DNA from: an uncultured Nitrospirales bacterium
GTDB lineage: Bacteria; Nitrospirota; Nitrospiria; Nitrospirales; UBA8639
Length of the DNA stretch: 64,000 nt
Assembly (NCBI GenBank): GCA_951812745.1
Contig: OX638327.1
Coordinates: forward strand, 1,165,914 to 1,229,913
Reading direction: 5' to 3'
Notes under the pieces: model-generated
Told to the model about the DNA's origin: nothing
The model's database searches: none
What the model saw: only the letters and a program-made list of their open reading frames with translations
Position numbers and translations under genes: made by a program
Part shown: piece by piece, positions 1 through 64,000 of the stretch
Position numbering within the stretch: position 1 is the first letter of the stretch
How the letters are laid out: each line of letters opens with the position of its first letter

Positions 1-1438
1 AGAACCGAGGAAGGAGGTTATCCGCGTTAATCGGATAACCTCCTTCAAGTTTGGTCATATTTTCAATGATGTGGCGCAGTAGTTGATAATATGCCTTTTG
101 TTGGCTCGGGTCCTCGACGTTGTAGACCAGTGGTACTCTAGTGTAGTCGTGAATTTCCTGTAGTTCCTGCCCGGTTGTAGTTCCCGCAACATCCTGGCTG
201 GCCAACTTCTTCGCGATTTTGACCGAGATATTCGGTGGGCCAAGCTTTAGAATGCCATTGACTATCCGTTTCTGGTAGGGGTAAAGATTCTCATATTCGT
301 CAAGTAAAACAACAAACATTGAGTTCTCGAGCGGTAGAGTGTGACTACGCACTAAATCAACGACGCGTCTGAGTTGCTCTATATCGAAGGTCGCTATCGG
401 AACAGAAACATTTTCGCCATAAATGAACCTACGGCGAATGAATTCAGCCAGCTTTTTGTGCATTTGCGAGAGTCTAAATTGTAGTTCATCGAATGAGACC
501 AACTTGCGATCCGTTGAATCGAACAGTAACTCCTCCGCTGCTTCGCAGAGATTGCGTTCCACAAGCCGGACGTGATCGATCAAGTCGTGCTTGACGCAGT
601 ACATCAATTCCGAGAACAAACTCTCCGCTATCTGCAGAAATAATTCTTGTGAGGCAACGTCCATGAGGACAGCGTCAGTTGTTGGATCCAGATGTTCCAC
701 CTCGAAACTGACTCCTGCATTACAGATTGCCCCGCGGGTGAGCTTCAAGTAGAAACCGAAGAGTTGGGGTGCATTTTTTTCGGAGGAGCACCGTAGTAGA
801 AAATTACGAGCTCTTAAAGATAGCAAAAGCATTGACTTACCCGTGCCCCTCGATCCTTCGAGAATGCATGGTTTCATTTCCTCAAGCGCTCCGACCTTGA
901 CGGCATCAGGTAGCGCGAACGTCTTTGCGTGGAGTTCGGGCTGATTCTCGAAGAATTCAGCTCTAAGATGGCGAAATGGATTCTTTGAATTGGGTGTAAA
1001 CGCCTCGGCAACCACAGACGATGTTGTCTGACCGCTGATTATTACACCGCAGATGTCTTCCACTAACTTCCTTAGAGATTCTTGATTTCCTGGCATTAGC
1101 TTTCCATACACTTTAGGCCCAAGTATTGGTGGTAGTTCTGTGTCGTCCAGACAGACGACAATACATTTCCCCCCATCTTGTGCAACTTCGTTCCAAACTG
1201 CGGCATCGATTTCGAGTTTCTGCCACTCCGCGTCAGGAGTGTGCTTGGAGAAGAGAATGATGACTGCAGCAGCATTTGCGATTCCCTTGTTCATGAAGGC
1301 AATGACGTTATCCCCCAAACCAAGGTCCAGGGTATCGACCTTAGTCTCATGGTCAGCATTGCGCAGGTGCCCTGCCAACTCTGTTGCAATTTCCGCATCC
1401 TTGGAGGCATGTGAAATGAAGATGTGCGTGATACCCAT
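1..1438 (-). CDS. TIR domain + P-loop NTPase fusion (STAND-like, defence-type protein); C-terminus lies beyond the window edge
   Basis: Absent from the supplied ORF track because it is open at nt 1. Manual translation from ATG 1438-1436 gives 479 sense codons with no stop. N-term MGITHIFISHASKDAEIATELAGHL...AAVIILFSKHTPDAEWQKLEID is TIR-like. It is followed by Walker A ILEGSRGTGKSMLL and Walker B FVVLLDEYE. Confidence 0.8.
   Translation of the reverse strand, partial: MGITHIFISHASKDAEIATELAGHLRNADHETKVDTLDLGLGDNVIAFMNKGIANAAAVIILFSKHTPDAEWQKLEIDAAVWNEVAQDGGKCIVVCLDDTELPPILGPKVYGKLMPGNQESLRKLVEDICGVIISGQTTSSVVAEAFTPNSKNPFRHLRAEFFENQPELHAKTFALPDAVKVGALEEMKPCILEGSRGTGKSMLLLSLRARNFLLRCSSEKNAPQLFGFYLKLTRGAICNAGVSFEVEHLDPTTDAVLMDVASQELFLQIAESLFSELMYCVKHDLIDHVRLVERNLCEAAEELLFDSTDRKLVSFDELQFRLSQMHKKLAEFIRRRFIYGENVSVPIATFDIEQLRRVVDLVRSHTLPLENSMFVVLLDEYENLYPYQKRIVNGILKLGPPNISVKIAKKLASQDVAGTTTGQELQEIHDYTRVPLVYNVEDPSQQKAYYQLLRHIIENMTKLEGGYPINADNLLPRF
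10..46. repeat. perfect 15-bp inverted repeat with 7-nt loop inside the TIR-NTPase CDS
   Basis: Read directly: gaaggaggttatccg (10-24), loop cgttaat, cggataacctccttc (32-46). Confidence 0.9.
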
Positions 1439-1453
1439 ATTCTGGCAGATTCC

Positions 1454-1677
1454 TTACTTTGTATAGAAAGCTGTTGAAGTAGACCCGTGACTGATCAAGG
1501 ATTGGTAATCATATACCGAGCGAGCGATTAGGTTGGAAATGACCTTCTGCTTCATACCATCACCGCTCCACTCATCAGCCGCGACAATAGCAGGTCGTGG
1601 GCTTGGGATTATTGTCCGTATTCCGATGCGCCGTCACAATAGACCCCAACAAGGATGTTCGCATCAGGCAGGATCAT
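1454..1677 (-). pseudogene. decayed PIN-domain toxin (vapC remnant)
   Basis: ATG at 1677 overlaps the stop of the upstream VapB-like gene. It reads MILPDANILVGVYCDGASEYGQ (PIN-like N-terminus) and then TAA at 1611-1609. The remaining ~150 nt are open only in another frame, and the locus is far too short for a PIN domain. Confidence 0.4.
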
Positions 1678-1912
1678 GTTTTCCTTCGATGAGATCGAGG
1701 AGCGAGGCCGAGTCGCTCAGATCCACACCGGGTCTCACGCCTGTTCCATGGAACAGAGGCAGGTTGATAGCTGATCGCTCCGTTGTGCGACGTCGGGATA
1801 GAGACTCGCGGAGAGCGTCCTGAATGACGGCAGTCAGTGTCTTCCCTGTGTCTACAGCAATCCCCTTTAGCTCGGTGAATAGATGGTCATCAATATGAAT
1901 CGTTGTACGCAT
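1664..1912 (-). CDS. VapB-type antitoxin (MRTTIHIDD family)
   Basis: ORF-track protein trimmed to the internal ATG at 1912. MRTTIHIDDHLFTELKGIAVDTGKTLTAVIQDALRESL is the typical N-terminus of small VapB-type antitoxins. Confidence 0.7.
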   Translation of the reverse strand: MRTTIHIDDHLFTELKGIAVDTGKTLTAVIQDALRESLSRRRTTERSAINLPLFHGTGVRPGVDLSDSASLLDLIEGKHDPA

Positions 1913-2130
1913 GCACAAAAACATGCAGGCTGTACATAGTTATGTCAACAGTGAGGCGGCCGTGATGCTGCTGCCCTGATTGATTGCCCCGTCACTTCCT
2001 GGCCATCGCCATCGCAAACGCTCAAGGTGGGCGATAACAAGATAATAAATAGATGGACCATTGTAACCATGGTCATGACTATAGTACTATAACGGTGGGA
2101 TCAACAACAGAAAGGACAGGGTTTGAGGAG

Positions 2131-2406
2131 ATGAGTAGTCACAAAGTCGCTGGTTCCCGCATGATCAAGGCATCCGAGTTCAAGGCCAAGTGTCTGAAGT
2201 TGATGGACGAGGTGGCAGACAGCGGCGCCGAGATCGTCATTACCAAGAACGGTCACCCGGTGTCCCGGCTCGTGCCGTACCGCGAGAAGCCGAAGAGCTT
2301 GTTTGGCATCGATAAAGGAAGAATCAAGATACTTGGCGACATCATCCAACCGCTGGACGTGGAGTGGGAAGCCAATACCGGTAAGACGTGGGACGGTGAC
2401 CCGTGA
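2131..2406 (+). CDS. Phd/YefM-family antitoxin
   Basis: MIKASEFKAKCLKLMDEVADSGAEIVITKNGHPVSRLVPY matches the Phd/YefM pattern. Its stop overlaps the PIN toxin start. The start is uncertain (2131 or 2161). Confidence 0.7.
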   Translation: MSSHKVAGSRMIKASEFKAKCLKLMDEVADSGAEIVITKNGHPVSRLVPYREKPKSLFGIDKGRIKILGDIIQPLDVEWEANTGKTWDGDP

Positions 2407-2801
2407 TGCTGCTCGATACGCACGTCATGCTGTGGCTGAGAGCGGGTGAGGCGCGATTGGGAACCAGGGCTCGACGCGAGATCGACCGGGCATGGCAGTC
2501 CGGTGAAGTTGGCGTCTCCGCGATCTCGTTCTGGGAAATAGCGATGCTCAAGGACAGGGGACGGATCAGGTTCCCCGAAGACGTCGGCCTATGGCGTCGT
2601 GAGCAATTGGAACAGGGTATGGTCGAAATCGCCGTGGATGGAGCGATCGGAATCCGCGCGATCAGCCTTGCCGATTTCCATGCCGACCCGGCCGACCGTC
2701 TGATCGTCGCGACCGCGTTGGAGGGCCACCGTCTTGTGACCGCTGACGAACGCATTCTCGATTGGGCGGGTAATCTGAGCCGGCTGCGAGCCACGGAATG
2801 A
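2403..2801 (+). CDS. vapC: PIN-domain toxin VapC
   Basis: MLLDTHVMLWL...SAISFWEIAML...DPADRLIVATAL...LVTADERI is a PIN-domain acidic-residue pattern. The start overlaps the antitoxin stop (GTGATG). Confidence 0.8.
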   Translation: MMLLDTHVMLWLRAGEARLGTRARREIDRAWQSGEVGVSAISFWEIAMLKDRGRIRFPEDVGLWRREQLEQGMVEIAVDGAIGIRAISLADFHADPADRLIVATALEGHRLVTADERILDWAGNLSRLRATE

Positions 2802-2820
2802 GGAAAGGTACCAACCGGTA

Positions 2821-2842
2821 GGGAACAACGATCGTTGTTCCC
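2821..2842. repeat. 22-bp perfect palindrome gggaacaacgatcgttgttccc (REP family G)
   Basis: Read directly. A near-identical copy (gtagggaacaacgatcgttgttcgctac) lies at 13353-13380. Confidence 0.9.
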
Positions 2843-2908
2843 GGTCATTTCGGGCTCCGGCTCAATCGTGATTGCCGGGGTTCACGTCAATCGAATGAAC
2901 GCCGGATC

Positions 2909-3235
2909 TCAGTCGGCTTGGGCGGGCCAGAATTTATAGCGGATTTGAGGTAATTGTTTGCCTTCGAAGTTTGGAATGTCGTACAGGCACCGGTCGATGG
3001 TCTCGACCTCTTCCTTCGTAAATTCAAATTCCTTGGACACCTTCCAGAATTTATCAAAGGTGAAATAATCCCCTTTTTCCGGCTTTTCAGCCAGCGCGGC
3101 CTGCATTTGTTTAAAGCCTTCGGTATCCACGTTGGGGATCCGGCCGTTATTTTTGTCCACGCACCATTTCAGGATCTCGGCGACCCCGTACATGGTGAGT
3201 TCGATTTTCACTTTACCCGAATTTGTTTCCGACAT
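2909..3235 (-). CDS. hypothetical small protein
   Basis: ATG at 3235 is preceded by GGAAGGAGGAGG at about 6 nt. The composition looks like a real protein (MSETNSGKVKIELTMYGVAEILKWCVDKNNG...). I recognise no family. Confidence 0.55.
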   Translation of the reverse strand: MSETNSGKVKIELTMYGVAEILKWCVDKNNGRIPNVDTEGFKQMQAALAEKPEKGDYFTFDKFWKVSKEFEFTKEEVETIDRCLYDIPNFEGKQLPQIRYKFWPAQAD

Positions 3236-3352
3236 GAGCAACCTCCTCCTTCCAAAGATAAAATCTATAACACATTTTCCTGAAACTCTTCCAGTCGTTT
3301 CATCGGAAATTATATCTTTAGGTTAACAATGACCGTTTTTCTCAGAAAAACG

Positions 3353-3443
3353 CCTTGATTTGTAGCCGCCACATCTCATGCGGCCAAGAAGACCGGGGTA
3401 TAAGGCATGTCCCGGGCTTTGACCCGGGATGCCGCCGCTACAA
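3353..3443 (-). repeat. ~90-100-nt intergenic element (family F), inverted copy of 63880-63982
   Basis: The reverse complement reads ttgtagcggcggcatcccgggtcaaagcccgggacatgccttatacc...gatgtggcggctacaaatcaagg. The right-edge copy reads ttgtagcagcggcatcccgggtcaagcccgtggacatgccttatgcc...gatggcgcggccacaaatattgg. Confidence 0.75.
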
Positions 3444-3902
3444 TAAGGAAAGGCGTTCAACTATTCTATCTAACCCCTGTTTCATCGGGAAATTGCAGGA
3501 TGCCCCTGAAATCCCGTGAAAATTCCGCGTGCGGGGAGTAGAAATTCCGGAAAAGAACCAGAAGAATCGGCTACCCCGTGAACAACTCGTGTTAGCCCAA
3601 AGCCGTAATGTCCCCTTTGTCCCAAGCTAAAATGTCCTCTTGGCACCAGGCAAGGAGTGGCGAGGACACAGGAGGCGAGCACGATGAGTCGGAAAGAAGG
3701 CCAAGACGCATAAGCAAATTTGCAGCAAAGACGAAGACTGTTTGAGCGGAGCCGGTTCGGCAACCGCCAACCCTGTCCTGAGTTCCATCGAAGGCTTAGA
3801 TTCACGTCGTCGGGAACCCGTAGGCCTTATCGTGTGAAGGGCAGCAGGGAAGAGAGTGGTCACGTGGATCGGTTTTATGGGCTGTAGCCCGGCTTTCTCC
3901 GG

Positions 3903-4925
3903 CTATTGAATCAACATGGCATCGCCGTAGCTGTAGAAGCGGTACCGTGCGGTGATGGCTTCCGAGTAGGCCGACCGCAGTCGGTCGAGGCCGGTGAAGG
4001 CGGAGACGAGCATAAGCAATGTGGTGCGCGGCAGGTGAAAATTGGTCAGCAAGGCATCGACCATCGTGAAGCGGAAGCCGGGCGCGATGAACAGGCGGGT
4101 CTCACCCGAGCCAGCCTGGATTTCTCCGGCTGCGTTGACCGCGGATTCCAGGGTGCGCACCGAGGTGGTGCCAACCGCCACGACTCGCCGGCCTTCAGCC
4201 TTCGCCGCATTGAGGCTCTTCGCCGTTTCCACGGAAATGTGAAACCACTCGGCGGCCATGGAATGGTCTTCGATCTGGTCTACGGTCACGGGGCGAAACG
4301 TCCCGGGCCCGACGTGCAGCGTGACGGTCACGAGTTGAATGCCCTGCTGTTTGAGCGCGACGAGTAATGATTCGGTGAAATGCAATCCCGCAGTCGGGGC
4401 GGCAACGGCCCCTTCCGAGCAGGCGAAGACGGTTTGGTAGGCTTCTTTGTCCCGCTCATCGGCCGGACGTTTGATGTAGGGCGGGAGCGGGACTTCGCCT
4501 ATCCTGTCCAGAAGGTCTTTGATGGACCCTCGGGTGTCGATCCGAAGGACCGTCCGTTCCGGAGTCCGTTCCAGGACCTCCGCGGTGGCCTCGTCCTGAA
4601 AGTGCAGGATCTGCCCGACGGCGACGTGGCCTTTCAACAGGACTTCCCACACCGTTGCCTCCAAAGGCCGGACCAACAACACCTCGACCTTTCCGCCGCT
4701 CGACCGTTTGGTGCCGTGGAGCCTGGCGAGCATCACCTTCGTGTCGTTCAAGACCATCACGTCGCCGGCCTGTAACAGGTTCGGCAGATCTTTCACCCGG
4801 GCATGTTGGCACACGGGTTCTCCCCTGCGCGGCACGACTAACAGTCGAGCGTGATCTCTCGGAGAAACCGGGTGCTCGGCTATCAGCGATTCATCGAACG
4901 GAAAGTTAAACTCGGACAGTCGCAT
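3903..4925 (-). CDS. queA: S-adenosylmethionine:tRNA ribosyltransferase-isomerase
   Basis: MRLSEFNFPFDESLIAEHPVSPRDHARLLVV...VGTTSVRTLES...GDAMLI is QueA over the full length. Trimmed to ATG 4925; the upstream extension is REP-derived. Confidence 0.9.
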   Translation of the reverse strand: MRLSEFNFPFDESLIAEHPVSPRDHARLLVVPRRGEPVCQHARVKDLPNLLQAGDVMVLNDTKVMLARLHGTKRSSGGKVEVLLVRPLEATVWEVLLKGHVAVGQILHFQDEATAEVLERTPERTVLRIDTRGSIKDLLDRIGEVPLPPYIKRPADERDKEAYQTVFACSEGAVAAPTAGLHFTESLLVALKQQGIQLVTVTLHVGPGTFRPVTVDQIEDHSMAAEWFHISVETAKSLNAAKAEGRRVVAVGTTSVRTLESAVNAAGEIQAGSGETRLFIAPGFRFTMVDALLTNFHLPRTTLLMLVSAFTGLDRLRSAYSEAITARYRFYSYGDAMLIQ

Positions 4926-5073
4926 GGCGGAGACCCCCGTCGGCGACACTCTTCTTGAGCGACCGCACAGGAACCGTCTGGATTTCTGCTTTCGCAGAAA
5001 TGACGGAAGAAAGAAGACGCGATAAGGCACGTCCCTGTCATCGAACAAGGATCGCGCGGCTACGAAGACGATT

Positions 5074-5110
5074 CCCCCTCACCCCTACCCTCTCCCGAGG
5101 GGAGAGGGAG
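5074..5110. repeat. REP family B (ccctcaccc..ccctctccc-NNNN-gggagaggg hairpin)
   Basis: ccccctcacccctaccctctcccgaggggagagggag read directly. Confidence 0.85.
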
Positions 5111-5142
5111 AAAAACGGGATACCCGCGTTCTCGGGAACCAG

Positions 5143-6330
5143 CTAGAAAGACGGTAGGCGCATGTCCACCTGATTGCGTGGAAGGATCTCGGTTCCCGGA
5201 TAGTAATAGCGCAGGATGGATTGATAGGGGTACCCCAGTTCGGCCATTTCCTTGGCGCCCCATTGACACAGGCCCACCCCATGCCCCGCCCCTTTTCCCG
5301 CAAACACCACGTGCCTGTCAATCCGTTCGATAGAAAACCGGGTACTGCGAACTTTGGCATACCCAAGGAGCCGTCGAAACTTCTGTCCCGTGATAATAAG
5401 TTCTCCTCGGGAATGCAGGATCCGCACGTCCTTGATCCGGCCGGCAGTGGTCATGCGGTAAGGCGTGAGCGTCGAGAGCCAGCCAATGGGATACCCTTCA
5501 TCCTTGAGCCGGGATTCGATCACATCAAACGGGATAGTCGCTTGCCACTGATACCATGGGGACTCCTGATCGAATGGACAATCCACCCCTTTCAAATAGG
5601 GCAAGTCCTTGGACCATACGTTCATCGCGTCTTCCGTGGGCCCGGCGGTCGTGGATGAATAGGCGGCGAAAATGGGGTGGCCTTCGTAGGTCAGGACTTG
5701 GCCGCGCGTCCGGCGCACGGCATCGAGTACGGCATCATTGACGTTTTGACGGCCCGTATACACCTGATCCTGGACGCTCGCGTAGACGTCAAACGGCAAA
5801 CCTGCATGTTGCAATTTCTTGTGCAACACGTAAGTCCGTGCCGCTACGGCCTGCGTTCGCAAGAGTTCCTCGTGCCACTCGGGGTTGACTTCCGAGCCCA
5901 CGACGCCCGCCACGTAATCTTCAAGATCAACCACGTTCACGACCAGCAGGTGCCCGTTGCTGACCGTGATCTCGAGACCTCCATATACCACCCATTGTTG
6001 ATTCGCCGCGTCAGGAGGCTCTGCTTGAAGCGTGACTTGGAGTCCTTCATGTGTCCCTTGAATCGCAAGGTGGTTGCCCCGGACCAGTTTGTCATCGACT
6101 TGCAACGCATGCCCTTTCAGAATAATGGTCACGCCGGACGCGACTTCCATCTGATCGCCCGAAGGCATTTCGAGACGCAGATCTCTGGCGGAAGCAACCG
6201 TGACGTGGCCGGCCTGTTCGGACAGGGCGACGCGAACGTGATCCGATGCGTGAACCCAAGTCAGAGGACCCAGCCCCACACTCATGATCAGCAGCAGGAT
6301 TCCGACTGCAGCGGAGCTGAATCCAGTCAT
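5143..6330 (-). CDS. SpoIID/LytB-domain protein (secreted)
   Basis: N-terminal signal-like segment, then the SpoIID signature region ...LRTQAVAARTYVLHKK...GHGVGLCQWGA. Confidence 0.8.
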   Translation of the reverse strand: MTGFSSAAVGILLLIMSVGLGPLTWVHASDHVRVALSEQAGHVTVASARDLRLEMPSGDQMEVASGVTIILKGHALQVDDKLVRGNHLAIQGTHEGLQVTLQAEPPDAANQQWVVYGGLEITVSNGHLLVVNVVDLEDYVAGVVGSEVNPEWHEELLRTQAVAARTYVLHKKLQHAGLPFDVYASVQDQVYTGRQNVNDAVLDAVRRTRGQVLTYEGHPIFAAYSSTTAGPTEDAMNVWSKDLPYLKGVDCPFDQESPWYQWQATIPFDVIESRLKDEGYPIGWLSTLTPYRMTTAGRIKDVRILHSRGELIITGQKFRRLLGYAKVRSTRFSIERIDRHVVFAGKGAGHGVGLCQWGAKEMAELGYPYQSILRYYYPGTEILPRNQVDMRLPSF

Positions 6331-6566
6331 CGTTTCAGGAAAAAGTAGAGGAGAAGGCTGCCCACGATGCTGATGATGATACTGGTGCTCAGGGGAAAAT
6401 AAAAGGTGAAATTGTCCCGTTTGATGAAAATATCGCCCGGCAGCTTTCCCAGCCAGCCGAACCCTGTCCCTTCACCAGGCCACTTGCCGAGCAACGAGAC
6501 GATGATGCCGAGGACGACAATCCCCAAGCCCAGCACGATGAGCGTTTTCCCGATGAACTCCGGCAT
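6327..6566 (-). CDS. DUF2905-family small membrane protein
   Basis: GKLPGDIFIKRDNFTFYFPLSTSIIISIVGSLLLY is typical of DUF2905. It overlaps the downstream start by 4 nt. Confidence 0.7.
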   Translation of the reverse strand: MPEFIGKTLIVLGLGIVVLGIIVSLLGKWPGEGTGFGWLGKLPGDIFIKRDNFTFYFPLSTSIIISIVGSLLLYFFLKR

Positions 6567-6569
6567 GGC

Positions 6570-7580
6570 TCACTTCACCAATTCCTCGGCAATTTGAATG
6601 GCGTTGAGCGCGGCTCCCTTGCGCAGATTATCCGCCACCACCCACAAATTGAGGCCCTTGGGAATGGAGTCGTCCTCACGAATGCGTCCGACGAACACCG
6701 CATCCGTCCCAGCGGCGTGGATCTGCAGGGGATACAACTTTCGCGAAGGATCGTCATAGAGTTGCACGCCCGGGGCGGTCGAGAGAATGGCCCGGGTGTC
6801 TTCCACTGACAACTTCTGTTTCGTTTCGACGTTGATGGATTCCGCGTGACCCACGAACACGGGCACGCGCACCGTGGTCGCGGAAATCCCGATCGATCGG
6901 TCACCCAGAATCTTCCGGGTTTCGTTGACCATCTTCATTTCTTCGCCGGTATACCCCGACGACAAAAAGTCGTCGATGTGCGGCAAGCAGTTAAACGCGA
7001 TCTGATGCGGATACACCGTTGGCGTCACGTCACCAAAGCCCAACAACTGACGGCACTGTTCCGCCAATTCATCCATGGCCTCTTTCCCGGTACCGGAAAC
7101 CGATTGATAGGTCGAGACGACGACACGGGTAATCACGGCATGGTCATGTAACGGTTTGAGCACGACCACCATTTGAATGGTTGAGCAATTCGGGTTCGCC
7201 ACGATACCCTGGTGGGTTTCGAGATCGTGGGGGTTCACTTCGGGGACGACCAACGGGACCTGCGGGTCCATGCGCCACGCCGAGCTGTTGTCTATCACCA
7301 CCGCCCCGGCTTCGACGGCAACCGGCGCGTACTCTTGACTCACGGCGGCACCGGCGGAGAACAGCGCGATGTCGATCCCCCGAAACGAGTCCCGGGTGAG
7401 TAATTTCACCTTGACGTCCTCACCTCGAAACGACACGTCTCCACCCGCGGACCTGGACGACGCCAACGGGCGCACCTCTTCTACGGGGAACTTCCGTTCT
7501 TCCAGGACCGAGAGCATTTCCGTGCCCACGGCGCCGGTGGCCCCGACGACGGCAACGGTATAAGCTGATTTCTTCTTCAT
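6570..7580 (-). CDS. asd: aspartate-semialdehyde dehydrogenase
   Basis: VAVVGATGAVGTEM...NPNCSTIQMVV...VRVPVFVGHAESI. Trimmed to MKKKSAYTV at 7580. Confidence 0.9.
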   Translation of the reverse strand: MKKKSAYTVAVVGATGAVGTEMLSVLEERKFPVEEVRPLASSRSAGGDVSFRGEDVKVKLLTRDSFRGIDIALFSAGAAVSQEYAPVAVEAGAVVIDNSSAWRMDPQVPLVVPEVNPHDLETHQGIVANPNCSTIQMVVVLKPLHDHAVITRVVVSTYQSVSGTGKEAMDELAEQCRQLLGFGDVTPTVYPHQIAFNCLPHIDDFLSSGYTGEEMKMVNETRKILGDRSIGISATTVRVPVFVGHAESINVETKQKLSVEDTRAILSTAPGVQLYDDPSRKLYPLQIHAAGTDAVFVGRIREDDSIPKGLNLWVVADNLRKGAALNAIQIAEELVK

Positions 7581-7637
7581 CTCCGTGAGTCCGTTATTTC
7601 CGCGGTTTCCGGCGGGAATCCACGTCTTTTTCTTCCT

Positions 7638-7676
7638 CCCCCTCACCCCAGCCCTCTCCCCTAGAGGCGAGGGTGT
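7638..7676. repeat. REP family B
   Basis: cccctcaccccagccctctcccctagaggcgagggtg read directly. Confidence 0.85.
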
Positions 7677-7679
7677 GGA

Positions 7680-8894
7680 TCACGGGTTTCCATTCACCAC
7701 GACCCGGATACGGTGACTGAAGGTATCCGCGATGTATACGTGCCCCCGGGCGTCGAGGGCCACCCCGAACGGGTAGTTCAAACTGCTGTGCAGGGGATCT
7801 TTCCCGTCGCCGGAAAACGCTGCCTGCCCGTTCCCGGCCAGCAGCGACATTTCCCGCTTCTGGAGGTTCCACACTCGAATCAAGTGGTTATCGCTGTCCG
7901 TAATGAACAGGCGGCCGTCGGGATGCAGGGCAATGGCATACGGTCGGGACAGGTTGGGCGAGGATTCGTTTTCCCCCGGTGTGAATTGAAACGCACCGGT
8001 TCCTCCCGCCACCGTCTCCACCATCCCGGTGTGTCGATCCCACTTCCGAATCCGGCCACTGAACGTATCGGCAATGTAGAGGTTCCCCTCCTGATCCACG
8101 GCGAGACCGCTCGGACCGGCCAACGCGGTTTCAGGGCCCGGCGCCCCGTCGCCGTTATAACCCGACTCGCCGGTTCCGACGACCGTCGTCATCATGCCGG
8201 AGGTCAGATCGAGCTGCCGGACCCGGTTATTGCTTTGATCGGCGATATACAAACGGTCAGGCCCGTCGAGGACCAGGGCCACGGGTTCATTCAAGGCCGC
8301 TTTTACGGCAGGTCCCTGATCGCCGTAAAATTTCGCCTGGCCCGTTCCCGCGATAGTGGAGATGACCCCGGTGCCGGAATCAACCCGGCGAATACGATGG
8401 TTCCAGGTATCGGCAATGTACACGGTCCCATCCTCAGCCACGGCCACGGCCGACGGAAAATTGAGGGCGGCCTCGACCGCCGGGCCGCCGTCCCCTGCAA
8501 ATCGCTGATCCTTGGATGGCATCCCGGTCACATAGCGGACCATTCCGCTCAAGTCGGGTTGTTGCGTGTAGGCGTCACCCGGTTCGCTCACTGGATCCGC
8601 CAACGGATCTTCGTCGTCGTCCGAAGGTCCGAGAACGGGTTCGGCAGGCATCGAAGCCGGAGCCTCACGCACGCCGGTCCCGGCTATCGTCGTCATAATC
8701 CCGGTCCGCGTATCAACCTTGCGCACCAGGTGATTCTCGGAATCGGCGATGTAGAGATTCCCAGCGGCGTCGAGGGCCACCGTTTTCGGTTCGTTCAACA
8801 TGGCCGCGGTGGCCGGACCGGCATCCCCGCCCCAACCGGGCTCGCCGGTCCCGGCAATAGTGCCGATCGCGCCGGCTTGTATAGCTTCCAGCAT
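7680..8894 (-). CDS. NHL-repeat beta-propeller protein
   Basis: Six recurring units of the form ...P.GVA.D..GNLYIAD..NHRIR.V....G...T.AGTG... Confidence 0.75.
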   Translation of the reverse strand: MLEAIQAGAIGTIAGTGEPGWGGDAGPATAAMLNEPKTVALDAAGNLYIADSENHLVRKVDTRTGIMTTIAGTGVREAPASMPAEPVLGPSDDDEDPLADPVSEPGDAYTQQPDLSGMVRYVTGMPSKDQRFAGDGGPAVEAALNFPSAVAVAEDGTVYIADTWNHRIRRVDSGTGVISTIAGTGQAKFYGDQGPAVKAALNEPVALVLDGPDRLYIADQSNNRVRQLDLTSGMMTTVVGTGESGYNGDGAPGPETALAGPSGLAVDQEGNLYIADTFSGRIRKWDRHTGMVETVAGGTGAFQFTPGENESSPNLSRPYAIALHPDGRLFITDSDNHLIRVWNLQKREMSLLAGNGQAAFSGDGKDPLHSSLNYPFGVALDARGHVYIADTFSHRIRVVVNGNP

Positions 8895-8917
8895 CTCTTT
8901 CTTACCCTTTCTTGTTC

Positions 8918-9994
8918 CTAACCCGTACCGATATTCCGAAGAATGCGTTCACCCATCTCTTTGGTGCCGACGAAGGTGGTTCCCGGCGCGGCGATATCTC
9001 CGGTGCGATACCCCTGACCCAGCACGGTCTGAATGGCGTGTTCGATGAGGTCCGCTTCTTCCCCCAAATCGAACGAATACCGCAGCATCATCGCGCCCGA
9101 GGCAATCATGCCGATGGGGTTGGCCGCATCCTTTCCCGCGATATCCGGGGCACTCCCGTGAATGGGTTCATACATGCCGACGGACGCGCCGACGCTGGCC
9201 GACGGCAACATCCCGATCGACCCGGTCAACATAGCGGCTTCGTCACTCAAAATGTCACCGAACAGATTCGTGGTCAAAATCACGTCAAACTGTTTGGGAT
9301 TCCGGATCAACTGCATCGCGCAATTGTCCACGTACATGTGCCGCAGTTCCACGTCCTGATAGTCTTGATGGACCTCAATGACGATCTTCCGCCACAACTC
9401 CGAGGATTCCAGCACATTCGCCTTATCGACGGAGGTGACGAGCCCCCGTCGCTTGCGCGCGACGTCGAAGGCGACCTTGGCAATCCGCGTAATTTCTTCC
9501 GTGGTGTAGACTTCGGTATTGAATCCGCGGTGGCCGCTCGGCGTCGCCTCCACGCCCTTGGGCGTCCCGAAATAGATACCACCCGTCAGCTCACGCACCA
9601 CCAACACGTCGATGCCTTCGATGACCTCGCGTTTGAGGGTCGAGGCATCGGCTAATTCCGAATACAGTTTGGCGGGCCGGAGATTCGCAAACAGCCCGAG
9701 TTGTTCCCGCAGGCCCAGCAACGCCCGCTCCGGTCGACGCTCATAGGCAAGCCCCTCCCATTTGGGCCCGCCCACCGCCCCCAATAGAACCGCGTCACTG
9801 GTTTTGGCCAACTGGAGAGTTTCGTCCGGGAGTGGCCACCCCGTATCATCAATGGCCTTGCCACCGACCACCGCGGGAACAAACTCAAACGTATGGCCAT
9901 CGCGTTTCCCGACCGCCTCCAACACCGCCACGGCCGCCGGGACGATCTCCGGGCCAATGCCGTCACCCGCCAATACTGCAATTTTCTTGTTCAT
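8918..9994 (-). CDS. leuB: 3-isopropylmalate dehydrogenase
   Basis: [18 protein letters not shown]...[25 protein letters not shown] is the full-length LeuB pattern. Confidence 0.95.
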
Positions 9995-10005
9995 ATTCCG
10001 AGCTT

Positions 10006-10054
10006 CACCCTCACCCTATTACCCTCACCCTAACCCTCTCCCATAGGGAGAGGG
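10006..10054. repeat. REP family B
   Basis: caccctcaccctattaccctcaccctaaccctctcccatagggagaggg read directly. Confidence 0.85.
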
Positions 10055-10063
10055 AATGACAGG

Positions 10064-11611
10064 TCAACAGAGCCCGATTTTGTCTCCCAGGTTGGCACGA
10101 CGCTCCAGTTGTGACGCCAGTTTATTCAGGGCATTCAAATAGGCCTGGGCCGAGGCCACGATGATATCGGTATTCGCCCCGTTCCCGGTGACGATTTCGC
10201 CGTCCTGTTCTATTCGCACCGAGACCTCGCCTTGCGCGTCCGTTCCGCCGGTAATGGCCTTGACCACATAGGCCAACAGTTTACTCTTGGTCTGGGTGAT
10301 CCCGGCAATCGTTCGATACACCGCATCGACGGGACCGTCACCGGTCCCCGTCTCTTTCATCACGTGCCCATCCACTTCCAGCTCCACGGTCGCCGTCGGC
10401 ACCTGATTCGTCCCGCTTTGCGTATTCAGGGAGTTTAACGAATACCGTTCGGGCACCTTGGTGACGGCTTCGGAGACAATCGATTCCAGATCTTCCTCGA
10501 ACAATTCCTTTTTCTGGTCTGCGAGCCGTTTGAATCGATCGAACGCCGCATTCACTTCTTCGTCCGTGAGCGTATAGCCCAGCTTCGCCAATTCCGCCCG
10601 AAAGGCGTGGCGGCCGGAGAGTTTCCCCATCACCAGGCGGCTTTGCGTCAACCCGATGGAATCCGGTCGCATGATTTCATACGTGTTCTTATCCTTGAGC
10701 AACCCGTCCTGATGGATCCCGGACGTATGCGCGAACGCATTCGCCCCGACGATGGCCTTGTTGGGTTGGACGACCATGCCCGTGATCTTGCTGACCAACC
10801 GGCTGGTCTTGGAAATTTCTTCCGTGCGAATCTGCGTCCCGGCGTCATAAAAATCCTTTCGGGTCCGCAGCCCCATCACGATTTCTTCCATTGACGCATT
10901 GCCGGCCCGTTCGCCGATGCCGTTGACGGTGCATTCCACTTGCCCTGCCCCCGCGTGGATGGCCGCCATGGAATTGGCGACCGCCAGGCCCAAATCATTG
11001 TGGCAATGCACGGAGATGACCGCACGATCGCAGTCACGCACGCGCGTCCGGAGCGTCCGAATAATTTCTTCAAATTCCTTGGGGGTCGTGTACCCGACCG
11101 TATCGGGAATATTCACCGTACCCGCGCCGGCGTCCACAACCGCTTCCACCACTTCACACAGGTAGGAGACGTCCGACCGCGTCGCGTCCATGGGCGAAAA
11201 CTCGACGTCTTCCACGTAGCTTCGCGCATGTTGGACCATCTCCACCGCACGACGGAGAGCTTGCTCCCTGGTCATGCGGAATTGGTGTTTCAAGTGAATG
11301 TCCGACGTCGACAAAAAGGTGTGAATACGCGGCTTAGGCGTCCCTTTCAACGCTTTCCACGCGGAATCAATGTCCTCGGGCTTGGCTCGGGCCAGGCTGC
11401 AGACCGTCGGGCCTTCCACCTCCTGGCCTATGCGTTGCACTGCTTCGAAGTCGCCGGGGGAACTGAAGGCAAACCCGGCTTCGATAATATCCACGTTCAA
11501 GCGAGCCAGTTGTTTGGCGACCAACACTTTTTCTTCCACGTTCATGCTGGCGCCCGGAGACTGCTCGCCGTCCCGCAGGGTGGTATCAAAAATTCTGATA
11601 TGTCGTCTCAT
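10064..11611 (-). CDS. leuA: 2-isopropylmalate synthase
   Basis: IRIFDTTLRDGEQSPGASM...HCHNDLGLAVANS...TSGIHQDG plus a LeuA dimerisation/regulatory C-terminus. Confidence 0.95.
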   Translation of the reverse strand: MRRHIRIFDTTLRDGEQSPGASMNVEEKVLVAKQLARLNVDIIEAGFAFSSPGDFEAVQRIGQEVEGPTVCSLARAKPEDIDSAWKALKGTPKPRIHTFLSTSDIHLKHQFRMTREQALRRAVEMVQHARSYVEDVEFSPMDATRSDVSYLCEVVEAVVDAGAGTVNIPDTVGYTTPKEFEEIIRTLRTRVRDCDRAVISVHCHNDLGLAVANSMAAIHAGAGQVECTVNGIGERAGNASMEEIVMGLRTRKDFYDAGTQIRTEEISKTSRLVSKITGMVVQPNKAIVGANAFAHTSGIHQDGLLKDKNTYEIMRPDSIGLTQSRLVMGKLSGRHAFRAELAKLGYTLTDEEVNAAFDRFKRLADQKKELFEEDLESIVSEAVTKVPERYSLNSLNTQSGTNQVPTATVELEVDGHVMKETGTGDGPVDAVYRTIAGITQTKSKLLAYVVKAITGGTDAQGEVSVRIEQDGEIVTGNGANTDIIVASAQAYLNALNKLASQLERRANLGDKIGLC

Positions 11612-11740
11612 GGCCCATACTCCTCACAAGGGAATTCACCGCCCTCCGACAAGGCCGCGTCCGGATCGACGCTCTTCACGCCCTGTCACCGGCCTTTCTC
11701 AATCATACCCCAATCATTCACCCAATCCTAACCGGCCCCC

Positions 11741-11779
11741 ATAATAAAAAAGCCTTCACCCCGATGAGGTGAAGGCTTT
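11741..11779 (-). terminator. rho-independent terminator downstream of pssA
   Basis: The minus strand reads aagccttcacc-tcatcgg-ggtgaaggctt followed by ttttttattat. Confidence 0.7.
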
Positions 11780-11897
11780 CGACCTGTTTCGGGGTCATCA
11801 GGGGGTCACTGACGTGGTCAGCAGACCTGCCAGTGTCAGGACGTCGTCACCTAAGAGAAGGGTACCTCTTCCTTGTCCTTGCCATTGATCCATGCGA

Positions 11898-12689
11898 TCA
11901 GTCCTTTGAATCCGGCGACACGGGCACCCGAACCTGCGTTTCCCGCGTCGTTGAGACGGTGACGGCGCTCCAGCCTTTTTCCAATAAACCGGAACTCACG
12001 TATACCAAACAAATCACAAACAACATCAACTGAGGATAGGCCATGACGGACACCAGAATCAAGACGGCCCAGACCAAATGCATAAAATGATTCTGGCCTG
12101 CAAACTTCAACTGCTTCACGCTACGGTACTTCACCGTACTCACCATGAGGAACCCCATCAACAAACTCAGGGCGATCACCACCGAGGGCAGGACGCTTTC
12201 CGGCAGGTGGCCGATGTGCGCGTTGAAAATATAAAACGTCGCGATAAACCCGGCCGCCGCCGGAATGGGCAGCCCCGTAAAAAAACGACTCTCCCCGCTG
12301 CCCGCCATGACGTTAAACCGGGCCAGGCGCAACGCGCCGCAGGCCACGTATGCGAACATGATGGCCGCCCCCAACATTCCCGGGGATTCCAGTACCCACG
12401 CATAAATCAAAAAACCCGGAGCCAGCCCGAACGAAACGAGATCCGACAACGAATCGTATTCCACTCCGAACTCGCTGGTACTGTTGGTCAAGCGAGCGGA
12501 CGTCCCGTCCAGGACGTCGAACACCATTGCAATCAGGATCGCAATCGCCGCTGTTTCCAATCGATCGTGGAACACCAGCACCACCGCGGCCAACCCGCTG
12601 AACAGATTGCCGGTGGTGAGGATATTGGGGATCAGTTGGACGCCCCGGCGGCGGTTTCCTTCCTTGTTTTTAAAGATTCGTCCCTTCAC
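11898..12689 (-). CDS. pssA: CDP-diacylglycerol--serine O-phosphatidyltransferase
   Basis: Perfect CDP-alcohol phosphatidyltransferase motif DGTSARLTNSTSEFGVEYDSLSD (DGx2ARx8Gx3Dx3D). The GTG start at 12689 overlaps the psd stop (GTGA). Confidence 0.85.
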   Translation of the reverse strand: MKGRIFKNKEGNRRRGVQLIPNILTTGNLFSGLAAVVLVFHDRLETAAIAILIAMVFDVLDGTSARLTNSTSEFGVEYDSLSDLVSFGLAPGFLIYAWVLESPGMLGAAIMFAYVACGALRLARFNVMAGSGESRFFTGLPIPAAAGFIATFYIFNAHIGHLPESVLPSVVIALSLLMGFLMVSTVKYRSVKQLKFAGQNHFMHLVWAVLILVSVMAYPQLMLFVICLVYVSSGLLEKGWSAVTVSTTRETQVRVPVSPDSKD

Positions 12690-13336
12690 GTGAACTCCGC
12701 CAGTATCGATTCGCCACCCTTCACCCGGTCTCCAACCTTGACCCGAACCCGGCTCTCGACGTCGAAATACGTATCCATGCGGGATCCGAACCGGATGAGG
12801 CCGAAACGTTCTCCCGGCACCGCGGCATCGCCCGGCTGCACCCAGCACACGATACGGCGGGCAATGAGCCCCGCAACCTGGACGCAGAGCACTTTTTTCT
12901 TCGACGGGGTCTCGATCATCAGCGCATTCTGTTCATTATGCACTGTCGCGTCCTGACCGCCCGCGTCGAGGAACCGGCCCGGCTGATAAGCCAGATCCAC
13001 CACGGTGCCCGCACAGGGCATCCGATTGATGTGCACGTCAAAAATATTGAGAAAGATACTGACCCGGATACTCTGCTCTTTCAAGTATCGCGGCTCAAAT
13101 TCCTTCTGAATCGCGATCACTTCGCCATCGCCCGACGCCAGAATCAGGTCGTCACCCCGCGGGGTCGTTCGAGGAGGGTTTCGAAAAAACCAGCCGGTAA
13201 AACACGCGAGGGCGCCAAAGGCCCTGGCAGTTTTTCGGCACCCCAGCAATCCGGCCAACACAGCCGGCGCCGCCGCTCCCAGGACAAAGGGCAACCCTTC
13301 CGGAGCAATCGGGAAACCTTTCGCACGATCAGCCAT
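12686..13336 (-). CDS. psd: phosphatidylserine decarboxylase proenzyme (short form)
   Basis: PSD-family core with the FGSRMD self-cleavage (G-S) motif. It is translationally coupled to pssA. Trimmed to MADRAKGFPI at 13336. Confidence 0.85.
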   Translation of the reverse strand: MADRAKGFPIAPEGLPFVLGAAAPAVLAGLLGCRKTARAFGALACFTGWFFRNPPRTTPRGDDLILASGDGEVIAIQKEFEPRYLKEQSIRVSIFLNIFDVHINRMPCAGTVVDLAYQPGRFLDAGGQDATVHNEQNALMIETPSKKKVLCVQVAGLIARRIVCWVQPGDAAVPGERFGLIRFGSRMDTYFDVESRVRVKVGDRVKGGESILAEFT

Positions 13337-13352
13337 TCTGACCCGCTTCCCA

Positions 13353-13380
13353 GTAGGGAACAACGATCGTTGTTCGCTAC
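13353..13380. repeat. REP family G palindrome
   Basis: gtagggaacaacgatcgttgttcgctac; 13 of 14 positions are self-complementary. Confidence 0.9.
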
Positions 13381-13381
13381 C

Positions 13382-14467
<1,086 letters not shown>

Positions 14468-14527
14468 TCAGAATGTTGAAACAGTTCCGTCCAGCTTCTC
14501 GCCCCGCCACCTCATTCGGCATTCCGA

Positions 14528-15049
14528 CTAGTTGGCTTTGGCAAGCGGACGTGGCTGATTCGCCACCGCGCGAACGGGTTCCCGTGCAATGGCAATCCGG
14601 CCGGTCCTGACGATTTCCTTGATGCCAAGGGGTTGGAGCAACTGGATAATGGCATGAATCTTCTGCACGTCACCCGTGACTTCGATCGTATATGACGTTG
14701 GGGATGAGTCAATCACGTTCGCTCGAAAAATATCGGCAATCCGCAGAGCTTCGGCCCGATCCTCCGACCGGGCGTGCACCTTAATCAAGGCGCTTTCACG
14801 GCTGACGGCGTCGTTTTCATTGAGGTCAACCACCTTGATGACGTCGATGATTTTGTTCAATTGCTTGAGGATCTGTTCAATGATGCGCTCATCCCCGTTT
14901 GTGACGACGGTCATCATCGACACGGTCGGGTCCAGCGTAGGCGCCACCGACAAACTTTCGATGTTGAACCCCCGACCGCTGAACAAGCCAGCCACCCGTG
15001 ACAAGGCCCCGGATTTATTTTCCAACGTCACTGAAATAATATGTTCCAC
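14528..15049 (-). CDS. ilvN: acetolactate synthase small (regulatory) subunit
   Basis: HIISVTLENKSGALSRVAGLFSGRGFNIESLSV is an ACT-domain N-terminus. GTG start at 15049; the longer ORF-track N-terminus is repeat-derived. Confidence 0.85.
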   Translation of the reverse strand: MEHIISVTLENKSGALSRVAGLFSGRGFNIESLSVAPTLDPTVSMMTVVTNGDERIIEQILKQLNKIIDVIKVVDLNENDAVSRESALIKVHARSEDRAEALRIADIFRANVIDSSPTSYTIEVTGDVQKIHAIIQLLQPLGIKEIVRTGRIAIAREPVRAVANQPRPLAKAN

Positions 15050-15158
15050 GAATGCTCTACCCTTTTCTCTACAACACCCTCTCCCCCATTTGAAATTAGG
15101 CGAAGCCCCCGACATTTTTAATCGGGGGGCTGGGGTGAGGGGGGTTCGTCCTCGTTCG

Positions 15159-16937
15159 CTACGCCGTCAGAATGGTGTCTTTACTCTCCCCTTTGCCCGT
15201 CGTCCCCGTCGTTTGTCGCTTCTGCAACTCCGGAGGATCTTCCAGAATCATTTCATGGTTGCAGCCACCGGCCGGAATCATGGGATAACAATTCTCGAAT
15301 TGGTTCACCGGCACGTCAACGAAGACCGGTTTGTCAATGGCCATCGCCTCTCGAATCCCGTCATCCACTTCACTGACTTTTTGAATGCGCAAGCCGGCCG
15401 CGCCATAGGCTTCCGCGAGTTTCACGAAATCCGGCGATTGATCCAAATAGCTGCACGAATAGCGGCCTTCATAGAACAGGTCCTGCCATTGTCGCACCAT
15501 GCCGTGGAACCGGTTATTGATGATAAACACCTTGACCGGCAGCTTTTCGATCGCGGCCGTCGCCAATTCCTGGCTGTTCATCTGGACGCTCCCGTCACCC
15601 GCAATACACAACACGAGTCGATTCCGAAAAGCCGCCTGGGCTCCCAGGGCCGCGGGAAAGCCGAAGCCCATTGTCCCCAACCCGCCGGACGTGAGCCACG
15701 TATTCGGTTTGGTGAGATGAAAGTACTGCGCCGCCCACATCTGATGCTGTCCCACGTCGGTGGACACGATCGGGTCGCGGTCCTTCGTCAGTTGATAGAC
15801 CCGGTCGATCAGGTACTGCGGCTTGATCAATTGATCGGCCTCCTGCTCGTAGCTCAGGGGGTGAGCGGTCTTCCACTCATTCAATTGATCCCACCACGGC
15901 TTGCGCAATTCTTTCTGGTCGCCGTTCACCGTCGCGCGCAACACGTTGTTCAATTCCTGCAGCACGCATTTGCAATCACCCACGATGGGAACGTCCACGT
16001 GAATGTTCTTGCGAATCGACGTCGGATCAATATCGATATGGATAATCTTGGCACTCGGACAAAATTCGGACACCTTGCCCGTCACGCGATCATCGAACCT
16101 GGCGCCGATGGCTATCACGAGATCGGAATAATGAATGGCCATGTTGGCCACGTACGTGCCGTGCATGCCGAGCATCCCCAGGGACAACGGATGTTGACCG
16201 GGGAAAGCCCCCAGGGCCATCAAGGTCTGGTTCACGGGGATCTGGGTCATCTCGGCCAATTCGCGAACCTCCGCAGAGGCGCCGGACAACTGCACGCCGC
16301 CGCCGATGTAGATGACGGGCCGGCGAGCCTTCATGATGGCATCGGCGGCTTGCTTGATCTTCCACTTGCTGCCCTCATAGGTCGGGTTGTAGCCGCGAAT
16401 CGAGACCGAGTCCGGATACTTGAAATCGGCCTTGTCCATGGAGATATCCTTGGGAATATCCACCAACACGGGACCGGGTCTGCCGGTGGACGCGATGTAG
16501 AACGCTTCCTTGATGGTCTCCGCCAAATCATTCACGTCCTTCACCAGAAAATTATATTTCGTGCAGGGACGGCTGAGCCCGATGTTGTCGGCTTCCTGAA
16601 AAGCATCATTCCCGATGAGCGCCGTGGGGACCTGCCCGGAAAAGCACACCATGGGCACGGAATCCATATAGGCATCGGCCAGGGCGGTGATGACGTTGGT
16701 CATACCGGGACCCGACGTGATCAAGGCCACCCCGGGTTTCCCCGTGGCTTTCGCATAGCCTTCCGCCATGTGGCCGGCCGCTTGTTCATGCCGGGTTAAA
16801 ATGACTTCGATGTCTTTCTGTTGATGCAGGACGTCGAAAATTTTCAGGACCACCCCACCGGGAAGGGCAAAAATCGTTTTTACACCTTCGCGCTTCAAGG
16901 CTTCCACAAAAATTTCGGCTCCTGTAAGCTGTGCCAT
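15159..16937 (-). CDS. ilvB: acetolactate synthase large subunit
   Basis: [19 protein letters not shown]...[16 protein letters not shown]... ThDP-enzyme pattern. Trimmed to ATG 16937. Confidence 0.95.
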
Positions 16938-17072
16938 GATCTCCCTCACCGGTTTGAACCGTCCATGATGAACCATGCATGACCGGTTCAGTTAAAAATA
17001 ATGGCGACACCCCTCGTTTCTTGTCGTCCAAGAAACCCAATGGTTTCGAGGGGTTGTGCCCCTAAACGAATG

Positions 17073-17101
17073 ATGATAAACCGGCATTATCCACAAGTCA
17101 A
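17073..17101 (-). promoter_or_regulatory. candidate sigma-70 promoter for ilvBNC
   Basis: The minus strand reads TTGACT-N17-TATCAT, about 135 nt upstream of the ilvB ATG. Confidence 0.3.
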
Positions 17102-17212
17102 CTCAAACGTTGTCAATCCCCAAGGCCTACGGGCCGTTTCAAAAACTTCACCGGCCGGTAGGCCCATGCTTTTCGACCACAGGAGTCATCTTACTCAACC
17201 GGACGTGGCCTC

Positions 17213-18382
17213 ATGTTACGCGACTTTGAACAAGAGATAAAACATTTAGAAACTCGACACCTGCGCAGGCAACTACGGATCGCAGAGTCGCCGTCGGATA
17301 CGACCATCACCATCGAAAGCCGCCGGTTCATCTCCATGGCCTCGAATAATTACCTCGGGCTGGCCAACCATCCCGCGGTCAAACGGGCGGCCATCGAAGC
17401 GATCGAACAATGGGGCGTGGGAGCCGGCGCCGCGCGTCTCATTACCGGCACCATGACGCCCCACCACCAACTCGAACAAGACCTGGCCCGATTCAAACAA
17501 GTCGAAGCCGCCCTGACCTTCGGCACGGGCTACACCACGAACCTGGGGCTGATCCCGGCGCTCATCGACCGGGACGGCCTCATCCTGGCCGACCGCTACT
17601 GCCACGCCAGCCTGATCGAAGCCTGCCGGTTGGCCAAAGCCAGGCTGCGCGTGTTTCACCACAACGACGTCGAGCACCTGAAAAAACTGCTCAAGAAACG
17701 GGAAAAAGCCCGGCCCACCCTGGTCGTCACTGAAGGCGTCTTCAGCATGGACGGCGATCTTGCGCCACTCCCGGATTTACTGGCGCTCTGCCGGCAACAT
17801 GAGGCCACGCTGGTCATCGATGACGCCCACGGCACGGGTGTCATGGGAACAAACGGTCGAGGAACGGTCGAACACTTCGGCATGAACCCTCAAGACCTGA
17901 TCCAAATGGGAACGCTCAGCAAAGCGATCGGCACCAGCGGCGGCTACGTCGCGGGACCGGCTGCCCTCAAAGACTATCTGATCAATACGTCAAAGGCCTT
18001 CATCTACACGACCGCGCAACCGCCCGCCATCGCCGCCGGCGCATCCGCAGCCATTCAAATCATTCAAGATGAACCCGCTCGCCGGGAACGCCTCCGGACC
18101 AACCGAAACACGCTCCATGCCGCCCTGACAAGCCTGGGCTTTCAACTCGCCGACACGCAGAGCCCGATCCTGCCGATCATCGTGAAATCGCCGGAACGAG
18201 CGTTAGCGATGTCGCAAGCCCTGTACGAAGCCGGCGTGTACGTGCCCGCCATTCGCCCCCCGACCGTACCCAAACACAGCAGCCGGCTACGCCTCACCGT
18301 CAGTTCGGAACATACGGAAGAGCAATTGGAGTACGTGGTGCGGAGCATACAAAAGGCAGGACAGACCTTGCGTGTAATTTAG
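17213..18382 (+). CDS. bioF: 8-amino-7-oxononanoate synthase (or closely related alpha-oxoamine synthase)
   Basis: [11 protein letters not shown]...[10 protein letters not shown]...[14 protein letters not shown] (PLP lysine context). Confidence 0.75.
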
Positions 18383-18396
18383 CGGTCAGTGAGTGA

Positions 18397-18450
18397 GTAG
18401 GTCGGGTTAGCCCTTCGACTACGCTCAGGACAGGCATAGCGTAACCCGAC
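18397..18450. repeat. REP family A with embedded family C
   Basis: gtaggtcgggttagc-ccttcgactacgctcaggacagg-catagcgtaacccgac. Confidence 0.85.
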
Positions 18451-18498
18451 AATCAGGCTGCGTGACCCCAGATACGGTCACACAGCTCAAGTGGTCTT

Positions 18499-18876
18499 TC
18501 AGGTGAAGAAGGTTTTAACGACGAGGCTAACCACGCCGGTCAGGACAATGGTGATCAGGACTTCAAGGCGGATGAGTCGGTTCTCAATGCTCGCTAAATG
18601 GTTCTCGAATGCAGCGATTTCTTCCGCGGCCTCGCCCGCTTTTTCGTCCGACGCGCTAGCCTCTTTGGAAAAACAAATCGGGCATGGCTCGAACTGACAG
18701 TCTTCTGCCTCTTTTACGCTTGTCGTCACCCATTCATATTGAGGAGTTGGTGCTCTCGTTATAGATTTCTTCTTATTGCCGCATTCTCTATCAGGGCAAT
18801 GGTACAGCTTGGCTTGTGGGTTGTCCTTTGAATAGGTCACCTCTTTGGGTGGATGTTCGTGGAAAGGGCACCGCAT
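18499..18876 (-). CDS. hypothetical Cys-rich (zinc-ribbon-like) protein with coiled coil and C-terminal TM helix
   Basis: MRCPFHEHPP...HCPDRECGN...CQFEPCPICF...IENRLIRLEVLITIVLTGVVSLVV. Trimmed to ATG 18876 because the ORF-track N-terminus is REP family B. Confidence 0.5.
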   Translation of the reverse strand: MRCPFHEHPPKEVTYSKDNPQAKLYHCPDRECGNKKKSITRAPTPQYEWVTTSVKEAEDCQFEPCPICFSKEASASDEKAGEAAEEIAAFENHLASIENRLIRLEVLITIVLTGVVSLVVKTFFT

Positions 18877-18897
18877 AAAACGCCTTTTGACCTTTTT

Positions 18898-18974
18898 CCT
18901 CCCTCTCCCAATGGGAGAGGGTTGGGGTGAGGGCAAGCAAAGCCGTCAGGTTACACTTCGCTAACCTGACCTAC
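18898..18974. repeat. REP family B followed by family A variant
   Basis: cctccctctcccaatgggagagggttggggtgaggg ... gtcaggttacacttcgctaacctgacctac. Confidence 0.85.
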
Positions 18975-19003
18975 GAGACTCTATTTCTCTTCGTGAAGTC
19001 TTA

Positions 19004-20089
19004 TCACTGTACGGGTTTCCACTCGCGCGCCAGCCGTTGCGCCTCGGCAATCTGCGCCGGAGTCATTTTCGACGCAACCTTGTCGCGGAATTGCACAGTC
19101 GTGTCTCGCAATTCCCGCTCAGAACTGGAATACCGAGAAGCTGCAAGATTAAACCATTTGTGCGCCTGAACATAGTTCTGCGACACGCCTCTGCCGAGGT
19201 AGTACATGATCCCGAGACTCCCCTGAGCAATGGCGTGACCTTGTTCGGCCGCTTGGCGATACCAGCGCAATGCCTCGGTGTAGTCCTGCGGTACACCATA
19301 TCCATGCTCGTACATGATCCCCAGCCTAGTCTGTCCTTCGACGTTACCTTGCTCCGCCGCCTTACGATACCAGCGCACCGCCTCGGCATAGTCCTGTGGC
19401 ATCCCTCGGCCTTCATAGTACATGAGCCCGAGATTGTACTGGGCACGGGCCTCACCCTGCTCCGCGGCCTGACGAAACCAGCGCACTGCTTCGACCGCAT
19501 CTTGGGGCACGCCCCTACCCTTGTTGTACATGAGTCCGAGATTGTTCTGAGCGCCAGCATGTCCCTGCTCAGCAGCCCGACGATACCAGCGCACCGCCTC
19601 GGTATAGTCCTGTGGCACGCCCTTACCCTGGTGGTACATGGACCCGAGCTTGAATTGAGCCCGGTCATTTCCCCGCTCGGCTACCCAACGAACCCAGCGC
19701 GCTGCCTCAATAGCGTTCTGCGGGATGGCATCCCCCAAGATATACATAAGCCCGAGCAGGCGTTGAGCCAAGTCATGGCCCTGCTCTGCAGCCCGGCGGT
19801 ACCAGCGTACTGCCTCGTCATTGTCCTGTGGCACCCCCTCACCTTGGTGATACATGGACCCGATCAAGACCTGAGCATCGGCATTGCCCTGCTCGGCAAG
19901 GACACGGAACGACTCCAAGGCAACGGCATAATCGCCGCGATTATACGCAGCCTTGGCTTCCTCAAACGTCTGTGCCCACGAGGCCGGTGCGCCGAGCAGC
20001 GCAAGCGCCAGCAGTGTCGAGGCAATCATACCGTGCAACCCAATGTGGCGGATTCTCAACTTTCGTACGCAGGATGAAGACATTCGCAT
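19004..20089 (-). CDS. Sel1-like repeat (SLR/TPR-like) secreted protein
   Basis: About eight tandem units of ~36 aa: A..WYRKAAEQGHA.AQ..LG.MY..G.GVPQDY.EA. The N-terminus is signal-like. Confidence 0.85.
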   Translation of the reverse strand: MRMSSSCVRKLRIRHIGLHGMIASTLLALALLGAPASWAQTFEEAKAAYNRGDYAVALESFRVLAEQGNADAQVLIGSMYHQGEGVPQDNDEAVRWYRRAAEQGHDLAQRLLGLMYILGDAIPQNAIEAARWVRWVAERGNDRAQFKLGSMYHQGKGVPQDYTEAVRWYRRAAEQGHAGAQNNLGLMYNKGRGVPQDAVEAVRWFRQAAEQGEARAQYNLGLMYYEGRGMPQDYAEAVRWYRKAAEQGNVEGQTRLGIMYEHGYGVPQDYTEALRWYRQAAEQGHAIAQGSLGIMYYLGRGVSQNYVQAHKWFNLAASRYSSSERELRDTTVQFRDKVASKMTPAQIAEAQRLAREWKPVQ

Positions 20090-20453
20090 CTACCACTCCA
20101 TGCCGTAAAAAATTTCTTCTTTCGTACCCCTCTCCTTCTCGACGTAATAGAGGCCGACTTGTTCAAGAGACACACGCTGCATTCCTCCTTTACTCAAACA
20201 AGGCCCTAGAGTAGCAGACTTTCAGCGTCGTTGATAATCCCAATGATCCCTGGCAGCGCAGGCGCCAAACAATTGGGAATCAACTCCGTATTCAATGCCA
20301 ATTACGCTCTTGAGTTAATTTACTCAGTAGGCGTTTCATAAGACAAAGTCAGGGCAAAGCAAGTCGATATACAAAGGGATCGAATGTCTTAATGCGCTTG
20401 TTGATGGCTTTTTCCTTTTGGCATGTGTTAAAGCATAGTCCACGGAAGGTGTT

Positions 20454-20690
20454 GTGATCCCTGAACGACACGTCAAGCTATTCAAGAACGGACGGAACCA
20501 GGCTGTGCGGATTCCTCGCGAATTCGAACCTCCCGGTGAGGTTGTCCTCATGCGCAAGGAAGGCGATCGGCTGATCATCGAACCTACCCCGCCAAAGTCC
20601 CTGCTGGCGGTACTGGCACAGCTACAACCACTCGATGAGGAGTTCTCACCGATCTCCGAGTTGCCCGTCGATTCCGTCGCACTTTTGTGA
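20454..20690 (+). CDS. vapB: AbrB/SpoVT-fold VapB antitoxin, orphan (no toxin gene follows)
   Basis: VKLFKNGRNQAVRIPREFEPPGEVVLMRKEGDRLIIEP is the classic VapB/VagC pattern. Its TGA overlaps a GTG (GTGA) where vapC would normally start, but the frame continues into ggt. Confidence 0.7.
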   Translation: MIPERHVKLFKNGRNQAVRIPREFEPPGEVVLMRKEGDRLIIEPTPPKSLLAVLAQLQPLDEEFSPISELPVDSVALL

Positions 20691-20731
20691 TTTCCTCTCC
20701 AATGATCCCCTCTCGGGTTAAAGGCCGGCAC

Positions 20732-22447
20732 ATGATTCCCCTTCTCGCAGCTCTTCTGCTCATGACGCCGGCCTTCGCCCGGACGTGGGCGGAACCAAAG
20801 GACACCACCAATCTCGCCGAAAAGCCGCTTATCACGGCGCGGGAACACATGATCGTCGCTGCCAATCCCTTGGCGGCAAAGGCAGGGGACCGGATCATGG
20901 CCGGCGGCGGATCGGCGGCGGATGCTGTCATTGCCGCGCTCTTGGTCCTCAACGTGGTCGAACCGCAGTCCAGTGGCATCGGCGGCGGTGGCTTTGCGCT
21001 CGTCCATGGCCCGAACGGGCTCACCACGTGGGACGCGCGTGAGACCGCGCCTGCCGGCTCCACATCCGGCATGTTCATGGAGAACGGCGAACCCCTGCCC
21101 TTTCGCGCGGCCGTGGCATCGGGGCGTTCCATCGGTGTGCCGGGGCTTGTGCGCCTGATGGAGGCGCTCCATGCACGCCACGGCAAACTTCCCTGGGCTG
21201 ATCTCTTCCAACCCGCGATCCTTCTGGCGCGCGACGGGTTCGAGGTGAGCCCGCATCTGGCAAACGTGCTGGCCCGATACGCCGCGCGCTTGAACGGAAC
21301 GGACGCCGCGGCAGTCTTCCTGCCCGGTGGCGAGCCGGTAGCGGCGGGAGCGATCCTGAAGCAGCCACGACTCGCCGAGACGTTCGCCAACATTGCCACG
21401 CATGGCGGACACGCCTTCTACACCGGCCCCCTGGCTGAACGGATCGTCGTGGCGACACGCCGCAGCCCGCGCCCGGGCGCGCTCAGCCTGCACGATCTCG
21501 CCGCCTACCGGGTCATCGAACGTCCTGCGGTCTGTCATCGGTACCGGCGCTATCGCGTCTGCGGCATGGGGCCGCCTTCCTCGGGAGCGACCACGACCGG
21601 CCAGATCCTGATGCTCCTCGACCGGTTCAAGCTGGATGACCTCACGCTGGACGGACCGCGGCTCTGGCATCTCTTTGCCAGCGCCTCGCGGCTGGCCTAC
21701 GCTGATCGGGCTCGCTATCTCGCAGACGGCGATTTCGTAACAGTGCCCGTCGAGGGGTTGCTCGATCCCGCCTACATGGACTCCCGCGCGGAGTTGATCA
21801 ATCCGTTCGAAGCCGCCAAGGGCGAAGCCGCCGCCGGTGATCCACCAGGGCGCGCGGGAGATCTTTTCGCACCGGACGTGCGGGAGGATCTGCCGGGCAC
21901 GACCCACCTCTCGGTTATCGACAAGGACGGGCTTGCAATCAGTCTGACCGCATCGATCGAAACCGCCTTCGGATCAGGCCGCATGGCCGGAGGATTCCTG
22001 CTCAACAACCAGTTGACCGATTTCTCATTCCGCCCGACTGACGCCAAGGGCGTGCCCATCGCCAATGCGCCGGCGCCGGGGAAACGCCCACGTTCATCCA
22101 TGGCGCCGACCATCGTCTACCTGGACGGCAAGCCGATCGCATTGACCGGCTCACCGGGCGGCGGGCGCATTCCGGAATATGTCGCGCAGAGTCTCGTCGC
22201 CATGCTGGCCTTTGAGGCCAACCCGGCCACCGCTGCGGCGCTCCCACACGTCTCACAGCGCAATCGCGGAACAGTCGCGCTTGAGCCCGGCATGCCGGTC
22301 TGCATCGTAGAGGGCCTCGAGGCCCTGGGACATAAGATCGAGGAGGCGGAAATGACCTCCGGGCTACACATCATTCGCATCCTGCCGGACGGCACGCTCC
22401 TGGGCGGCGCCGATCCGAGGCGGGAGGGCGTGGCTGTCGGCCGCTGA
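20732..22447 (+). CDS. ggt: gamma-glutamyltransferase
   Basis: Signal peptide MIPLLAALLLMTPAFA. Ntn-hydrolase autoprocessing site ...PGTTHLSVIDKDG, then ...GSPGGGRI. Visibly GC-richer than its neighbours. Confidence 0.9.
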   Translation: MIPLLAALLLMTPAFARTWAEPKDTTNLAEKPLITAREHMIVAANPLAAKAGDRIMAGGGSAADAVIAALLVLNVVEPQSSGIGGGGFALVHGPNGLTTWDARETAPAGSTSGMFMENGEPLPFRAAVASGRSIGVPGLVRLMEALHARHGKLPWADLFQPAILLARDGFEVSPHLANVLARYAARLNGTDAAAVFLPGGEPVAAGAILKQPRLAETFANIATHGGHAFYTGPLAERIVVATRRSPRPGALSLHDLAAYRVIERPAVCHRYRRYRVCGMGPPSSGATTTGQILMLLDRFKLDDLTLDGPRLWHLFASASRLAYADRARYLADGDFVTVPVEGLLDPAYMDSRAELINPFEAAKGEAAAGDPPGRAGDLFAPDVREDLPGTTHLSVIDKDGLAISLTASIETAFGSGRMAGGFLLNNQLTDFSFRPTDAKGVPIANAPAPGKRPRSSMAPTIVYLDGKPIALTGSPGGGRIPEYVAQSLVAMLAFEANPATAAALPHVSQRNRGTVALEPGMPVCIVEGLEALGHKIEEAEMTSGLHIIRILPDGTLLGGADPRREGVAVGR

Positions 22448-22454
22448 GGTCACT

Positions 22455-22484
22455 GTCGGGTTACGCTACGCTAACCCGACCTAC
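22455..22484. repeat. REP family A
   Basis: gtcgggttacgctacgctaacccgacctac read directly. Confidence 0.9.
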
Positions 22485-22485
22485 T

Positions 22486-22575
22486 GTGGCTGAACGGATC
22501 GTCGCGGAGATCGCGGACGGTCTTGCAGGGCCTGAGCGCCCTGACGCGGGCCTTGGTGAGAGTGACCTTGGGCAT
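22486..22575 (-). pseudogene. tyrosine-integrase N-terminal stub (about 30 codons)
   Basis: The minus strand from ATG 22575 reads MPKVTLTKARVRALRPCKTVRDLRDDPFSH. This resembles the arm-binding N-terminus of P4-type integrases. The reading frame runs into the REP element and stops. Confidence 0.4.
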
Positions 22576-22854
22576 GGTTGTTCACCCGATTCGAGGTGCA
22601 GCCTGGTGCAAACCGTTGCGCAAGCTGTCCTCTGAAAAGTAAGGTGCAGAAACAAAAGATCCTCTATCAGTGGTTAAACATCGGAGGTGTGGCGCGGCTC
22701 CGACCTGACGTGTCGACAGACCGCAGGCGACCTCGTCATCCCCGGCGTGTGATGTATGCCCGGACCAGACAAAGCGCGAAAAGAGGGTGAACAGCCCCAT
22801 ACGGCGTTGCGAAGACCGGAACCCACAGCCATAGGGCAACCGGACGAACCGCCG

Positions 22855-23496
22855 ATGGAGGAACCGCTGCCGCAGATCGGAATTCTCTTCGCGAAAAACC
22901 GGGCGTGGGCGAAGCACCTGAAGGAGACCGATCCGGACTACTTTAAGCACCTCGCCAAACAGCAGAAACCGGAGCTCCTCTGGATCGGCTGCGCCGACAG
23001 CCGGGTGCCGGCCAACCAGATCATCGACCTGCCACCCGGCAAAGTGTTCGTGCACCGCAACATCGCCAATGTGGTCGTCCATTCCGATCTGAGCTGCCTC
23101 TCCGTCCTGCAGTATGCGGTGGAGGTGCTGGCGGTTCGGCATATCATCCTCTGCGGCCACTACGGGTGTGGTGGGGTCCGCGAATCCCTGGCCGAACCGG
23201 AGCACGGGCTGATCGACAACTGGCTCAACCACATCCGCAATGTTCAGCGGCTTCACCGTGCCGAGCTCGATGCCTTGGAAGACGAGGCGCGTGAACGACG
23301 ACTGTGCGAACTGAACGTGATCGAGCAGATGTGCAACGTAGCCAACACAACCATAGTGCGCGACGCCTGGGCAGCCGGCACGGGCCCGGACATTCACGGC
23401 TGGGTCTACGACATTGACGACGGACTGCTGCGGACGCTGTGCCTGTGGGTCCGCAACGACGACGCCCCCTTCATCGTGCACAAGGCGGGAGGGTAA
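22855..23496 (+). CDS. can: beta-class carbonic anhydrase
   Basis: LWIGCADSRVPANQI...VHRNIANVV...ILCGHYGCGGV (Cys/His/Cys zinc ligands). Trimmed to MEEPLPQ at 22855. Confidence 0.9.
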   Translation: MEEPLPQIGILFAKNRAWAKHLKETDPDYFKHLAKQQKPELLWIGCADSRVPANQIIDLPPGKVFVHRNIANVVVHSDLSCLSVLQYAVEVLAVRHIILCGHYGCGGVRESLAEPEHGLIDNWLNHIRNVQRLHRAELDALEDEARERRLCELNVIEQMCNVANTTIVRDAWAAGTGPDIHGWVYDIDDGLLRTLCLWVRNDDAPFIVHKAGG

Positions 23497-23514
23497 ACGG
23501 TCACGGGCGCCGCG

Positions 23515-24036
23515 CTACGGCACTTCTTCGATCTTCAGGAGATAGGTGATGATCTTGTCCAGGGCGCCGGCGGTGAGTTTTTGGCCGTACCACCGTGGCA
23601 TGACGTGGTCGGGATACCCCTGGACGATATAGGCGCTCGGATTCAGAATGGATTCCTGCACGTATTCCCAATCGGTGTTGGCCTTCCCGCGATAGTTGGG
23701 ATCGGCCAAGCGCCGGCGGGCGGTCGTGCCCAATTCCAACTTCGGGCCTTCCCGCCCCTTGGCGACGCGAATGCCCGGAATCGTGTGACAGGCCGTACAC
23801 CCGGACTGGACAAAAATTTTGTCGATGGGCTCTTTCCCCGTGGCCAGGGGCACCAGGGCCTTCTCCACCTTCTGCGTGGCCTTGGTCTCAGGTTTTTCAA
23901 TCTTCTCTGTTGTTTCTTCCTGGGGCTTGTTCTCCATCTCGACGCGGTTGAGCGTCCACAGGAACACTAAGCACATGAGCCCGACGATAATGATCGTCTC
24001 TTTATTCCACTGACCCGGTTTCTTATTCGCAGCCAC
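23515..24036 (-). CDS. membrane-anchored mono-haem cytochrome c
   Basis: TM helix TIIIVGLMCLVFLWTL and haem motif GCTACH. The start is uncertain; GTG 24036 follows GAGGGGGAAGG. Confidence 0.7.
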   Translation of the reverse strand: MAANKKPGQWNKETIIIVGLMCLVFLWTLNRVEMENKPQEETTEKIEKPETKATQKVEKALVPLATGKEPIDKIFVQSGCTACHTIPGIRVAKGREGPKLELGTTARRRLADPNYRGKANTDWEYVQESILNPSAYIVQGYPDHVMPRWYGQKLTAGALDKIITYLLKIEEVP

Positions 24037-24165
24037 GCGCCTTCCCCCTCGTCCGTAGTCGAAATGAAGCCCGTGTATTTCTAGCACAAGCAGGCAGTTC
24101 CCACCAACAGAGGGAGAATTGCGAGGCGTGTTTTTGGTAGGCTGACGACCAGGATAGATTTTCCG

Positions 24166-25152
24166 ATGTCACCGACCAACCATCTTTTGCCGTTTACACC
24201 TCATCCCTGGCTGACGAATCCGCATCTTCAAACCCTGGTGGCCAGGTCTCGACGCCGGCCTCATCTCCTTGCCGACGTGCCTGGTGCGGAACGCCTGTTC
24301 CGCGTCGATCCTCAATCGCAGATCAAGGGTGTGTGCAATTGGCAACCGGACCGTCAGGCCCCCGGTCTCGTCCTCGTTCATGGGTTGGAAGGATGCCATG
24401 ACTCGCCCTATATGCGAGGGATCGCCCACAAGGCCTGGCACGCCGGACTGAACGTCATCCGCTTGAATCAGCGAAATTGCGCGGGGACTGAGCACTTGAC
24501 TCCCACGCTGTACAACGCGGGGTTGAGCCGGGACATTCGGGCCGTGATCGACGAACTGGTCAGTCTGGACGGTCTCCAGGCTCTCTGGGTCGCCGGATAT
24601 TCGATGGGTGGGAACCTGGTGTTGAAAATGGCCGGGGAGGCCGGAGAGACCTGCTCCGGTCTGCGGGGCGTAGCGGCCGTCTGTCCAAACGTCCATCCCG
24701 CACCCTGTGTGACGGCTCTAGAACAACGGCAGAACTGGATCTATCATCAATACTTCGTGCGAAAGCTCAAGAGGAGACTCAAACGCAAAGCGAGATGTTT
24801 CCCGGGAAAATGGGACCTGTCCTTTTTGAAAGATGTCCGGACCGTGTCTCAATTCGATGACGCCTACACGGCGCCCGATGGGGGCTACCACAATGCGGCT
24901 GACTATTATGAACGATCGGGAGCCCGGCACGTGCTCGAATCCATTCGCGTCCCCACGTTGCTCATCACTTCCCGGGACGACCCTTTTATTCCTTTTGCCT
25001 CGTTCGACATTCCACGCATCCGTGCCAACCCCTGCATTCAACTCATCGCCACCGCTATGGGCGGGCACTGTGGCTTTCTCCAACGAGCATGGAAGGGTGA
25101 AGATGAACGTTGGGCCGAAAATCGAATCATCGAGTTTATTCAACGGGGGTAA
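24166..25152 (+). CDS. alpha/beta-fold hydrolase (YheT/COG0429-like)
   Basis: LVLVHGLEGCHDSPYM...VAGYSMGGNLVLK nucleophile elbow, ...GGHCGF. Confidence 0.75.
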   Translation: MSPTNHLLPFTPHPWLTNPHLQTLVARSRRRPHLLADVPGAERLFRVDPQSQIKGVCNWQPDRQAPGLVLVHGLEGCHDSPYMRGIAHKAWHAGLNVIRLNQRNCAGTEHLTPTLYNAGLSRDIRAVIDELVSLDGLQALWVAGYSMGGNLVLKMAGEAGETCSGLRGVAAVCPNVHPAPCVTALEQRQNWIYHQYFVRKLKRRLKRKARCFPGKWDLSFLKDVRTVSQFDDAYTAPDGGYHNAADYYERSGARHVLESIRVPTLLITSRDDPFIPFASFDIPRIRANPCIQLIATAMGGHCGFLQRAWKGEDERWAENRIIEFIQRG

Positions 25153-25173
25153 CAAACAAGGCCGCAGGTCGTG

Positions 25174-25252
25174 GTAGGTCGGGTTAGCCTAGCGTAACCC
25201 GACAACGCAACTCCCCCTCACCCCAGCCCTCTCCCGCGAGGGGAGAGGGAGT
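25174..25252. repeat. REP family A + family B
   Basis: gtaggtcgggttagcctagcgtaacccgac ... ccccctcaccccagccctctcccgcgaggggagagggag. Confidence 0.9.
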
Positions 25253-25299
25253 TGGGAGCAGGCGGTTCAGTTAACACGGGGAAGTTCAGCACGACCCCC

Positions 25300-26211
25300 T
25301 CAGGGGTTCAGGAAGCGTTCCAGGGCTTCACGATACTTCGCACTGGTTTGCGCGACGACCTCATCGGGCAAATGTGGTGGAGGCGGGGTGTGATCCCACC
25401 CGACGGAATCCAGATAATCCCGGACGAATTGCTTGTCAAAACTGGGTTGTGATTTTCCGGGCTCATACTGCTGTTTGGGCCAAAACCGTGACGAATCCGG
25501 CGTGAGTAATTCATCGATGACCAAGAGCTGCTTCGTGTCCCGGTTCAGCCCGAATTCAAATTTGGTATCCGCAATGATAAGGTCGCGCTCCTCGGCCAAG
25601 GCCGCCGCGCGCTGGTACAACGTGATGCTCACCGTTTTGACCTGTTCCGCCAACTCCTCGCCGATGAGGTCTTTCATGGTGTCATAAGAAATGTTTTCGT
25701 CGTGCCCTTCGGTCGCTTTTGTCGACGGGGTGAATAACGGCTCGGGAAATTTTTCGGACTCCTGCAATCCCGCGGGAAGCGGTTGCGAGCACACGGTGCC
25801 CTGCTTCCTGTATTCTTTCCATGCCGACCCGGACAGGTAACCGCGCACGATGCATTCCACGGGCAACGGGTCGGCTTTCTCGACGATCATGCTGCGGCCC
25901 GCCAGGAGGTCCACGTGAGGCCGGCACGACTCAGGAAATTCCTCGGGGTTCATGGTGCGCAGGTGATGCGGGACCAAGCCGCCCTCCTGCCACAGGCGAT
26001 CGAACCAGAACTTCGACAGTTGCGTAAGCACGTAGCCTTTGCCGGGGATCCCTTCCGGCAACACCACGTCAAAGGCCGAAATCCGGTCGCTCGCGATCAG
26101 CAGCAAGCTGTCACCGAGGTCGTACATGTCCCGCACCTTGCCCTGGCGTTTCACGCCAAGATCCGCAAAGCTCGTTTCAAACACCGCCGGGGATGTCCAC
26201 ACGTCACTCAT
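25300..26211 (-). CDS. purC: phosphoribosylaminoimidazole-succinocarboxamide synthase
   Basis: GKVRDMYDLGDSLLLIASDRISAFD...LIIADTKFEFG is the long-form SAICAR synthetase pattern. Confidence 0.95.
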   Translation of the reverse strand: MSDVWTSPAVFETSFADLGVKRQGKVRDMYDLGDSLLLIASDRISAFDVVLPEGIPGKGYVLTQLSKFWFDRLWQEGGLVPHHLRTMNPEEFPESCRPHVDLLAGRSMIVEKADPLPVECIVRGYLSGSAWKEYRKQGTVCSQPLPAGLQESEKFPEPLFTPSTKATEGHDENISYDTMKDLIGEELAEQVKTVSITLYQRAAALAEERDLIIADTKFEFGLNRDTKQLLVIDELLTPDSSRFWPKQQYEPGKSQPSFDKQFVRDYLDSVGWDHTPPPPHLPDEVVAQTSAKYREALERFLNP

Positions 26212-26396
26212 GATAGTGTTCTTTCTCTTTAAAGACTGTATGGTAAGGACCGAAACAAAGGTGGCAAATGCCGCACTCTAATCAGACCGATCGCGTGCGT
26301 CAACGTTGTTCTCTCGTCCCTGGCTCCCTGACGCGACAGCGCCGAAAGGGAGTCATGCACGGCTGAGGTGTATTCTACTTGATCCTTTTTCAAGGG

Positions 26397-26416
26397 ATTA
26401 GGTAGAATTAGGTAGA
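26397..26416 (+). repeat. tandem 10-bp direct repeat attaggtaga x2
   Basis: Read directly, 47 nt upstream of the ATG at 26463. Confidence 0.9.
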
Positions 26417-26462
26417 ACATGACAGAAGGCACGAGCGGCAACGGCCACCCTGAGCGAACATC

Positions 26463-27863
26463 ATGAATCAAAACCTTCCGGCTTCCAACCAAGGATTTCT
26501 CCGGCAACTGCATACACCTTCCAAAAAATATCTGGAAGAATGGTTCGACGTGCCGGCGCACATTCACCACGTCGCCCATCACATGGCCAACCCTCCGTTG
26601 AACCGTCCTCAGAGCCGGCAAGAATTTCAACAACTCCTGCAATGCCTGGACGTGCCCGAAGAACAGACCGTCATTCATGAAAAGTTCGGCCATGGCGCCA
26701 AAGTCGCCTCCAACGGGGACCGCTTGCTCGTCACGTGGGAAGCCCACACCGAATACTACAGTTACCAGTTGTGGCACATACCCGACGATAAATTAAAACC
26801 GCTTGAATTCGGGCCGCTTCGGTTTCCCGACTATACCATGCCCTTGTCACCATTGGGCGTTCAGGTCAATGCGTTGGATATCCTGGTGTTGCCGCACACG
26901 ATCCTGGGCATCGAAGAAGTCAAAAACACGATGCCCGGGCCCCAACTCTATGGAAGCCGGATCTTCGGGGAAGACATTTCCGTGATGACCACGTTTACCC
27001 CGGATGAGTATAAACGCGAACGCTACCTGATCCTCTCCCCGTCGCTCGACGTATTGCTCGCGCACGTGGCGCGCACTATCGACACCCTCGTGGCCATCGA
27101 AAACTATACGCACTTGATCCTGTTTCCGTTTCACGCCTTCACGCAAGCCGTGGACGAGGTCCACCAGTATGAACAACGTCATCTGTCTCAACGCGGCGTC
27201 ATTACCAAGGAAATCGAGACCGCCACGCCGCAAAAACTCCAGCACTGGCTCACCGTGATGACGCAGGATTTCATGAACGTGAGTCGTATGGCCGAATCCA
27301 TGCGGTACAAGCTATCCGCCTCCGTGCCGTATGATCGCATCATCCGAGCCAACCTGGCGCTGCTGCACGAACAAACTCTTACAGGCTGCCGGCGAATCTC
27401 CGAATACGTGGACGGGAAAACCATCGGGGTCGCCGCTGGGTACCAGCAGTTCATCAGGCGAATCAATGCACTGGTGAATGATTTTCAAGGCTCCATCGCG
27501 GTGATCCGCACAAAGGTCGAACTCCAACTACAAGACCAGAACCTGGCGCTGGAAAATCAGAACTTGAAACTTCTGCGCAGTATGGATAAGACGACCCGCC
27601 GCCAAGCTATTCTGCAGAATACGGTCGAAGGCCTCTCGGTGATCGTCATTTCGTATTATCTAAGCGGCCTCGGCAGCTACGTGTTCAAGGCCATGAAAAC
27701 ATTGGGCTGGATTGACGACCCCGATCTCCTCTCCGGCCTGTTCGTGCCCGTTTCCCTGGGGATCGCATTCGGTCTCATCCTGATCGGCCGAAGGTTCATC
27801 TACCAACGCCGCTTCGAGGATTCCGTGTCCGACTCGCCACCGTCCGACTCACCCAACCAGTAA
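26463..27863 (+). CDS. DUF3422/COG4949-like membrane-anchored protein
   Basis: WEAHTEYYSYQLWH resembles the (R)WE.HTEF.TY signature. It has a long coiled coil and two C-terminal TM helices. The family assignment is from memory only. Confidence 0.5.
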   Translation: MNQNLPASNQGFLRQLHTPSKKYLEEWFDVPAHIHHVAHHMANPPLNRPQSRQEFQQLLQCLDVPEEQTVIHEKFGHGAKVASNGDRLLVTWEAHTEYYSYQLWHIPDDKLKPLEFGPLRFPDYTMPLSPLGVQVNALDILVLPHTILGIEEVKNTMPGPQLYGSRIFGEDISVMTTFTPDEYKRERYLILSPSLDVLLAHVARTIDTLVAIENYTHLILFPFHAFTQAVDEVHQYEQRHLSQRGVITKEIETATPQKLQHWLTVMTQDFMNVSRMAESMRYKLSASVPYDRIIRANLALLHEQTLTGCRRISEYVDGKTIGVAAGYQQFIRRINALVNDFQGSIAVIRTKVELQLQDQNLALENQNLKLLRSMDKTTRRQAILQNTVEGLSVIVISYYLSGLGSYVFKAMKTLGWIDDPDLLSGLFVPVSLGIAFGLILIGRRFIYQRRFEDSVSDSPPSDSPNQ

Positions 27864-27962
27864 CGAGCAGGCCGTTCAAGAACGACGGCTGAGCGATGCG
27901 TTCCTTTCGCTCAGACTGACAAAGTGGACGCGTTGTGTCTCCTTTCCGGCATTTGGTTAGCT

Positions 27963-27992
27963 ATCGGGTTACGCTACGCTCACCCGACCTAC
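27963..27992. repeat. REP family A
   Basis: atcgggttacgctacgctcacccgacctac. Confidence 0.9.
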
Positions 27993-28070
27993 CATGAACG
28001 AACACGGCACATTGACAAGAAAGTCCGGCTTGCCTATTGTATGTGTAGAAGCTACACATGGAGGTTCCTT

Positions 28071-28283
28071 ATGGCGACCAATTTAGCCATTGATGATCGG
28101 TTGTTACAGAAAGCGGTTCAAGCAGGAAAGCTCCGCACGAAAAAGGAAACCGTGACCAAAGCGTTGGAAGAATTCATCCAACGACGGCAGCAACGCAAAA
28201 TCCTGCGCGTGTGCGGGACGTTTGAATTTCGCGAGGATTGGGATTACAAAGCTGATCGGCACGGCCGTGAATCTCGTCGTTGA
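28071..28283 (+). CDS. vapB: VapB-type antitoxin
   Basis: MATNLAIDDRLLQKAVQAGKLRTKKETVTKALEEFIQRRQQ. GGAGG lies 6 nt upstream of ATG 28071. Confidence 0.75.
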   Translation: MATNLAIDDRLLQKAVQAGKLRTKKETVTKALEEFIQRRQQRKILRVCGTFEFREDWDYKADRHGRESRR

Positions 28284-28689
28284 CACGTCGGTGTGGTCCC
28301 TAATCCTGCGGCGGCCGCAGGTGGAAGTCGACAATCCATTCGTCCAGGCCTTTCGCCGCCACCTGACGGCCGAAGACGGTCTCTTCCTGATCGGCAATAT
28401 TCTCCAAGAACTGCTGGATGGCCTTCGTTCCCGGAGCCAGTTCCAACGCCTCACGCGGAGTCTGGAGCCTTTCCCACTCCTCGTCCCCAACCGTGCGACC
28501 CATATCGAGGCAGCCCGTCTACGAACCGCGTGTCGGGGAAAAGGGGTCCAGGCTGGTCCCGTCGATTGTCTGATTGCCGTAATCTGCATTGAACAGGGCT
28601 TCCCCTTGTTGACTGCCGATCGAGATTTTCTCCGAATTTCACGCGATTCGGAGTTGATGGTATTACCACCCTTGAAAGAAGCCGATTAA
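28267..28689 (+). CDS. vapC: PIN-domain toxin VapC
   Basis: VNLVVDTSVWSLIL...GNILQELL...DCLIAVICIE...LLTADRDF. GTG 28267 overlaps the vapB 3' end. Confidence 0.8.
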   Translation: MNLVVDTSVWSLILRRPQVEVDNPFVQAFRRHLTAEDGLFLIGNILQELLDGLRSRSQFQRLTRSLEPFPLLVPNRATHIEAARLRTACRGKGVQAGPVDCLIAVICIEQGFPLLTADRDFLRISRDSELMVLPPLKEAD

Positions 28690-28806
28690 GGCAAGACCGG
28701 TCTGCGTAACCGGCACGCGCCTGCCCACTCCCTTCGGTGATCCAGTTCCCCTCTTTCCGCCCTATTTTCGTGTGCTTTCTCCGATAACCAACCGTTCATT
28801 CCGACA

Positions 28807-28861
28807 ATTTACGGCTCGTTGACCCCTCTGTAACGCCACCGTAACGAAAAGTTTTTAAACC
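28807..28861 (+). promoter_or_regulatory. Pho-box-like array + -10 (porin promoter)
   Basis: Hexamers ATTTAC/GTTGAC/TGTAAC/CGTAAC at 28807, 28818, 28829 and 28840 (11-bp phase), then 10 nt, then TAAACC. Confidence 0.55.
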
Positions 28862-28939
28862 TGCTCCAGCACAAATTTGCATCAAACGCAAGTCGATATT
28901 TCCATGCCATTGACCATTTACGAGAGGGGAGATTTCTTT

Positions 28940-30406
28940 ATGAGCGTTCAGCGAGGGATCCTTGGAATGATGGTACTGTTTGTCATGATGACCCTCATGC
29001 CGTCGCCGGCAACGGCAATCGAGGGGGACTTACTCCTGGAGATTTTGCTGGAAAAAGGCATCATCACAAAGGATGAGTTGACTCAGATCAAAGCCGAAGA
29101 AAAGAAGCGGGAGGCCGCAAGAGCCGCGACGCACTCCAGGAAGAAAACCCAGATCGAAGCCGGCTACGGACAGGAGACGCCGGCAGTCGCGAAAACGTCG
29201 GAACCATCCAAAAAGAAGGATTCCGGGGTCAAAGTCGGCTTCGGGAAAAAAGGATTTACCCTGGCCACCACGGATGGATTGTTCAAAACCAAAATCCAAT
29301 GGCGGTTTCAAGGCCGGTACACCTTTCCCGAACGGGGAGATCCACGCAATGCAGGCGCGTTCAGTGACAACGAAGAGAGTACGTTCGAGCTTCGGCGGGT
29401 GCGGATGAAAGTCGGAGGGCACGGGTACAAACCCTGGATCAAATATTACTTCGAAGTGGATTGGCAACCCATGCGTACCGATGATCGAGATCAAGCACGT
29501 GCCTCAACCCGTCTGATTGATTGGCGCATCATGCTGGAAAAATACAAGTGGCTCAAATTGCGGATCGGGCAATGGAAAATCAACTACAGCAGAGAGCGGG
29601 TCGACTCCTCCGGGAAACAGACCATGGTGGAACGGTCCATTATGAACCGGGTGTTTACCATCGACCGGCAAATGGGGATGATGTTGTACGGCCGCGTGAA
29701 TCCCGGCACGATCCTTGATGCGAACTATTACCTCGGGGTTTTTTCCGGCGCCGGTCGTGGTGTGAACAACGACGACGACAACATGATGTATATGGGGCGC
29801 ATCCAATGGAACGTCTTCGGCCGTGAACTCAAATGGCGGCAAAGCGACGTCAAGTTCCACAAGAAACCCACGGCCAGTATCTCATACGGCGCATATACGA
29901 ATAAGGGCAAATGTACGCGATGGTCGTCGGGCGGATGCGGAAGCCTCGGCTCTCTCAGCAGGGCCGGTGACAGTTTTTCGACTTCTGTCGCCGATGGCCG
30001 ATACCAGGTCAGCGGGATGCAGGTCGGGTCGGCCTTCAAGTACCGCGGGTTTGCCTGGCAGCATGAAACGCATTGGAAAAAAGTCAAGGATACTGAAGCA
30101 GCGGCTGGGTTGCAAAGAACGAATATGTTCGGGGGCTATTTCATGGCCGGCTATTTCCCGCACTATCTCATTTCGGCCGTTCCCAAGCCATTGGAAATCG
30201 CCTTCCGGTATTCACACGTCGATCCGAACGTGGATGCCGGCGGAGACCTCCGCCAGGAATTTACCACGGGCCTCAATTGGTTCTTTGCCGGGCACCGCAA
30301 CAAGCTGACGCTCGACGCCTCGCACCTGACACTTGAGCAACCAACTCCCAACTTGCCAGCGTGGACGGAACAACGCGTCCGTCTCCAGTGGGACGTGTCC
30401 TTCTGA
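28940..30406 (+). CDS. phosphate-selective porin O/P family outer-membrane protein
   Basis: Signal peptide MSVQRGILGMMVLFVMMTLMPSPATA, a coiled N-terminal segment, then a beta-barrel-like alternating pattern ending ...RVRLQWDVSF. Its context is the Pho regulon. Confidence 0.7.
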   Translation: MSVQRGILGMMVLFVMMTLMPSPATAIEGDLLLEILLEKGIITKDELTQIKAEEKKREAARAATHSRKKTQIEAGYGQETPAVAKTSEPSKKKDSGVKVGFGKKGFTLATTDGLFKTKIQWRFQGRYTFPERGDPRNAGAFSDNEESTFELRRVRMKVGGHGYKPWIKYYFEVDWQPMRTDDRDQARASTRLIDWRIMLEKYKWLKLRIGQWKINYSRERVDSSGKQTMVERSIMNRVFTIDRQMGMMLYGRVNPGTILDANYYLGVFSGAGRGVNNDDDNMMYMGRIQWNVFGRELKWRQSDVKFHKKPTASISYGAYTNKGKCTRWSSGGCGSLGSLSRAGDSFSTSVADGRYQVSGMQVGSAFKYRGFAWQHETHWKKVKDTEAAAGLQRTNMFGGYFMAGYFPHYLISAVPKPLEIAFRYSHVDPNVDAGGDLRQEFTTGLNWFFAGHRNKLTLDASHLTLEQPTPNLPAWTEQRVRLQWDVSF

Positions 30407-30447
30407 TCGACTTCTTATCCTGAGAGGAGCTGTGACTCCTCCTCCCG

Positions 30448-30484
30448 GGAAGCTTCCTGGACCGCGACGGTCCAGGAAGCTTCC
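30448..30484 (+). terminator. 17-bp perfect hairpin downstream of the porin gene (no U-tract)
   Basis: ggaagcttcctggaccg-cga-cggtccaggaagcttcc. Confidence 0.5.
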
Positions 30485-30602
30485 TCCCCTCTACCGTCCC
30501 TCCATCCCATCTTGACAAAGGGACAGCGCCTCTCTCATTTTTTCCAAAAAGGAAACTTTTGGTAATACGCAACAAAGAATACAGCAAAGGAGAGCAATTG
30601 GC

Positions 30603-31040
30603 ATGGGATTTACAGCCATTAAAGAGAAGGCCTCTGCACTCTTCAATGAGGCGTCTTTTATCAGTCAGATCAGGAATAAACGCGACTATGAACGGGCCAT
30701 GGCCCTCATGGATGAATTGATCGAAGATTACGACAACCAAAAAGCATTGATTGACGTGCTTTCCGGTTCAATCGCGCGGTGGGAAAATACGTCTCCTGAA
30801 TTCAGCGCGTTCAATGACCGCATTGAAAAACTCGATAGCGGCATCACGACGCTGAACGTCATCATGGAGCAACATCGCCTAGGGGTTGCCGATCTGCCGG
30901 AGATCGGCAGCAAATCGCTGGTGTCCAGAATATTACGCGGCGATCGCCGACTGACGCGCGATCACATCGAGGCGTTGAGTCAACGATTCGGCATAAGTCC
31001 CGCGTTGTTTTTTCAGGCGAATCGAGGCCGGGACAATTGA
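30603..31040 (+). CDS. HigA/YgjM-type HTH antitoxin-like regulator, orphan
   Basis: ...ARWENTSPEFSAFN...LPEIGSKSLVSRILRGDRRLTRDHIEALSQRFGISPALFF. The C-terminal XRE HTH is as I remember for E. coli-type HigA. There is no room for higB in the 196-nt upstream gap. Confidence 0.7.
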   Translation: MGFTAIKEKASALFNEASFISQIRNKRDYERAMALMDELIEDYDNQKALIDVLSGSIARWENTSPEFSAFNDRIEKLDSGITTLNVIMEQHRLGVADLPEIGSKSLVSRILRGDRRLTRDHIEALSQRFGISPALFFQANRGRDN

Positions 31041-31087
31041 GAAGAGAACTGGTGCAATGAACGAGCGCGCCGGTGTCGTTCCATTTG

Positions 31088-31747
31088 TTACCGCAATTCC
31101 TTGAAGCGTACCCCGACCTGCCACGGCTTTCCCGTTGCGACGGTGCCGAAGGACTCGTTTTGCGGTGTGACCATGAATTGAGGAGGATCAAACACCAGCC
31201 GGCCGGGTTGCGGCTCGAGTTGCTTGAGGGGCTGGAGTCTGACGGGTGAATGGTATTCTTCCACGTCCTGCCAAATTTCGGTCTGGGCCGCATGATTGCT
31301 GAGGATCACGTACAGCACGTCGCCCTGCAGATACAGCCCTCCGGAAGTCCTCACTTCATGCAAGTGGGAAATTTCCCCGCGCTCATAAAAGGTGACGACT
31401 TCGTTCGGCTGCGCCAGGCCGAACCCCTGGGCCAGCAGGGGCGCAAAAAATGCGATTTCGTTTTGATTAAAGACAGGGTAGCGCTCCGATTCGCCCCCAC
31501 CCATCAACGGCAGGGAGATGGAGCTTTGGCGTTCGACGTACAGCCCTTTCAGCACGTTGGCGATGTCGGTGTTCTTGAGAAACGCCGGATGGGAAAACCC
31601 CTCCCCCCGGCTGCTCTCGGAAACCGTTTGCAGTCCGACTTCCCGGTTGGGGTCCGTATAGACTTTCTGGGTCACGACGTGGGAGGTGCCACCGCACGCC
31701 GCGAGCAGCCACACCATGCTCAATCCGAGTCCTGCCAAGACTTTCAT
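31088..31747 (-). CDS. hypothetical lipoprotein
   Basis: MKVLAGLGLSMVWLLAACGG carries a lipobox (LLAAC). Trimmed to ATG 31747 because the upstream extension is REP family B. Confidence 0.55.
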   Translation of the reverse strand: MKVLAGLGLSMVWLLAACGGTSHVVTQKVYTDPNREVGLQTVSESSRGEGFSHPAFLKNTDIANVLKGLYVERQSSISLPLMGGGESERYPVFNQNEIAFFAPLLAQGFGLAQPNEVVTFYERGEISHLHEVRTSGGLYLQGDVLYVILSNHAAQTEIWQDVEEYHSPVRLQPLKQLEPQPGRLVFDPPQFMVTPQNESFGTVATGKPWQVGVRFKELR

Positions 31748-31803
31748 CCTTCTTCTGACTCCTTTCTTGATCAGAGACTTTTTCCGGATCGGAGGAGGCA
31801 TGC

Positions 31804-31841
31804 TCCCCCTCACCCTACCCTCTCCCTCCAGGGGCGAGGGT
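31804..31841. repeat. REP family B
   Basis: ccccctcaccctaccctctccctccaggggcgaggg. Confidence 0.85.
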
Positions 31842-31918
31842 TTACGAAGACCCATCCTAGCATACCGTCAAGACGAAGTTCCCCGTTTGCGCGGGGCATT
31901 CCGGCGATTTCGGCATTT

Positions 31919-31973
31919 ATTTACTTGACCCTAACGTCACGGAAACCTTCTCTTTACATTGCGCGGATACGCT
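31919..31973 (+). promoter_or_regulatory. Pho-box-like array + -10 (CBS-psiE-arsC promoter)
   Basis: ATTTAC/CCTAAC/GGAAAC/CTTTAC at 31919, 31930, 31941 and 31952, then 10 nt, then TACGCT. The ATG is 29 nt downstream. Confidence 0.6.
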
Positions 31974-32001
31974 AGGCCATCCACGGTCAGAAAGGGGGCC
32001 T

Positions 32002-32385
32002 ATGCTTCGTATCGAAAAACTCATGAAACGAGACTTGATTTCAGTCCGGAGCGACGAAACCGCGTTTGGGGCCAGCTTGCTCATGCGCGTCCTGAACGTC
32101 GGCAGCGTGTTCGTGAAAGAGCAGGATACCATCATCGGCATCGTCACCGAATCCGACATCGTCAAGAAGGTGGTGTCGATGAGCCGGATTCCCGAACATA
32201 CACCCGTCACTCAGGTGATGAGCACGCCGGTCATCGGCATCAACCAGGACCGGCCGGTTTTTGAAGCCGCCGACATGATGCAACTACACTGTACGCGCCA
32301 TTTGGCCGTCACGCAGGAAAACGAGATCGTCGGGGTCCTGTCCGTCCGGGACATGCTGCATCCAGTGGCCGTCGATGACCTCTAA
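32002..32385 (+). CDS. CBS-domain pair protein
   Basis: Two CBS units: LMKRDLISVRSDETAF...GIVTESDIVKKV and VMSTPVIGINQDRPVF...VGVLSVRDML. Confidence 0.8.
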   Translation: MLRIEKLMKRDLISVRSDETAFGASLLMRVLNVGSVFVKEQDTIIGIVTESDIVKKVVSMSRIPEHTPVTQVMSTPVIGINQDRPVFEAADMMQLHCTRHLAVTQENEIVGVLSVRDMLHPVAVDDL

Positions 32386-32432
32386 CGGTCAGGCATTCCT
32401 TGTCAACCAATTCCAGCTTAAGGTGTTCTCTT

Positions 32433-32915
32433 ATGTCTTTTCTGACACGCACGTTCTTTTCCGATATGACGACGATCTGGATGCACGGCACGAAAGTCGT
32501 GCTGAGTTTATTGATTCTGACGCTCCTGATGGCGCTGACCGGCGGAGTCGTGAAAACCTTTGCCGACCTGTATCTGCTGTTTTCCCAACCCTTGGAAGTG
32601 GTCTTTAGAACGATCATCGTCAATACCCTCCTGCTCCTTGCAATCGTCGAGGTGCTGAAAACGACCGTCACGTATTTTTCCGAAGGACGAGTGAAAGTGA
32701 CTTTTATCGTCGATACGATTCTGGTGGTCATGTTGACCGAAGTCATTTCACAATGGTTTAGAGACGCTTCGCTCGAACGATGGCTGACCCTTGGAGGCAT
32801 TCTGCTGGCGCTCGCCATTCTCCGGGTCGTCGCGGTCAGGTGGTCGCCGGCGAAATGCGATTCCGCGCCGGAGGGCTTGCCCACTCCGAACTCTCTCTCC
32901 ATATCGGGGACCTGA
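32433..32915 (+). CDS. psiE: phosphate-starvation-inducible protein PsiE family
   Basis: Four-TM protein with the ...LLLLAIVEVLKTTVTYF...TFIVDTILVVMLTEVI pattern of PsiE. ATG 32433 follows AAGGTG. Confidence 0.7.
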   Translation: MSFLTRTFFSDMTTIWMHGTKVVLSLLILTLLMALTGGVVKTFADLYLLFSQPLEVVFRTIIVNTLLLLAIVEVLKTTVTYFSEGRVKVTFIVDTILVVMLTEVISQWFRDASLERWLTLGGILLALAILRVVAVRWSPAKCDSAPEGLPTPNSLSISGT

Positions 32916-32936
32916 CCGGAAGCCGCGATCCAAGTC

Positions 32937-33374
32937 ATGGCCAGAATCCTTTTTCTTTGCACGGGAAATTCCTGCCGCAGCCAAATGGCCGAAGGGTGGC
33001 TTCGGCATCTGGCCGGACCACCCATAGAGTCGTTCAGCGCCGGGACCGATCCGCACACGGTGAACCCCCTGGCCGTGGAATCCATGAAGGAACGCGACAT
33101 CGATATCTCCGGTCATCGCTCCAAATTCATCAGTGAATTTCTCGGGCAACGATTTGATTTCGTCATTACGGTCTGTGACCAGGCCCAGGAACGCTGCCCG
33201 ACCTTTCCGGATTCACCCCGCCTTCTGCATTGGAGCATTCCGGACCCTGCCAAAGCAGAAGGGACGATTGAAGAACGGCGGGCCGTTTTTCGTCTTATCC
33301 GCGATCAGATCCGTGGCCGGGTTGAAGCATTCGTTCGGCAAGAATTGGGGCCGTATTTACGCGACGGGGCATAG
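32937..33374 (+). CDS. arsC: arsenate reductase, LMW-PTP (thioredoxin-coupled) type
   Basis: ILFLCTGNSCRSQMAEG (CX5R P-loop) plus downstream Cys pair VITVCDQAQERCP and DP motif. Confidence 0.85.
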   Translation: MARILFLCTGNSCRSQMAEGWLRHLAGPPIESFSAGTDPHTVNPLAVESMKERDIDISGHRSKFISEFLGQRFDFVITVCDQAQERCPTFPDSPRLLHWSIPDPAKAEGTIEERRAVFRLIRDQIRGRVEAFVRQELGPYLRDGA

Positions 33375-33482
33375 ACCTGACGCGAACGTCGCTCGCCAAA
33401 GGGACCTCCTCGGAATACTCGACGCATTCCACCTTTTTTCCTTCAACCTCCTCTGTTAGAATTCTTTCTCTGGACCCCGACC

Positions 33483-33989
33483 ATGGAGTGTATTTTATTC
33501 CGACACGGCATTGCCGCTGATTGGCGAGACTGGCAACGGGAAGATCGCTCGCGTCCCTTGACCGAGGAAGGGATCGAGAAAACACGAAAAGCCGTGCAAG
33601 GCCTTATCCGGCTGGGCGTCACCCCCACTCACCTTCTCTGCAGCCCCTACCTCCGGACCCGGCAAACCGCGGATATTGCCAAGGAAACGCTGGGATTGAC
33701 CGAGCCCCCTCAACAGTGCGCCGAACTCAGGCCGGACGCATCTCCCGAAGATTTCCTCAACACGCTGGTTTCGTTTTCCGAGGATGACTGCGTGCTCTGC
33801 GTCGGCCATGAACCGCATTTGGGACATACTGCCGGCACGATGCTGTTGGGCCAACCCGTTTCAGGCTTGTCGTTCAAGAAAGCCGGAGCGTGCTGTATCC
33901 GGTTTCACGGTAAGCCCCGAAGCGGAAACGGCGTGTTACAATGGTGGCTGGAACCGGCTCAACTCAGGAAATTGGCCAAGAGTGGGTGA
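33483..33989 (+). CDS. sixA: phosphohistidine phosphatase SixA
   Basis: ILFRHGIA...RPLTEEG...SPYLRTRQTA...VGHEPHLG is a histidine-phosphatase branch-1 pattern. Confidence 0.8.
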   Translation: MECILFRHGIAADWRDWQREDRSRPLTEEGIEKTRKAVQGLIRLGVTPTHLLCSPYLRTRQTADIAKETLGLTEPPQQCAELRPDASPEDFLNTLVSFSEDDCVLCVGHEPHLGHTAGTMLLGQPVSGLSFKKAGACCIRFHGKPRSGNGVLQWWLEPAQLRKLAKSG

Positions 33990-34020
33990 GGGCCGGTAGA
34001 GGAGACAGGGTGACGCGACG

Positions 34021-34083
34021 CCTGTCCTGCCTGTCCTGAGCGTAGTCGAAGGAAGCGTAGTCGAAGGGCCCACCCGACCTACC
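34021..34083. repeat. REP family C (tandem) + family A half-site
   Basis: cctgtcctgcctgtcctgagcgtagtcgaaggaagcgtagtcgaagggcccacccgacctac. Confidence 0.85.
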
Positions 34084-35649
34084 TCATTCCGCCGCGTCTG
34101 TCGAAAACCTCGGGTCCACCTGAACGGTGAAGGTGACCTCTCGCCCGAAGACTTTCCGGAACAGGTCTGCTCGCGATTGCGCGGTCCAGATTTCCAACTC
34201 CGAGTCGGCCAGAGCCTTCAACTCGATGTTCATTATTTTTCCGATGGTGACGTGGACGTCCCGGATGATGGAAAAGTGACTGCGATCCAAGCCATCCGCA
34301 ATGCGTAAAATCGCGCTCAGCGTCTCCAGCACCTTTCGCCTGGCAGGTGAAAGGAGTTTATACGGCAGGTGTTGGGGGCCAGGTAACGAGCGGCGATGAT
34401 AACGGGCCACGTTGGCGATCATCTCGATTTCATCGACCGTAAATCCGGCCAGATCGCTGTTCGTAATCAAATAGTAACTGTGCTTATGGTGTTGGCGTGG
34501 ATTAATGGCGTACCCCACGTCGTGGAGCAATGCGGCATATTCCAGACACTCGCGTTCCTCGTCAGCCATGCCATGCAGGGATTGCAGTTGATCAAACAGC
34601 GACAAGGCCAACGTCGCCACGTGACGGGAATGCGTCTCCGGGTAATGGCAGCGTCTGGCCAAGGCCACGACGTTCCGCAATCGGATATTTGGAATTTCCT
34701 GCTCGATCAGTAAGCCTTCCTGGTTCTTTTGGATGAAATCGTAGACCAACCCTTCACGCATGGCTTTGTCGCTGATCGTAGCTTCCTTATGCCCGATGGC
34801 TTCGAGAGTTTGGCGAATCACCGACGTCGCCGCCAGCAGCGTATCCACCCGTCGCGGGTCCAGACCCGGGATGCCGAGCCGCGTGTCCACGTCGCTCGTC
34901 GCGAGCCGTTGCTCGACGGCGCGAATTTCTTTCAGGGTAATGGTCGAGAGGTTAATCTGGGGGATGGGGGCACCGGTCCGTTCCAGATAAATGATTTCCG
35001 CCAGGTTCGAGGCCATGCCGGAAGAAATCACGACTCGATCAAACTCAGGCTGACGAAATCGCTCCAAGGCGGCTTCCAGTTCTTTGGCGATCATGTCGTG
35101 CATGGCCCGCAGTTTGGCCTTCGGAGGCGGCGCTTTGGTCAAGAACAGATCTTTCAGGCGAATGGCCCCGAGTTTGAGACTCTCGGCGTGTAGCAGACGC
35201 TTTCGATTCCCCGCGATGATTTCGACCGAGCCTCCGCCCACGTCCACCAGCAGAGTCGGTTGGTCCGTCAAATCCATGCTTTGGCGAACACCCAGGTAAA
35301 TGAGGCGGGCTTCTTCCTGACCCGTGATGACCTTGACGCGAACACCCGTGCTCTCGGACACTTCCTCGACAAATTGGCCGCTGTTGCGCGCTTCACGAAC
35401 CGCGCTGGTCGCCGCCATCAGAATGCGATCAAACCCTTTGTTTCGTGCCAGCGTCGTCAGGTTTTTCAGGACTTCAACGCCTCGCGCCCGCGCCTCCGCA
35501 GACAACCGTCGCTGGCGAAACGTCCCGTCACCCAGACGGGTCATGTCCTTGAACCGATCAAGAATCTTATAGGAGCCATCAGGTTCGGCTTCCGCCAACA
35601 CCATGTGAATGGAATTGGTCCCAATGTCTATCACGGCGATCTTCGACAT
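34084..35649 (-). CDS. ppx: exopolyphosphatase / pppGpp phosphohydrolase (Ppx/GppA) with HD domain
   Basis: IAVIDIGTNSIHMVLAE...LLVDVGGGSVEI...LLHDVGYAI. Confidence 0.9.
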   Translation of the reverse strand: MSKIAVIDIGTNSIHMVLAEAEPDGSYKILDRFKDMTRLGDGTFRQRRLSAEARARGVEVLKNLTTLARNKGFDRILMAATSAVREARNSGQFVEEVSESTGVRVKVITGQEEARLIYLGVRQSMDLTDQPTLLVDVGGGSVEIIAGNRKRLLHAESLKLGAIRLKDLFLTKAPPPKAKLRAMHDMIAKELEAALERFRQPEFDRVVISSGMASNLAEIIYLERTGAPIPQINLSTITLKEIRAVEQRLATSDVDTRLGIPGLDPRRVDTLLAATSVIRQTLEAIGHKEATISDKAMREGLVYDFIQKNQEGLLIEQEIPNIRLRNVVALARRCHYPETHSRHVATLALSLFDQLQSLHGMADEERECLEYAALLHDVGYAINPRQHHKHSYYLITNSDLAGFTVDEIEMIANVARYHRRSLPGPQHLPYKLLSPARRKVLETLSAILRIADGLDRSHFSIIRDVHVTIGKIMNIELKALADSELEIWTAQSRADLFRKVFGREVTFTVQVDPRFSTDAAE

Positions 35650-35682
35650 CGCGTCACCTTCCGTTACACTTCATTTCGCTAC

Positions 35683-35737
35683 TTCATATTAACAGGATAG
35701 GTAGGTTCCATAACAACAGCGTGATAAGCATGTTACG
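35683..35737 (-). promoter_or_regulatory. weak Pho-box-like array upstream of ppx
   Basis: The minus strand reads CGTAAC/TATCAC/TGTTAT/CTACCT in 11-bp phase, then 10 nt, then TATGAA. Only the first hexamer is a good match. Confidence 0.25.
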
Positions 35738-35813
35738 ATTGCACGGAAGCCTCAAGGCCACTGACGGGCTGAAGGTTTCATGGCGCTGTCCCGACTTACC
35801 TGACCTGCAAAAG

Positions 35814-36599
35814 CTAAAAATGCAGTAAGGCAACCAATCGTTCGACCAGTTGGGGCGATCCGAACAGGACATCGATTTTGTGCTCCACCCGAGACGGACG
35901 GGTGACGAAGGTCCCGCCGGCCTCTTCAACCAGGACTTGGGTGGCAACGGCGTCCCAGGGATTGAGTGCCGGATCGAGCATGGCGCCGACTGATCCTTTG
36001 ATGACCAGCGTATGACCGAAACAATCGGTATAGCCTCGAAGATACGGACACGCGTTGGCCAGTTGCCGGAACATTTCTTCGCAGCCCGCACTCGTGAATT
36101 GGGCGATATCTCCCGTGGCAATGATGCTGGTCTCCAGCTCCGCTTCCCGGGAAACCGACACGGCCGTCCCGTTACAGGCACACCCCATGCCTCGAGCCGC
36201 ACTATACGTCATGTTCAGCATGGGCAAATGGATCACCCCGATGAGCGCCTTGCCGGCTTCCCTGTCCTCCAACGCCACGATCGTCCCAAACAAGGAGATC
36301 CGGTTCACGAAGGAGCGCGTGCCGTCGATGGGATCGATCAACCAGCGATAGCGCGTCTTGCTTCCTTGCCCTCCAAACTCTTCTCCCAACACGTCAAAGC
36401 CCACGGCGACCGGATCGCCCTGCAACACATTCCGAATCGCGGTTTCCGCCTCGCGGTCCGCAATGCTCACCGGAGAGCCGTCGTCTTTTCGTTCGACGTG
36501 AAGGGTGCGATCCGTAAAATAGTCGAGCAGCAGCCCGGCCGGCGTTTGCGCCGCGCGAATTGAAAGGGCCAGCAGGCGTTCTAGTTCCTCGGCATCCAT
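35814..36599 (-). CDS. inositol monophosphatase-family phosphatase
   Basis: ...VLGEEFGG...WLIDPIDGTRSFV...WDAVA. Start is either ATG 36599 or GTG 36629. Confidence 0.8.
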   Translation of the reverse strand: MDAEELERLLALSIRAAQTPAGLLLDYFTDRTLHVERKDDGSPVSIADREAETAIRNVLQGDPVAVGFDVLGEEFGGQGSKTRYRWLIDPIDGTRSFVNRISLFGTIVALEDREAGKALIGVIHLPMLNMTYSAARGMGCACNGTAVSVSREAELETSIIATGDIAQFTSAGCEEMFRQLANACPYLRGYTDCFGHTLVIKGSVGAMLDPALNPWDAVATQVLVEEAGGTFVTRPSRVEHKIDVLFGSPQLVERLVALLHF

Positions 36600-36662
36600 C
36601 AACTGTTCATGTTCCCCATTGGTTTGCACAATCGGTTTTCAGAAAACCCTGACACGTGACAA

Positions 36663-36729
36663 TTTAACACCGGGGCTGCGGCAATGTAACCCTCAGATAA
36701 CAAATCGCCCCGGGAAATCGCGTAAAAAT
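36663..36729 (+). promoter_or_regulatory. Pho-box-like array + -10 (promoter of the 814-aa/PSD/Lgt/TPR operon)
   Basis: In-phase hexamers TTTAAC (36663), ggctgc, TGTAAC (36685), GATAAC (36696), gccccg, then 10 nt, then TAAAAAT at 36723. Confidence 0.55.
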
Positions 36730-36792
36730 ACGTCCCAAAGAAGCACGCGCCCGTCCTGCCGAACAGGCTAAACGGGCGACGAAGAGGCAACG

Positions 36793-39237
36793 ATGCTGAT
36801 AAAAACCGAATCGCCATCCTCAACCGTTCAAACGTTTTCTTCTGATCACCAACAAAGGGTCGAACGTCTGGCCGACGTACTCGGTGCCGGCGGGCGCTCA
36901 TCAAATTTGAACCTCTGCAGTCTCCCCTTCGCACCGGACGACGTGACAGCGGGCTCGGAAAACGAATACCAAACCGCGGTATTGGGCACGACGAAACACG
37001 TCGACCTACCCATTACCCTGCAAACGTCCAATTTTTACAAAAACCTGGTCAAACAAACCTGGCGCAAAGGGGCTCCCTTCGCGAAAGCGGGGGGCCATTC
37101 CAAACGCAGCAAATCCGAACTCGAGGCTTATTTGGCTCACGAATCCAACGACGTCTGGGAAAACAGTTGGGTCCGGTTTCCGAGGCGGACGCTCGGTCCG
37201 TTTGCCAGACAGGTGCTTCAACATGATCTCCTGGCCGACAAAAAAGACCTTGCCGGCCCGCCGAGACGAGACATCAGGAAGGTGGTGTTTTATCAGGATG
37301 GGGAAGAGTGGGTCCGCGTTCCAATCAGTTACCTCTCGCGCCTCGCATTGGCCGACGTCATAAGCGGCAAGGCCCCTTCCGCCATTCGTCGCATCGGCGA
37401 ACGCCTCATGGATCACTTTCTGAATGACAACACGTCTCCGGAAACGTGCAGCTTCTATATCATGAACCTGCATCAGGATACCAAGATGGGACGTACAGTC
37501 GGGAAGGAAGCGAGCAAACGGTTCTTTCTCAGTCATTTACTGACCACGTACGCCAACCGGAAGTTCGCGTTGCTCGAAACGGGCCAACGGGCCCTGATGT
37601 ATTTTGCGCCGCATCCGCCAATCCGTCAAAAACGTCTCAACGGTCTCATTTCCGACAACTTTTATCGGGAACTCTTCATGAACCCCTGTTTGTCGGGATG
37701 GGACAACGGGCCAGACAAGCACGAGTATATGCGACTCTGCCATGAGGTGCTGTCACGAAGTCACCAGCACGTGATTGGAAAGCTCAAGAATGCCGGAATC
37801 ATTACACGCAATCTGGTCGTCCCGACCAGCCCCTCCAACATCAGCCTGGCAAATAACGGCACCCACGTCAGCTTGGGAAGCCGAAAATTGACACAGCTTT
37901 CCCGAACCATGCCCGACGAATTTACACCCCGCGATGAAAAATATTTCGGGGATCTCGTGACGAAAGTCGCCGAGCATTTCCTTCCGTTATTCGTCGGAAC
38001 CTACAGCGCCGCTCCGTATCGTTTGGACTTCTGGGACTTTCATCCGGAAAACGTGCTGGGCTTTCTCCCCCATGAATTAGATCACCAATTTCTGCGTTTA
38101 CTCTGGCAGCGGTGGAAACGAAAGGCCGGCTTGCGGTTCTTCGGGAAACCCGTCACGCCCCTGGGACCGGTGTGGTTGGACAAGGCGTTGAGCTACGGGT
38201 TTGGGATGCGAGGGGATTATATCCCCGATTTCCGGCTCATCGATTATCTGGTCGTCCTGCCGAGCACGGAAGAATGTCCTGCCCTCGACGGCACGCTTGG
38301 GAACGACCTTCGGCTCAAACGAGACCTGGCCGAACAGGGCATCTATGACGAACGAATGTCCTTTTATCAGCTTTATAAACTCCGAACGTTTTCCACAATG
38401 GGATTTTCCGGATTCGAGGGCCGGTACTATAGTTTGTTTGAAAGCCTCCTCGACGACATGGGAGAAGCCGCCAGTCTTCAGGCTTTGGTCACCGCGTTGG
38501 CGTTCAAATATATCTTCCAATTTGATGTGCAGCCTTCCGACATTTCCGACGACCCCGCCACGGAAAGTGAACGGCGACAGATCTTTTTCGGGGCGGCCGT
38601 CAATCTCCCCACCTTCTACGTCCGTGCCGACACGTCGAACTGGTTTCTGAAACGCATCCTGGCCCGAACGCCGAAAGTGCGGCTGAGTCGACGATTTTCC
38701 TCATATTATCGGGTCCATTATCGGGAATATGGCCGAACCCTCTTGACGATTCTCCGGGAGGACGGCCCGGACCTCATTGAAGCCTTTCAACTGCACGACG
38801 TCATGGACAAACTCAAAGACCGGCTCGAAAACCCTGATGATTGCTCGACGTTCGGGAAGCTGACGAAAGGCATACTGCAGGAAAGTGGGGCAACCTCCCC
38901 CTTCAGTCTTTCAGGAGAGGAGTACAACACAGCCGCTGAAACCTACTATCGTCACACGCTTCGACAACGACACCTCAGCGAAGCGATTCAGGAATTGGAA
39001 GTTGATTGCGCCGCCCTGGATGACTGTACGGGCTCAACCCTTCACACGAGCAAAGCCCTCATGCAAACCATCCTGGGGCCTTCCACGTCCGCGGGATCCT
39101 TTCTGGAACGCACAAAGCCCGTACTGATCGACGAAACGATCTCCCTCCCTCAACTCACGAAATTGATTTATCTGGTGTTGATCACCTTACTGGTCGATGA
39201 GCAACGTGCCGGCGATCATGAATCCGAAATTGATTAG
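36793..39237 (+). CDS. large conserved-looking protein of unknown function (814 aa)
   Basis: GAAGAGG lies 6 nt before the ATG. The ORF is uninterrupted with normal composition. I see no P-loop, TM helix or signal peptide. Possible metal/ligand-type motif SLANNGTHVSLGS. I recognise no family. Confidence 0.7.
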   Translation: MLIKTESPSSTVQTFSSDHQQRVERLADVLGAGGRSSNLNLCSLPFAPDDVTAGSENEYQTAVLGTTKHVDLPITLQTSNFYKNLVKQTWRKGAPFAKAGGHSKRSKSELEAYLAHESNDVWENSWVRFPRRTLGPFARQVLQHDLLADKKDLAGPPRRDIRKVVFYQDGEEWVRVPISYLSRLALADVISGKAPSAIRRIGERLMDHFLNDNTSPETCSFYIMNLHQDTKMGRTVGKEASKRFFLSHLLTTYANRKFALLETGQRALMYFAPHPPIRQKRLNGLISDNFYRELFMNPCLSGWDNGPDKHEYMRLCHEVLSRSHQHVIGKLKNAGIITRNLVVPTSPSNISLANNGTHVSLGSRKLTQLSRTMPDEFTPRDEKYFGDLVTKVAEHFLPLFVGTYSAAPYRLDFWDFHPENVLGFLPHELDHQFLRLLWQRWKRKAGLRFFGKPVTPLGPVWLDKALSYGFGMRGDYIPDFRLIDYLVVLPSTEECPALDGTLGNDLRLKRDLAEQGIYDERMSFYQLYKLRTFSTMGFSGFEGRYYSLFESLLDDMGEAASLQALVTALAFKYIFQFDVQPSDISDDPATESERRQIFFGAAVNLPTFYVRADTSNWFLKRILARTPKVRLSRRFSSYYRVHYREYGRTLLTILREDGPDLIEAFQLHDVMDKLKDRLENPDDCSTFGKLTKGILQESGATSPFSLSGEEYNTAAETYYRHTLRQRHLSEAIQELEVDCAALDDCTGSTLHTSKALMQTILGPSTSAGSFLERTKPVLIDETISLPQLTKLIYLVLITLLVDEQRAGDHESEID

Positions 39238-40273
39238 TTCAGGCCTGCATCAATATATCGATCGCGAAACCGCCAGTGTGCAAAGCGAGCAACTGTACGG
39301 GGACCGGGTCGTCAACTATCTCTACTCGGCCGTCAGGGAAAAGGCTCCGACCCTGTTTAAGGCGCTTACCTCATCGTCAATCTCTTATCTGGTCGGCCTT
39401 TGGAATTATGACGTCACCTTCGGCCCTGCGTCATCAGGGGTCTCGTCGTTCTGTCGAAAGTTGGGCATCAATCTCTCGGAATGCGTGGACAGTCCTGCGA
39501 CGTTCGATTCTCCACGTAAAGTGTTTGAACGCAAGATCCGATATTGGGAACGTCGCCCCATGGACTCCGCGGCTTCCATTCTCGTTTCGCCTGCGGATTC
39601 GAAGGTGCTTCTCGGGTCCTTGCAGACCAGTTCTCAACTGTTCTTGAAGGGGAAATTTTTCGACGTGTATGAATTGTTGGGTCAAGAAAAGGCGTTGTGG
39701 CATCGGACGTTTCAAGACGGAGATTTTGCCATCTTTCGTCTGACACCCGACGAATATCATTACAACCACTCACCGGTTTCCGGTGTGGTCGTGGATTATT
39801 ATGAAGTGGACGGCACCTATCATAGCTGCAACCCGGGTCCGATTATTTCGGTGGTCACACCTTATTCGAAAAATAAGCGGGTGGTCACCGTGATCGATAC
39901 GGACGTTCCGGGCGGGACACGTGCCGGGCTCGTCGCCATGATTGAAATCGTAGCCCTGATGATCGGCGCGATCGATCAATGCTACAGCGAACACTTTTAC
40001 GAGAACCCGCAGAAAATGGAAAAAGGTCTTTTCGTCAAAAAAGGGCAGCCGAAAAGCCTGTATCGGCCCGGGAGTTCAACCGACGTGCTTCTGTTGCAAC
40101 GCGGACGGGTCGACTTTTCTCAGGACTTGCGCCTGAACCAGCGACGGCGAGACGCCATCAGTCGATATTCATTGGGTTTTGGACGTCCGGCCGTCGAGAC
40201 GGCGGTCAAAGTTCGCTCGACCATCGGACAAGCCCTGCCCTCCATGCGCGATATGGAGACTCATGTGTCATGA
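39197..40273 (+). CDS. phosphatidylserine decarboxylase-family (pyruvoyl) enzyme, long divergent form
   Basis: FRLTPDEYHYNHSPVSG (PSD core) and YRPGSSTDVLL (G-S self-cleavage site). Overlaps the upstream ORF end. The start is uncertain (39197 or 39218). Confidence 0.7.
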   Translation: MSNVPAIMNPKLISSGLHQYIDRETASVQSEQLYGDRVVNYLYSAVREKAPTLFKALTSSSISYLVGLWNYDVTFGPASSGVSSFCRKLGINLSECVDSPATFDSPRKVFERKIRYWERRPMDSAASILVSPADSKVLLGSLQTSSQLFLKGKFFDVYELLGQEKALWHRTFQDGDFAIFRLTPDEYHYNHSPVSGVVVDYYEVDGTYHSCNPGPIISVVTPYSKNKRVVTVIDTDVPGGTRAGLVAMIEIVALMIGAIDQCYSEHFYENPQKMEKGLFVKKGQPKSLYRPGSSTDVLLLQRGRVDFSQDLRLNQRRRDAISRYSLGFGRPAVETAVKVRSTIGQALPSMRDMETHVS

Positions 40274-41361
40274 GCATTTCTGATTTGCCGCACGTCTCAA
40301 TAGACAGTCCCGGGGGATTATCTTTCCTGTTCTTGGGCATCGTCAGCCTTGCCGTGTTTTTTCTTTTTCGATGGGCCTTTGCCATCCTCCCCAGGGAACA
40401 GTGGCAAATCATGGCGGTGCTCCCGCGACACCGGGCCGACTCGAACCGATGGCACGGGCTGAACCTGACCTACTATGGATTCATCACGGCCAGTGCCGTC
40501 ACGCTGGCCGTCGGCAATGCGTTGTTTCTCCTGGGAACGATTCAGATCCCGCTTGGGGTCTCCCTGCTGTTCGTCCTCTCTCTCATGAGCCTGGCGGTTC
40601 CTGCTTCCAAAATCATCGCCAAAGTCGTCGAAAAAAAAGCGTTTACCTTCACGATCGGGGGAGCGTCCTTCACGGGCCTCGTCATGGCGCCCGTGATGGC
40701 TGTCGCGATCAATGGGATGCATCACCAGCCTGACGTGCTGCCGGTTCTTCCGGCACTCTCCGCACTGATGATCTCCTTCGCCCTTGGCGAAGGCATCGGA
40801 AGACTGGCCTGCATCAGCTATGGCTGCTGTTACGGGAAGCCGCTTTCCGCCTGTTCGCCGATCATGCAAGCGTTGTTCAAGACCCTGCACTTTCGCTTTA
40901 CAGGCGCCATCAAGAAAATTGCGTATGCCGGCAACCTCGAATCCGTTCCAGTGGTTCCCATTCAGGCCATCACGGCCATCGTCTCCACGGCGGGCTACAT
41001 CATCGGTATGGGATTGTTCCTGACGGGACGCTTTGCAGCAAGTCTTTTGGTCTCCTTGATGATCACGCAAGCCTGGCGTGCCGTCTCGGAAACCTGGCGG
41101 GCGGATTACCGGGGGACAGGATCGATTTCCATGTACCAGGTGATGTCCGTCGTCGGAATAGGTTACATGATCGCCGTCATGATGGTTGTGCCCTCTTTCC
41201 CGCTTGCTTTTCCAAACCTTCTCGTGGGGCTTCACTCTCTGTGGAACCCGACGGTGCTGCTCTTTCTTCAAAGCGCCTGGATCGGCATCTTCCTTTTTAT
41301 GGGAAGAAGCCGCATGACGGGCTCCGTGCTGTCCTTCTTTGTTCACAAAGAACATCTGTGA
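40270..41361 (+). CDS. Lgt-family (prolipoprotein diacylglyceryl transferase-like) polytopic membrane protein
   Basis: GRLACISYGCCYGKP and VPVVPIQAITAI resemble the Lgt GR.GN/C...G and P.Q..E motifs. It has about 8 TM segments. The ATG overlaps the upstream TGA (ATGA). Confidence 0.6.
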   Translation: MSISDLPHVSIDSPGGLSFLFLGIVSLAVFFLFRWAFAILPREQWQIMAVLPRHRADSNRWHGLNLTYYGFITASAVTLAVGNALFLLGTIQIPLGVSLLFVLSLMSLAVPASKIIAKVVEKKAFTFTIGGASFTGLVMAPVMAVAINGMHHQPDVLPVLPALSALMISFALGEGIGRLACISYGCCYGKPLSACSPIMQALFKTLHFRFTGAIKKIAYAGNLESVPVVPIQAITAIVSTAGYIIGMGLFLTGRFAASLLVSLMITQAWRAVSETWRADYRGTGSISMYQVMSVVGIGYMIAVMMVVPSFPLAFPNLLVGLHSLWNPTVLLFLQSAWIGIFLFMGRSRMTGSVLSFFVHKEHL

Positions 41362-42089
41362 GACACCCCGCGTTTCCGGGCACCTGTCTTCTCTGTCTCC
41401 TGCTCATCTTTTCGTGTCATCTCCCGTCGTGGAGTCAAAAGTTTTCCATTCCGGAAGGGTATCCCGAGTCCCTTCGCCAGCAACGAGACGACTTCACCGC
41501 AGCCTTGATCGAGGATCTCAAGAATCCTCAACTCTGGAAGCTGTTGTCGCACGCGTACCTGAACATGGCAGATGATCTGTTCACCGACACATCAGAAAAA
41601 ATTGAAGCGTATGACAAAGGACTGAAAGCCGCCACCCAAGCCATGACGCTTCACCCGGATGATGCCGAAACGCATTTCCTCTACGCCGCGAACCTGGGGA
41701 GCGCCACGCAATTGCGAGGCATCACGTCCGGGGCCGTCAATCTCTCGGACATCATAAAACACGTAGACCGTGCCATTGAACTCGACCCGCACCATGCCCC
41801 GTCGTTACAGATGAAGGGAGGCTTAATGGCCGAATTGCCCTGGTATCTCGGCGGCAACGCGAAACTGGCCAAAGACTATCTTCGTCGGGCCATCGAGGCG
41901 GACGGCAAGTTTACCAACGCTCGGATCATCCTGGCCAAGTTGCTCATCAAAGAAGGAGAGCTTGAGGAGGCCAAATCTCAACTCCTCGCCGTGATTCAGG
42001 CCCGAAACCCGCATTACCCCTATACATGGGAAAAACGATTTCGGCCCGAAGCGCAACGGCTCCTGGATGAGCTTCAAAATCGCCAGTAA
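41358..42089 (+). CDS. TPR-like lipoprotein
   Basis: The GTG overlaps the upstream stop (GTGA). VRHPAFPGTCLLCLLLIFSC is lipobox-like, followed by helical TPR-like repeats. Confidence 0.6.
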   Translation: MRHPAFPGTCLLCLLLIFSCHLPSWSQKFSIPEGYPESLRQQRDDFTAALIEDLKNPQLWKLLSHAYLNMADDLFTDTSEKIEAYDKGLKAATQAMTLHPDDAETHFLYAANLGSATQLRGITSGAVNLSDIIKHVDRAIELDPHHAPSLQMKGGLMAELPWYLGGNAKLAKDYLRRAIEADGKFTNARIILAKLLIKEGELEEAKSQLLAVIQARNPHYPYTWEKRFRPEAQRLLDELQNRQ

Positions 42090-42172
42090 ATACTTGCGCG
42101 CAATTTCCCTTTGTCTTCTCCAGACCGTCGTGCTAATCTTTTAGTTTCAACCCTCGCTAAATATTCCAAGGT

Positions 42173-43621
42173 ATGAACTGCGTTGTACGGCAAACGCTGG
42201 AGCGGGAAGTCAAGCTCAAGACGGGGCACACGTTTCGCCTGCCCCATTTTCCGGGTGAGCCGCTTCCTCCTCGGCTGTTGACCTCCACCTACTTCGATAC
42301 CGTTGATTTCAGGCTGGCCCGGCTTGGGGTCACACTCAGTCGCAGGACCGAACAGAAACACGTCTTATGGCAACTGAAACTTCCGAGACCGCCAGCCCGG
42401 TTGGACGTGGAGATGGCTTCCGGTTGCTCGACCCCGCCGGCAGCGCTGGAGGAACTCCTGTTCGGCCTGTTACGACGTGAACCATTGACGGCCATTGCGA
42501 AACTCCAGATACGTCGTGCCGGCATCAGGATTCAACCTCTTGACAGACCCATCGCCGACGTGGTCATCGACCGCGTCAGGATTTTCAGCGCCCGTCGAGT
42601 GGTGGGTCATCTGAGCGAGATTGAAGTAGCACTCCGCTCAGGCAAGGAAAAAGAACTCGCTGCAATCGTGACCGCCCTTCGTGAAGCCGGCGCATCCGAC
42701 GGAGATTCCCGCCCGAAAGTGTTTCAAGCCTTAAACCTGAATTTTTCGCATCCCTGTCTTCCCGAATCGGCGCCCTTCCCGGAACGCCTCAAATCCATCC
42801 TGCAAAAACAACTCCGGGACATCCTGCTGCACGACCCCGGAACGCGGTTCGGCCAAGACCCGGAAGAACTCCACCAGATGCGCGTCGGGATCAGAAGGTT
42901 TCGAGCACTCCTGCGGGCGTCGAGAGTCTTACTGGAGCCGGAATGGTATGCGTCCCTGCAAGAGGAACTCCGGTGGCTGGGCGCGATGCTGGGAACCGTT
43001 CGGGACCAGGACGTCCTGCTCGAGCAACTGTATATGGAAGCCCGCGTCCTTCCCCCAGCCGAACGAAAAATGTTCGAACGATTGTTGGCCACGTTTGAAA
43101 CCCATCGTTCCCAAGCCCGCCTGCAACTACTCGACGCCCTTCGCAGCGATCGCTATCTGGATCTCTTGGGCCGCCTCGAACGAGCCGCCCAAACCCCGGC
43201 CTTGCGTGACGCGCCCGAGAGTTCTCTGATGCACCTGGCTGCTCAAGAATTCAAAGATCTGGTCAAAGCCGGCAAGCGTGGGACCGCCGACCCCTCGGAT
43301 CACGAATTGCATCAACTGAGAATTCGCACCAAACGCACGCGATATGCCGCCGAACTCGCCCTCGAAACCATGGGAAAATCCGCCATACGGTTCGTCCGCC
43401 AAACCAAACGAAACCAGGATATCCTGGGTGACCACCAGAACGCCGTCGTCACGGAGGAACGACTCCGGCAATTGCTCCTGACGACCCGAGGCGTGAAGAC
43501 CGCGTTTGCCATCGGACAGATCGTCGAGCGACTGCGGGCTCGCCGGCGCCGGACGAAAGTGATTTTTCCCCGAGAATGGGCGAAACTCAAAAAGCGAGGC
43601 CGCGAGGTCTTTGCCCTATGA
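42173..43621 (+). CDS. CYTH (triphosphate tunnel) + CHAD domain protein
   Basis: N-terminal EREVKL...YFDT (CYTH); C-terminal HQMRVGIRRFRALLR...HELHQLRIRTKRTRYAAE (CHAD histidine/arginine helices). Confidence 0.85.
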   Translation: MNCVVRQTLEREVKLKTGHTFRLPHFPGEPLPPRLLTSTYFDTVDFRLARLGVTLSRRTEQKHVLWQLKLPRPPARLDVEMASGCSTPPAALEELLFGLLRREPLTAIAKLQIRRAGIRIQPLDRPIADVVIDRVRIFSARRVVGHLSEIEVALRSGKEKELAAIVTALREAGASDGDSRPKVFQALNLNFSHPCLPESAPFPERLKSILQKQLRDILLHDPGTRFGQDPEELHQMRVGIRRFRALLRASRVLLEPEWYASLQEELRWLGAMLGTVRDQDVLLEQLYMEARVLPPAERKMFERLLATFETHRSQARLQLLDALRSDRYLDLLGRLERAAQTPALRDAPESSLMHLAAQEFKDLVKAGKRGTADPSDHELHQLRIRTKRTRYAAELALETMGKSAIRFVRQTKRNQDILGDHQNAVVTEERLRQLLLTTRGVKTAFAIGQIVERLRARRRRTKVIFPREWAKLKKRGREVFAL

Positions 43622-43637
43622 GGTGTCTGAGTCTACT

Positions 43638-43709
43638 GTCGGGTTATGCTACGCTAACCCGACCTACCCGACACCCTCTCCCCCTGGGAGAGGGTTGGGG
43701 TGAGGGAGG
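43638..43709. repeat. REP family A + family B
   Basis: gtcgggttatgctacgctaacccgacctac...caccctctccccctgggagagggttggggtgagggagg. Confidence 0.9.
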
Positions 43710-43721
43710 AATGGTCTACAC

Positions 43722-45929
43722 ATGAGTGAACACGGACACGTCAGGCGTGCATGGCGCAATGAAGCCGAGGGCACAACCATGGCTATCGGTTCCGCTGAGA
43801 CCAACGCCCCGGCCGATTCTTTGACGTCCGACCTTGACGATCCCAAGCTGTATTTGAATCGTGAGCTCAGTTGGCTCCAATTCAACGCCCGAGTCCTCGA
43901 GGAAGCAGAAGATCACGGCAACCCGCTGTTGGAACGGGTGAAGTTTCTGTCGATCTTTTCGAGCAACCTGGATGAGTTTTTCATGATTCGGATATCGGGA
44001 TTGAGAGAACAATTGTCCGGTGGAGTGCGAGAGGGCCCGCCGGACGGCATGACCACCTCGGAACAGTTAGCGGCCGTTCGGCAGGAAGTCCTGTGTCAAC
44101 TGGCCCGTTTTTCGGACTGCTGGCGGAACGATATCCTGCCAAAGCTCAACGCCCAGGACGTGTACGTGCTTCGCTACCATCAACTGCAACCGAAACAACA
44201 ACACTTACTCCGCGGGTATTTTTCCAAAGAAATCTTTCCGGCGCTCACTCCCTTGGCCTTCGATCCGTCCCATCCCTTCCCTCATATTTCCAACTTGAGT
44301 TTGAATCTGGCCGTCGTGGGGCAGGATCCCGAGCGAGGCGAATGTTTCGCCCGCGTGAAAATTCCCAATATTTTTCCGCGTCTCGTCCGCATCCCCAACG
44401 AAGACATGGTCAACGAGGCGGACCAATTCGGCTTGCCCGACTCGGGAGCCGACAACTTCGTCTGGATCGAAGACGTGGTCGCCGCCAATCTCGACCTCCT
44501 GTTTCCGGGGATCACCATTCTCGCCGCCTACCTCTTTCGGGTGACGCGCGACGCCGATTTCGAAATCGAGGAAGACGAGGCAGCCGACCTGTTGGCTTCG
44601 ATTGAAGAACAGGTGGACAACCGTCACTTCGGCTCGGTGATCCGGCTGGAAATCGACCAGGCGACGCCGGATCACATCCGGGACATTCTGATCAGGAATC
44701 TCTCGTTGGCTCCGTACCAGGTCTATACGCAGGATCTTCCGCTCGGTCTGTCCAGCCTTATGGAGTTGACGCGCATCGATCTTTCGGAGTTGAAATATCC
44801 GCCGTTCGTTCCGGAGATCCCGGATTCCCTCAACAAGAAGGAAAGCCTGTTCTCGGTCATCCGGCGTGGCGACGTCGTGCTGTACCATCCCTACGACAGT
44901 TTCACTCCGGTCGTCGATTTCGTGCGCGAGGCGGCAAGCGATCCCCACGTGCTGGCCATCAAACAGACCCTCTATCGAGTGGGAGCCAATTCCCCGATCG
45001 TGGAGGCGTTAATGGAAGCGAGAGTGAACGGGAAACAGGTCGCGGTCCTGCTGGAGCTGAAGGCGCGCTTCGATGAAGAAAACAACATCGAATGGGCCCG
45101 GAAACTGGAGGATGAAGGCATCCACGTGGTCTATGGGGTCTTTGGGCTGAAAACCCACGCCAAGATGTGCCTGGTCATCCGGCGCGACGAGGACAGCATC
45201 CGGCGGTACGTCCACCTGGGCACGGGTAATTACAATCCGGTGACAAGCCGGATGTATACCGACCTGAGTTTCTTGACCTGCGACCCGGCCACGGGCGCGG
45301 ACGTGGCCGATCTCTTCAACTCGTTAACCGGCTACTCCCGGAAGAATTTCTATGCCAAACTGCTCGTGGCGCCCCAATTGATGCGGGAACAAATTCTGGA
45401 GCGAATCGAGCGGGAGATTCAGCGGCACAAGGAAAAGGGAGACGGATACCTGGCGTTCAAGATGAACGCCCTCGTGGACACACAATGCATTCAAGCGCTC
45501 TATCGGGCATCCCAAGCCGGCGTCAAAATCGACCTCCAGATTCGAGGGGTCTGCGGGCTTCGTCCGGGAATTCCCGGAATCAGTGAAACCATCGCCGTGA
45601 CCTCGGTCGTCGGACGATTCCTGGAACACGCACGGCTCTATTATTTCCGCAATGGCGGGCAGGAAGAACTGTTTCTCGGCAGCGCCGACCTCATGCCCCG
45701 CAACCTGGATCGGCGCGTGGAACTCCTGTTCCCGATCGAGTCCCCGCACCTTCGCAAAATCCTTGTCGACGATCTCCTGCAAGTGGCGCTTCACGACAAC
45801 GTCAAGACCCGCCAATTGCTGTCGAACGGGCAATATACCCGTCTCCAGCTCGTACCCGAGCATGCCCCCCTCAGCTCTCAAGAATGGTTTCTGGAAAATT
45901 GGAAAGGCCGCGGCGCGGGCGCCTTGTAG
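43722..45929 (+). CDS. ppk: polyphosphate kinase 1
   Basis: YLNRELSWLQFNARVLEEA...FMIRISGL...two PLD-like HKD regions (GLKTHAKMCLV; RFLEHARLYYF). Start is 43722 or 43779. Confidence 0.95.
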   Translation: MSEHGHVRRAWRNEAEGTTMAIGSAETNAPADSLTSDLDDPKLYLNRELSWLQFNARVLEEAEDHGNPLLERVKFLSIFSSNLDEFFMIRISGLREQLSGGVREGPPDGMTTSEQLAAVRQEVLCQLARFSDCWRNDILPKLNAQDVYVLRYHQLQPKQQHLLRGYFSKEIFPALTPLAFDPSHPFPHISNLSLNLAVVGQDPERGECFARVKIPNIFPRLVRIPNEDMVNEADQFGLPDSGADNFVWIEDVVAANLDLLFPGITILAAYLFRVTRDADFEIEEDEAADLLASIEEQVDNRHFGSVIRLEIDQATPDHIRDILIRNLSLAPYQVYTQDLPLGLSSLMELTRIDLSELKYPPFVPEIPDSLNKKESLFSVIRRGDVVLYHPYDSFTPVVDFVREAASDPHVLAIKQTLYRVGANSPIVEALMEARVNGKQVAVLLELKARFDEENNIEWARKLEDEGIHVVYGVFGLKTHAKMCLVIRRDEDSIRRYVHLGTGNYNPVTSRMYTDLSFLTCDPATGADVADLFNSLTGYSRKNFYAKLLVAPQLMREQILERIEREIQRHKEKGDGYLAFKMNALVDTQCIQALYRASQAGVKIDLQIRGVCGLRPGIPGISETIAVTSVVGRFLEHARLYYFRNGGQEELFLGSADLMPRNLDRRVELLFPIESPHLRKILVDDLLQVALHDNVKTRQLLSNGQYTRLQLVPEHAPLSSQEWFLENWKGRGAGAL

Positions 45930-46027
45930 CCGGCTTAGGGTCCATTTTGGATCATTTTATGTCCATGAAGCATCCATTAATGCTCTTTATGTCATCATCA
46001 TGGCATTTTCTGTCGCTCTGAGACCCC

Positions 46028-46170
46028 GTAGGTCGGATGAGCGGAGCGCAATCCGACACTCCCGCCTTTCTTCTGTCATCCCCGACCCCGATCGGGGATG
46101 ACAGGAAGGAAAGAGGCTGGACTTTGTGGGATGATGCTGTGCCTGTCCTGAGCGTAGTCGAAGGGCTCAT
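46028..46170. repeat. cluster of REP elements (family A variant, gatgacagg hairpin, family C)
   Basis: gtaggtcggatgagcggagcgcaatccgac; tgtcatccccgaccccgatcggggatgaca; cctgtcctgagcgtagtcgaaggg. Confidence 0.85.
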
Positions 46171-46201
46171 CCGACCGACTCCGACTTCTTCGGGGAGTCA
46201 T

Positions 46202-46462
46202 TTATGCAGCTTCCTTGCGGGCCATATAGAGTTCCCATTTCGCTTGCATTGTAACCCAGAATTCGGCACTGATACCGAAGACTTCTTCAAGCTGAAGGGC
46301 AAAATCCGCAGAAATTCCTCTCCTGTTATTACAAATTTCAGAGATCTTTCTTTCTGCACAGCCAATTTTTTTAGCTAACCATTTTTGGGTCAACCCTCTT
46401 TCTTCCAGCACCATTGTTTTTAAAAAATCGCCTGGCGAATATCTGATTTTCAGTTCAACCAT
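46202..46462 (-). CDS. higA: HigA-family HTH antitoxin
   Basis: SPGDFLKTMVLEERGLTQKWLAKKIGCAERKISEICNNRRGISADFALQLEEVFGISAEFW. Confidence 0.85.
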   Translation of the reverse strand: MVELKIRYSPGDFLKTMVLEERGLTQKWLAKKIGCAERKISEICNNRRGISADFALQLEEVFGISAEFWVTMQAKWELYMARKEAA

Positions 46463-46496
46463 AAGCCGGTCCCTTTTTTGTTTATTTCATTGAAAG

Positions 46497-46799
46497 TTAA
46501 TCATGGTAATCTTTAATCTCAACGTTGACAAACTCACCTTGCTGATACTTAAAAATAATACACCAAGGCTTTTCTATCGTGATTGACCAAAAATCTTTCA
46601 TGTTCCCCTTTAGCTTGTGTAATTTTAAAGTGGGGGGTTCGCAAATTCTTCTTAAATCATCAAAATTCGATACATCACTCAACGCTTGCAGAAGCAAAAC
46701 GGCTCTCTTGTTGATTCGGTCGTGAAACTTCCTATAAGCACCTTTGTTAACAATATCTTTGACAATTTTACCTTTAACCGAGTTTATCATTGTTTCCAT
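46497..46799 (-). CDS. higB: HigB-family (RelE/ParE-fold) toxin
   Basis: ...LHKLKGNMKDFWSITIEKPWCIIFKYQQGEFVNVEIKDYH. Markedly AT-rich. Confidence 0.85.
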   Translation of the reverse strand: METMINSVKGKIVKDIVNKGAYRKFHDRINKRAVLLLQALSDVSNFDDLRRICEPPTLKLHKLKGNMKDFWSITIEKPWCIIFKYQQGEFVNVEIKDYHD

Positions 46800-46865
46800 A
46801 TTGCCACATTCTGTAAATATGTCAAGATGAATGTCTCAGACGGAGGCGATTTTGACGACAGGACT

Positions 46866-47095
46866 CCGGATTCCCGCTAAGATCCCCGATTAAGAACGTC
46901 GGGGACAAGCGTCGAGGATGACAGGAGGGGAGGATCAGGGATGACAGGAAGGAAAAGCAGCTCCGTAGGTCAGGTTAGCTGAGGTTGTCGGATTACGCTG
47001 CGCTAATCCGACCTACGCGGACTACATGACTCTCTCCCCGGGTGGGAGAGCCTGTCCTGAGCTTGTCGAAGGGGGTAGGGTGAGGGGGAAGGACG
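46866..47095. repeat. cluster of REP elements (families A, B, C and gatgacagg type)
   Basis: gtaggtcaggttagc...gtcggattacgctgcgctaatccgacctac...ctccccgggtgggagagcctgtcctgagcttgtcgaagggggtagggtgaggggg. Confidence 0.85.
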
Positions 47096-47096
47096 T

Positions 47097-47765
47097 TTAG
47101 CCTTCTTGCGGGGGGATGGTATGGCGGATGATTTTTCCTTCGACCAGGTACACCACCAGTTCCGCGACGTTCGTCGCGTGGTCGGCAAGCCGTTCAATGT
47201 ACTTGGCGATAAAGGAGAGCCGGATGGCCCGGCTGATCGTCTTGGGATTTTCCATCATGAAAGACAAGAGTTCCCGGAACAACTGTTCCGTCAGATTATC
47301 GACGAAATCATCATCCTGAATGACTTTCCGGGCCAATGCCGAATCCATTTTGACAAAGGCGTCCAACGATTCTTTGACCATGATGCGGGCGCGCTCGGCC
47401 ATGTGAGGAATGTCGATATAGGGCTTCAACTGGGGCTCTTCGTTGAGTTCGATCGCCCGCTCGCAGATATTTTCCGCCAAGTCGCTCATCCGCTCCAATT
47501 CAGTGGAAATTTTCATGGCGGTGGTCACAAAGCGTAGATCCCTGGCAACGGGCTGATACCGGACCAACGCGTCGAGCGCCATCTCGTCGATTTCCACGTC
47601 GAACGTATTCACCTTGTGATCGTTCTCGATGACCCGCTGCGCCAGGGCTTCGTCACGTTCAACCAACGCAGTCAGGGCGTTCCTGATCTGCTCCTCGACC
47701 AGGGAGCCCATCATGAGAATTTTGCTTTTGATCCTGTCGAATTCTTCTTCGAAGTGACGTTCCAT
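47097..47765 (-). CDS. phoU: phosphate signalling complex protein PhoU
   Basis: Two PhoU repeats: ...D..VD....E..CL..LA...P.A.DLR pattern, e.g. VARDLRFVTTAMKISTELERMSD. Confidence 0.95.
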   Translation of the reverse strand: MERHFEEEFDRIKSKILMMGSLVEEQIRNALTALVERDEALAQRVIENDHKVNTFDVEIDEMALDALVRYQPVARDLRFVTTAMKISTELERMSDLAENICERAIELNEEPQLKPYIDIPHMAERARIMVKESLDAFVKMDSALARKVIQDDDFVDNLTEQLFRELLSFMMENPKTISRAIRLSFIAKYIERLADHATNVAELVVYLVEGKIIRHTIPPQEG

Positions 47766-47797
47766 TTCTTCTCATTTCCCCTTAAAAACGAGTCATA

Positions 47798-48655
47798 TCA
47801 ACCAAACCTTCCGGTGACGTAATCTTCGGTCCGGCTGTCCGATGGATTGGTAAAGATGGTTTTGGTCTCGGCGTATTCGATCAATTCCCCCATGAGAAAA
47901 AAGCCGGTCAGGTCGGAGATGCGCGCGGCCTGTTGCATGTTATGCGTGACAATCACCACGGTGAGTTGCTCTTTCAGGGAATGCAACAACTCTTCGATCT
48001 TCGCGGTCGAGATGGGATCAAGCGCGGAACAGGGTTCATCCATCAGCAAGACTTCGGGGTTGACGGCCAACGCACGCGCAATACACAAACGTTGTTGCTG
48101 CCCACCGGACAGGCCGAGCGCGCTGTGATGCAAGCGATCCTTGACTTCCTCCCAGAGGCCCGCGCCCTGCAGACTCTTTTCGACAATGCCGTCGAGCACG
48201 GAACGACGCCGCACGCCCTGAAGCTGCGGCCCATAGACCACGTTTTGGTATATCGACTTGGGAAACGGGTTCACTTTCTGGAAGACCATGCCGACCCTGG
48301 TCCGCAGGTCGGTCACGTCCACTGAGGGATCGTAGATGTCCTTCCCGTCAAGACAAATCCTGCCGATGACCCGAGCTCCCTCAACCAGATCGTTCAACCG
48401 GTTGAAGCAACGCAACAACGTCGATTTCCCACAACCGGACGGGCCGATAAAGGCCGTGACGTGATGCGTCGGGACGGTCAGGGCGACTTTGAACAGCGCC
48501 TGTTTCTCGCCGTAAAAGAAGTCGGTATCCTCGACCGTGAGCTTGTGTTCGTTGTCTTGAGAACGTTCAGAAGAAGCCATGGTTGTTTCCGCCGCCTGCA
48601 TGTGTCGAACAGCAGTTTGATGGGGTTGTGATAACGTGTCAATACGTGAACTCAT
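47798..48655 (-). CDS. pstB: phosphate ABC transporter ATP-binding protein
   Basis: [20 protein letters not shown]...[15 protein letters not shown]...[12 protein letters not shown]. The N-terminal start is uncertain. Confidence 0.95.
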
Positions 48656-48676
48656 GAGACCGAAACCTGTTGAACC

Positions 48677-50311
48677 TTACACCGCCGACGCCTTGAATTT
48701 TTTCTGCATGTAATTGCGAAGGGCCACGGCGCTGAGATTCAGAACAATGACCACCATCACCAGGATCAGGGTGGTGACGTACACCATCGGCTTCGCCGCT
48801 TCAACGTTCGGGGACTGAAAGCCCACGTCGAAAATATGGAAGCCCAAGTGCATGAATTTGCGTTCAAAGTGCAGAAAGGGGAAATGGTGGTCCAAGGGAA
48901 GCGCCGGCGCCAATTTGACGACCCCGGTTAACATCAGGGGGGCCACTTCACCCGTTGCGCGCGCCACCGCCAGGATCAGCCCCGTCAAAATGCCCGGCAG
49001 GGCGCAGGGCAGGATCACGCGCAGCATGCTTTCAAACTTGGTGGCGCCCAACGCCAGGGAGCCTTCACGGTATTCCCGGGGGACGGCTGAAAGCCCTTCT
49101 TCCGTGGACACGATCACCACCGGAACCGTCAACAGGGCCAAGGTGAACGACGCCCACAGAATGCCACCCGTACCGAACGTCGGAGTCGGCAGGGCTTCGG
49201 GGTAGAACAGGGTATCAAGGGTCCCGCCGACCGCGTACACGAAGAACCCCAATCCGAACACGCCGAACACGATCGACGGCACGCCGGCCAGGTTATTGAC
49301 GGCGATGCGAATCACCCGAACGATCAATCCCTGTCGCGCGTACTCCCGCAGGTAGAATGCGGCCAGGACGCCGAACGGCACCACGGCCACGCTCATGATC
49401 AAGACCATCATGACGGTACCGAAGATCGCCGGGAAAATGCCCCCCTCGGTATTGGCTTCCCGCGGTTCTTCGCTCAGCACGGACCAAAAATTCATGAAGT
49501 ATCGGAGAATCTTTTCGACGAAGCCCATGTCGTTGGGACGCAGGGCTTTCACGATTTGGCCGACCGCGAGTTGTTTCTCGCGGCCATTCGTTTCGACGAG
49601 GATCACGGCATATTCGTCGAGTTGACGACTCAATTTCCGAAGGGTAGCCACGTGCTTCTCGTACTGGGTTTCCAACTGTTTGGTGGCGGTTTGAAGCTCG
49701 GCCACCTCCTGGGGCTCATGTTGACCGCTTAATTCCAACTCCCGGATTTTTAAACGGGTTTCTTCGATGTCATAATTGATGTCGCCGATAACGTCTCGTT
49801 GCAGGTGTTCAATCTCCTCATGCAGGTCATTGGCCTGCTCGATGAGTGGCTGTAACGCCTTCCATCCTTCCTGATTGCCCGAAGCGACGACGTCGCCGCC
49901 GCGCGAGACCTCCCGAATCCGGCCATAAAAGTTCCCCCATTCTCTCCGTTCGAACGCCGCCACGTCTTTCGGAGATTCCGCCGAGACGATTTGATCGGTA
50001 TCCACCCACCGGAAGTCCAGGCCATAGAGGTCACGATTCCCGACTTTCAGCCTCACCCGCGTTTTCCCTTCGGGAAATGCCGGCGTCTCCGAATAGGGAA
50101 TGACTTCCTCCCCTTTCAGTTCTCCCAGGACGTGCGTGCCGTCTGTGAGCGTCAGATCCACCAGGGCGTGGGGCCAGAAAAACCCGAGGCCGTTGACCAT
50201 GATCAGGAGCAGGACACCGCCAACGAGGAGCAGCGAGGCAGCCACCGCCGTGCCGCAAAACCACACGAACAGCGTCCCCGAGTCGAGAAATTTTTTGATC
50301 CTGGCACGCAT
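48677..50311 (-). CDS. pstA: phosphate ABC transporter permease PstA, long form
   Basis: The C-terminal half is a PstA-type permease core (...EGSLALGATKFESMLRVILP...). A ~230-aa extracytoplasmic/coiled-coil insert follows TM1. Confidence 0.85.
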   Translation of the reverse strand: MRARIKKFLDSGTLFVWFCGTAVAASLLLVGGVLLLIMVNGLGFFWPHALVDLTLTDGTHVLGELKGEEVIPYSETPAFPEGKTRVRLKVGNRDLYGLDFRWVDTDQIVSAESPKDVAAFERREWGNFYGRIREVSRGGDVVASGNQEGWKALQPLIEQANDLHEEIEHLQRDVIGDINYDIEETRLKIRELELSGQHEPQEVAELQTATKQLETQYEKHVATLRKLSRQLDEYAVILVETNGREKQLAVGQIVKALRPNDMGFVEKILRYFMNFWSVLSEEPREANTEGGIFPAIFGTVMMVLIMSVAVVPFGVLAAFYLREYARQGLIVRVIRIAVNNLAGVPSIVFGVFGLGFFVYAVGGTLDTLFYPEALPTPTFGTGGILWASFTLALLTVPVVIVSTEEGLSAVPREYREGSLALGATKFESMLRVILPCALPGILTGLILAVARATGEVAPLMLTGVVKLAPALPLDHHFPFLHFERKFMHLGFHIFDVGFQSPNVEAAKPMVYVTTLILVMVVIVLNLSAVALRNYMQKKFKASAV

Positions 50312-50320
50312 GGAATCCCT

Positions 50321-52615
50321 TTAAAATTGGCTGTATCGCGCCCGAAGCCGCTGCCGGACGATTTCCGCAAGGGTGTTGACGATGGACGTAAACACGAACA
50401 GGAGGAGGCCGGCCAGGAACAGTAACCGATACAGCGTGCCTCCATGCGGGGCCTCGGGCATTTCCACGGCAATGTTCGCCGATAAGGTTCGGAATCCGTT
50501 GAAGAGATTCATGTCCATCACCGGGGTGTTGCCCGTGGCCATCAGCACGATCATGGTTTCTCCCACGACCCGGCCCAACCCGATCATGAGAGCGGAGAAC
50601 ACGCCGGGACTCGCCGAGATGATGACCAACTTCGTCAGGGTCTGCCACGGGGTGGCCCCGAGGGCCAATGATCCGGCGATCAGGTGGGGCGGCACGTTGC
50701 TCAGCGAATCCTCGCTGATGCTGAAAATCGTGGGAATCACGGCCATGCCCATGGCAAAGGCAATGACCAACGCGTTTCGCTGGTCGTACGCCAACCCGAA
50801 CGTCGACTGCAACCATTGCTTATAGTCCGAATCGAAGAGCCAGAATTCGACCTGGTGATTCAACTGGAGACAGACCCACACCGTTCCGATGAGGAGCACC
50901 ACGAACGCCGCCAATTCCGTCACGTTCCCCGAGTGGCCCTTGAGGCGTGAAGGCAGGAATTGCCAACCGACGCAGACCAACACCACGGCCAGCGGGATCA
51001 GGAGAAACATGGCCACCAGGGCGGGAAAGATCTTTTCCAACAGCGGCGCGAACCACAATCCGGCCAGGAATCCCAGGACGACCGTCGGGAAGGCCGCCAT
51101 GATCTCCACGACCGGTTTGACCACGGCGCGAATATTCGGACGCATGAACATCGCGGTATAGATCGCGCCCAGCACGGCGAGCGGCGTGGCCAGCAACATC
51201 GCGTAGATCGTCCCTTTCAGCGTGCCGAACATGATCGGCCATAAGCCGAATTTCGGCTCGAACGCATCCGAGCCCCCGGTTGATTGCCAAATATGGAGAG
51301 GCTCTTCGTACCCTTCATAGAGCACGGGGAAGAACAAGGACGAGAACGTGGATTCGGGATGCTCATTCTCAAAATGATAGGTGATCAGTCGTCCCGAATC
51401 ATCGAGCACCAAGGCGCCGTCTGTCTTCGGTGCGAACATCGCAGCGACAATGGCGGAACCGTTCCCGGGGATTTGGATGAGCGTCTGATCGGAAGTCGAA
51501 TGGTGCAGGGCTACGCCGCCGGAGACGTCCGCCGTGAGAAATCCTTTATCCCGAAGCGAAGGGGAAACGGCGCTCACGGCCCCGTTATGCGAAGCCAGGT
51601 CCCGAATCTTTTCAAGACGCGGATCACCTCCCACGTCAGGATCGATCACGGACATCCAGACGGAGACCGTCCCTTTTTCCGTACCGACCACGATGGACCG
51701 GTCGCCGATGAGATAGGAAAGGGCGGTGATGGACGTGCCGGCGGAATACATCCCCATCAGCCTCGGGCTTTGGATGTCTTGAATGTCCCAATACAGCAAC
51801 CTGCCGTCCTTCGTACCGCCCAACAGGGTTTCCCCCAAGTCGTCCAGGAGCAGCACGGACAGCGCCTCCACGCCCTCATCAATGATCTCGGCCTGAAGGA
51901 GTTCCGATTCCGTTTCCAGCGCAAACAGCCCCTCCGCCTCCGATTCCTGCATCTTGGTAAGGAACAAGCGGCCCGACCCGGTCAAGACGGCGGCGATGGG
52001 TCCACTGTCCGTCTCCCGGTAGGCAAGTCGCGCAACGGGCTCACCCGTCGGGGCGGCCTCAAACGGCTCACCCGAAGTCACCACCGGTTCGGTTTTTCGT
52101 ACGTCGTCTTCGAACGTGACTCGAAACGTGACGTACAAGGGCATGACTCGACCGATTCTCGTCCCGAGTCCATAGACGTGGTCTTTCCCCGGAGAGCGGG
52201 CCAGCGCGGTAATTTCCCCGGTCTCGAAGTCCGGCACGGACTTGAGCGGTATCGGCGTGCCGGAGGGAAACCTATAGAACGAAATGTCGCCGTTTCGAAG
52301 TACGTATCCCACTTCCCTGTATTCATTGATCCCCACACTGACGTTTTCCAGAGGAGCTTCCCCGCTTGTGTCGATGTGCACGGAAGTCCCTTGGCTCCAG
52401 GAAGCGGCGTAAAACAACGGAGCCACTTCGATAAACAGGTAGGCAAAAATACCGAAGATGCTAAAAATGGTCGCCCATCCGCCAAGGGTAATCACCCCTC
52501 TTGCTCCATGGTCGGCCCAACGCCGCAACGTCCGGGAGGTTATCTTCGAAGGGAACGACGGCGCAGGGGGCGATGCCGTCTCGACCTGATTTGCTGTGGG
52601 ATCAGCCTGGTTCAT
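50321..52615 (-). CDS. pstC: phosphate ABC transporter permease PstC, long form with ~430-aa N-terminal repeat domain
   Basis: C-terminal ~300 aa are a PstC core (...AGSLALGATPWQTLTKLV...). The N-terminal domain after TM1 shows WD40/beta-propeller-like units (GTKDGRLLYWDI; GTEKGTVSVWMS; HNGAVSAVSPS). Confidence 0.85.
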   Translation of the reverse strand: MNQADPTANQVETASPPAPSFPSKITSRTLRRWADHGARGVITLGGWATIFSIFGIFAYLFIEVAPLFYAASWSQGTSVHIDTSGEAPLENVSVGINEYREVGYVLRNGDISFYRFPSGTPIPLKSVPDFETGEITALARSPGKDHVYGLGTRIGRVMPLYVTFRVTFEDDVRKTEPVVTSGEPFEAAPTGEPVARLAYRETDSGPIAAVLTGSGRLFLTKMQESEAEGLFALETESELLQAEIIDEGVEALSVLLLDDLGETLLGGTKDGRLLYWDIQDIQSPRLMGMYSAGTSITALSYLIGDRSIVVGTEKGTVSVWMSVIDPDVGGDPRLEKIRDLASHNGAVSAVSPSLRDKGFLTADVSGGVALHHSTSDQTLIQIPGNGSAIVAAMFAPKTDGALVLDDSGRLITYHFENEHPESTFSSLFFPVLYEGYEEPLHIWQSTGGSDAFEPKFGLWPIMFGTLKGTIYAMLLATPLAVLGAIYTAMFMRPNIRAVVKPVVEIMAAFPTVVLGFLAGLWFAPLLEKIFPALVAMFLLIPLAVVLVCVGWQFLPSRLKGHSGNVTELAAFVVLLIGTVWVCLQLNHQVEFWLFDSDYKQWLQSTFGLAYDQRNALVIAFAMGMAVIPTIFSISEDSLSNVPPHLIAGSLALGATPWQTLTKLVIISASPGVFSALMIGLGRVVGETMIVLMATGNTPVMDMNLFNGFRTLSANIAVEMPEAPHGGTLYRLLFLAGLLLFVFTSIVNTLAEIVRQRLRARYSQF

Positions 52616-52637
52616 GAGGAAGTCGTTGACGCGTAAA

Positions 52638-52687
52638 TAACAAAGCCATGTCCGAAAACCGAGGCTTTGCAGGACATGGCTTTGTTA
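52638..52687 (-). terminator. intercistronic 16-bp stem-loop between pstS and pstC
   Basis: taacaaagccatgtcc-(18 nt)-ggacatggctttgtta. The minus strand continues with tttacg; there is no long U-run. Confidence 0.6.
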
Positions 52688-52745
52688 CTATTGTTGCTCA
52701 ATGGTCGTACACTTTGGCTTTCAGTTCAAGCGAGACGACTGAAGC

Positions 52746-53768
52746 TTACATTTCACCCAACTTCTTGGTGATGAGGGTTTGCGGCAAAGGGAAATAGCCA
52801 TCCTTGATGACGATGTTCTGTCCCGCTGTGCTATACACGTATTTCAGGAATTCCGAGACCAACGGCGGCAGCGGTTTCCCCGGAGCTTTATTCACGTACA
52901 AGTAGAGGAACCGCGCCAACGGATACTTGCCGACGGAGGCGTTGGCAAACGTCGGGTCATAGCACCCGGCGCCGCTCTTGGCCGACAACGGAATCGCCCG
53001 GACGCCCGAGGTCCGATACCCGATGCCGCTGTATCCTAGCCCACCACGATCCTCCGTCACGCCCTGCACTACGGAAGCCGAGCCGGGTTGCTCCTTGACC
53101 TCATCCTTATAATCGCCTTTCTTCAACACCTTCTTCTTGAAAAACCCGTAGGTCCCCGAGGCTGAATTTCGACCGTACAGGCTCACCCTCGTGCTTTTCC
53201 AGTTCCCATCAAGACCCGCTTTCCCCCACGTATCGATATTCACGGAATGCCCGCGCCTCCGGGTTTTTGAAAACGCGGCATCCACCTCTTCCATACTGAG
53301 ACATTTCACGGGATTGTCCTTGTTGACGTACACGGCCAGCGCATCGACGGCCACGGGGAAACTGGTGGGTTTATAGCCGAATTTCGCTTCGAACTTGTCC
53401 ATCTCTTTCGCTTTCATTTGCCTGGACATCGGCCCCACCTGAGCCGTCCCTTCAATGAGGGCCGGGGGCGCCGTGCTGGAGCCTTTCCCTTCGATTTGAA
53501 TCTTCACGTTGGGATATTCTTTTCTGAACCCTTCGGCCCACAGGGTCATGAGATTGTTGAGAGTGTCGGACCCAATGCTGTTCAGGTTCCCGGACACCCC
53601 GCTCACCTGACTATAGCTTTTCCAGGCCGGGTCCACCATCGAGTCGGAAGCCGCCCCACTCTGGATTGCACTGCCAATACCGATTGCCAGGAAAAGGAAA
53701 CTCACGGATACAATCCTCTTACTGAAAAAACGACTTGTGTCGTGTGCCAAGACGAAACGTCTCATCAT
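52746..53768 (-). CDS. pstS: phosphate ABC transporter substrate-binding protein
   Basis: Signal peptide, then ...GSDTLNNLMTLWAEGF...IEGKGSSTAPPALIEG...ASGTYGFF. Confidence 0.95.
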   Translation of the reverse strand: MMRRFVLAHDTSRFFSKRIVSVSFLFLAIGIGSAIQSGAASDSMVDPAWKSYSQVSGVSGNLNSIGSDTLNNLMTLWAEGFRKEYPNVKIQIEGKGSSTAPPALIEGTAQVGPMSRQMKAKEMDKFEAKFGYKPTSFPVAVDALAVYVNKDNPVKCLSMEEVDAAFSKTRRRGHSVNIDTWGKAGLDGNWKSTRVSLYGRNSASGTYGFFKKKVLKKGDYKDEVKEQPGSASVVQGVTEDRGGLGYSGIGYRTSGVRAIPLSAKSGAGCYDPTFANASVGKYPLARFLYLYVNKAPGKPLPPLVSEFLKYVYSTAGQNIVIKDGYFPLPQTLITKKLGEM

Positions 53769-53824
53769 GCTGCAACCCTCCTTCTGAAGAATGTATTTGC
53801 GGTACCGTTCCCTGGCAGTTGCCT

Positions 53825-53879
53825 ACTCTAACGGTTGAATGTTTCCCGGACGTAAAAAGTAGGTTACGAAATTGTTAAG
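53825..53879 (-). promoter_or_regulatory. Pho-box-like array + -10 (pstS promoter)
   Basis: The minus strand reads CTTAAC/CGTAAC/TTTTAC/GGAAAC (plus-strand starts 53874, 53863, 53852, 53841; 11-bp phase), then 10 nt, then TAGAGT. Confidence 0.65.
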
Positions 53880-54073
53880 CGAAAGGGGCTACCCGGAGGC
53901 CCTCATGCTTCGGCCCTGCCGGTCTGCCAAACGAAACGGCCGTGTTCACACGGAATGGACGTCTGCACTATACGGGGAGCGTATTGCAGTCACATATGAG
54001 AAGGGTTACACCTCGGTAAATTTTCTGCGCCCTCTTACATGGAAGAGGCTGTTGTGTAGGGCGTCCCTGCCGA

Positions 54074-54270
54074 ACCCCCCTGGCCCCCCTTATCAGGGGG
54101 GAAAAGACTTGCTGCTGTCCCCTGCTCAGGGGGAGAGAGGAGTTCTGCTGTCCCCCTGACAAGGGGGATTGAGGGGGTTGTCTTCCAAAGGCGGGGCAGG
54201 CACGGGGGCCGTCCCCTACAACGACCATGATGGAGGGACAGGGTTAGCGTGGCGTAGCGTAACCCGACCA
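54074..54270. repeat. cluster of REP elements (families E, D, A)
   Basis: cccccttatcagggggg...cccctgctcaggggg...ccccctgacaaggggg; ggcacgggggccgtcccctacaac; gggttagcgtggcgtagcgtaacccgac. Confidence 0.85.
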
Positions 54271-54271
54271 G

Positions 54272-55657
54272 CTAGCAGGCGGGTTGGAGTTGCCCGGCCG
54301 GAAGCAGAACTTCGATCGTCGTGCCCTTGCCGTATTCACTCTCGATGTGAAGCGTGCCGCCGTGCAATTGCACCAAATGTTTCACGATGGCGAGACCGAG
54401 GCCGGTGCCGCCTTCCACGCGGGCACGCGCCTTGTCGACCCGGTAAAACCGTTCCGTAATGCGAGACAGATCGTTTGGCGGAATACCCTGCCCCGTATCC
54501 CGGACCGTGATACGAATTTGACGGATGTCCATTTTCGCCGCGAGAAAACTGACCGTTCCCCCTGCCGGCGTATACTTCACGGCATTGTCGACCAAATTCA
54601 CCAGAATCTGGGAAAGCCGGTCCCGGTCGGCCTGCACCCATAAACCGGGAGGGACCTGGTTGACGAGCCTCACGTCTTTTTTCCCGGCATCCTTCTCAAA
54701 CATCGCCGAGACGTCCTGCACGAAGTCCCCGAGACTGATGGGAATGGGATCCAGGACCACTTTTCCCGTCTCGATGTCGGAAAGGTTCAGCAGGTCATTA
54801 ATCAAGCGCCCCATCCGTTCCGCGTGGCTGTTCGCGATCTCCAGAAATCGCCGGTGCGTGGCCGATTCCAGCCTGGTTTCATCGAGTACGGTCTCCAGGT
54901 ACCCCTTAATGGCCGTCAACGGCGTGCGTAACTCATGGGACACGTTCGCCACGAATTCCGCGCGGACCTTTTCCAGCCGCCGCAATTCGGTGATGTCGTG
55001 CAGGACGAGCAAAAAGCCGCGGCGCCGGGAGGTAAAAGGCATGGGCATCGCATTCACCTCGATGTTTCGCAAGGCCGGCATATAGCACTCGATTTCCCGC
55101 TTGCACGGCTCCGCGGTGTCGAGGGCCTGACACATCTCCACCCAATCGGCCAATCCCTTGTCCCTGACGACCTCCAATAAGGTGCGCCCTTCTCCCTGGT
55201 CCTGAGCAACGTCGAGAATCCTTCGCGCCGCGGGATTCATCAGAATCACGTACCCTTGCCCATCCAAGGCGATCACACCCTCAGTCATATTATCGAGGAT
55301 GGCGGTGCCTTTCGCTCGTTCAGACTCCAAGACGTCAACCCGTGTCCGGGGGTACGCCCTGATGTAATCCAACGCCTTTCTCAAGCCGTTCCATTCATCG
55401 TCCTCGAGTGTCTGCTCCCGTTCGCTCCACCCCTCCAGCAGACGCTCAGCCCGGGTGTCCATCTCATGGAGCGGCCTCAACAGCCTTCGGCCCAACCACA
55501 TGCCAAAAGGAAACCCCAACGCGGCAACCACCAAGGACCCAACCCAGAGCGTCCCGCCGGTCGCCCCGGAAGAGGCCAACAGCCCCATGGCCCCCATGCC
55601 GGCCAACGTCATGCCACTGAGCAACAAACCCAGACGTGTCAGTAACCGGCTCTTCAA
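54272..55657 (-). CDS. phoR: phosphate regulon sensor histidine kinase
   Basis: Two N-terminal TM helices, a PAS domain, the H-box FVANVSHELRTPLTAI and an ATPase domain (...RDTGQGIP...GGTGLGLAIVK). Confidence 0.9.
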   Translation of the reverse strand: MKSRLLTRLGLLLSGMTLAGMGAMGLLASSGATGGTLWVGSLVVAALGFPFGMWLGRRLLRPLHEMDTRAERLLEGWSEREQTLEDDEWNGLRKALDYIRAYPRTRVDVLESERAKGTAILDNMTEGVIALDGQGYVILMNPAARRILDVAQDQGEGRTLLEVVRDKGLADWVEMCQALDTAEPCKREIECYMPALRNIEVNAMPMPFTSRRRGFLLVLHDITELRRLEKVRAEFVANVSHELRTPLTAIKGYLETVLDETRLESATHRRFLEIANSHAERMGRLINDLLNLSDIETGKVVLDPIPISLGDFVQDVSAMFEKDAGKKDVRLVNQVPPGLWVQADRDRLSQILVNLVDNAVKYTPAGGTVSFLAAKMDIRQIRITVRDTGQGIPPNDLSRITERFYRVDKARARVEGGTGLGLAIVKHLVQLHGGTLHIESEYGKGTTIEVLLPAGQLQPAC

Positions 55658-55674
55658 AACCGGGGGCTCCTCAT

Positions 55675-56370
55675 TCAGCCTTCCTCCTCGAAGCGGTATC
55701 CCACACCCTTGACCGTCACGATCCGGTGACTTTCATCTTTGAGTTTTTCTCGAAGGCGCCTGATGTGGACGTCCACCGTCCGCGATTCGATCTCCACGGC
55801 ATTGGCGTATCCCCAGACCATTTCCAGAATCTGCTCCCGGTTCAACACCCGGCCGTTGGCCTGGACGAGCGCACGGAGCAGATCGAACTCCTTCACCGTC
55901 AGGTCGATGAGACCGGCTGCAACCCGAACCTGATGTTTCGCTTCGTCGATTTCAAGCGTCCCGATTCGCCTGATGCCGCCCGTTTGCGCATCACGCCCCC
56001 GCCGCAATACCGCCTTGATCCGAGCCACCAATTCCCTGGGGGAAAACGGTTTGACCAGGTAATCGTCCGCCCCCATCTCCAGGCCCACCACCCGATCGAC
56101 TTCTTCGGCTTTGGCCGTCAGCATGATGATCGCCACGTTGGCCAAGGTCCGATCCCGGCGAAGCAACCGGCAAATTTCCAACCCGTCGATACCGGGCAAC
56201 ATGAGATCCAGCACAATCAGATCCGGGCGTTCGGTCCGGGCGAGTTGCAGCGCCGTTTCGCCTTCAAACGCCTCGATACAGGACAGGCCTTCTTTCTCCA
56301 AATGGTGGCGAACGAGGTTCACGATCGCCTGTTCATCATCCACGATTAAGGCTTTCAGCGCCATGGGCAC
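55675..56370 (-). CDS. phoB: phosphate regulon response regulator (OmpR/PhoB family)
   Basis: ALIVDDEQAI...DLIVLDLMLPGIDG...LTAKAEE...winged-helix LTVKEFDLLRAL...RTVDVHIRRLREKL. Confidence 0.9.
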   Translation of the reverse strand: MPMALKALIVDDEQAIVNLVRHHLEKEGLSCIEAFEGETALQLARTERPDLIVLDLMLPGIDGLEICRLLRRDRTLANVAIIMLTAKAEEVDRVVGLEMGADDYLVKPFSPRELVARIKAVLRRGRDAQTGGIRRIGTLEIDEAKHQVRVAAGLIDLTVKEFDLLRALVQANGRVLNREQILEMVWGYANAVEIESRTVDVHIRRLREKLKDESHRIVTVKGVGYRFEEEG

Positions 56371-56462
56371 CTGTTTTGGTGTGAATCCCTCATTCGAAAA
56401 GCAGAGCGTGTCTCTCCTTCAAAACATGGCTGTACCGCAAACGTGGCACAACAATCATTCCA

Positions 56463-56506
56463 AGTTTATTGGCTTGATGTTTCCTCTGGGTTTCATTTGT
56501 GTTAAG
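56463..56506 (-). promoter_or_regulatory. Pho-box-like array + -10 (phoBR promoter)
   Basis: The minus strand reads CTTAAC/TGAAAC/GGAAAC (plus-strand starts 56501, 56490, 56479), then 10 nt, then TAAACT. Confidence 0.55.
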
Positions 56507-56747
56507 GCTTCTCCCCCGTTCGTGAAATTTTCGTATTTAATGTAGCACAAAAGGTACTCGTTTGGCTTGACCCCACCCCCGCTGCCGTGTAAGCAGGCTC
56601 CGATTTCTCCTTACACCTGTCTCCGACGTCCGTCCTCGACCCGACCGGGGATCCGGGAAAGGGAAAGACTGGCAGGCCCTCGCGCAAGGGACGGGCACGG
56701 TGTGGTTCGGACGTGGTCAAGGCACGCGTGCAGTCGTCGACCAGAAT

Positions 56748-57683
56748 CTAGGCCATCCCGGGACGTGAACGGGGCGTCAAGGCCTTCACGCATTGAACGT
56801 CGGCCATATACCGAATCCCCTTGCGTGCAAGCCGGTCCTGATAGCAGGCGGCGCCGCCTCCCCCCATGACCACCGTCGTCAGTGGCAGCACGTGCCGGAC
56901 GATATCATCAATCAGGTCTTTCATGTCATCCAACGCGAGTTCAACGACACAGGAGAAGAGCACGAGTGTGGCCTGGCGGCGTTGGCAAGCCAATCGCACG
57001 ATGTCGACGTTCACGTCGGGGCCGAGATAGGTAACGTGCCATCCGCCGTGGCGAAGAAACCGGACCGCGGACATGGCGCCGATTTCATGGAAGTCATGGG
57101 GCACGCAGGCGACCAAGGCTTGCGGGCAGTCGGTCTCCGAAGCCCGGGGTACGCTTTGAAGTTGCCGGGAGAGTAACCGCTGGATTGTTTGCGAGATCAG
57201 GTGTTCGCCGACGACGCTGATCCGGCCTTGGTGCCAGAGTTCGCCGATAGTCTGGAGCACCGGGAAAAAGACGCCGGTCAAGGCTTGATCGAACCCCCAT
57301 TGCTGAATGAGCAGAGTGATGATCCGATCCACGGTCGTCCGGTCGTTCATGCGTGCCGCCTGGATCAATGCACGGGCCTGGGGTCGGGCCTCCGGATGGG
57401 TATGATGGACGTCGACGGGGCCGGCGTTCATCGCGCGGATCAATGCCTCACGGCCTTGAAGGGCAAGCTGACCGATTGCCGCGCCGGTGTTCAATTGGTG
57501 TTTGAGAAAGAACAGCAATTGCAACTCTGCCGGAGCATACACGCGATACCCGTTTGTTGCGCGTTGGGGGGACAGAAGGTTGTACCGTTGTTCCCACTTT
57601 CGAAGGACGTGACGACTCAGTCCCGTCATCTCCGACAGGTGTTTGATGCCGAATCCTGCTCCGGGAGTCCGAACGCTAGACAT
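56748..57683 (-). CDS. MerR-family regulator with C-terminal cobalamin-binding domain (CarH/LitR-like)
   Basis: N-terminal MerR HTH IKHLSEMTGLSRHVLRKWEQRY. C-terminal B12 motif VPHDFHEIG (DxHxxG) ...VLFSC...MGGGGA. Confidence 0.8.
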   Translation of the reverse strand: MSSVRTPGAGFGIKHLSEMTGLSRHVLRKWEQRYNLLSPQRATNGYRVYAPAELQLLFFLKHQLNTGAAIGQLALQGREALIRAMNAGPVDVHHTHPEARPQARALIQAARMNDRTTVDRIITLLIQQWGFDQALTGVFFPVLQTIGELWHQGRISVVGEHLISQTIQRLLSRQLQSVPRASETDCPQALVACVPHDFHEIGAMSAVRFLRHGGWHVTYLGPDVNVDIVRLACQRRQATLVLFSCVVELALDDMKDLIDDIVRHVLPLTTVVMGGGGAACYQDRLARKGIRYMADVQCVKALTPRSRPGMA

Positions 57684-58677
57684 AGTTGCGCAACATGAGT
57701 TCCTTGGGATGAGGCGCAAGATACACCTGGTCCCTCAGGTACGGAACGTCCAAGACCCGGACGTAGTGTCCGATCAAGGTGACGGGGACGGTCAGCGGCA
57801 CGAACCCCTTCTGATAATCGCCGATCACCGCGTGCAGTTCTCTCCGCGCCGCCGAGCCGAGGGTGTCCTTGAAATGACCGGCCAGATGTTGGAGCACGTT
57901 GACGTGTTTACGAATGGTCGTCTTAACGGCCAGGGCTTCCATAAACCGTTGCCCGTAGGTCCGGGCCAGTTCTCGGGCGGAGTACTGTTTGACATCGGCG
58001 ACCAATCGACCAAGCTCCCGGTAATGGCGCCGGCTGTGGGCTAACAGGAGATATTTGTGGGCCGTATGAAACGCCACCAGCCGTCCGCGGGTGAGGCGTG
58101 CGGCAACCCCTTGCCACCGGTGATAGCCGAACACGCGTTCGATGAAATTTTCCCGAAGCCCCTGGTCCCGGAGTCGTCCTTCTTCCTCGACGGGCATCAG
58201 GGGAAACGCGCGTTGGAACGCATCGGCAAACAATCCCTTCCCCGTCCCCAGCAGATTGCCGTCGCGGGCATACACGCGAACGCGCCGGGTCCCGCAACTG
58301 GGGGAATCTTTTTTGAACACGTAGCCGGACAGGTTCAGCGATTGTAAGTCGCGCAGGCGTTGTTTGGCGTAACGGCGCATCCGGTCGGTGTGGTCGTGGC
58401 GGGAACGAACCGTGATCAAGCGCGGTTCAGCCACGTCATCGACCAGACGCATGGATTCTCTCGGCGTGCCGAATCCGGCTTCCACCTCGGGACACACCGG
58501 CACCCACTCCACGTGTTGCCCGAGCACGTCCACCAGAAACTGATCCCGCTTATGGCCGCCGTCGTACCGGACGGGTTCACCCAACAGACAGCGGCTGATC
58601 CCCAACCGCATGGGAAGATCCGACGCGATGGGCGGCTCCGCCGGGAGCGGGTGCTCGGGCCTGAAGCGGGATAGCAT
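57676..58677 (-). CDS. DUF523 + DUF1722 fusion (YbgA-like)
   Basis: ISRCLLGEPVRYDGGHK...VCPEVEAGFGTPRE (DUF523) and FHTAHKYLLLAHS...LAGHFK (DUF1722). Confidence 0.8.
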   Translation of the reverse strand: MLSRFRPEHPLPAEPPIASDLPMRLGISRCLLGEPVRYDGGHKRDQFLVDVLGQHVEWVPVCPEVEAGFGTPRESMRLVDDVAEPRLITVRSRHDHTDRMRRYAKQRLRDLQSLNLSGYVFKKDSPSCGTRRVRVYARDGNLLGTGKGLFADAFQRAFPLMPVEEEGRLRDQGLRENFIERVFGYHRWQGVAARLTRGRLVAFHTAHKYLLLAHSRRHYRELGRLVADVKQYSARELARTYGQRFMEALAVKTTIRKHVNVLQHLAGHFKDTLGSAARRELHAVIGDYQKGFVPLTVPVTLIGHYVRVLDVPYLRDQVYLAPHPKELMLRNYV

Positions 58678-58687
58678 GAGCGGTTCC

Positions 58688-59167
58688 TCAGATCCGTTGT
58701 TCTTCTTCGGTCAACTGCGCCTCGCTGGCGCGAATGATCGTCACTTCCTTCACGTCGAAAAAGGTTTTGACGAGGAGCGTGACGGACGCCCCGACCTCGC
58801 CCCGTATCATGGACACGACCTCCCGGTACGTCATGCCTTTGACGGACCGGCCGTCCACGGACAGAATTTCCTGCCCGTGCGTCAGCCCCGCTCTGACCGC
58901 CGGTCCCAGGGGATGCGTGGCCCGGATAAACAGGCCCGCAGGATCGCCGATGCGTTCGGCGGTAAGATGCAGCGCCACGCCGATGATGCCCGGTGGGGGC
59001 AACATGGGGTCCGACAGATCACCGTGAGGATTGCCTTGTGGGGGAAGCCCTTGCTGCGCATGACTTTGGATCGGGATCATCAACAAGAGGGCAAGCAAGG
59101 CGGCAAGAAGAAAGCCACCCTGAATGGTTTCTTGAAGCGAGAACGTCGTTGCTGATGGATGCATCAC
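58688..59167 (-). CDS. secreted PDZ-domain protein
   Basis: Signal/TM segment, then GLFIRATHPLGPAVRAGLTHGQEILSVDGRSVKGMTYREVVSMIRG. Confidence 0.7.
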   Translation of the reverse strand: MMHPSATTFSLQETIQGGFLLAALLALLLMIPIQSHAQQGLPPQGNPHGDLSDPMLPPPGIIGVALHLTAERIGDPAGLFIRATHPLGPAVRAGLTHGQEILSVDGRSVKGMTYREVVSMIRGEVGASVTLLVKTFFDVKEVTIIRASEAQLTEEEQRI

Positions 59168-59177
59168 TCTTCTCCTT

Positions 59178-59648
59178 TCAAATCAATCCGACCAAACACA
59201 ATCCCAGAACGAGCACGACGCCGTTAAGCTGAACCGAGCGGCGATGAAGGGTGTCCCGATCCTTGCGAACCGAGACGATGTCCACGCCACGTTGCGTGGC
59301 GTCCTTGAGCCGGTCGCTCAAGGCATTGATACGTGGGGTCAATGGTGAGCGACAGTAATTCTCGATGGCCAGGATGCCGAGCCACAGCGTGGCAGCCAGC
59401 AGATCCGGCGGGCCGAACCCGTTAAGCAGGCCGAGACTCGTGATGCTCGCCCACCCGACAATGGCCGCCAGCATGCCCAGTGCGTAATAGCGCGGAAAGA
59501 GCATGCGTACCACGCGCGCAAAGGCGTCGGGGTCCAGGGCTCGGGCCAGGACCGGTGCGGTGACGAACGACAGGAAGACGACTTTTCCGACCAACACGGC
59601 GATCGCCAGCAAGTGGAGATAAGCGAGAATTTCGACCATCATAATCAT
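59178..59648 (-). CDS. DUF4149-family membrane protein
   Basis: Four TM helices, with LSFVTAPVLARAL...MLFPRYYALG. Trimmed to an internal Met because the upstream extension is REP family D. Confidence 0.65.
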   Translation of the reverse strand: MIMMVEILAYLHLLAIAVLVGKVVFLSFVTAPVLARALDPDAFARVVRMLFPRYYALGMLAAIVGWASITSLGLLNGFGPPDLLAATLWLGILAIENYCRSPLTPRINALSDRLKDATQRGVDIVSVRKDRDTLHRRSVQLNGVVLVLGLCLVGLI

Positions 59649-59653
59649 ATCTT

Positions 59654-59733
59654 GTAGGGGACGGCCCCTGTGCCGTCCCGAATGAATTATACGCCCTCCC
59701 CGACGGACAACCACAGGGGGTTGTCCCTACAAC
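59654..59733. repeat. REP family D
   Basis: gtaggggacggcccctgtgccgtccc...gacaaccacagggggttgtccctacaac. Confidence 0.85.
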
Positions 59734-59742
59734 GGATGAACA

Positions 59743-60666
59743 TCACCCGCCCTTCCCCAGGATCGCGGACAAGGCCGATTCCAGGTCCGAATATTTGAAG
59801 GTAAATCCCAGTTGTTGCGCCACGAGGGGATGCACCGATTGCCCATGAGTCATGAGCGTCGACAATTCACCTAATCCGAGTCGCAGGGCCCAGGCCGGAA
59901 CGGGAAGCCGGCACGGTCTGCCCAGGACCCGGCCCAGTTGCAGGCACAATTCCTTCATCGTAACCGGACGAGGGGAAGCCGCATTGAGAGAGCCTTTGTA
60001 CGAAGGCTGCTCAAGAACGGCCAAGACGAGCCGTCCCAGGTCCTCGACGTGGATCCAGCTTACGGGTTGGGTGCCCTTGCCGATAATACCACCAAGAAAG
60101 AGTTTGAAAGGGAGCAGCATCTTTTGCAGGGCGCCGCCGTCTTTCCCCAACACCATACTGATTCTCAGGCACGTGGTCCGAATGCCGTAGTCCGTCGCCC
60201 GGAAGGCTTCACGTTCCCATTCCACGCACAAGTCGGCCAAGAATCCGGTTCCCGGCCCTTGCGTTTCATCGACGCCGGCGGCGGTCTCGAGTCCGTAGAA
60301 TCCGATCCCGGACGAACTGATGAAGATGGCGGGTCGAACCGGCGCGGAGAGACCGGACAACGCCGTTACGATCGTCCGCGTGGTTTCGATCCGGCTGGCA
60401 CGAAGCACGTGCTTGCGCGACGGCGTCCACCGGCGGTCGGCGACAGGGGCGCCCGCAAGGTTGATCACCGCGTCCTGCCCCTGAAAGGTTTGTGCCAGGC
60501 TCTGCCAATCAGACGGATCCCATTCTCGAACCCGAACGTCGCCTCCGACCACGGGAGCCGTGCGTCGGGTGCGGGTCAGAATGGTCACCGCGTGTCCGCC
60601 GCCGGTCAGGATCGGAGCCATGTGCCTGCCGATAAAACCGGTTCCGCCCACGATGATCACGTTCAT
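59743..60666 (-). CDS. TIGR01777/YfcH-like NAD-dependent epimerase family protein (DUF1731 C-terminus)
   Basis: MNVIIVGGTGFIGRH...C-terminal ...GQSVHPLVAQQLGFTFKYSDLESAL. Confidence 0.8.
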   Translation of the reverse strand: MNVIIVGGTGFIGRHMAPILTGGGHAVTILTRTRRTAPVVGGDVRVREWDPSDWQSLAQTFQGQDAVINLAGAPVADRRWTPSRKHVLRASRIETTRTIVTALSGLSAPVRPAIFISSSGIGFYGLETAAGVDETQGPGTGFLADLCVEWEREAFRATDYGIRTTCLRISMVLGKDGGALQKMLLPFKLFLGGIIGKGTQPVSWIHVEDLGRLVLAVLEQPSYKGSLNAASPRPVTMKELCLQLGRVLGRPCRLPVPAWALRLGLGELSTLMTHGQSVHPLVAQQLGFTFKYSDLESALSAILGKGG

Positions 60667-61487
60667 CGTTCGCCTCCCGCGACCGGTCCGGGTGCGGCGG
60701 ACACGTCCCTCGCACAACGGAAGCCGGTCCCATGGGTTTTCAGGGCGAACCCTCCTTTGCCCCGGGCTGCCGCGCGAATGTCGGGTTCGAAACTGTGCCA
60801 GGAGCCCCCCCGGATGACTTTGAGCAGTCCGGTTTCAGGGCCCTGGGGGTTTCGATCCGGCGCGATCCGGTAGTAATCTTTCGCGTACCAGTCCTGAACC
60901 CATTCCCGTGCGTTGCCGGACATGTCATGGACGCCGTAGGGAGAGACTCCATCCGGGAGCGACCCGACCGGCAACAGCGTTTCCGTGGCCACCCAATCAC
61001 GATTGAAATTGACGCGACGGGCTGAGGGGGCCTTGTTTCCCCACGGATAGGCTCTCCCGTCGGTACCCCGTGCGGCTTTTTCCCATTCGGCTTCAGTCGG
61101 CAACCGTTTGCCGACCCACTGGCAATAATCTTCGGCATCATGCCACGTGACCTGCACCACGGGTAAGTTCTCGATACCCTTCACCTCGAATAAGGAGCCC
61201 GTGCCGTACACGTTGAACGGTTCCTTGTGCCCCGTAGCCGCGATGAACTTGAGGTACTGGGCATTGGTGACTTCATATGTATCGATCATAAAGGCGTTGA
61301 GATAGATCGTGCGACGAGGCCGTTCGTCGGTCCGCCGGGTTTCCGCGCCGCTTCCTCGAATAAACCCGCCTTCTGCAATGGCGACCATGGCAGTGGGATC
61401 CCGTTCTCTTACGGGATGGTCTGCGAAAGCCGTGCCGTGCCCCAACAGCATGCACAGGGTGAGTGACGTGATCAATGGCGTGTTCAT
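60663..61487 (-). CDS. formylglycine-generating enzyme (SUMF1/FGE-sulfatase) domain protein, secreted
   Basis: ...FMIDTYEVTNAQY...VTWHDAEDYCQWVGKRLPTEAEWEKAARG...RGGSWHS...GFRCA. Confidence 0.8.
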   Translation of the reverse strand: MNTPLITSLTLCMLLGHGTAFADHPVRERDPTAMVAIAEGGFIRGSGAETRRTDERPRRTIYLNAFMIDTYEVTNAQYLKFIAATGHKEPFNVYGTGSLFEVKGIENLPVVQVTWHDAEDYCQWVGKRLPTEAEWEKAARGTDGRAYPWGNKAPSARRVNFNRDWVATETLLPVGSLPDGVSPYGVHDMSGNAREWVQDWYAKDYYRIAPDRNPQGPETGLLKVIRGGSWHSFEPDIRAAARGKGGFALKTHGTGFRCARDVSAAPGPVAGGER

Positions 61488-61855
61488 GGTTTTCGCCTTC
61501 GACTCTTTTCTTTGATGTGTATTGCAATCTCCTCAATCCGTGCCGTGAGTGCAGAGACGGCGCGGGTGTCATTGCCTCGGGCCGCCTGTCGAGCATCGAC
61601 CAACAGGAGCCGGGATTCATGCAAATCCCGTTCGATCTGCGTCTGGATGGCCGGAGAAGCCAGGGTGCCACTCAACGCGGCCTGGTGGAAGACCTCCCAC
61701 GCCTCATCCACGTTCTTATCGGCCCGGTAGAGCGATTCCTGTATGGGGCTCCGCGGATGAAAATGGGGCCCTGCATGACCGGCCCAACCCGGCTCCGTTC
61801 CCCAGGCGATCGTCCACGCCATGCAACTCAGGGTTAAATAATAAAGGATTTTCAT
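61484..61855 (-). CDS. hypothetical small secreted protein
   Basis: MKILYYLTLSCMAWTIAWG is signal-like, followed by a helical region. Its stop overlaps the downstream FGE start (ATGA). The longer ORF-track version is an artefact. Confidence 0.5.
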   Translation of the reverse strand: MKILYYLTLSCMAWTIAWGTEPGWAGHAGPHFHPRSPIQESLYRADKNVDEAWEVFHQAALSGTLASPAIQTQIERDLHESRLLLVDARQAARGNDTRAVSALTARIEEIAIHIKEKSRRRKP

Positions 61856-61923
61856 GATCCACCTTTCTTGGCTTTTCCGGTGTCTTGCAGGGAAAGTGCG
61901 CGTGAGAGCACTGCCCGTTTGAA

Positions 61924-62148
61924 TTATTCTGAGGCCGTTTTCGCACATCGAAAACCCAGGCCCACGCCGTAGCTGTTGTTCATAGGATGATTCCAGAACC
62001 GATGGGTGGCGGTCACGGTCTGCTCCGCCGCGATCCACGATCCACCCCGGATCACCTTTTTGGCACCGACCGTGAGGCGGTCCACGTAGGTTCCGGTTCC
62101 ACCGAGCCATACGGGCGCCGAGGGACCTGAGGGATTTGCGGCCCCACG
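61924..62148 (-). pseudogene. 3' fragment of an FGE-domain gene (no start codon)
   Basis: Open in frame directly after the TAA of the upstream FGE gene. It reads ...NPSGPSAPVW...KKVIRGGSWIAAEQTVTATHRFWNHPMNNSYGVGLGFRCAKTASE*, close to the C-terminus of the 62149-63096 protein (HRFWNQPENNSYGVGLGFRCA). Confidence 0.55.
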
Positions 62149-63096
62149 TTACATGTTCATTTGCTTTAAGATAAGCGATCGCGTTTGCCGATACTCCACG
62201 TTTGCGGGATCACGTTTGATCGCCCGGTCGATGGATTTCAACGCATCGTTCCATTGCTCCTTGCCCATGCTGATGAGGGCATGCATGAAATCATATCTCA
62301 CCACGTCACGGCCTGTGCCGTCCGCCGACAGGGCGCATCGGAATCCGAGCCCCACCCCGTAGGAGTTGTTCTCCGGCTGATTCCAGAACCGGTGGCTCGT
62401 GTGCAGGGACGTCTGGGGAGCCAGCCAGGACCCGCCTTTCAGGACTTTGACCGGCCCTTGGTTGGCAAAGTTGTAGCCATCGGAAGGCCCTTGGGGATTG
62501 AAGGCCGGGCTGACCCGGAAATAATTCGGGTCATACCAATCGCCGACCCATTCAAAGACGTTGCCGGCCATGTTATACACTCCAAAATGACTCACGCCCT
62601 CGGGGTAGGAGTTCACGGGCATGGTTTTTCCCACGTGTTGACCATAGTTGGCCTTGGTGGGATCGACGCCGTGTCCCCATGGGAAATGGCTCCCGTCAGG
62701 CCCGGTGGCCGCGTGTTCCCATTCGGCTTCCGTGGGCAGCCGTTTACCCGTCCATTCACAGTAGGCGTTGGCATCGTACCAGTTGACCCCGACCACGGGT
62801 TGGTCGGGCTTGTTCAGGCGTGGGTCGTCCCAGTAGGCCGGAGCCGGATGGTCGGTGGCCTGCATGAAGTCCCGATACTTGGCGTTCGACACCTCATAGA
62901 TGTCGATGTAATACCCATCCAGTACGACTTGATGGGGCAGTTCATCGCTATGGTCCTTGCTGCCCATGGTAAATTCACCCTTGGGGATCAGGACCATGTC
63001 CGTGGTGTCTCCGGCCAGCGCCGCAGCCCAGGGGCTGCCAAGCAAGGCCCAGGTCATGAGAACAACCGTGGTTGGCGTAAGGATACGTGTGTTCAT
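62149..63096 (-). CDS. FGE/SUMF1-domain protein with C-terminal TPR-like tail, secreted
   Basis: Signal MNTRILTPTTVVLMTWALLGSPWAAALA; ...YYIDIYEVSNAKY...VNWYDANAYCEWTGKRLPTEAEWEHAA...KGGSW. Confidence 0.8.
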   Translation of the reverse strand: MNTRILTPTTVVLMTWALLGSPWAAALAGDTTDMVLIPKGEFTMGSKDHSDELPHQVVLDGYYIDIYEVSNAKYRDFMQATDHPAPAYWDDPRLNKPDQPVVGVNWYDANAYCEWTGKRLPTEAEWEHAATGPDGSHFPWGHGVDPTKANYGQHVGKTMPVNSYPEGVSHFGVYNMAGNVFEWVGDWYDPNYFRVSPAFNPQGPSDGYNFANQGPVKVLKGGSWLAPQTSLHTSHRFWNQPENNSYGVGLGFRCALSADGTGRDVVRYDFMHALISMGKEQWNDALKSIDRAIKRDPANVEYRQTRSLILKQMNM

Positions 63097-63166
63097 ACTG
63101 TCTCTCCTTTGTGCAGGGACAGGCCTGCGGGCCTGTCCGGGTGAAGGTAGAAGGTTTCTCGTTTTG

Positions 63167-63466
63167 TCAACATCGACGATCACAGGGCGCGGGGTTTCTG
63201 CTCAACGCCTCCACCCCGTTCCAACGTCTGCGACGCACCGCCTTGAGCGCCGAAAGATCCACACAGGTCCGGTGTCTGAGAATGAGCGAATCCACGATAT
63301 CTCCGCACTGCACGCACCGCCACGCCCATCGGCGCATATGCCCCGTGTCGTCGAACAGATCGAACAGCCCTTCCCTGATCAACAGTCCGCCGCACCGAGT
63401 GCAGGCTTTCACGTGCTGAACCACGCCCAGCCCCGAGCCCGAGTCGATGTCGTTTGAGGTAGCCAT
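63167..63466 (-). CDS. hypothetical zinc-ribbon protein
   Basis: Two CxxC pairs: CTRCGG...CVQCGD. Confidence 0.5.
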   Translation of the reverse strand: MATSNDIDSGSGLGVVQHVKACTRCGGLLIREGLFDLFDDTGHMRRWAWRCVQCGDIVDSLILRHRTCVDLSALKAVRRRRWNGVEALSRNPAPCDRRC

Positions 63467-63528
63467 ATCTGCGCCCCTTGGTTAAACGGTAAACGTTCCG
63501 GCAGTTGTGTGCTCCATCTCAATGTCTA

Positions 63529-63543
63529 TCAAATTGCGTGCCA
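63529..63543 (-). promoter_or_regulatory. sigma-54-like -24/-12 element
   Basis: The minus strand reads TTGGCACGCAATTTGAT versus consensus YTGGCACGrNNNTTGCW (the -12 GC is GA). It lies about 65 nt upstream of ATG 63466. Confidence 0.35.
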
Positions 63544-63625
63544 AATTTTTCAGTGAGAATTTTCACTTGCATTTCAGAAGGTTAGACAACTCTTCGACAA
63601 AGGCAGCGGAAAGCTGGTTTTTTTG

Positions 63626-63665
63626 ATGAGACAGTAAATTGTCTCATGATTGACACGTGAGACAT
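63626..63665. promoter_or_regulatory. palindrome ATGAGACA-N6-TGTCTCAT plus a third half-site (candidate enhancer/operator)
   Basis: atgagacagtaaattgtctcat (63626-63647) and gtgagacat (63657-63665), about 85-120 nt upstream of the sigma-54-like element. Confidence 0.4.
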
Positions 63666-63683
63666 GCCGACAAGGATGTAAGG

Positions 63684-63756
63684 ACACCCCCCGTGGTTGT
63701 CCGTCGGGGATGGGATGTGGGGCATACGGGACGGCACGCAGGCCGTCCCCGACAAC
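63684..63756. repeat. REP family D
   Basis: ggttgtccgtcgggg...gggacggcacgcaggccgtccccgacaac. Confidence 0.85.
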
Positions 63757-63879
63757 GACAAGAACGTAATCGGGGTCGCCAGGCGTCAAGCCCAGCTACC
63801 TCCTTGGGGGATTGTCTGTGTTCAGTCATTCACTGACGGTTTTCGACTTTGCGTTCTGTGCCCTAGCGGCTTCTCGCCG

Positions 63880-63982
63880 TTGTAGCAGCGGCATCCCGGG
63901 TCAAGCCCGTGGACATGCCTTATGCCGCCTCGAGAAGCCACTGGGAAGTCGCGCCATAAGATGGCGCGGCCACAAATATTGG
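63880..63982 (+). repeat. ~100-nt intergenic element (family F), inverted copy of 3353-3443
   Basis: ttgtagcagcggcatcccgggtcaagcccgtggacatgccttatgcc...gatggcgcggccacaaatattgg. Confidence 0.75.
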
Positions 63983-64000
63983 GGGGGCTCCCCCACCCGC

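Follow-up and report, generated by a model that had tools for sequence, protein, structure and literature searches.

What does a protein of 814 residues do when no sequence family claims it and its gene lies beside genes for lipid-type enzymes? The question is raised by a gene in a 64,000-nucleotide stretch of DNA from an uncultured Nitrospirales bacterium, which is called the window here. A sequence-only reading had described a long open reading frame with a good ribosome-binding site and no recognizable domain, Walker motif or transmembrane segment, and had guessed, from one Gly/His strand, at a carboxylate-amine ligase of the glutamate-cysteine ligase (GCL)/glutamine synthetase (GS) type that builds a head group. 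The description of the gene held: the frame translates into 814 residues without a stop, an AGAGG Shine-Dalgarno sequence lies 5 to 6 nt upstream of its ATG, and Walker A is absent. A small correction concerns the transmembrane segment, since the protein has a C-terminal hydrophobic helix (residues 782 to 801; Kyte-Doolittle, 1.89), packed into a helical bundle in the AlphaFold2 (AF2) model. The gene is real, because more than 2,900 homologues (50 to 87% identity) occur across phyla and their alignment, which the same reading had proposed as a check, contains 54 invariant columns; the alternative of a strain-specific open reading frame is not borne out.

The absence of a recognizable domain was also confirmed at the sequence level. 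The protein gave no match at E≤1 in Pfam and NCBIfam, and nothing even at E≤1 to 10 in Pfam, NCBIfam and PDB sequences; phmmer of the PDB and hmmsearch with a 59-sequence profile were likewise empty. The Pfam gathering thresholds of Glu_cys_ligase (PF04262) and GCS2 (PF04107) were not reached, which places the protein outside both sequence families. With hhalign, the 59-sequence profile yielded nothing significant against E. coli GshA and the genome's own GCS2 protein, the best match to a small GCS2 alignment covering 14 residues at 0.8% probability, and an ESM Atlas search returned only the unnamed clusters of the ligase family itself. No sequence method thus ties the protein to GCL, and its divergence probably exceeds what sequence profiles can detect. 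The genome carries a separate true GCS2 gene, apart from the 814-residue ligase, while the GshA-type PF04262 is absent from this UBA8639-lineage genome and from 20 relatives.

Structure prediction and a fold search, the other checks that had been proposed, gave a different picture. The AF2 model is confident (pLDDT 92.2, pTM 0.93), and the Foldseek top matches are all GCL, GshF, PafA/Dop, YbdK or GS. With VIA, the best match was E. coli GshA (1v4g; Z 17.1, 410 residues aligned, rmsd 4.1), ahead of YbdK (Z 15.6), PafA (Z 14.4) and GlnA (Z 9.2). When 48,161 chains were searched without bias, the 19 highest-ranking ones all belonged to the GCL/GS superfamily, and unrelated chains began at Z 5.8. 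Taken over two fold searches, one of them independent of Foldseek, all 19 to 26 matches above noise (Z 17.1 to 6) were GCL, YbdK, PafA/Dop or glutamine synthetase; 1-naphthylamine GS and gamma-glutamylmethylamide synthetase are among the GS-type ones. The open beta-sheet "funnel" that forms the catalytic fold of this superfamily is present in the model. By its predicted fold, the 814-residue protein falls within the GCL/GS carboxylate-amine ligase superfamily, as a cryptic member. The earlier guess was right in this part, because a confident model matches only that superfamily; ligase activity and substrates remain inferred.

The Gly/His stretch that had suggested the superfamily was indeed found at about residues 340 to 363 (ending in NLVVPTSPSNISLANNGTHVSLGS), where it holds the family-invariant G356, H358 and S363. 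Its strand 357-363 (G-T-H-V-S-L-G) matches, by motif order, the G-x-H-V-H-V-G strand of GCS2 proteins. Other invariants of the family are E56, E58, E542 and R544, and the GCS2 invariants G.E.E, H.H, P..S..SP and E.R appear in the same order as G54-E56-E58, G356-H358, FLPLFVGTYSAAPY (residues 396 to 409) and E542-R544. In this superfamily, acidic residues and a His on the sheet (E-x-E, His strand, E-x-R) serve in metal and ATP binding. In the model, strand 51-58 bears E56 and E58, strand 357-363 bears H358, and strand 540-546 bears E542 and R544. This assignment of catalytic residues is inferred from motif order and strand position, not from a residue-level superposition.

The likeness to characterized enzymes is one of fold, with clear differences. 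E. coli GshA (1V4G, 2D32) and the GCL domain of GshF (3LN6, 3LN7) share about 410 residues of the fold with the ligase (Z 15.6 to 17.1), as well as the order of the E-x-E, His-strand and E-x-R motifs, and the GshA reaction, joining the gamma-carboxyl of glutamate to the amine of cysteine, is the one that we propose for the 814-residue ligase. However, identity to GshA is about 10%, without profile-level similarity; some 300 additional residues are distributed along the chain, and the gene lies under a Pho box beside lipid-type enzymes rather than beside gshB. YbdK/GCS2 proteins (PF04107; 1R8G, 1TT4) superpose over 336 to 338 of their 354 to 358 residues (Z 15.0 to 15.6), but the ligase is more than twice as long and does not match PF04107; the sole echo at the sequence level is GCS2 FVPHFIALSAASPY against ligase FLPLFVGTYSAAPY. 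The Pup ligase PafA and the depupylase Dop have the superfamily fold in common with the ligase, including the C-terminal helical domain (Z 14.0 to 14.4), whereas the latter has lipid-type enzyme partners and no Pup or proteasome context.

These partners, one like phosphatidylserine decarboxylase (PSD) and one like prolipoprotein diacylglyceryl transferase (Lgt), are encoded by two genes that follow the ligase gene and overlap in the window (Table 1). The order ligase, PSD-like, Lgt-like was found in 44/44 loci with enough DNA, from Nitrospirota, Desulfobacterota, Acidobacteriota and SAR324. Such strict order argues for one pathway that includes a membrane transferase, and the earlier suggestion of a role in head-group building is consistent with these strictly conserved partners. 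Apparent ligase-PSD and PSD-Lgt fusions in three loci (L028, L041, L005) were rejected as spurious open frames or an HSP crossing a stop codon, and a search for fused cassette proteins of at least 1426 aa found none, which is weak evidence.

Table 1. Features of the cassette and its surroundings (positions in the window)
Feature	Position	Strand	Basis
Pho-box-like site TGTAACCCTCAGATAAC, 92-108 nt before the ligase ATG; two xTAAC units with an 11-bp period	36685..36701	+	KTAAC-N6-RTAAC pattern
Cryptic carboxylate-amine ligase (GCL/GS fold, predicted), 814 aa, cassette gene 1	36793..39237	+	AF2 model, VIA matches, invariant residues
Pyruvoyl decarboxylase paralogue of the PSD family, 358 aa; shares 41 nt with the ligase gene	39197..40273	+	PF02666
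Membrane transferase paralogue of the Lgt family, 364 aa, topology predicted to be inverted; start overlaps PSD-like stop	40267..41361	+	PF01790
TPR protein, lipobox-like N-terminus, fourth gene; true start probably downstream of 41241	41241..42089	+	TPR matches

The second protein belongs to the PSD family (PF02666; 120 bits, cut-off 22), but it fails the criterion for having the same function as Psd, its best score against the NCBIfam PSD equivalogs (138 bits) being far below the cut-off of 371. Its D134, H191 and G292-(S293)-S294 are the equivalents of E. coli D90, H147 and G253-S254. Among cassette copies, the Asp, His and Ser are kept in 48/48, while the glycine at the Gly-Ser cleavage site (G253 equivalent) is kept in 47/48. 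With its Asp-His-Ser triad and cleavage site, the cassette protein is a pyruvoyl proenzyme like Psd and like PsiD, a member of the family with a soluble substrate. Unlike Psd, the cassette protein is a second copy: a canonical psd is present elsewhere in the window, and canonical psd and lgt genes exist apart from the cassette both in the source genome and in Desulfatibacillum alkenivorans.

The third protein matches PF01790 (39.1 bits, cut-off 24.9), and its AF2 model (pLDDT 92) has the core fold of E. coli Lgt (5azc; VIA Z 12.6 over 231 of 284 residues; next best, 6.2). It retains equivalents of R143, R239, E243, R246, Y26 and G154, which are, in this order, its R179, R271, E275, R278, Y70 and G190, all invariant among cassette copies. 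The catalytic R143/R239/E243/R246 network, by which the C3-O bond of phosphatidylglycerol is activated (PMC4728403), is thereby preserved. In contrast to E. coli Lgt, in which H103 (HGGL motif) and E151 (signature motif) are required (PMC4728403), it carries the substitutions H103->T136, N146->C182 and E151->C187, both cysteines lying in the invariant motif GRLAC.S.GCCYG. Because H103, N146 and E151 are missing, the donor or the acceptor may differ; the acceptor is probably a small molecule. The distribution of charges differs as well: the side that is periplasmic in E. coli (head-domain side) bears a median of 23 K+R in the cassette copies versus 3 on the side that is cytoplasmic in E. coli, a bias seen in 44/44 copies, whereas E. 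coli Lgt has 6 versus 13. Two extra transmembrane helices, one on either side of the core, are consistent with an inverted topology. From this charge bias, and without experiment, we infer that the catalytic cavity faces the cytoplasm; with such a topology, all three enzymes would act at the cytoplasmic face.

The cassette is linked to phosphate genes and to a Pho box. The window, which contains genes for porin O/P and CHAD as well as ppx, ppk1 and pstSCAB-phoU, is a Pho island. The KTAAC-N6-RTAAC pattern occurs three times in it (0.10 expected), each time in a promoter (porin O/P, the ligase gene and pstS), and only six times in the 2.35-Mb genome; it was fixed only after inspection of these promoters. 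The site belongs to the cyanobacterial Pho-box type, which consists of PyTTAAPyPy(T/A) repeats 3 nt apart (PMC4195498). It is kept upstream of the ligase homologue in L001-L004 and L006, and a Pho-box-type repeat with an 11-bp period precedes the ligase gene in 12/42 nonredundant loci across phyla, where shuffles expect 0.74 (maximum, 4 in 2000). Within 5 kb of distant cassette loci, PstS-family genes were found in five, PhoH2-like genes in six and ppk1/ppx in one. Induction of the cassette by phosphate starvation is inferred from this context. A TGACA repeat with a 7-bp period at 36650-36669 was rejected as a regulatory motif, having no further copies in the window.

Swapping phospholipids for phosphorus-free lipids is a major microbial response to phosphate scarcity, and such lipids serve as environmental biomarkers. 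The BACys ("N-butyramide cysteine glycerol") lipids of D. alkenivorans PF2803T are made only under phosphorus limitation, with the same cores as the phospholipids of the strain (DAG, acyl/ether and diether); their head-group fragment, C7H13O3N2S+ (m/z 205.064), was read as "butyramide linked to cysteine" (Ding et al. 2024, PMC11181052). The structure is a tentative MS2 assignment, drawn as the "N-butyramide" isomer with an unproven glycerol linkage, and no genes were proposed (PMC11181052); our literature search found nothing relevant on BACys genes or on small-molecule Lgt paralogues. The head-group formula is that of decarboxylated gamma-Glu-Cys, the loss of CO2 giving C7H14N2O3S with a calculated [M-H]+ ion of 205.0641. 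The producer (DSM 16219 = PF2803T) carries the cassette (SHK73306.1, SHK73347.1 and SHK73389.1), with a Pho-box-like site at -102 and a similar array before one of its pstS genes. Such a box is absent from 4/5 of its PstS-family genes within the 1.5 kb fetched, and no Pho genes adjoin the cassette. Since the ligase gene is present in 83/301 sampled Desulfobacterales genomes, finding the cassette in this strain is weak evidence.

We propose, with roughly equal odds of being right or wrong, that the cassette makes S-diradylglyceryl-N-(4-aminobutanoyl)cysteine, a lipid of the BACys formula, in a pathway induced by phosphate starvation. The 814-residue ligase would couple glutamate, through its gamma-carboxyl, to the cysteine amino group in an ATP-dependent reaction. 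The PSD-type decarboxylase would then strip the glutamyl alpha-carboxyl, leaving a 4-aminobutanoyl (GABA) amide, and the Lgt paralogue would move a diradylglyceryl group from phosphatidylglycerol to the cysteine thiol, releasing glycerol phosphate. The product would be a phosphorus-free lipid containing sulfur and nitrogen, with the head-group formula C7H14N2O3S, and the last step would also free phosphorus from existing phospholipid. The identity of BACys and phospholipid cores fits such a head-group swap on existing phosphatidylglycerol, and phosphorus-limited synthesis finds its counterpart in the Pho boxes before the cassette. However, the published drawing is an N-butyramide isomer, not a 4-aminobutanoyl amide, and neither genetics nor biochemistry has connected the cassette with BACys. 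The fold, the conserved cassette, the intact catalytic motifs of the partners, the Pho-box association and the presence in a BACys strain are shown; ATP dependence, substrates, step order, the thioether and the product are inferred.

A bolder reading, against which the balance tips slightly in our judgment, takes the cassette as the complete pathway of a BACys-type thioether aminolipid. It would combine a new group of cryptic gamma-glutamyl-cysteine-type ligases, a PSD paralogue making GABA, and the first "inside-out" Lgt, lipidating a small-molecule thiol in the cytoplasm with phosphatidylglycerol. Phospholipid would be turned directly into phosphorus-free lipid, with recovery of phosphate. 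The pathway would be common among Desulfobacterota (roughly one in four of the Desulfobacterales sampled), with scattered occurrence in Nitrospirota, anammox bacteria and other groups, and the published BACys structure would be revised to N-(4-aminobutanoyl)-S-diradylglyceryl-cysteine. The proposed link would assign three genes to a lipid class described only in 2024, making it testable by knockout or heterologous expression, and genomes and metagenomes would allow producers to be predicted, Nitrospira-type nitrite oxidizers among them. A large unnamed enzyme family, with more than 2,900 sequences and no Pfam model, would join the GCL/GS superfamily, and the Lgt scaffold, known so far only from lipoprotein maturation at the periplasmic face, would have been reused in reverse for lipid head-group exchange.

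It remains possible that the same enzyme class and cassette yield another product, with different ligase substrates (an amino acid, an amine or a lipid-bound amine) and an undescribed head group or a BACys isomer. Fold and cassette are equally compatible with this, the substrate-binding residues could not be mapped, and GS-type relatives such as the 1-naphthylamine and gamma-glutamylmethylamide enzymes ligate amines other than cysteine. One such isomer is gamma-glutamyl-cysteamine on S-diradylglycerol, which would arise if the PSD-like enzyme acted first on S-diacylglyceryl-cysteine; that compound resembles phosphatidylserine, the usual PSD substrate, and gamma-Glu-cysteamine has the identical formula, C7H14N2O3S. 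However, the published C4 "butyramide" with intact cysteine fits GABA-Cys better than Glu-cysteamine, and the three activities do not correspond one-to-one to any other lipid described from these taxa.

Two further readings leave bulk lipid aside, and we regard both as very unlikely. In one, the 814-residue protein resembles PafA/Dop also in its activity, ligating or deamidating a protein or lipoprotein that the Lgt paralogue lipidates, so that the cassette modifies a polypeptide. PafA and Dop are strong structural matches, aligned to the very C-terminus, Lgt is known to act only on protein cysteines (PMC4728403), and a lipobox-bearing TPR protein follows the cassette in Nitrospirota. Yet outside this phylum the cassette has no conserved neighbor that could encode the substrate, GshA and YbdK outscore PafA (the YbdK chain aligning over 336/354 residues), decarboxylases of the PSD type require a free alpha-amino acid group, which in a protein exists only at the N-terminus, and a cytoplasm-facing Lgt cavity would be ill suited to exported prolipoproteins. 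In the other, the ligase serves redox or stress protection by making a soluble thiol of low molecular weight or a gamma-glutamyl compound, and the lipid-type neighbors are merely coregulated. A gamma-Glu-Cys-type thiol could be useful where PF04262 is lacking, as in the source genome and its relatives, and PSD-family enzymes such as PsiD can use soluble amino acids (PMC12603985). Against it stand the overlapping or closely spaced genes in a fixed order across phyla, with a membrane transferase among them, and Pho-box control, which suits lipid remodeling more than redox buffering.

The TPR gene itself follows the cassette only in the Nitrospirota loci L001-L007, L009 and L039. Its product shows a weak match, below cut-off, to the sterol-transporter lipoprotein BstC (E 1e-4), and has a hydrophobic segment at residues 43 to 63 that ends in LIFSC.

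The 814-aa protein encoded by the first cassette gene (the ligase) belongs to a real, widespread and unnamed family with the GCL/GS ligase fold. Its ORF is uninterrupted over 814 codons and is preceded by an AGAGG ribosome-binding site. The gene is real and under strong constraint, because it has more than 2,900 homologues in 90% clusters (712 representative clusters at 50% identity), nearly all of ~800 aa, with 50-55% identity between phyla and 54 invariant columns among 59 diverse members. Every one of these homologues is annotated as "hypothetical", without any Pfam domain. Searches of Pfam, NCBIfam and PDB sequences, including those with a 59-sequence profile, gave zero matches, and the sequence contains no Walker A motif. 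Thus, the sequence-only reading of an open ORF with a good ribosome-binding site and no Walker motif held, as did, at the sequence level, its statement that no domain is recognisable. Its claim that no TM segment is present held in part: the sole hydrophobic stretch is a C-terminal helix (residues 782-801, Kyte-Doolittle 1.89), which the model predicts to be packed inside a helical bundle.

The AlphaFold2 model of the ligase, built from the 59-sequence alignment, is very confident (pLDDT 92.2, pTM 0.93). Foldseek matches of non-trivial probability in the PDB all fell in one superfamily (GshA, GshF, yeast and plant GCL, PafA, Dop, YbdK, and type III GS), with marginal E-values (best, 4.5e-4). 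VIA re-alignment gave Z 17.1 with E. coli GshA (410 residues, rmsd 4.1), 15.6 with YbdK (336/354 residues), 14.4 with PafA, and 9.2 with GlnA, the next match falling to Z 3. In a Foldseek-independent search of 48,161 representative chains, the best 19, scoring between Z 16.4 and 6.2, all belonged to the GCL/GS superfamily; the first unrelated chain came at Z 5.8, and such chains aligned only to the C-terminal helices of the ligase. The predicted structure therefore identifies a carboxylate-amine ligase of GCL/GS fold, with ~300 additional residues scattered along the chain; that it performs an ATP-dependent Glu-Cys-type ligation is inferred.

This kinship is undetectable at the sequence level, bar one 14-residue echo of a GCS2 motif (FLPLFVGTYSAAPY in the ligase, FVPHFIALSAASPY in YbdK; probability, 0.8%). 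The order of the GCS2 invariants (G.E.E, H.H, P..S..SP..G, and E.R) is nevertheless repeated among the family-invariant residues of the ligase. From this order and the secondary structure, without superposition, we infer that these motifs may provide metal, ATP, and substrate ligands. A Gly/His stretch had previously been taken as a GCL/GS-like hint; fold comparison upholds the superfamily, and the stretch is the strand with G356/H358.

Coordinates of the features discussed (plain numbers are window positions or, for the motifs, ligase residues; L, related loci; G, genomes, G000 being that of the window; C1, contig)
Feature	Location	Remark
G54/E56/E58	ligase strand 51-58	family-invariant; order matches GCS2 invariants
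G356/H358	ligase strand 357-363	family-invariant; in the Gly/His stretch
Motif region	ligase residues 396-409	family-invariant; order matches GCS2 invariants
E542/R544	ligase strand 540-546	family-invariant; order matches GCS2 invariants
Ligase gene	36793-39237 (+)	first cassette gene
Pho-box-like site TGTAACCCTCAGATAAC	36685-36701	upstream of ligase gene; KTAAC-N6-RTAAC
Tandem 7-bp units	36650-36669	TGACACG TGACAAT TTAACAC
REP-like elements	53769-54100; 43622-43721	first region: pstS upstream, minus strand
TPR protein	41241-42089	
Truncated ligase copy	L040:8354-9796	G308
Ligase remnant	G492:C1:1447635-1447838	68 aa
GAF-ANTAR regulator gene	L058:3470-4264	D. alkenivorans
Radical-SAM/GT4 pairs	L029:12480-16240; L061:9383-12915; L011:552-5420; L015:2446-7648	~8 more loci
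HAD phosphatase genes	L011:10403-11125; L014:12928-13683; L015:12754-13476; L045:9827-10480	
GCS2/YbdK-type ligase gene	G000:C1:574508-575347 (L063)	165 bits
GCS2-like ORF, 496 aa	G000:C1:461300-461467 (L064)	weak

A PSD-family gene and then an Lgt-family gene come after the ligase gene in 44/44 related loci with enough downstream DNA, from Nitrospirota, many Desulfobacterota, Acidobacteriota, SAR324, and others; in two loci, the cassette is interrupted by an insertion. Adjacent cassette genes of the window overlap, at 39197-39237 and 40267-40273. Polyphosphate genes (ppx, IMPase, CHAD-CYTH, and ppk1) flank the cassette in close Nitrospirales only, while the three genes are constant, and therefore the functional unit consists of these three. 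The cassette is strictly conserved, and the residues kept by both partners suggest that they are catalytically competent. Its distribution is patchy, as expected of an accessory trait: the ligase gene is present in 83/301 sampled Desulfobacterales genomes and in 13/301 Nitrospirota genomes. Part of the genus of the window organism is losing the cassette: in one relative, the ligase gene breaks off at about residue 540, the PSD-like gene is missing and so is most of the Lgt-like gene, and another genome retains a lone ligase remnant.

Both partners are additional paralogues, canonical psd and lgt being found elsewhere in the window genome and in Desulfatibacillum alkenivorans. The PSD-like protein scores 120 bits on PF02666 but falls far under all PSD equivalog cut-offs. 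Residues matching E. coli D90, H147, and S254 are present in 48/48 cassette copies, and one matching G253 in 47/48. We infer that it is likely an active pyruvoyl decarboxylase with a different substrate; PsiD is a PSD-family enzyme with a soluble amino-acid substrate (PMC12603985). The Lgt-like protein clears the Pfam cut-off, and its model (pLDDT 92.2) has E. coli Lgt as its single clear structural match (Z 12.6, 231/284 residues; next, 6.2). It retains Y26, R143, G154, R239, E243, and R246 (E. coli numbering); in E. coli Lgt, these residues form the network activating the phosphatidylglycerol C3-O bond (PMC4728403). H103, N146, and E151 are substituted, the latter two by invariant cysteines in GRLAC.S.GCCYG, and an extra TM helix lies both before and after the Lgt core. 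In the cassette proteins, the loops corresponding to the periplasmic face of E. coli Lgt (head domain, arms, and L6-7) contain a median of 23 Lys+Arg, versus 3 on the opposite side, with the same direction in 44/44 copies, whereas E. coli Lgt shows the opposite bias (6 versus 13). The positive-inside rule would place the catalytic cavity of the paralogue on the cytoplasmic side, and there would therefore be no topological objection to coupling with two soluble cytoplasmic enzymes.

An association of the cassette with Pho boxes and Pho genes extends across several phyla. The window itself is a Pho island: it contains a phosphate-selective porin O/P, ppx, ppk1, CHAD-CYTH, and pstSCAB-phoU together with a two-component pair. 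It has three KTAAC-N6-RTAAC matches, against 0.10 expected, and the whole 2.35-Mb genome, a single contig, has only six; the three in the window are all correctly oriented in promoters (porin O/P, the ligase gene, and pstS). Four close relatives and one distant Nitrospirales relative retain the site upstream of their ligase homologues. A looser cross-locus pattern, [GT]TAA[CT]-N6-[GTA]TAA[CT], is found in the 300 nt before the ligase gene in 12/42 non-redundant loci from several phyla, mostly at -60 to -108 and in many cases with two or three units in phase. Shuffled sequences of matched composition gave 0.74 expected (maximum, 4 in 2000), the opposite strand of the same regions gave 3 matches, and regions upstream of neighbouring ORFs gave 13/284, including one pstS gene and radical-SAM/glycosyltransferase neighbours. 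Both patterns were defined after inspection of these same promoters. By sequence likeness, the motif equals the cyanobacterial Pho box, which consists of PyTTAAPyPy(T/A) repeats separated by 3 nt and is the binding site of the PhoB homologue SphR (PMC4195498). Furthermore, 5 distant loci have a PstS-family gene no more than 5 kb from the cassette (above NCBIfam cut-offs in the four of five tested), 6 loci have a PIN-PhoH2-like gene at such a distance, and one has ppk1 with ppx. Just upstream of the window's Pho-box-like site, the divergent IMPase/ligase intergenic region holds three tandem 7-bp units with no counterpart elsewhere in the window. GC-rich palindromic REP-like elements (e.g., CCCCCTTGTCAGGGGGACAGC and CCCCCTGGGAGAGGGTTGGGG) fill intergenic regions of the Pho island.

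Under phosphate limitation, D. alkenivorans PF2803T swaps nearly all phospholipids for glucuronosyl lipids and BACys, a new class of sulfur-containing aminolipids whose head-group fragment (C7H13O3N2S+, m/z 205.064) was read as butyramide joined to cysteine (Ding et al. 2024, PMC11181052). No genes for BACys were proposed there, nor in later papers in the literature searched. The inferred cassette activities correspond one-to-one to this structure. The amide at the cysteine nitrogen would come from a GCL-type ligase. The gamma-glutamyl group would be converted to a C4 4-aminobutanoyl unit by a PSD-type decarboxylase, an enzyme that requires a free alpha-amino acid, and an Lgt-type enzyme would transfer a diradylglyceryl group, with no phosphate, onto the cysteine thiol. 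Gamma-Glu-Cys minus CO2 is C7H14N2O3S, with a calculated [M-H]+ cation of 205.0641. That the fragment retains all three oxygens argues against an ester via the cysteine carboxyl and fits a sulfur link, although the thioether, like the step order, is inferred. BACys cores are diacyl, acyl/ether, and diether, as in the phospholipids of the same strain (PMC11181052), which would be explained if phosphatidylglycerol were the donor; the glycerol phosphate released would then be available for phosphorus recovery.

This proposal predicts that the BACys-producing strain should have the cassette, and the cassette is indeed present in D. alkenivorans DSM 16219, the type strain PF2803T (SHK73306.1, SHK73347.1, and SHK73389.1). 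Desulfobacterales loci with near-identical ligase matches were fetched, and proteins were identified by exact sequence; the same look-up placed the cassette in D. aliphaticivorans and strain AK-01 (ACL02230-ACL02232). The D. alkenivorans ligase gene has TTAACCTAAAATTAAT at -102, with another GTAAC in phase. One PstS-family gene of this strain has a four-unit array of this kind; the other four have none within the DNA fetched. The presence of the cassette in the producer is modest evidence, because ~28% of Desulfobacterales carry the ligase gene. BACys as the cassette product is an inference that we consider about as likely to be right as wrong; a related but different head group is a less likely but substantial alternative. 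Directly upstream of the D. alkenivorans cassette, in the same orientation, is a GAF-ANTAR regulator gene that might add a second layer of control there.

Recurrent neighbours suggest a wider lipid-remodelling island. In 10-12 Desulfobacterota loci, the cassette is adjoined by a radical-SAM gene (~430 aa) and a gene whose 815-aa product carries a GT4 domain at its C terminus; the nearest named relatives of this product are lipid head-group glycosyltransferases (all scores under cut-off), and several pairs have their own TTAAC-N6-TTAAY sites. Such pairs could serve a glycolipid arm of the same phosphate-starvation response. A HAD-family phosphatase gene directly follows the cassette in four loci: in three it is 17-82 nt beyond the Lgt-like gene and on the opposite strand, and in the fourth it is 576 nt away; its product might dephosphorylate glycerol phosphate from the proposed Lgt-type reaction. 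No GshA-type gene was found in the window genome or 20 relatives; the window genome has one true GCS2/YbdK-type ligase gene, plus another, weak GCS2-like ORF. Finally, a TPR protein with a lipobox-like N terminus (...LIFSC) follows the cassette in Nitrospirota only; it weakly matches, below threshold, the outer-membrane sterol-transporter lipoprotein BstC and is possibly a lipid-handling accessory.
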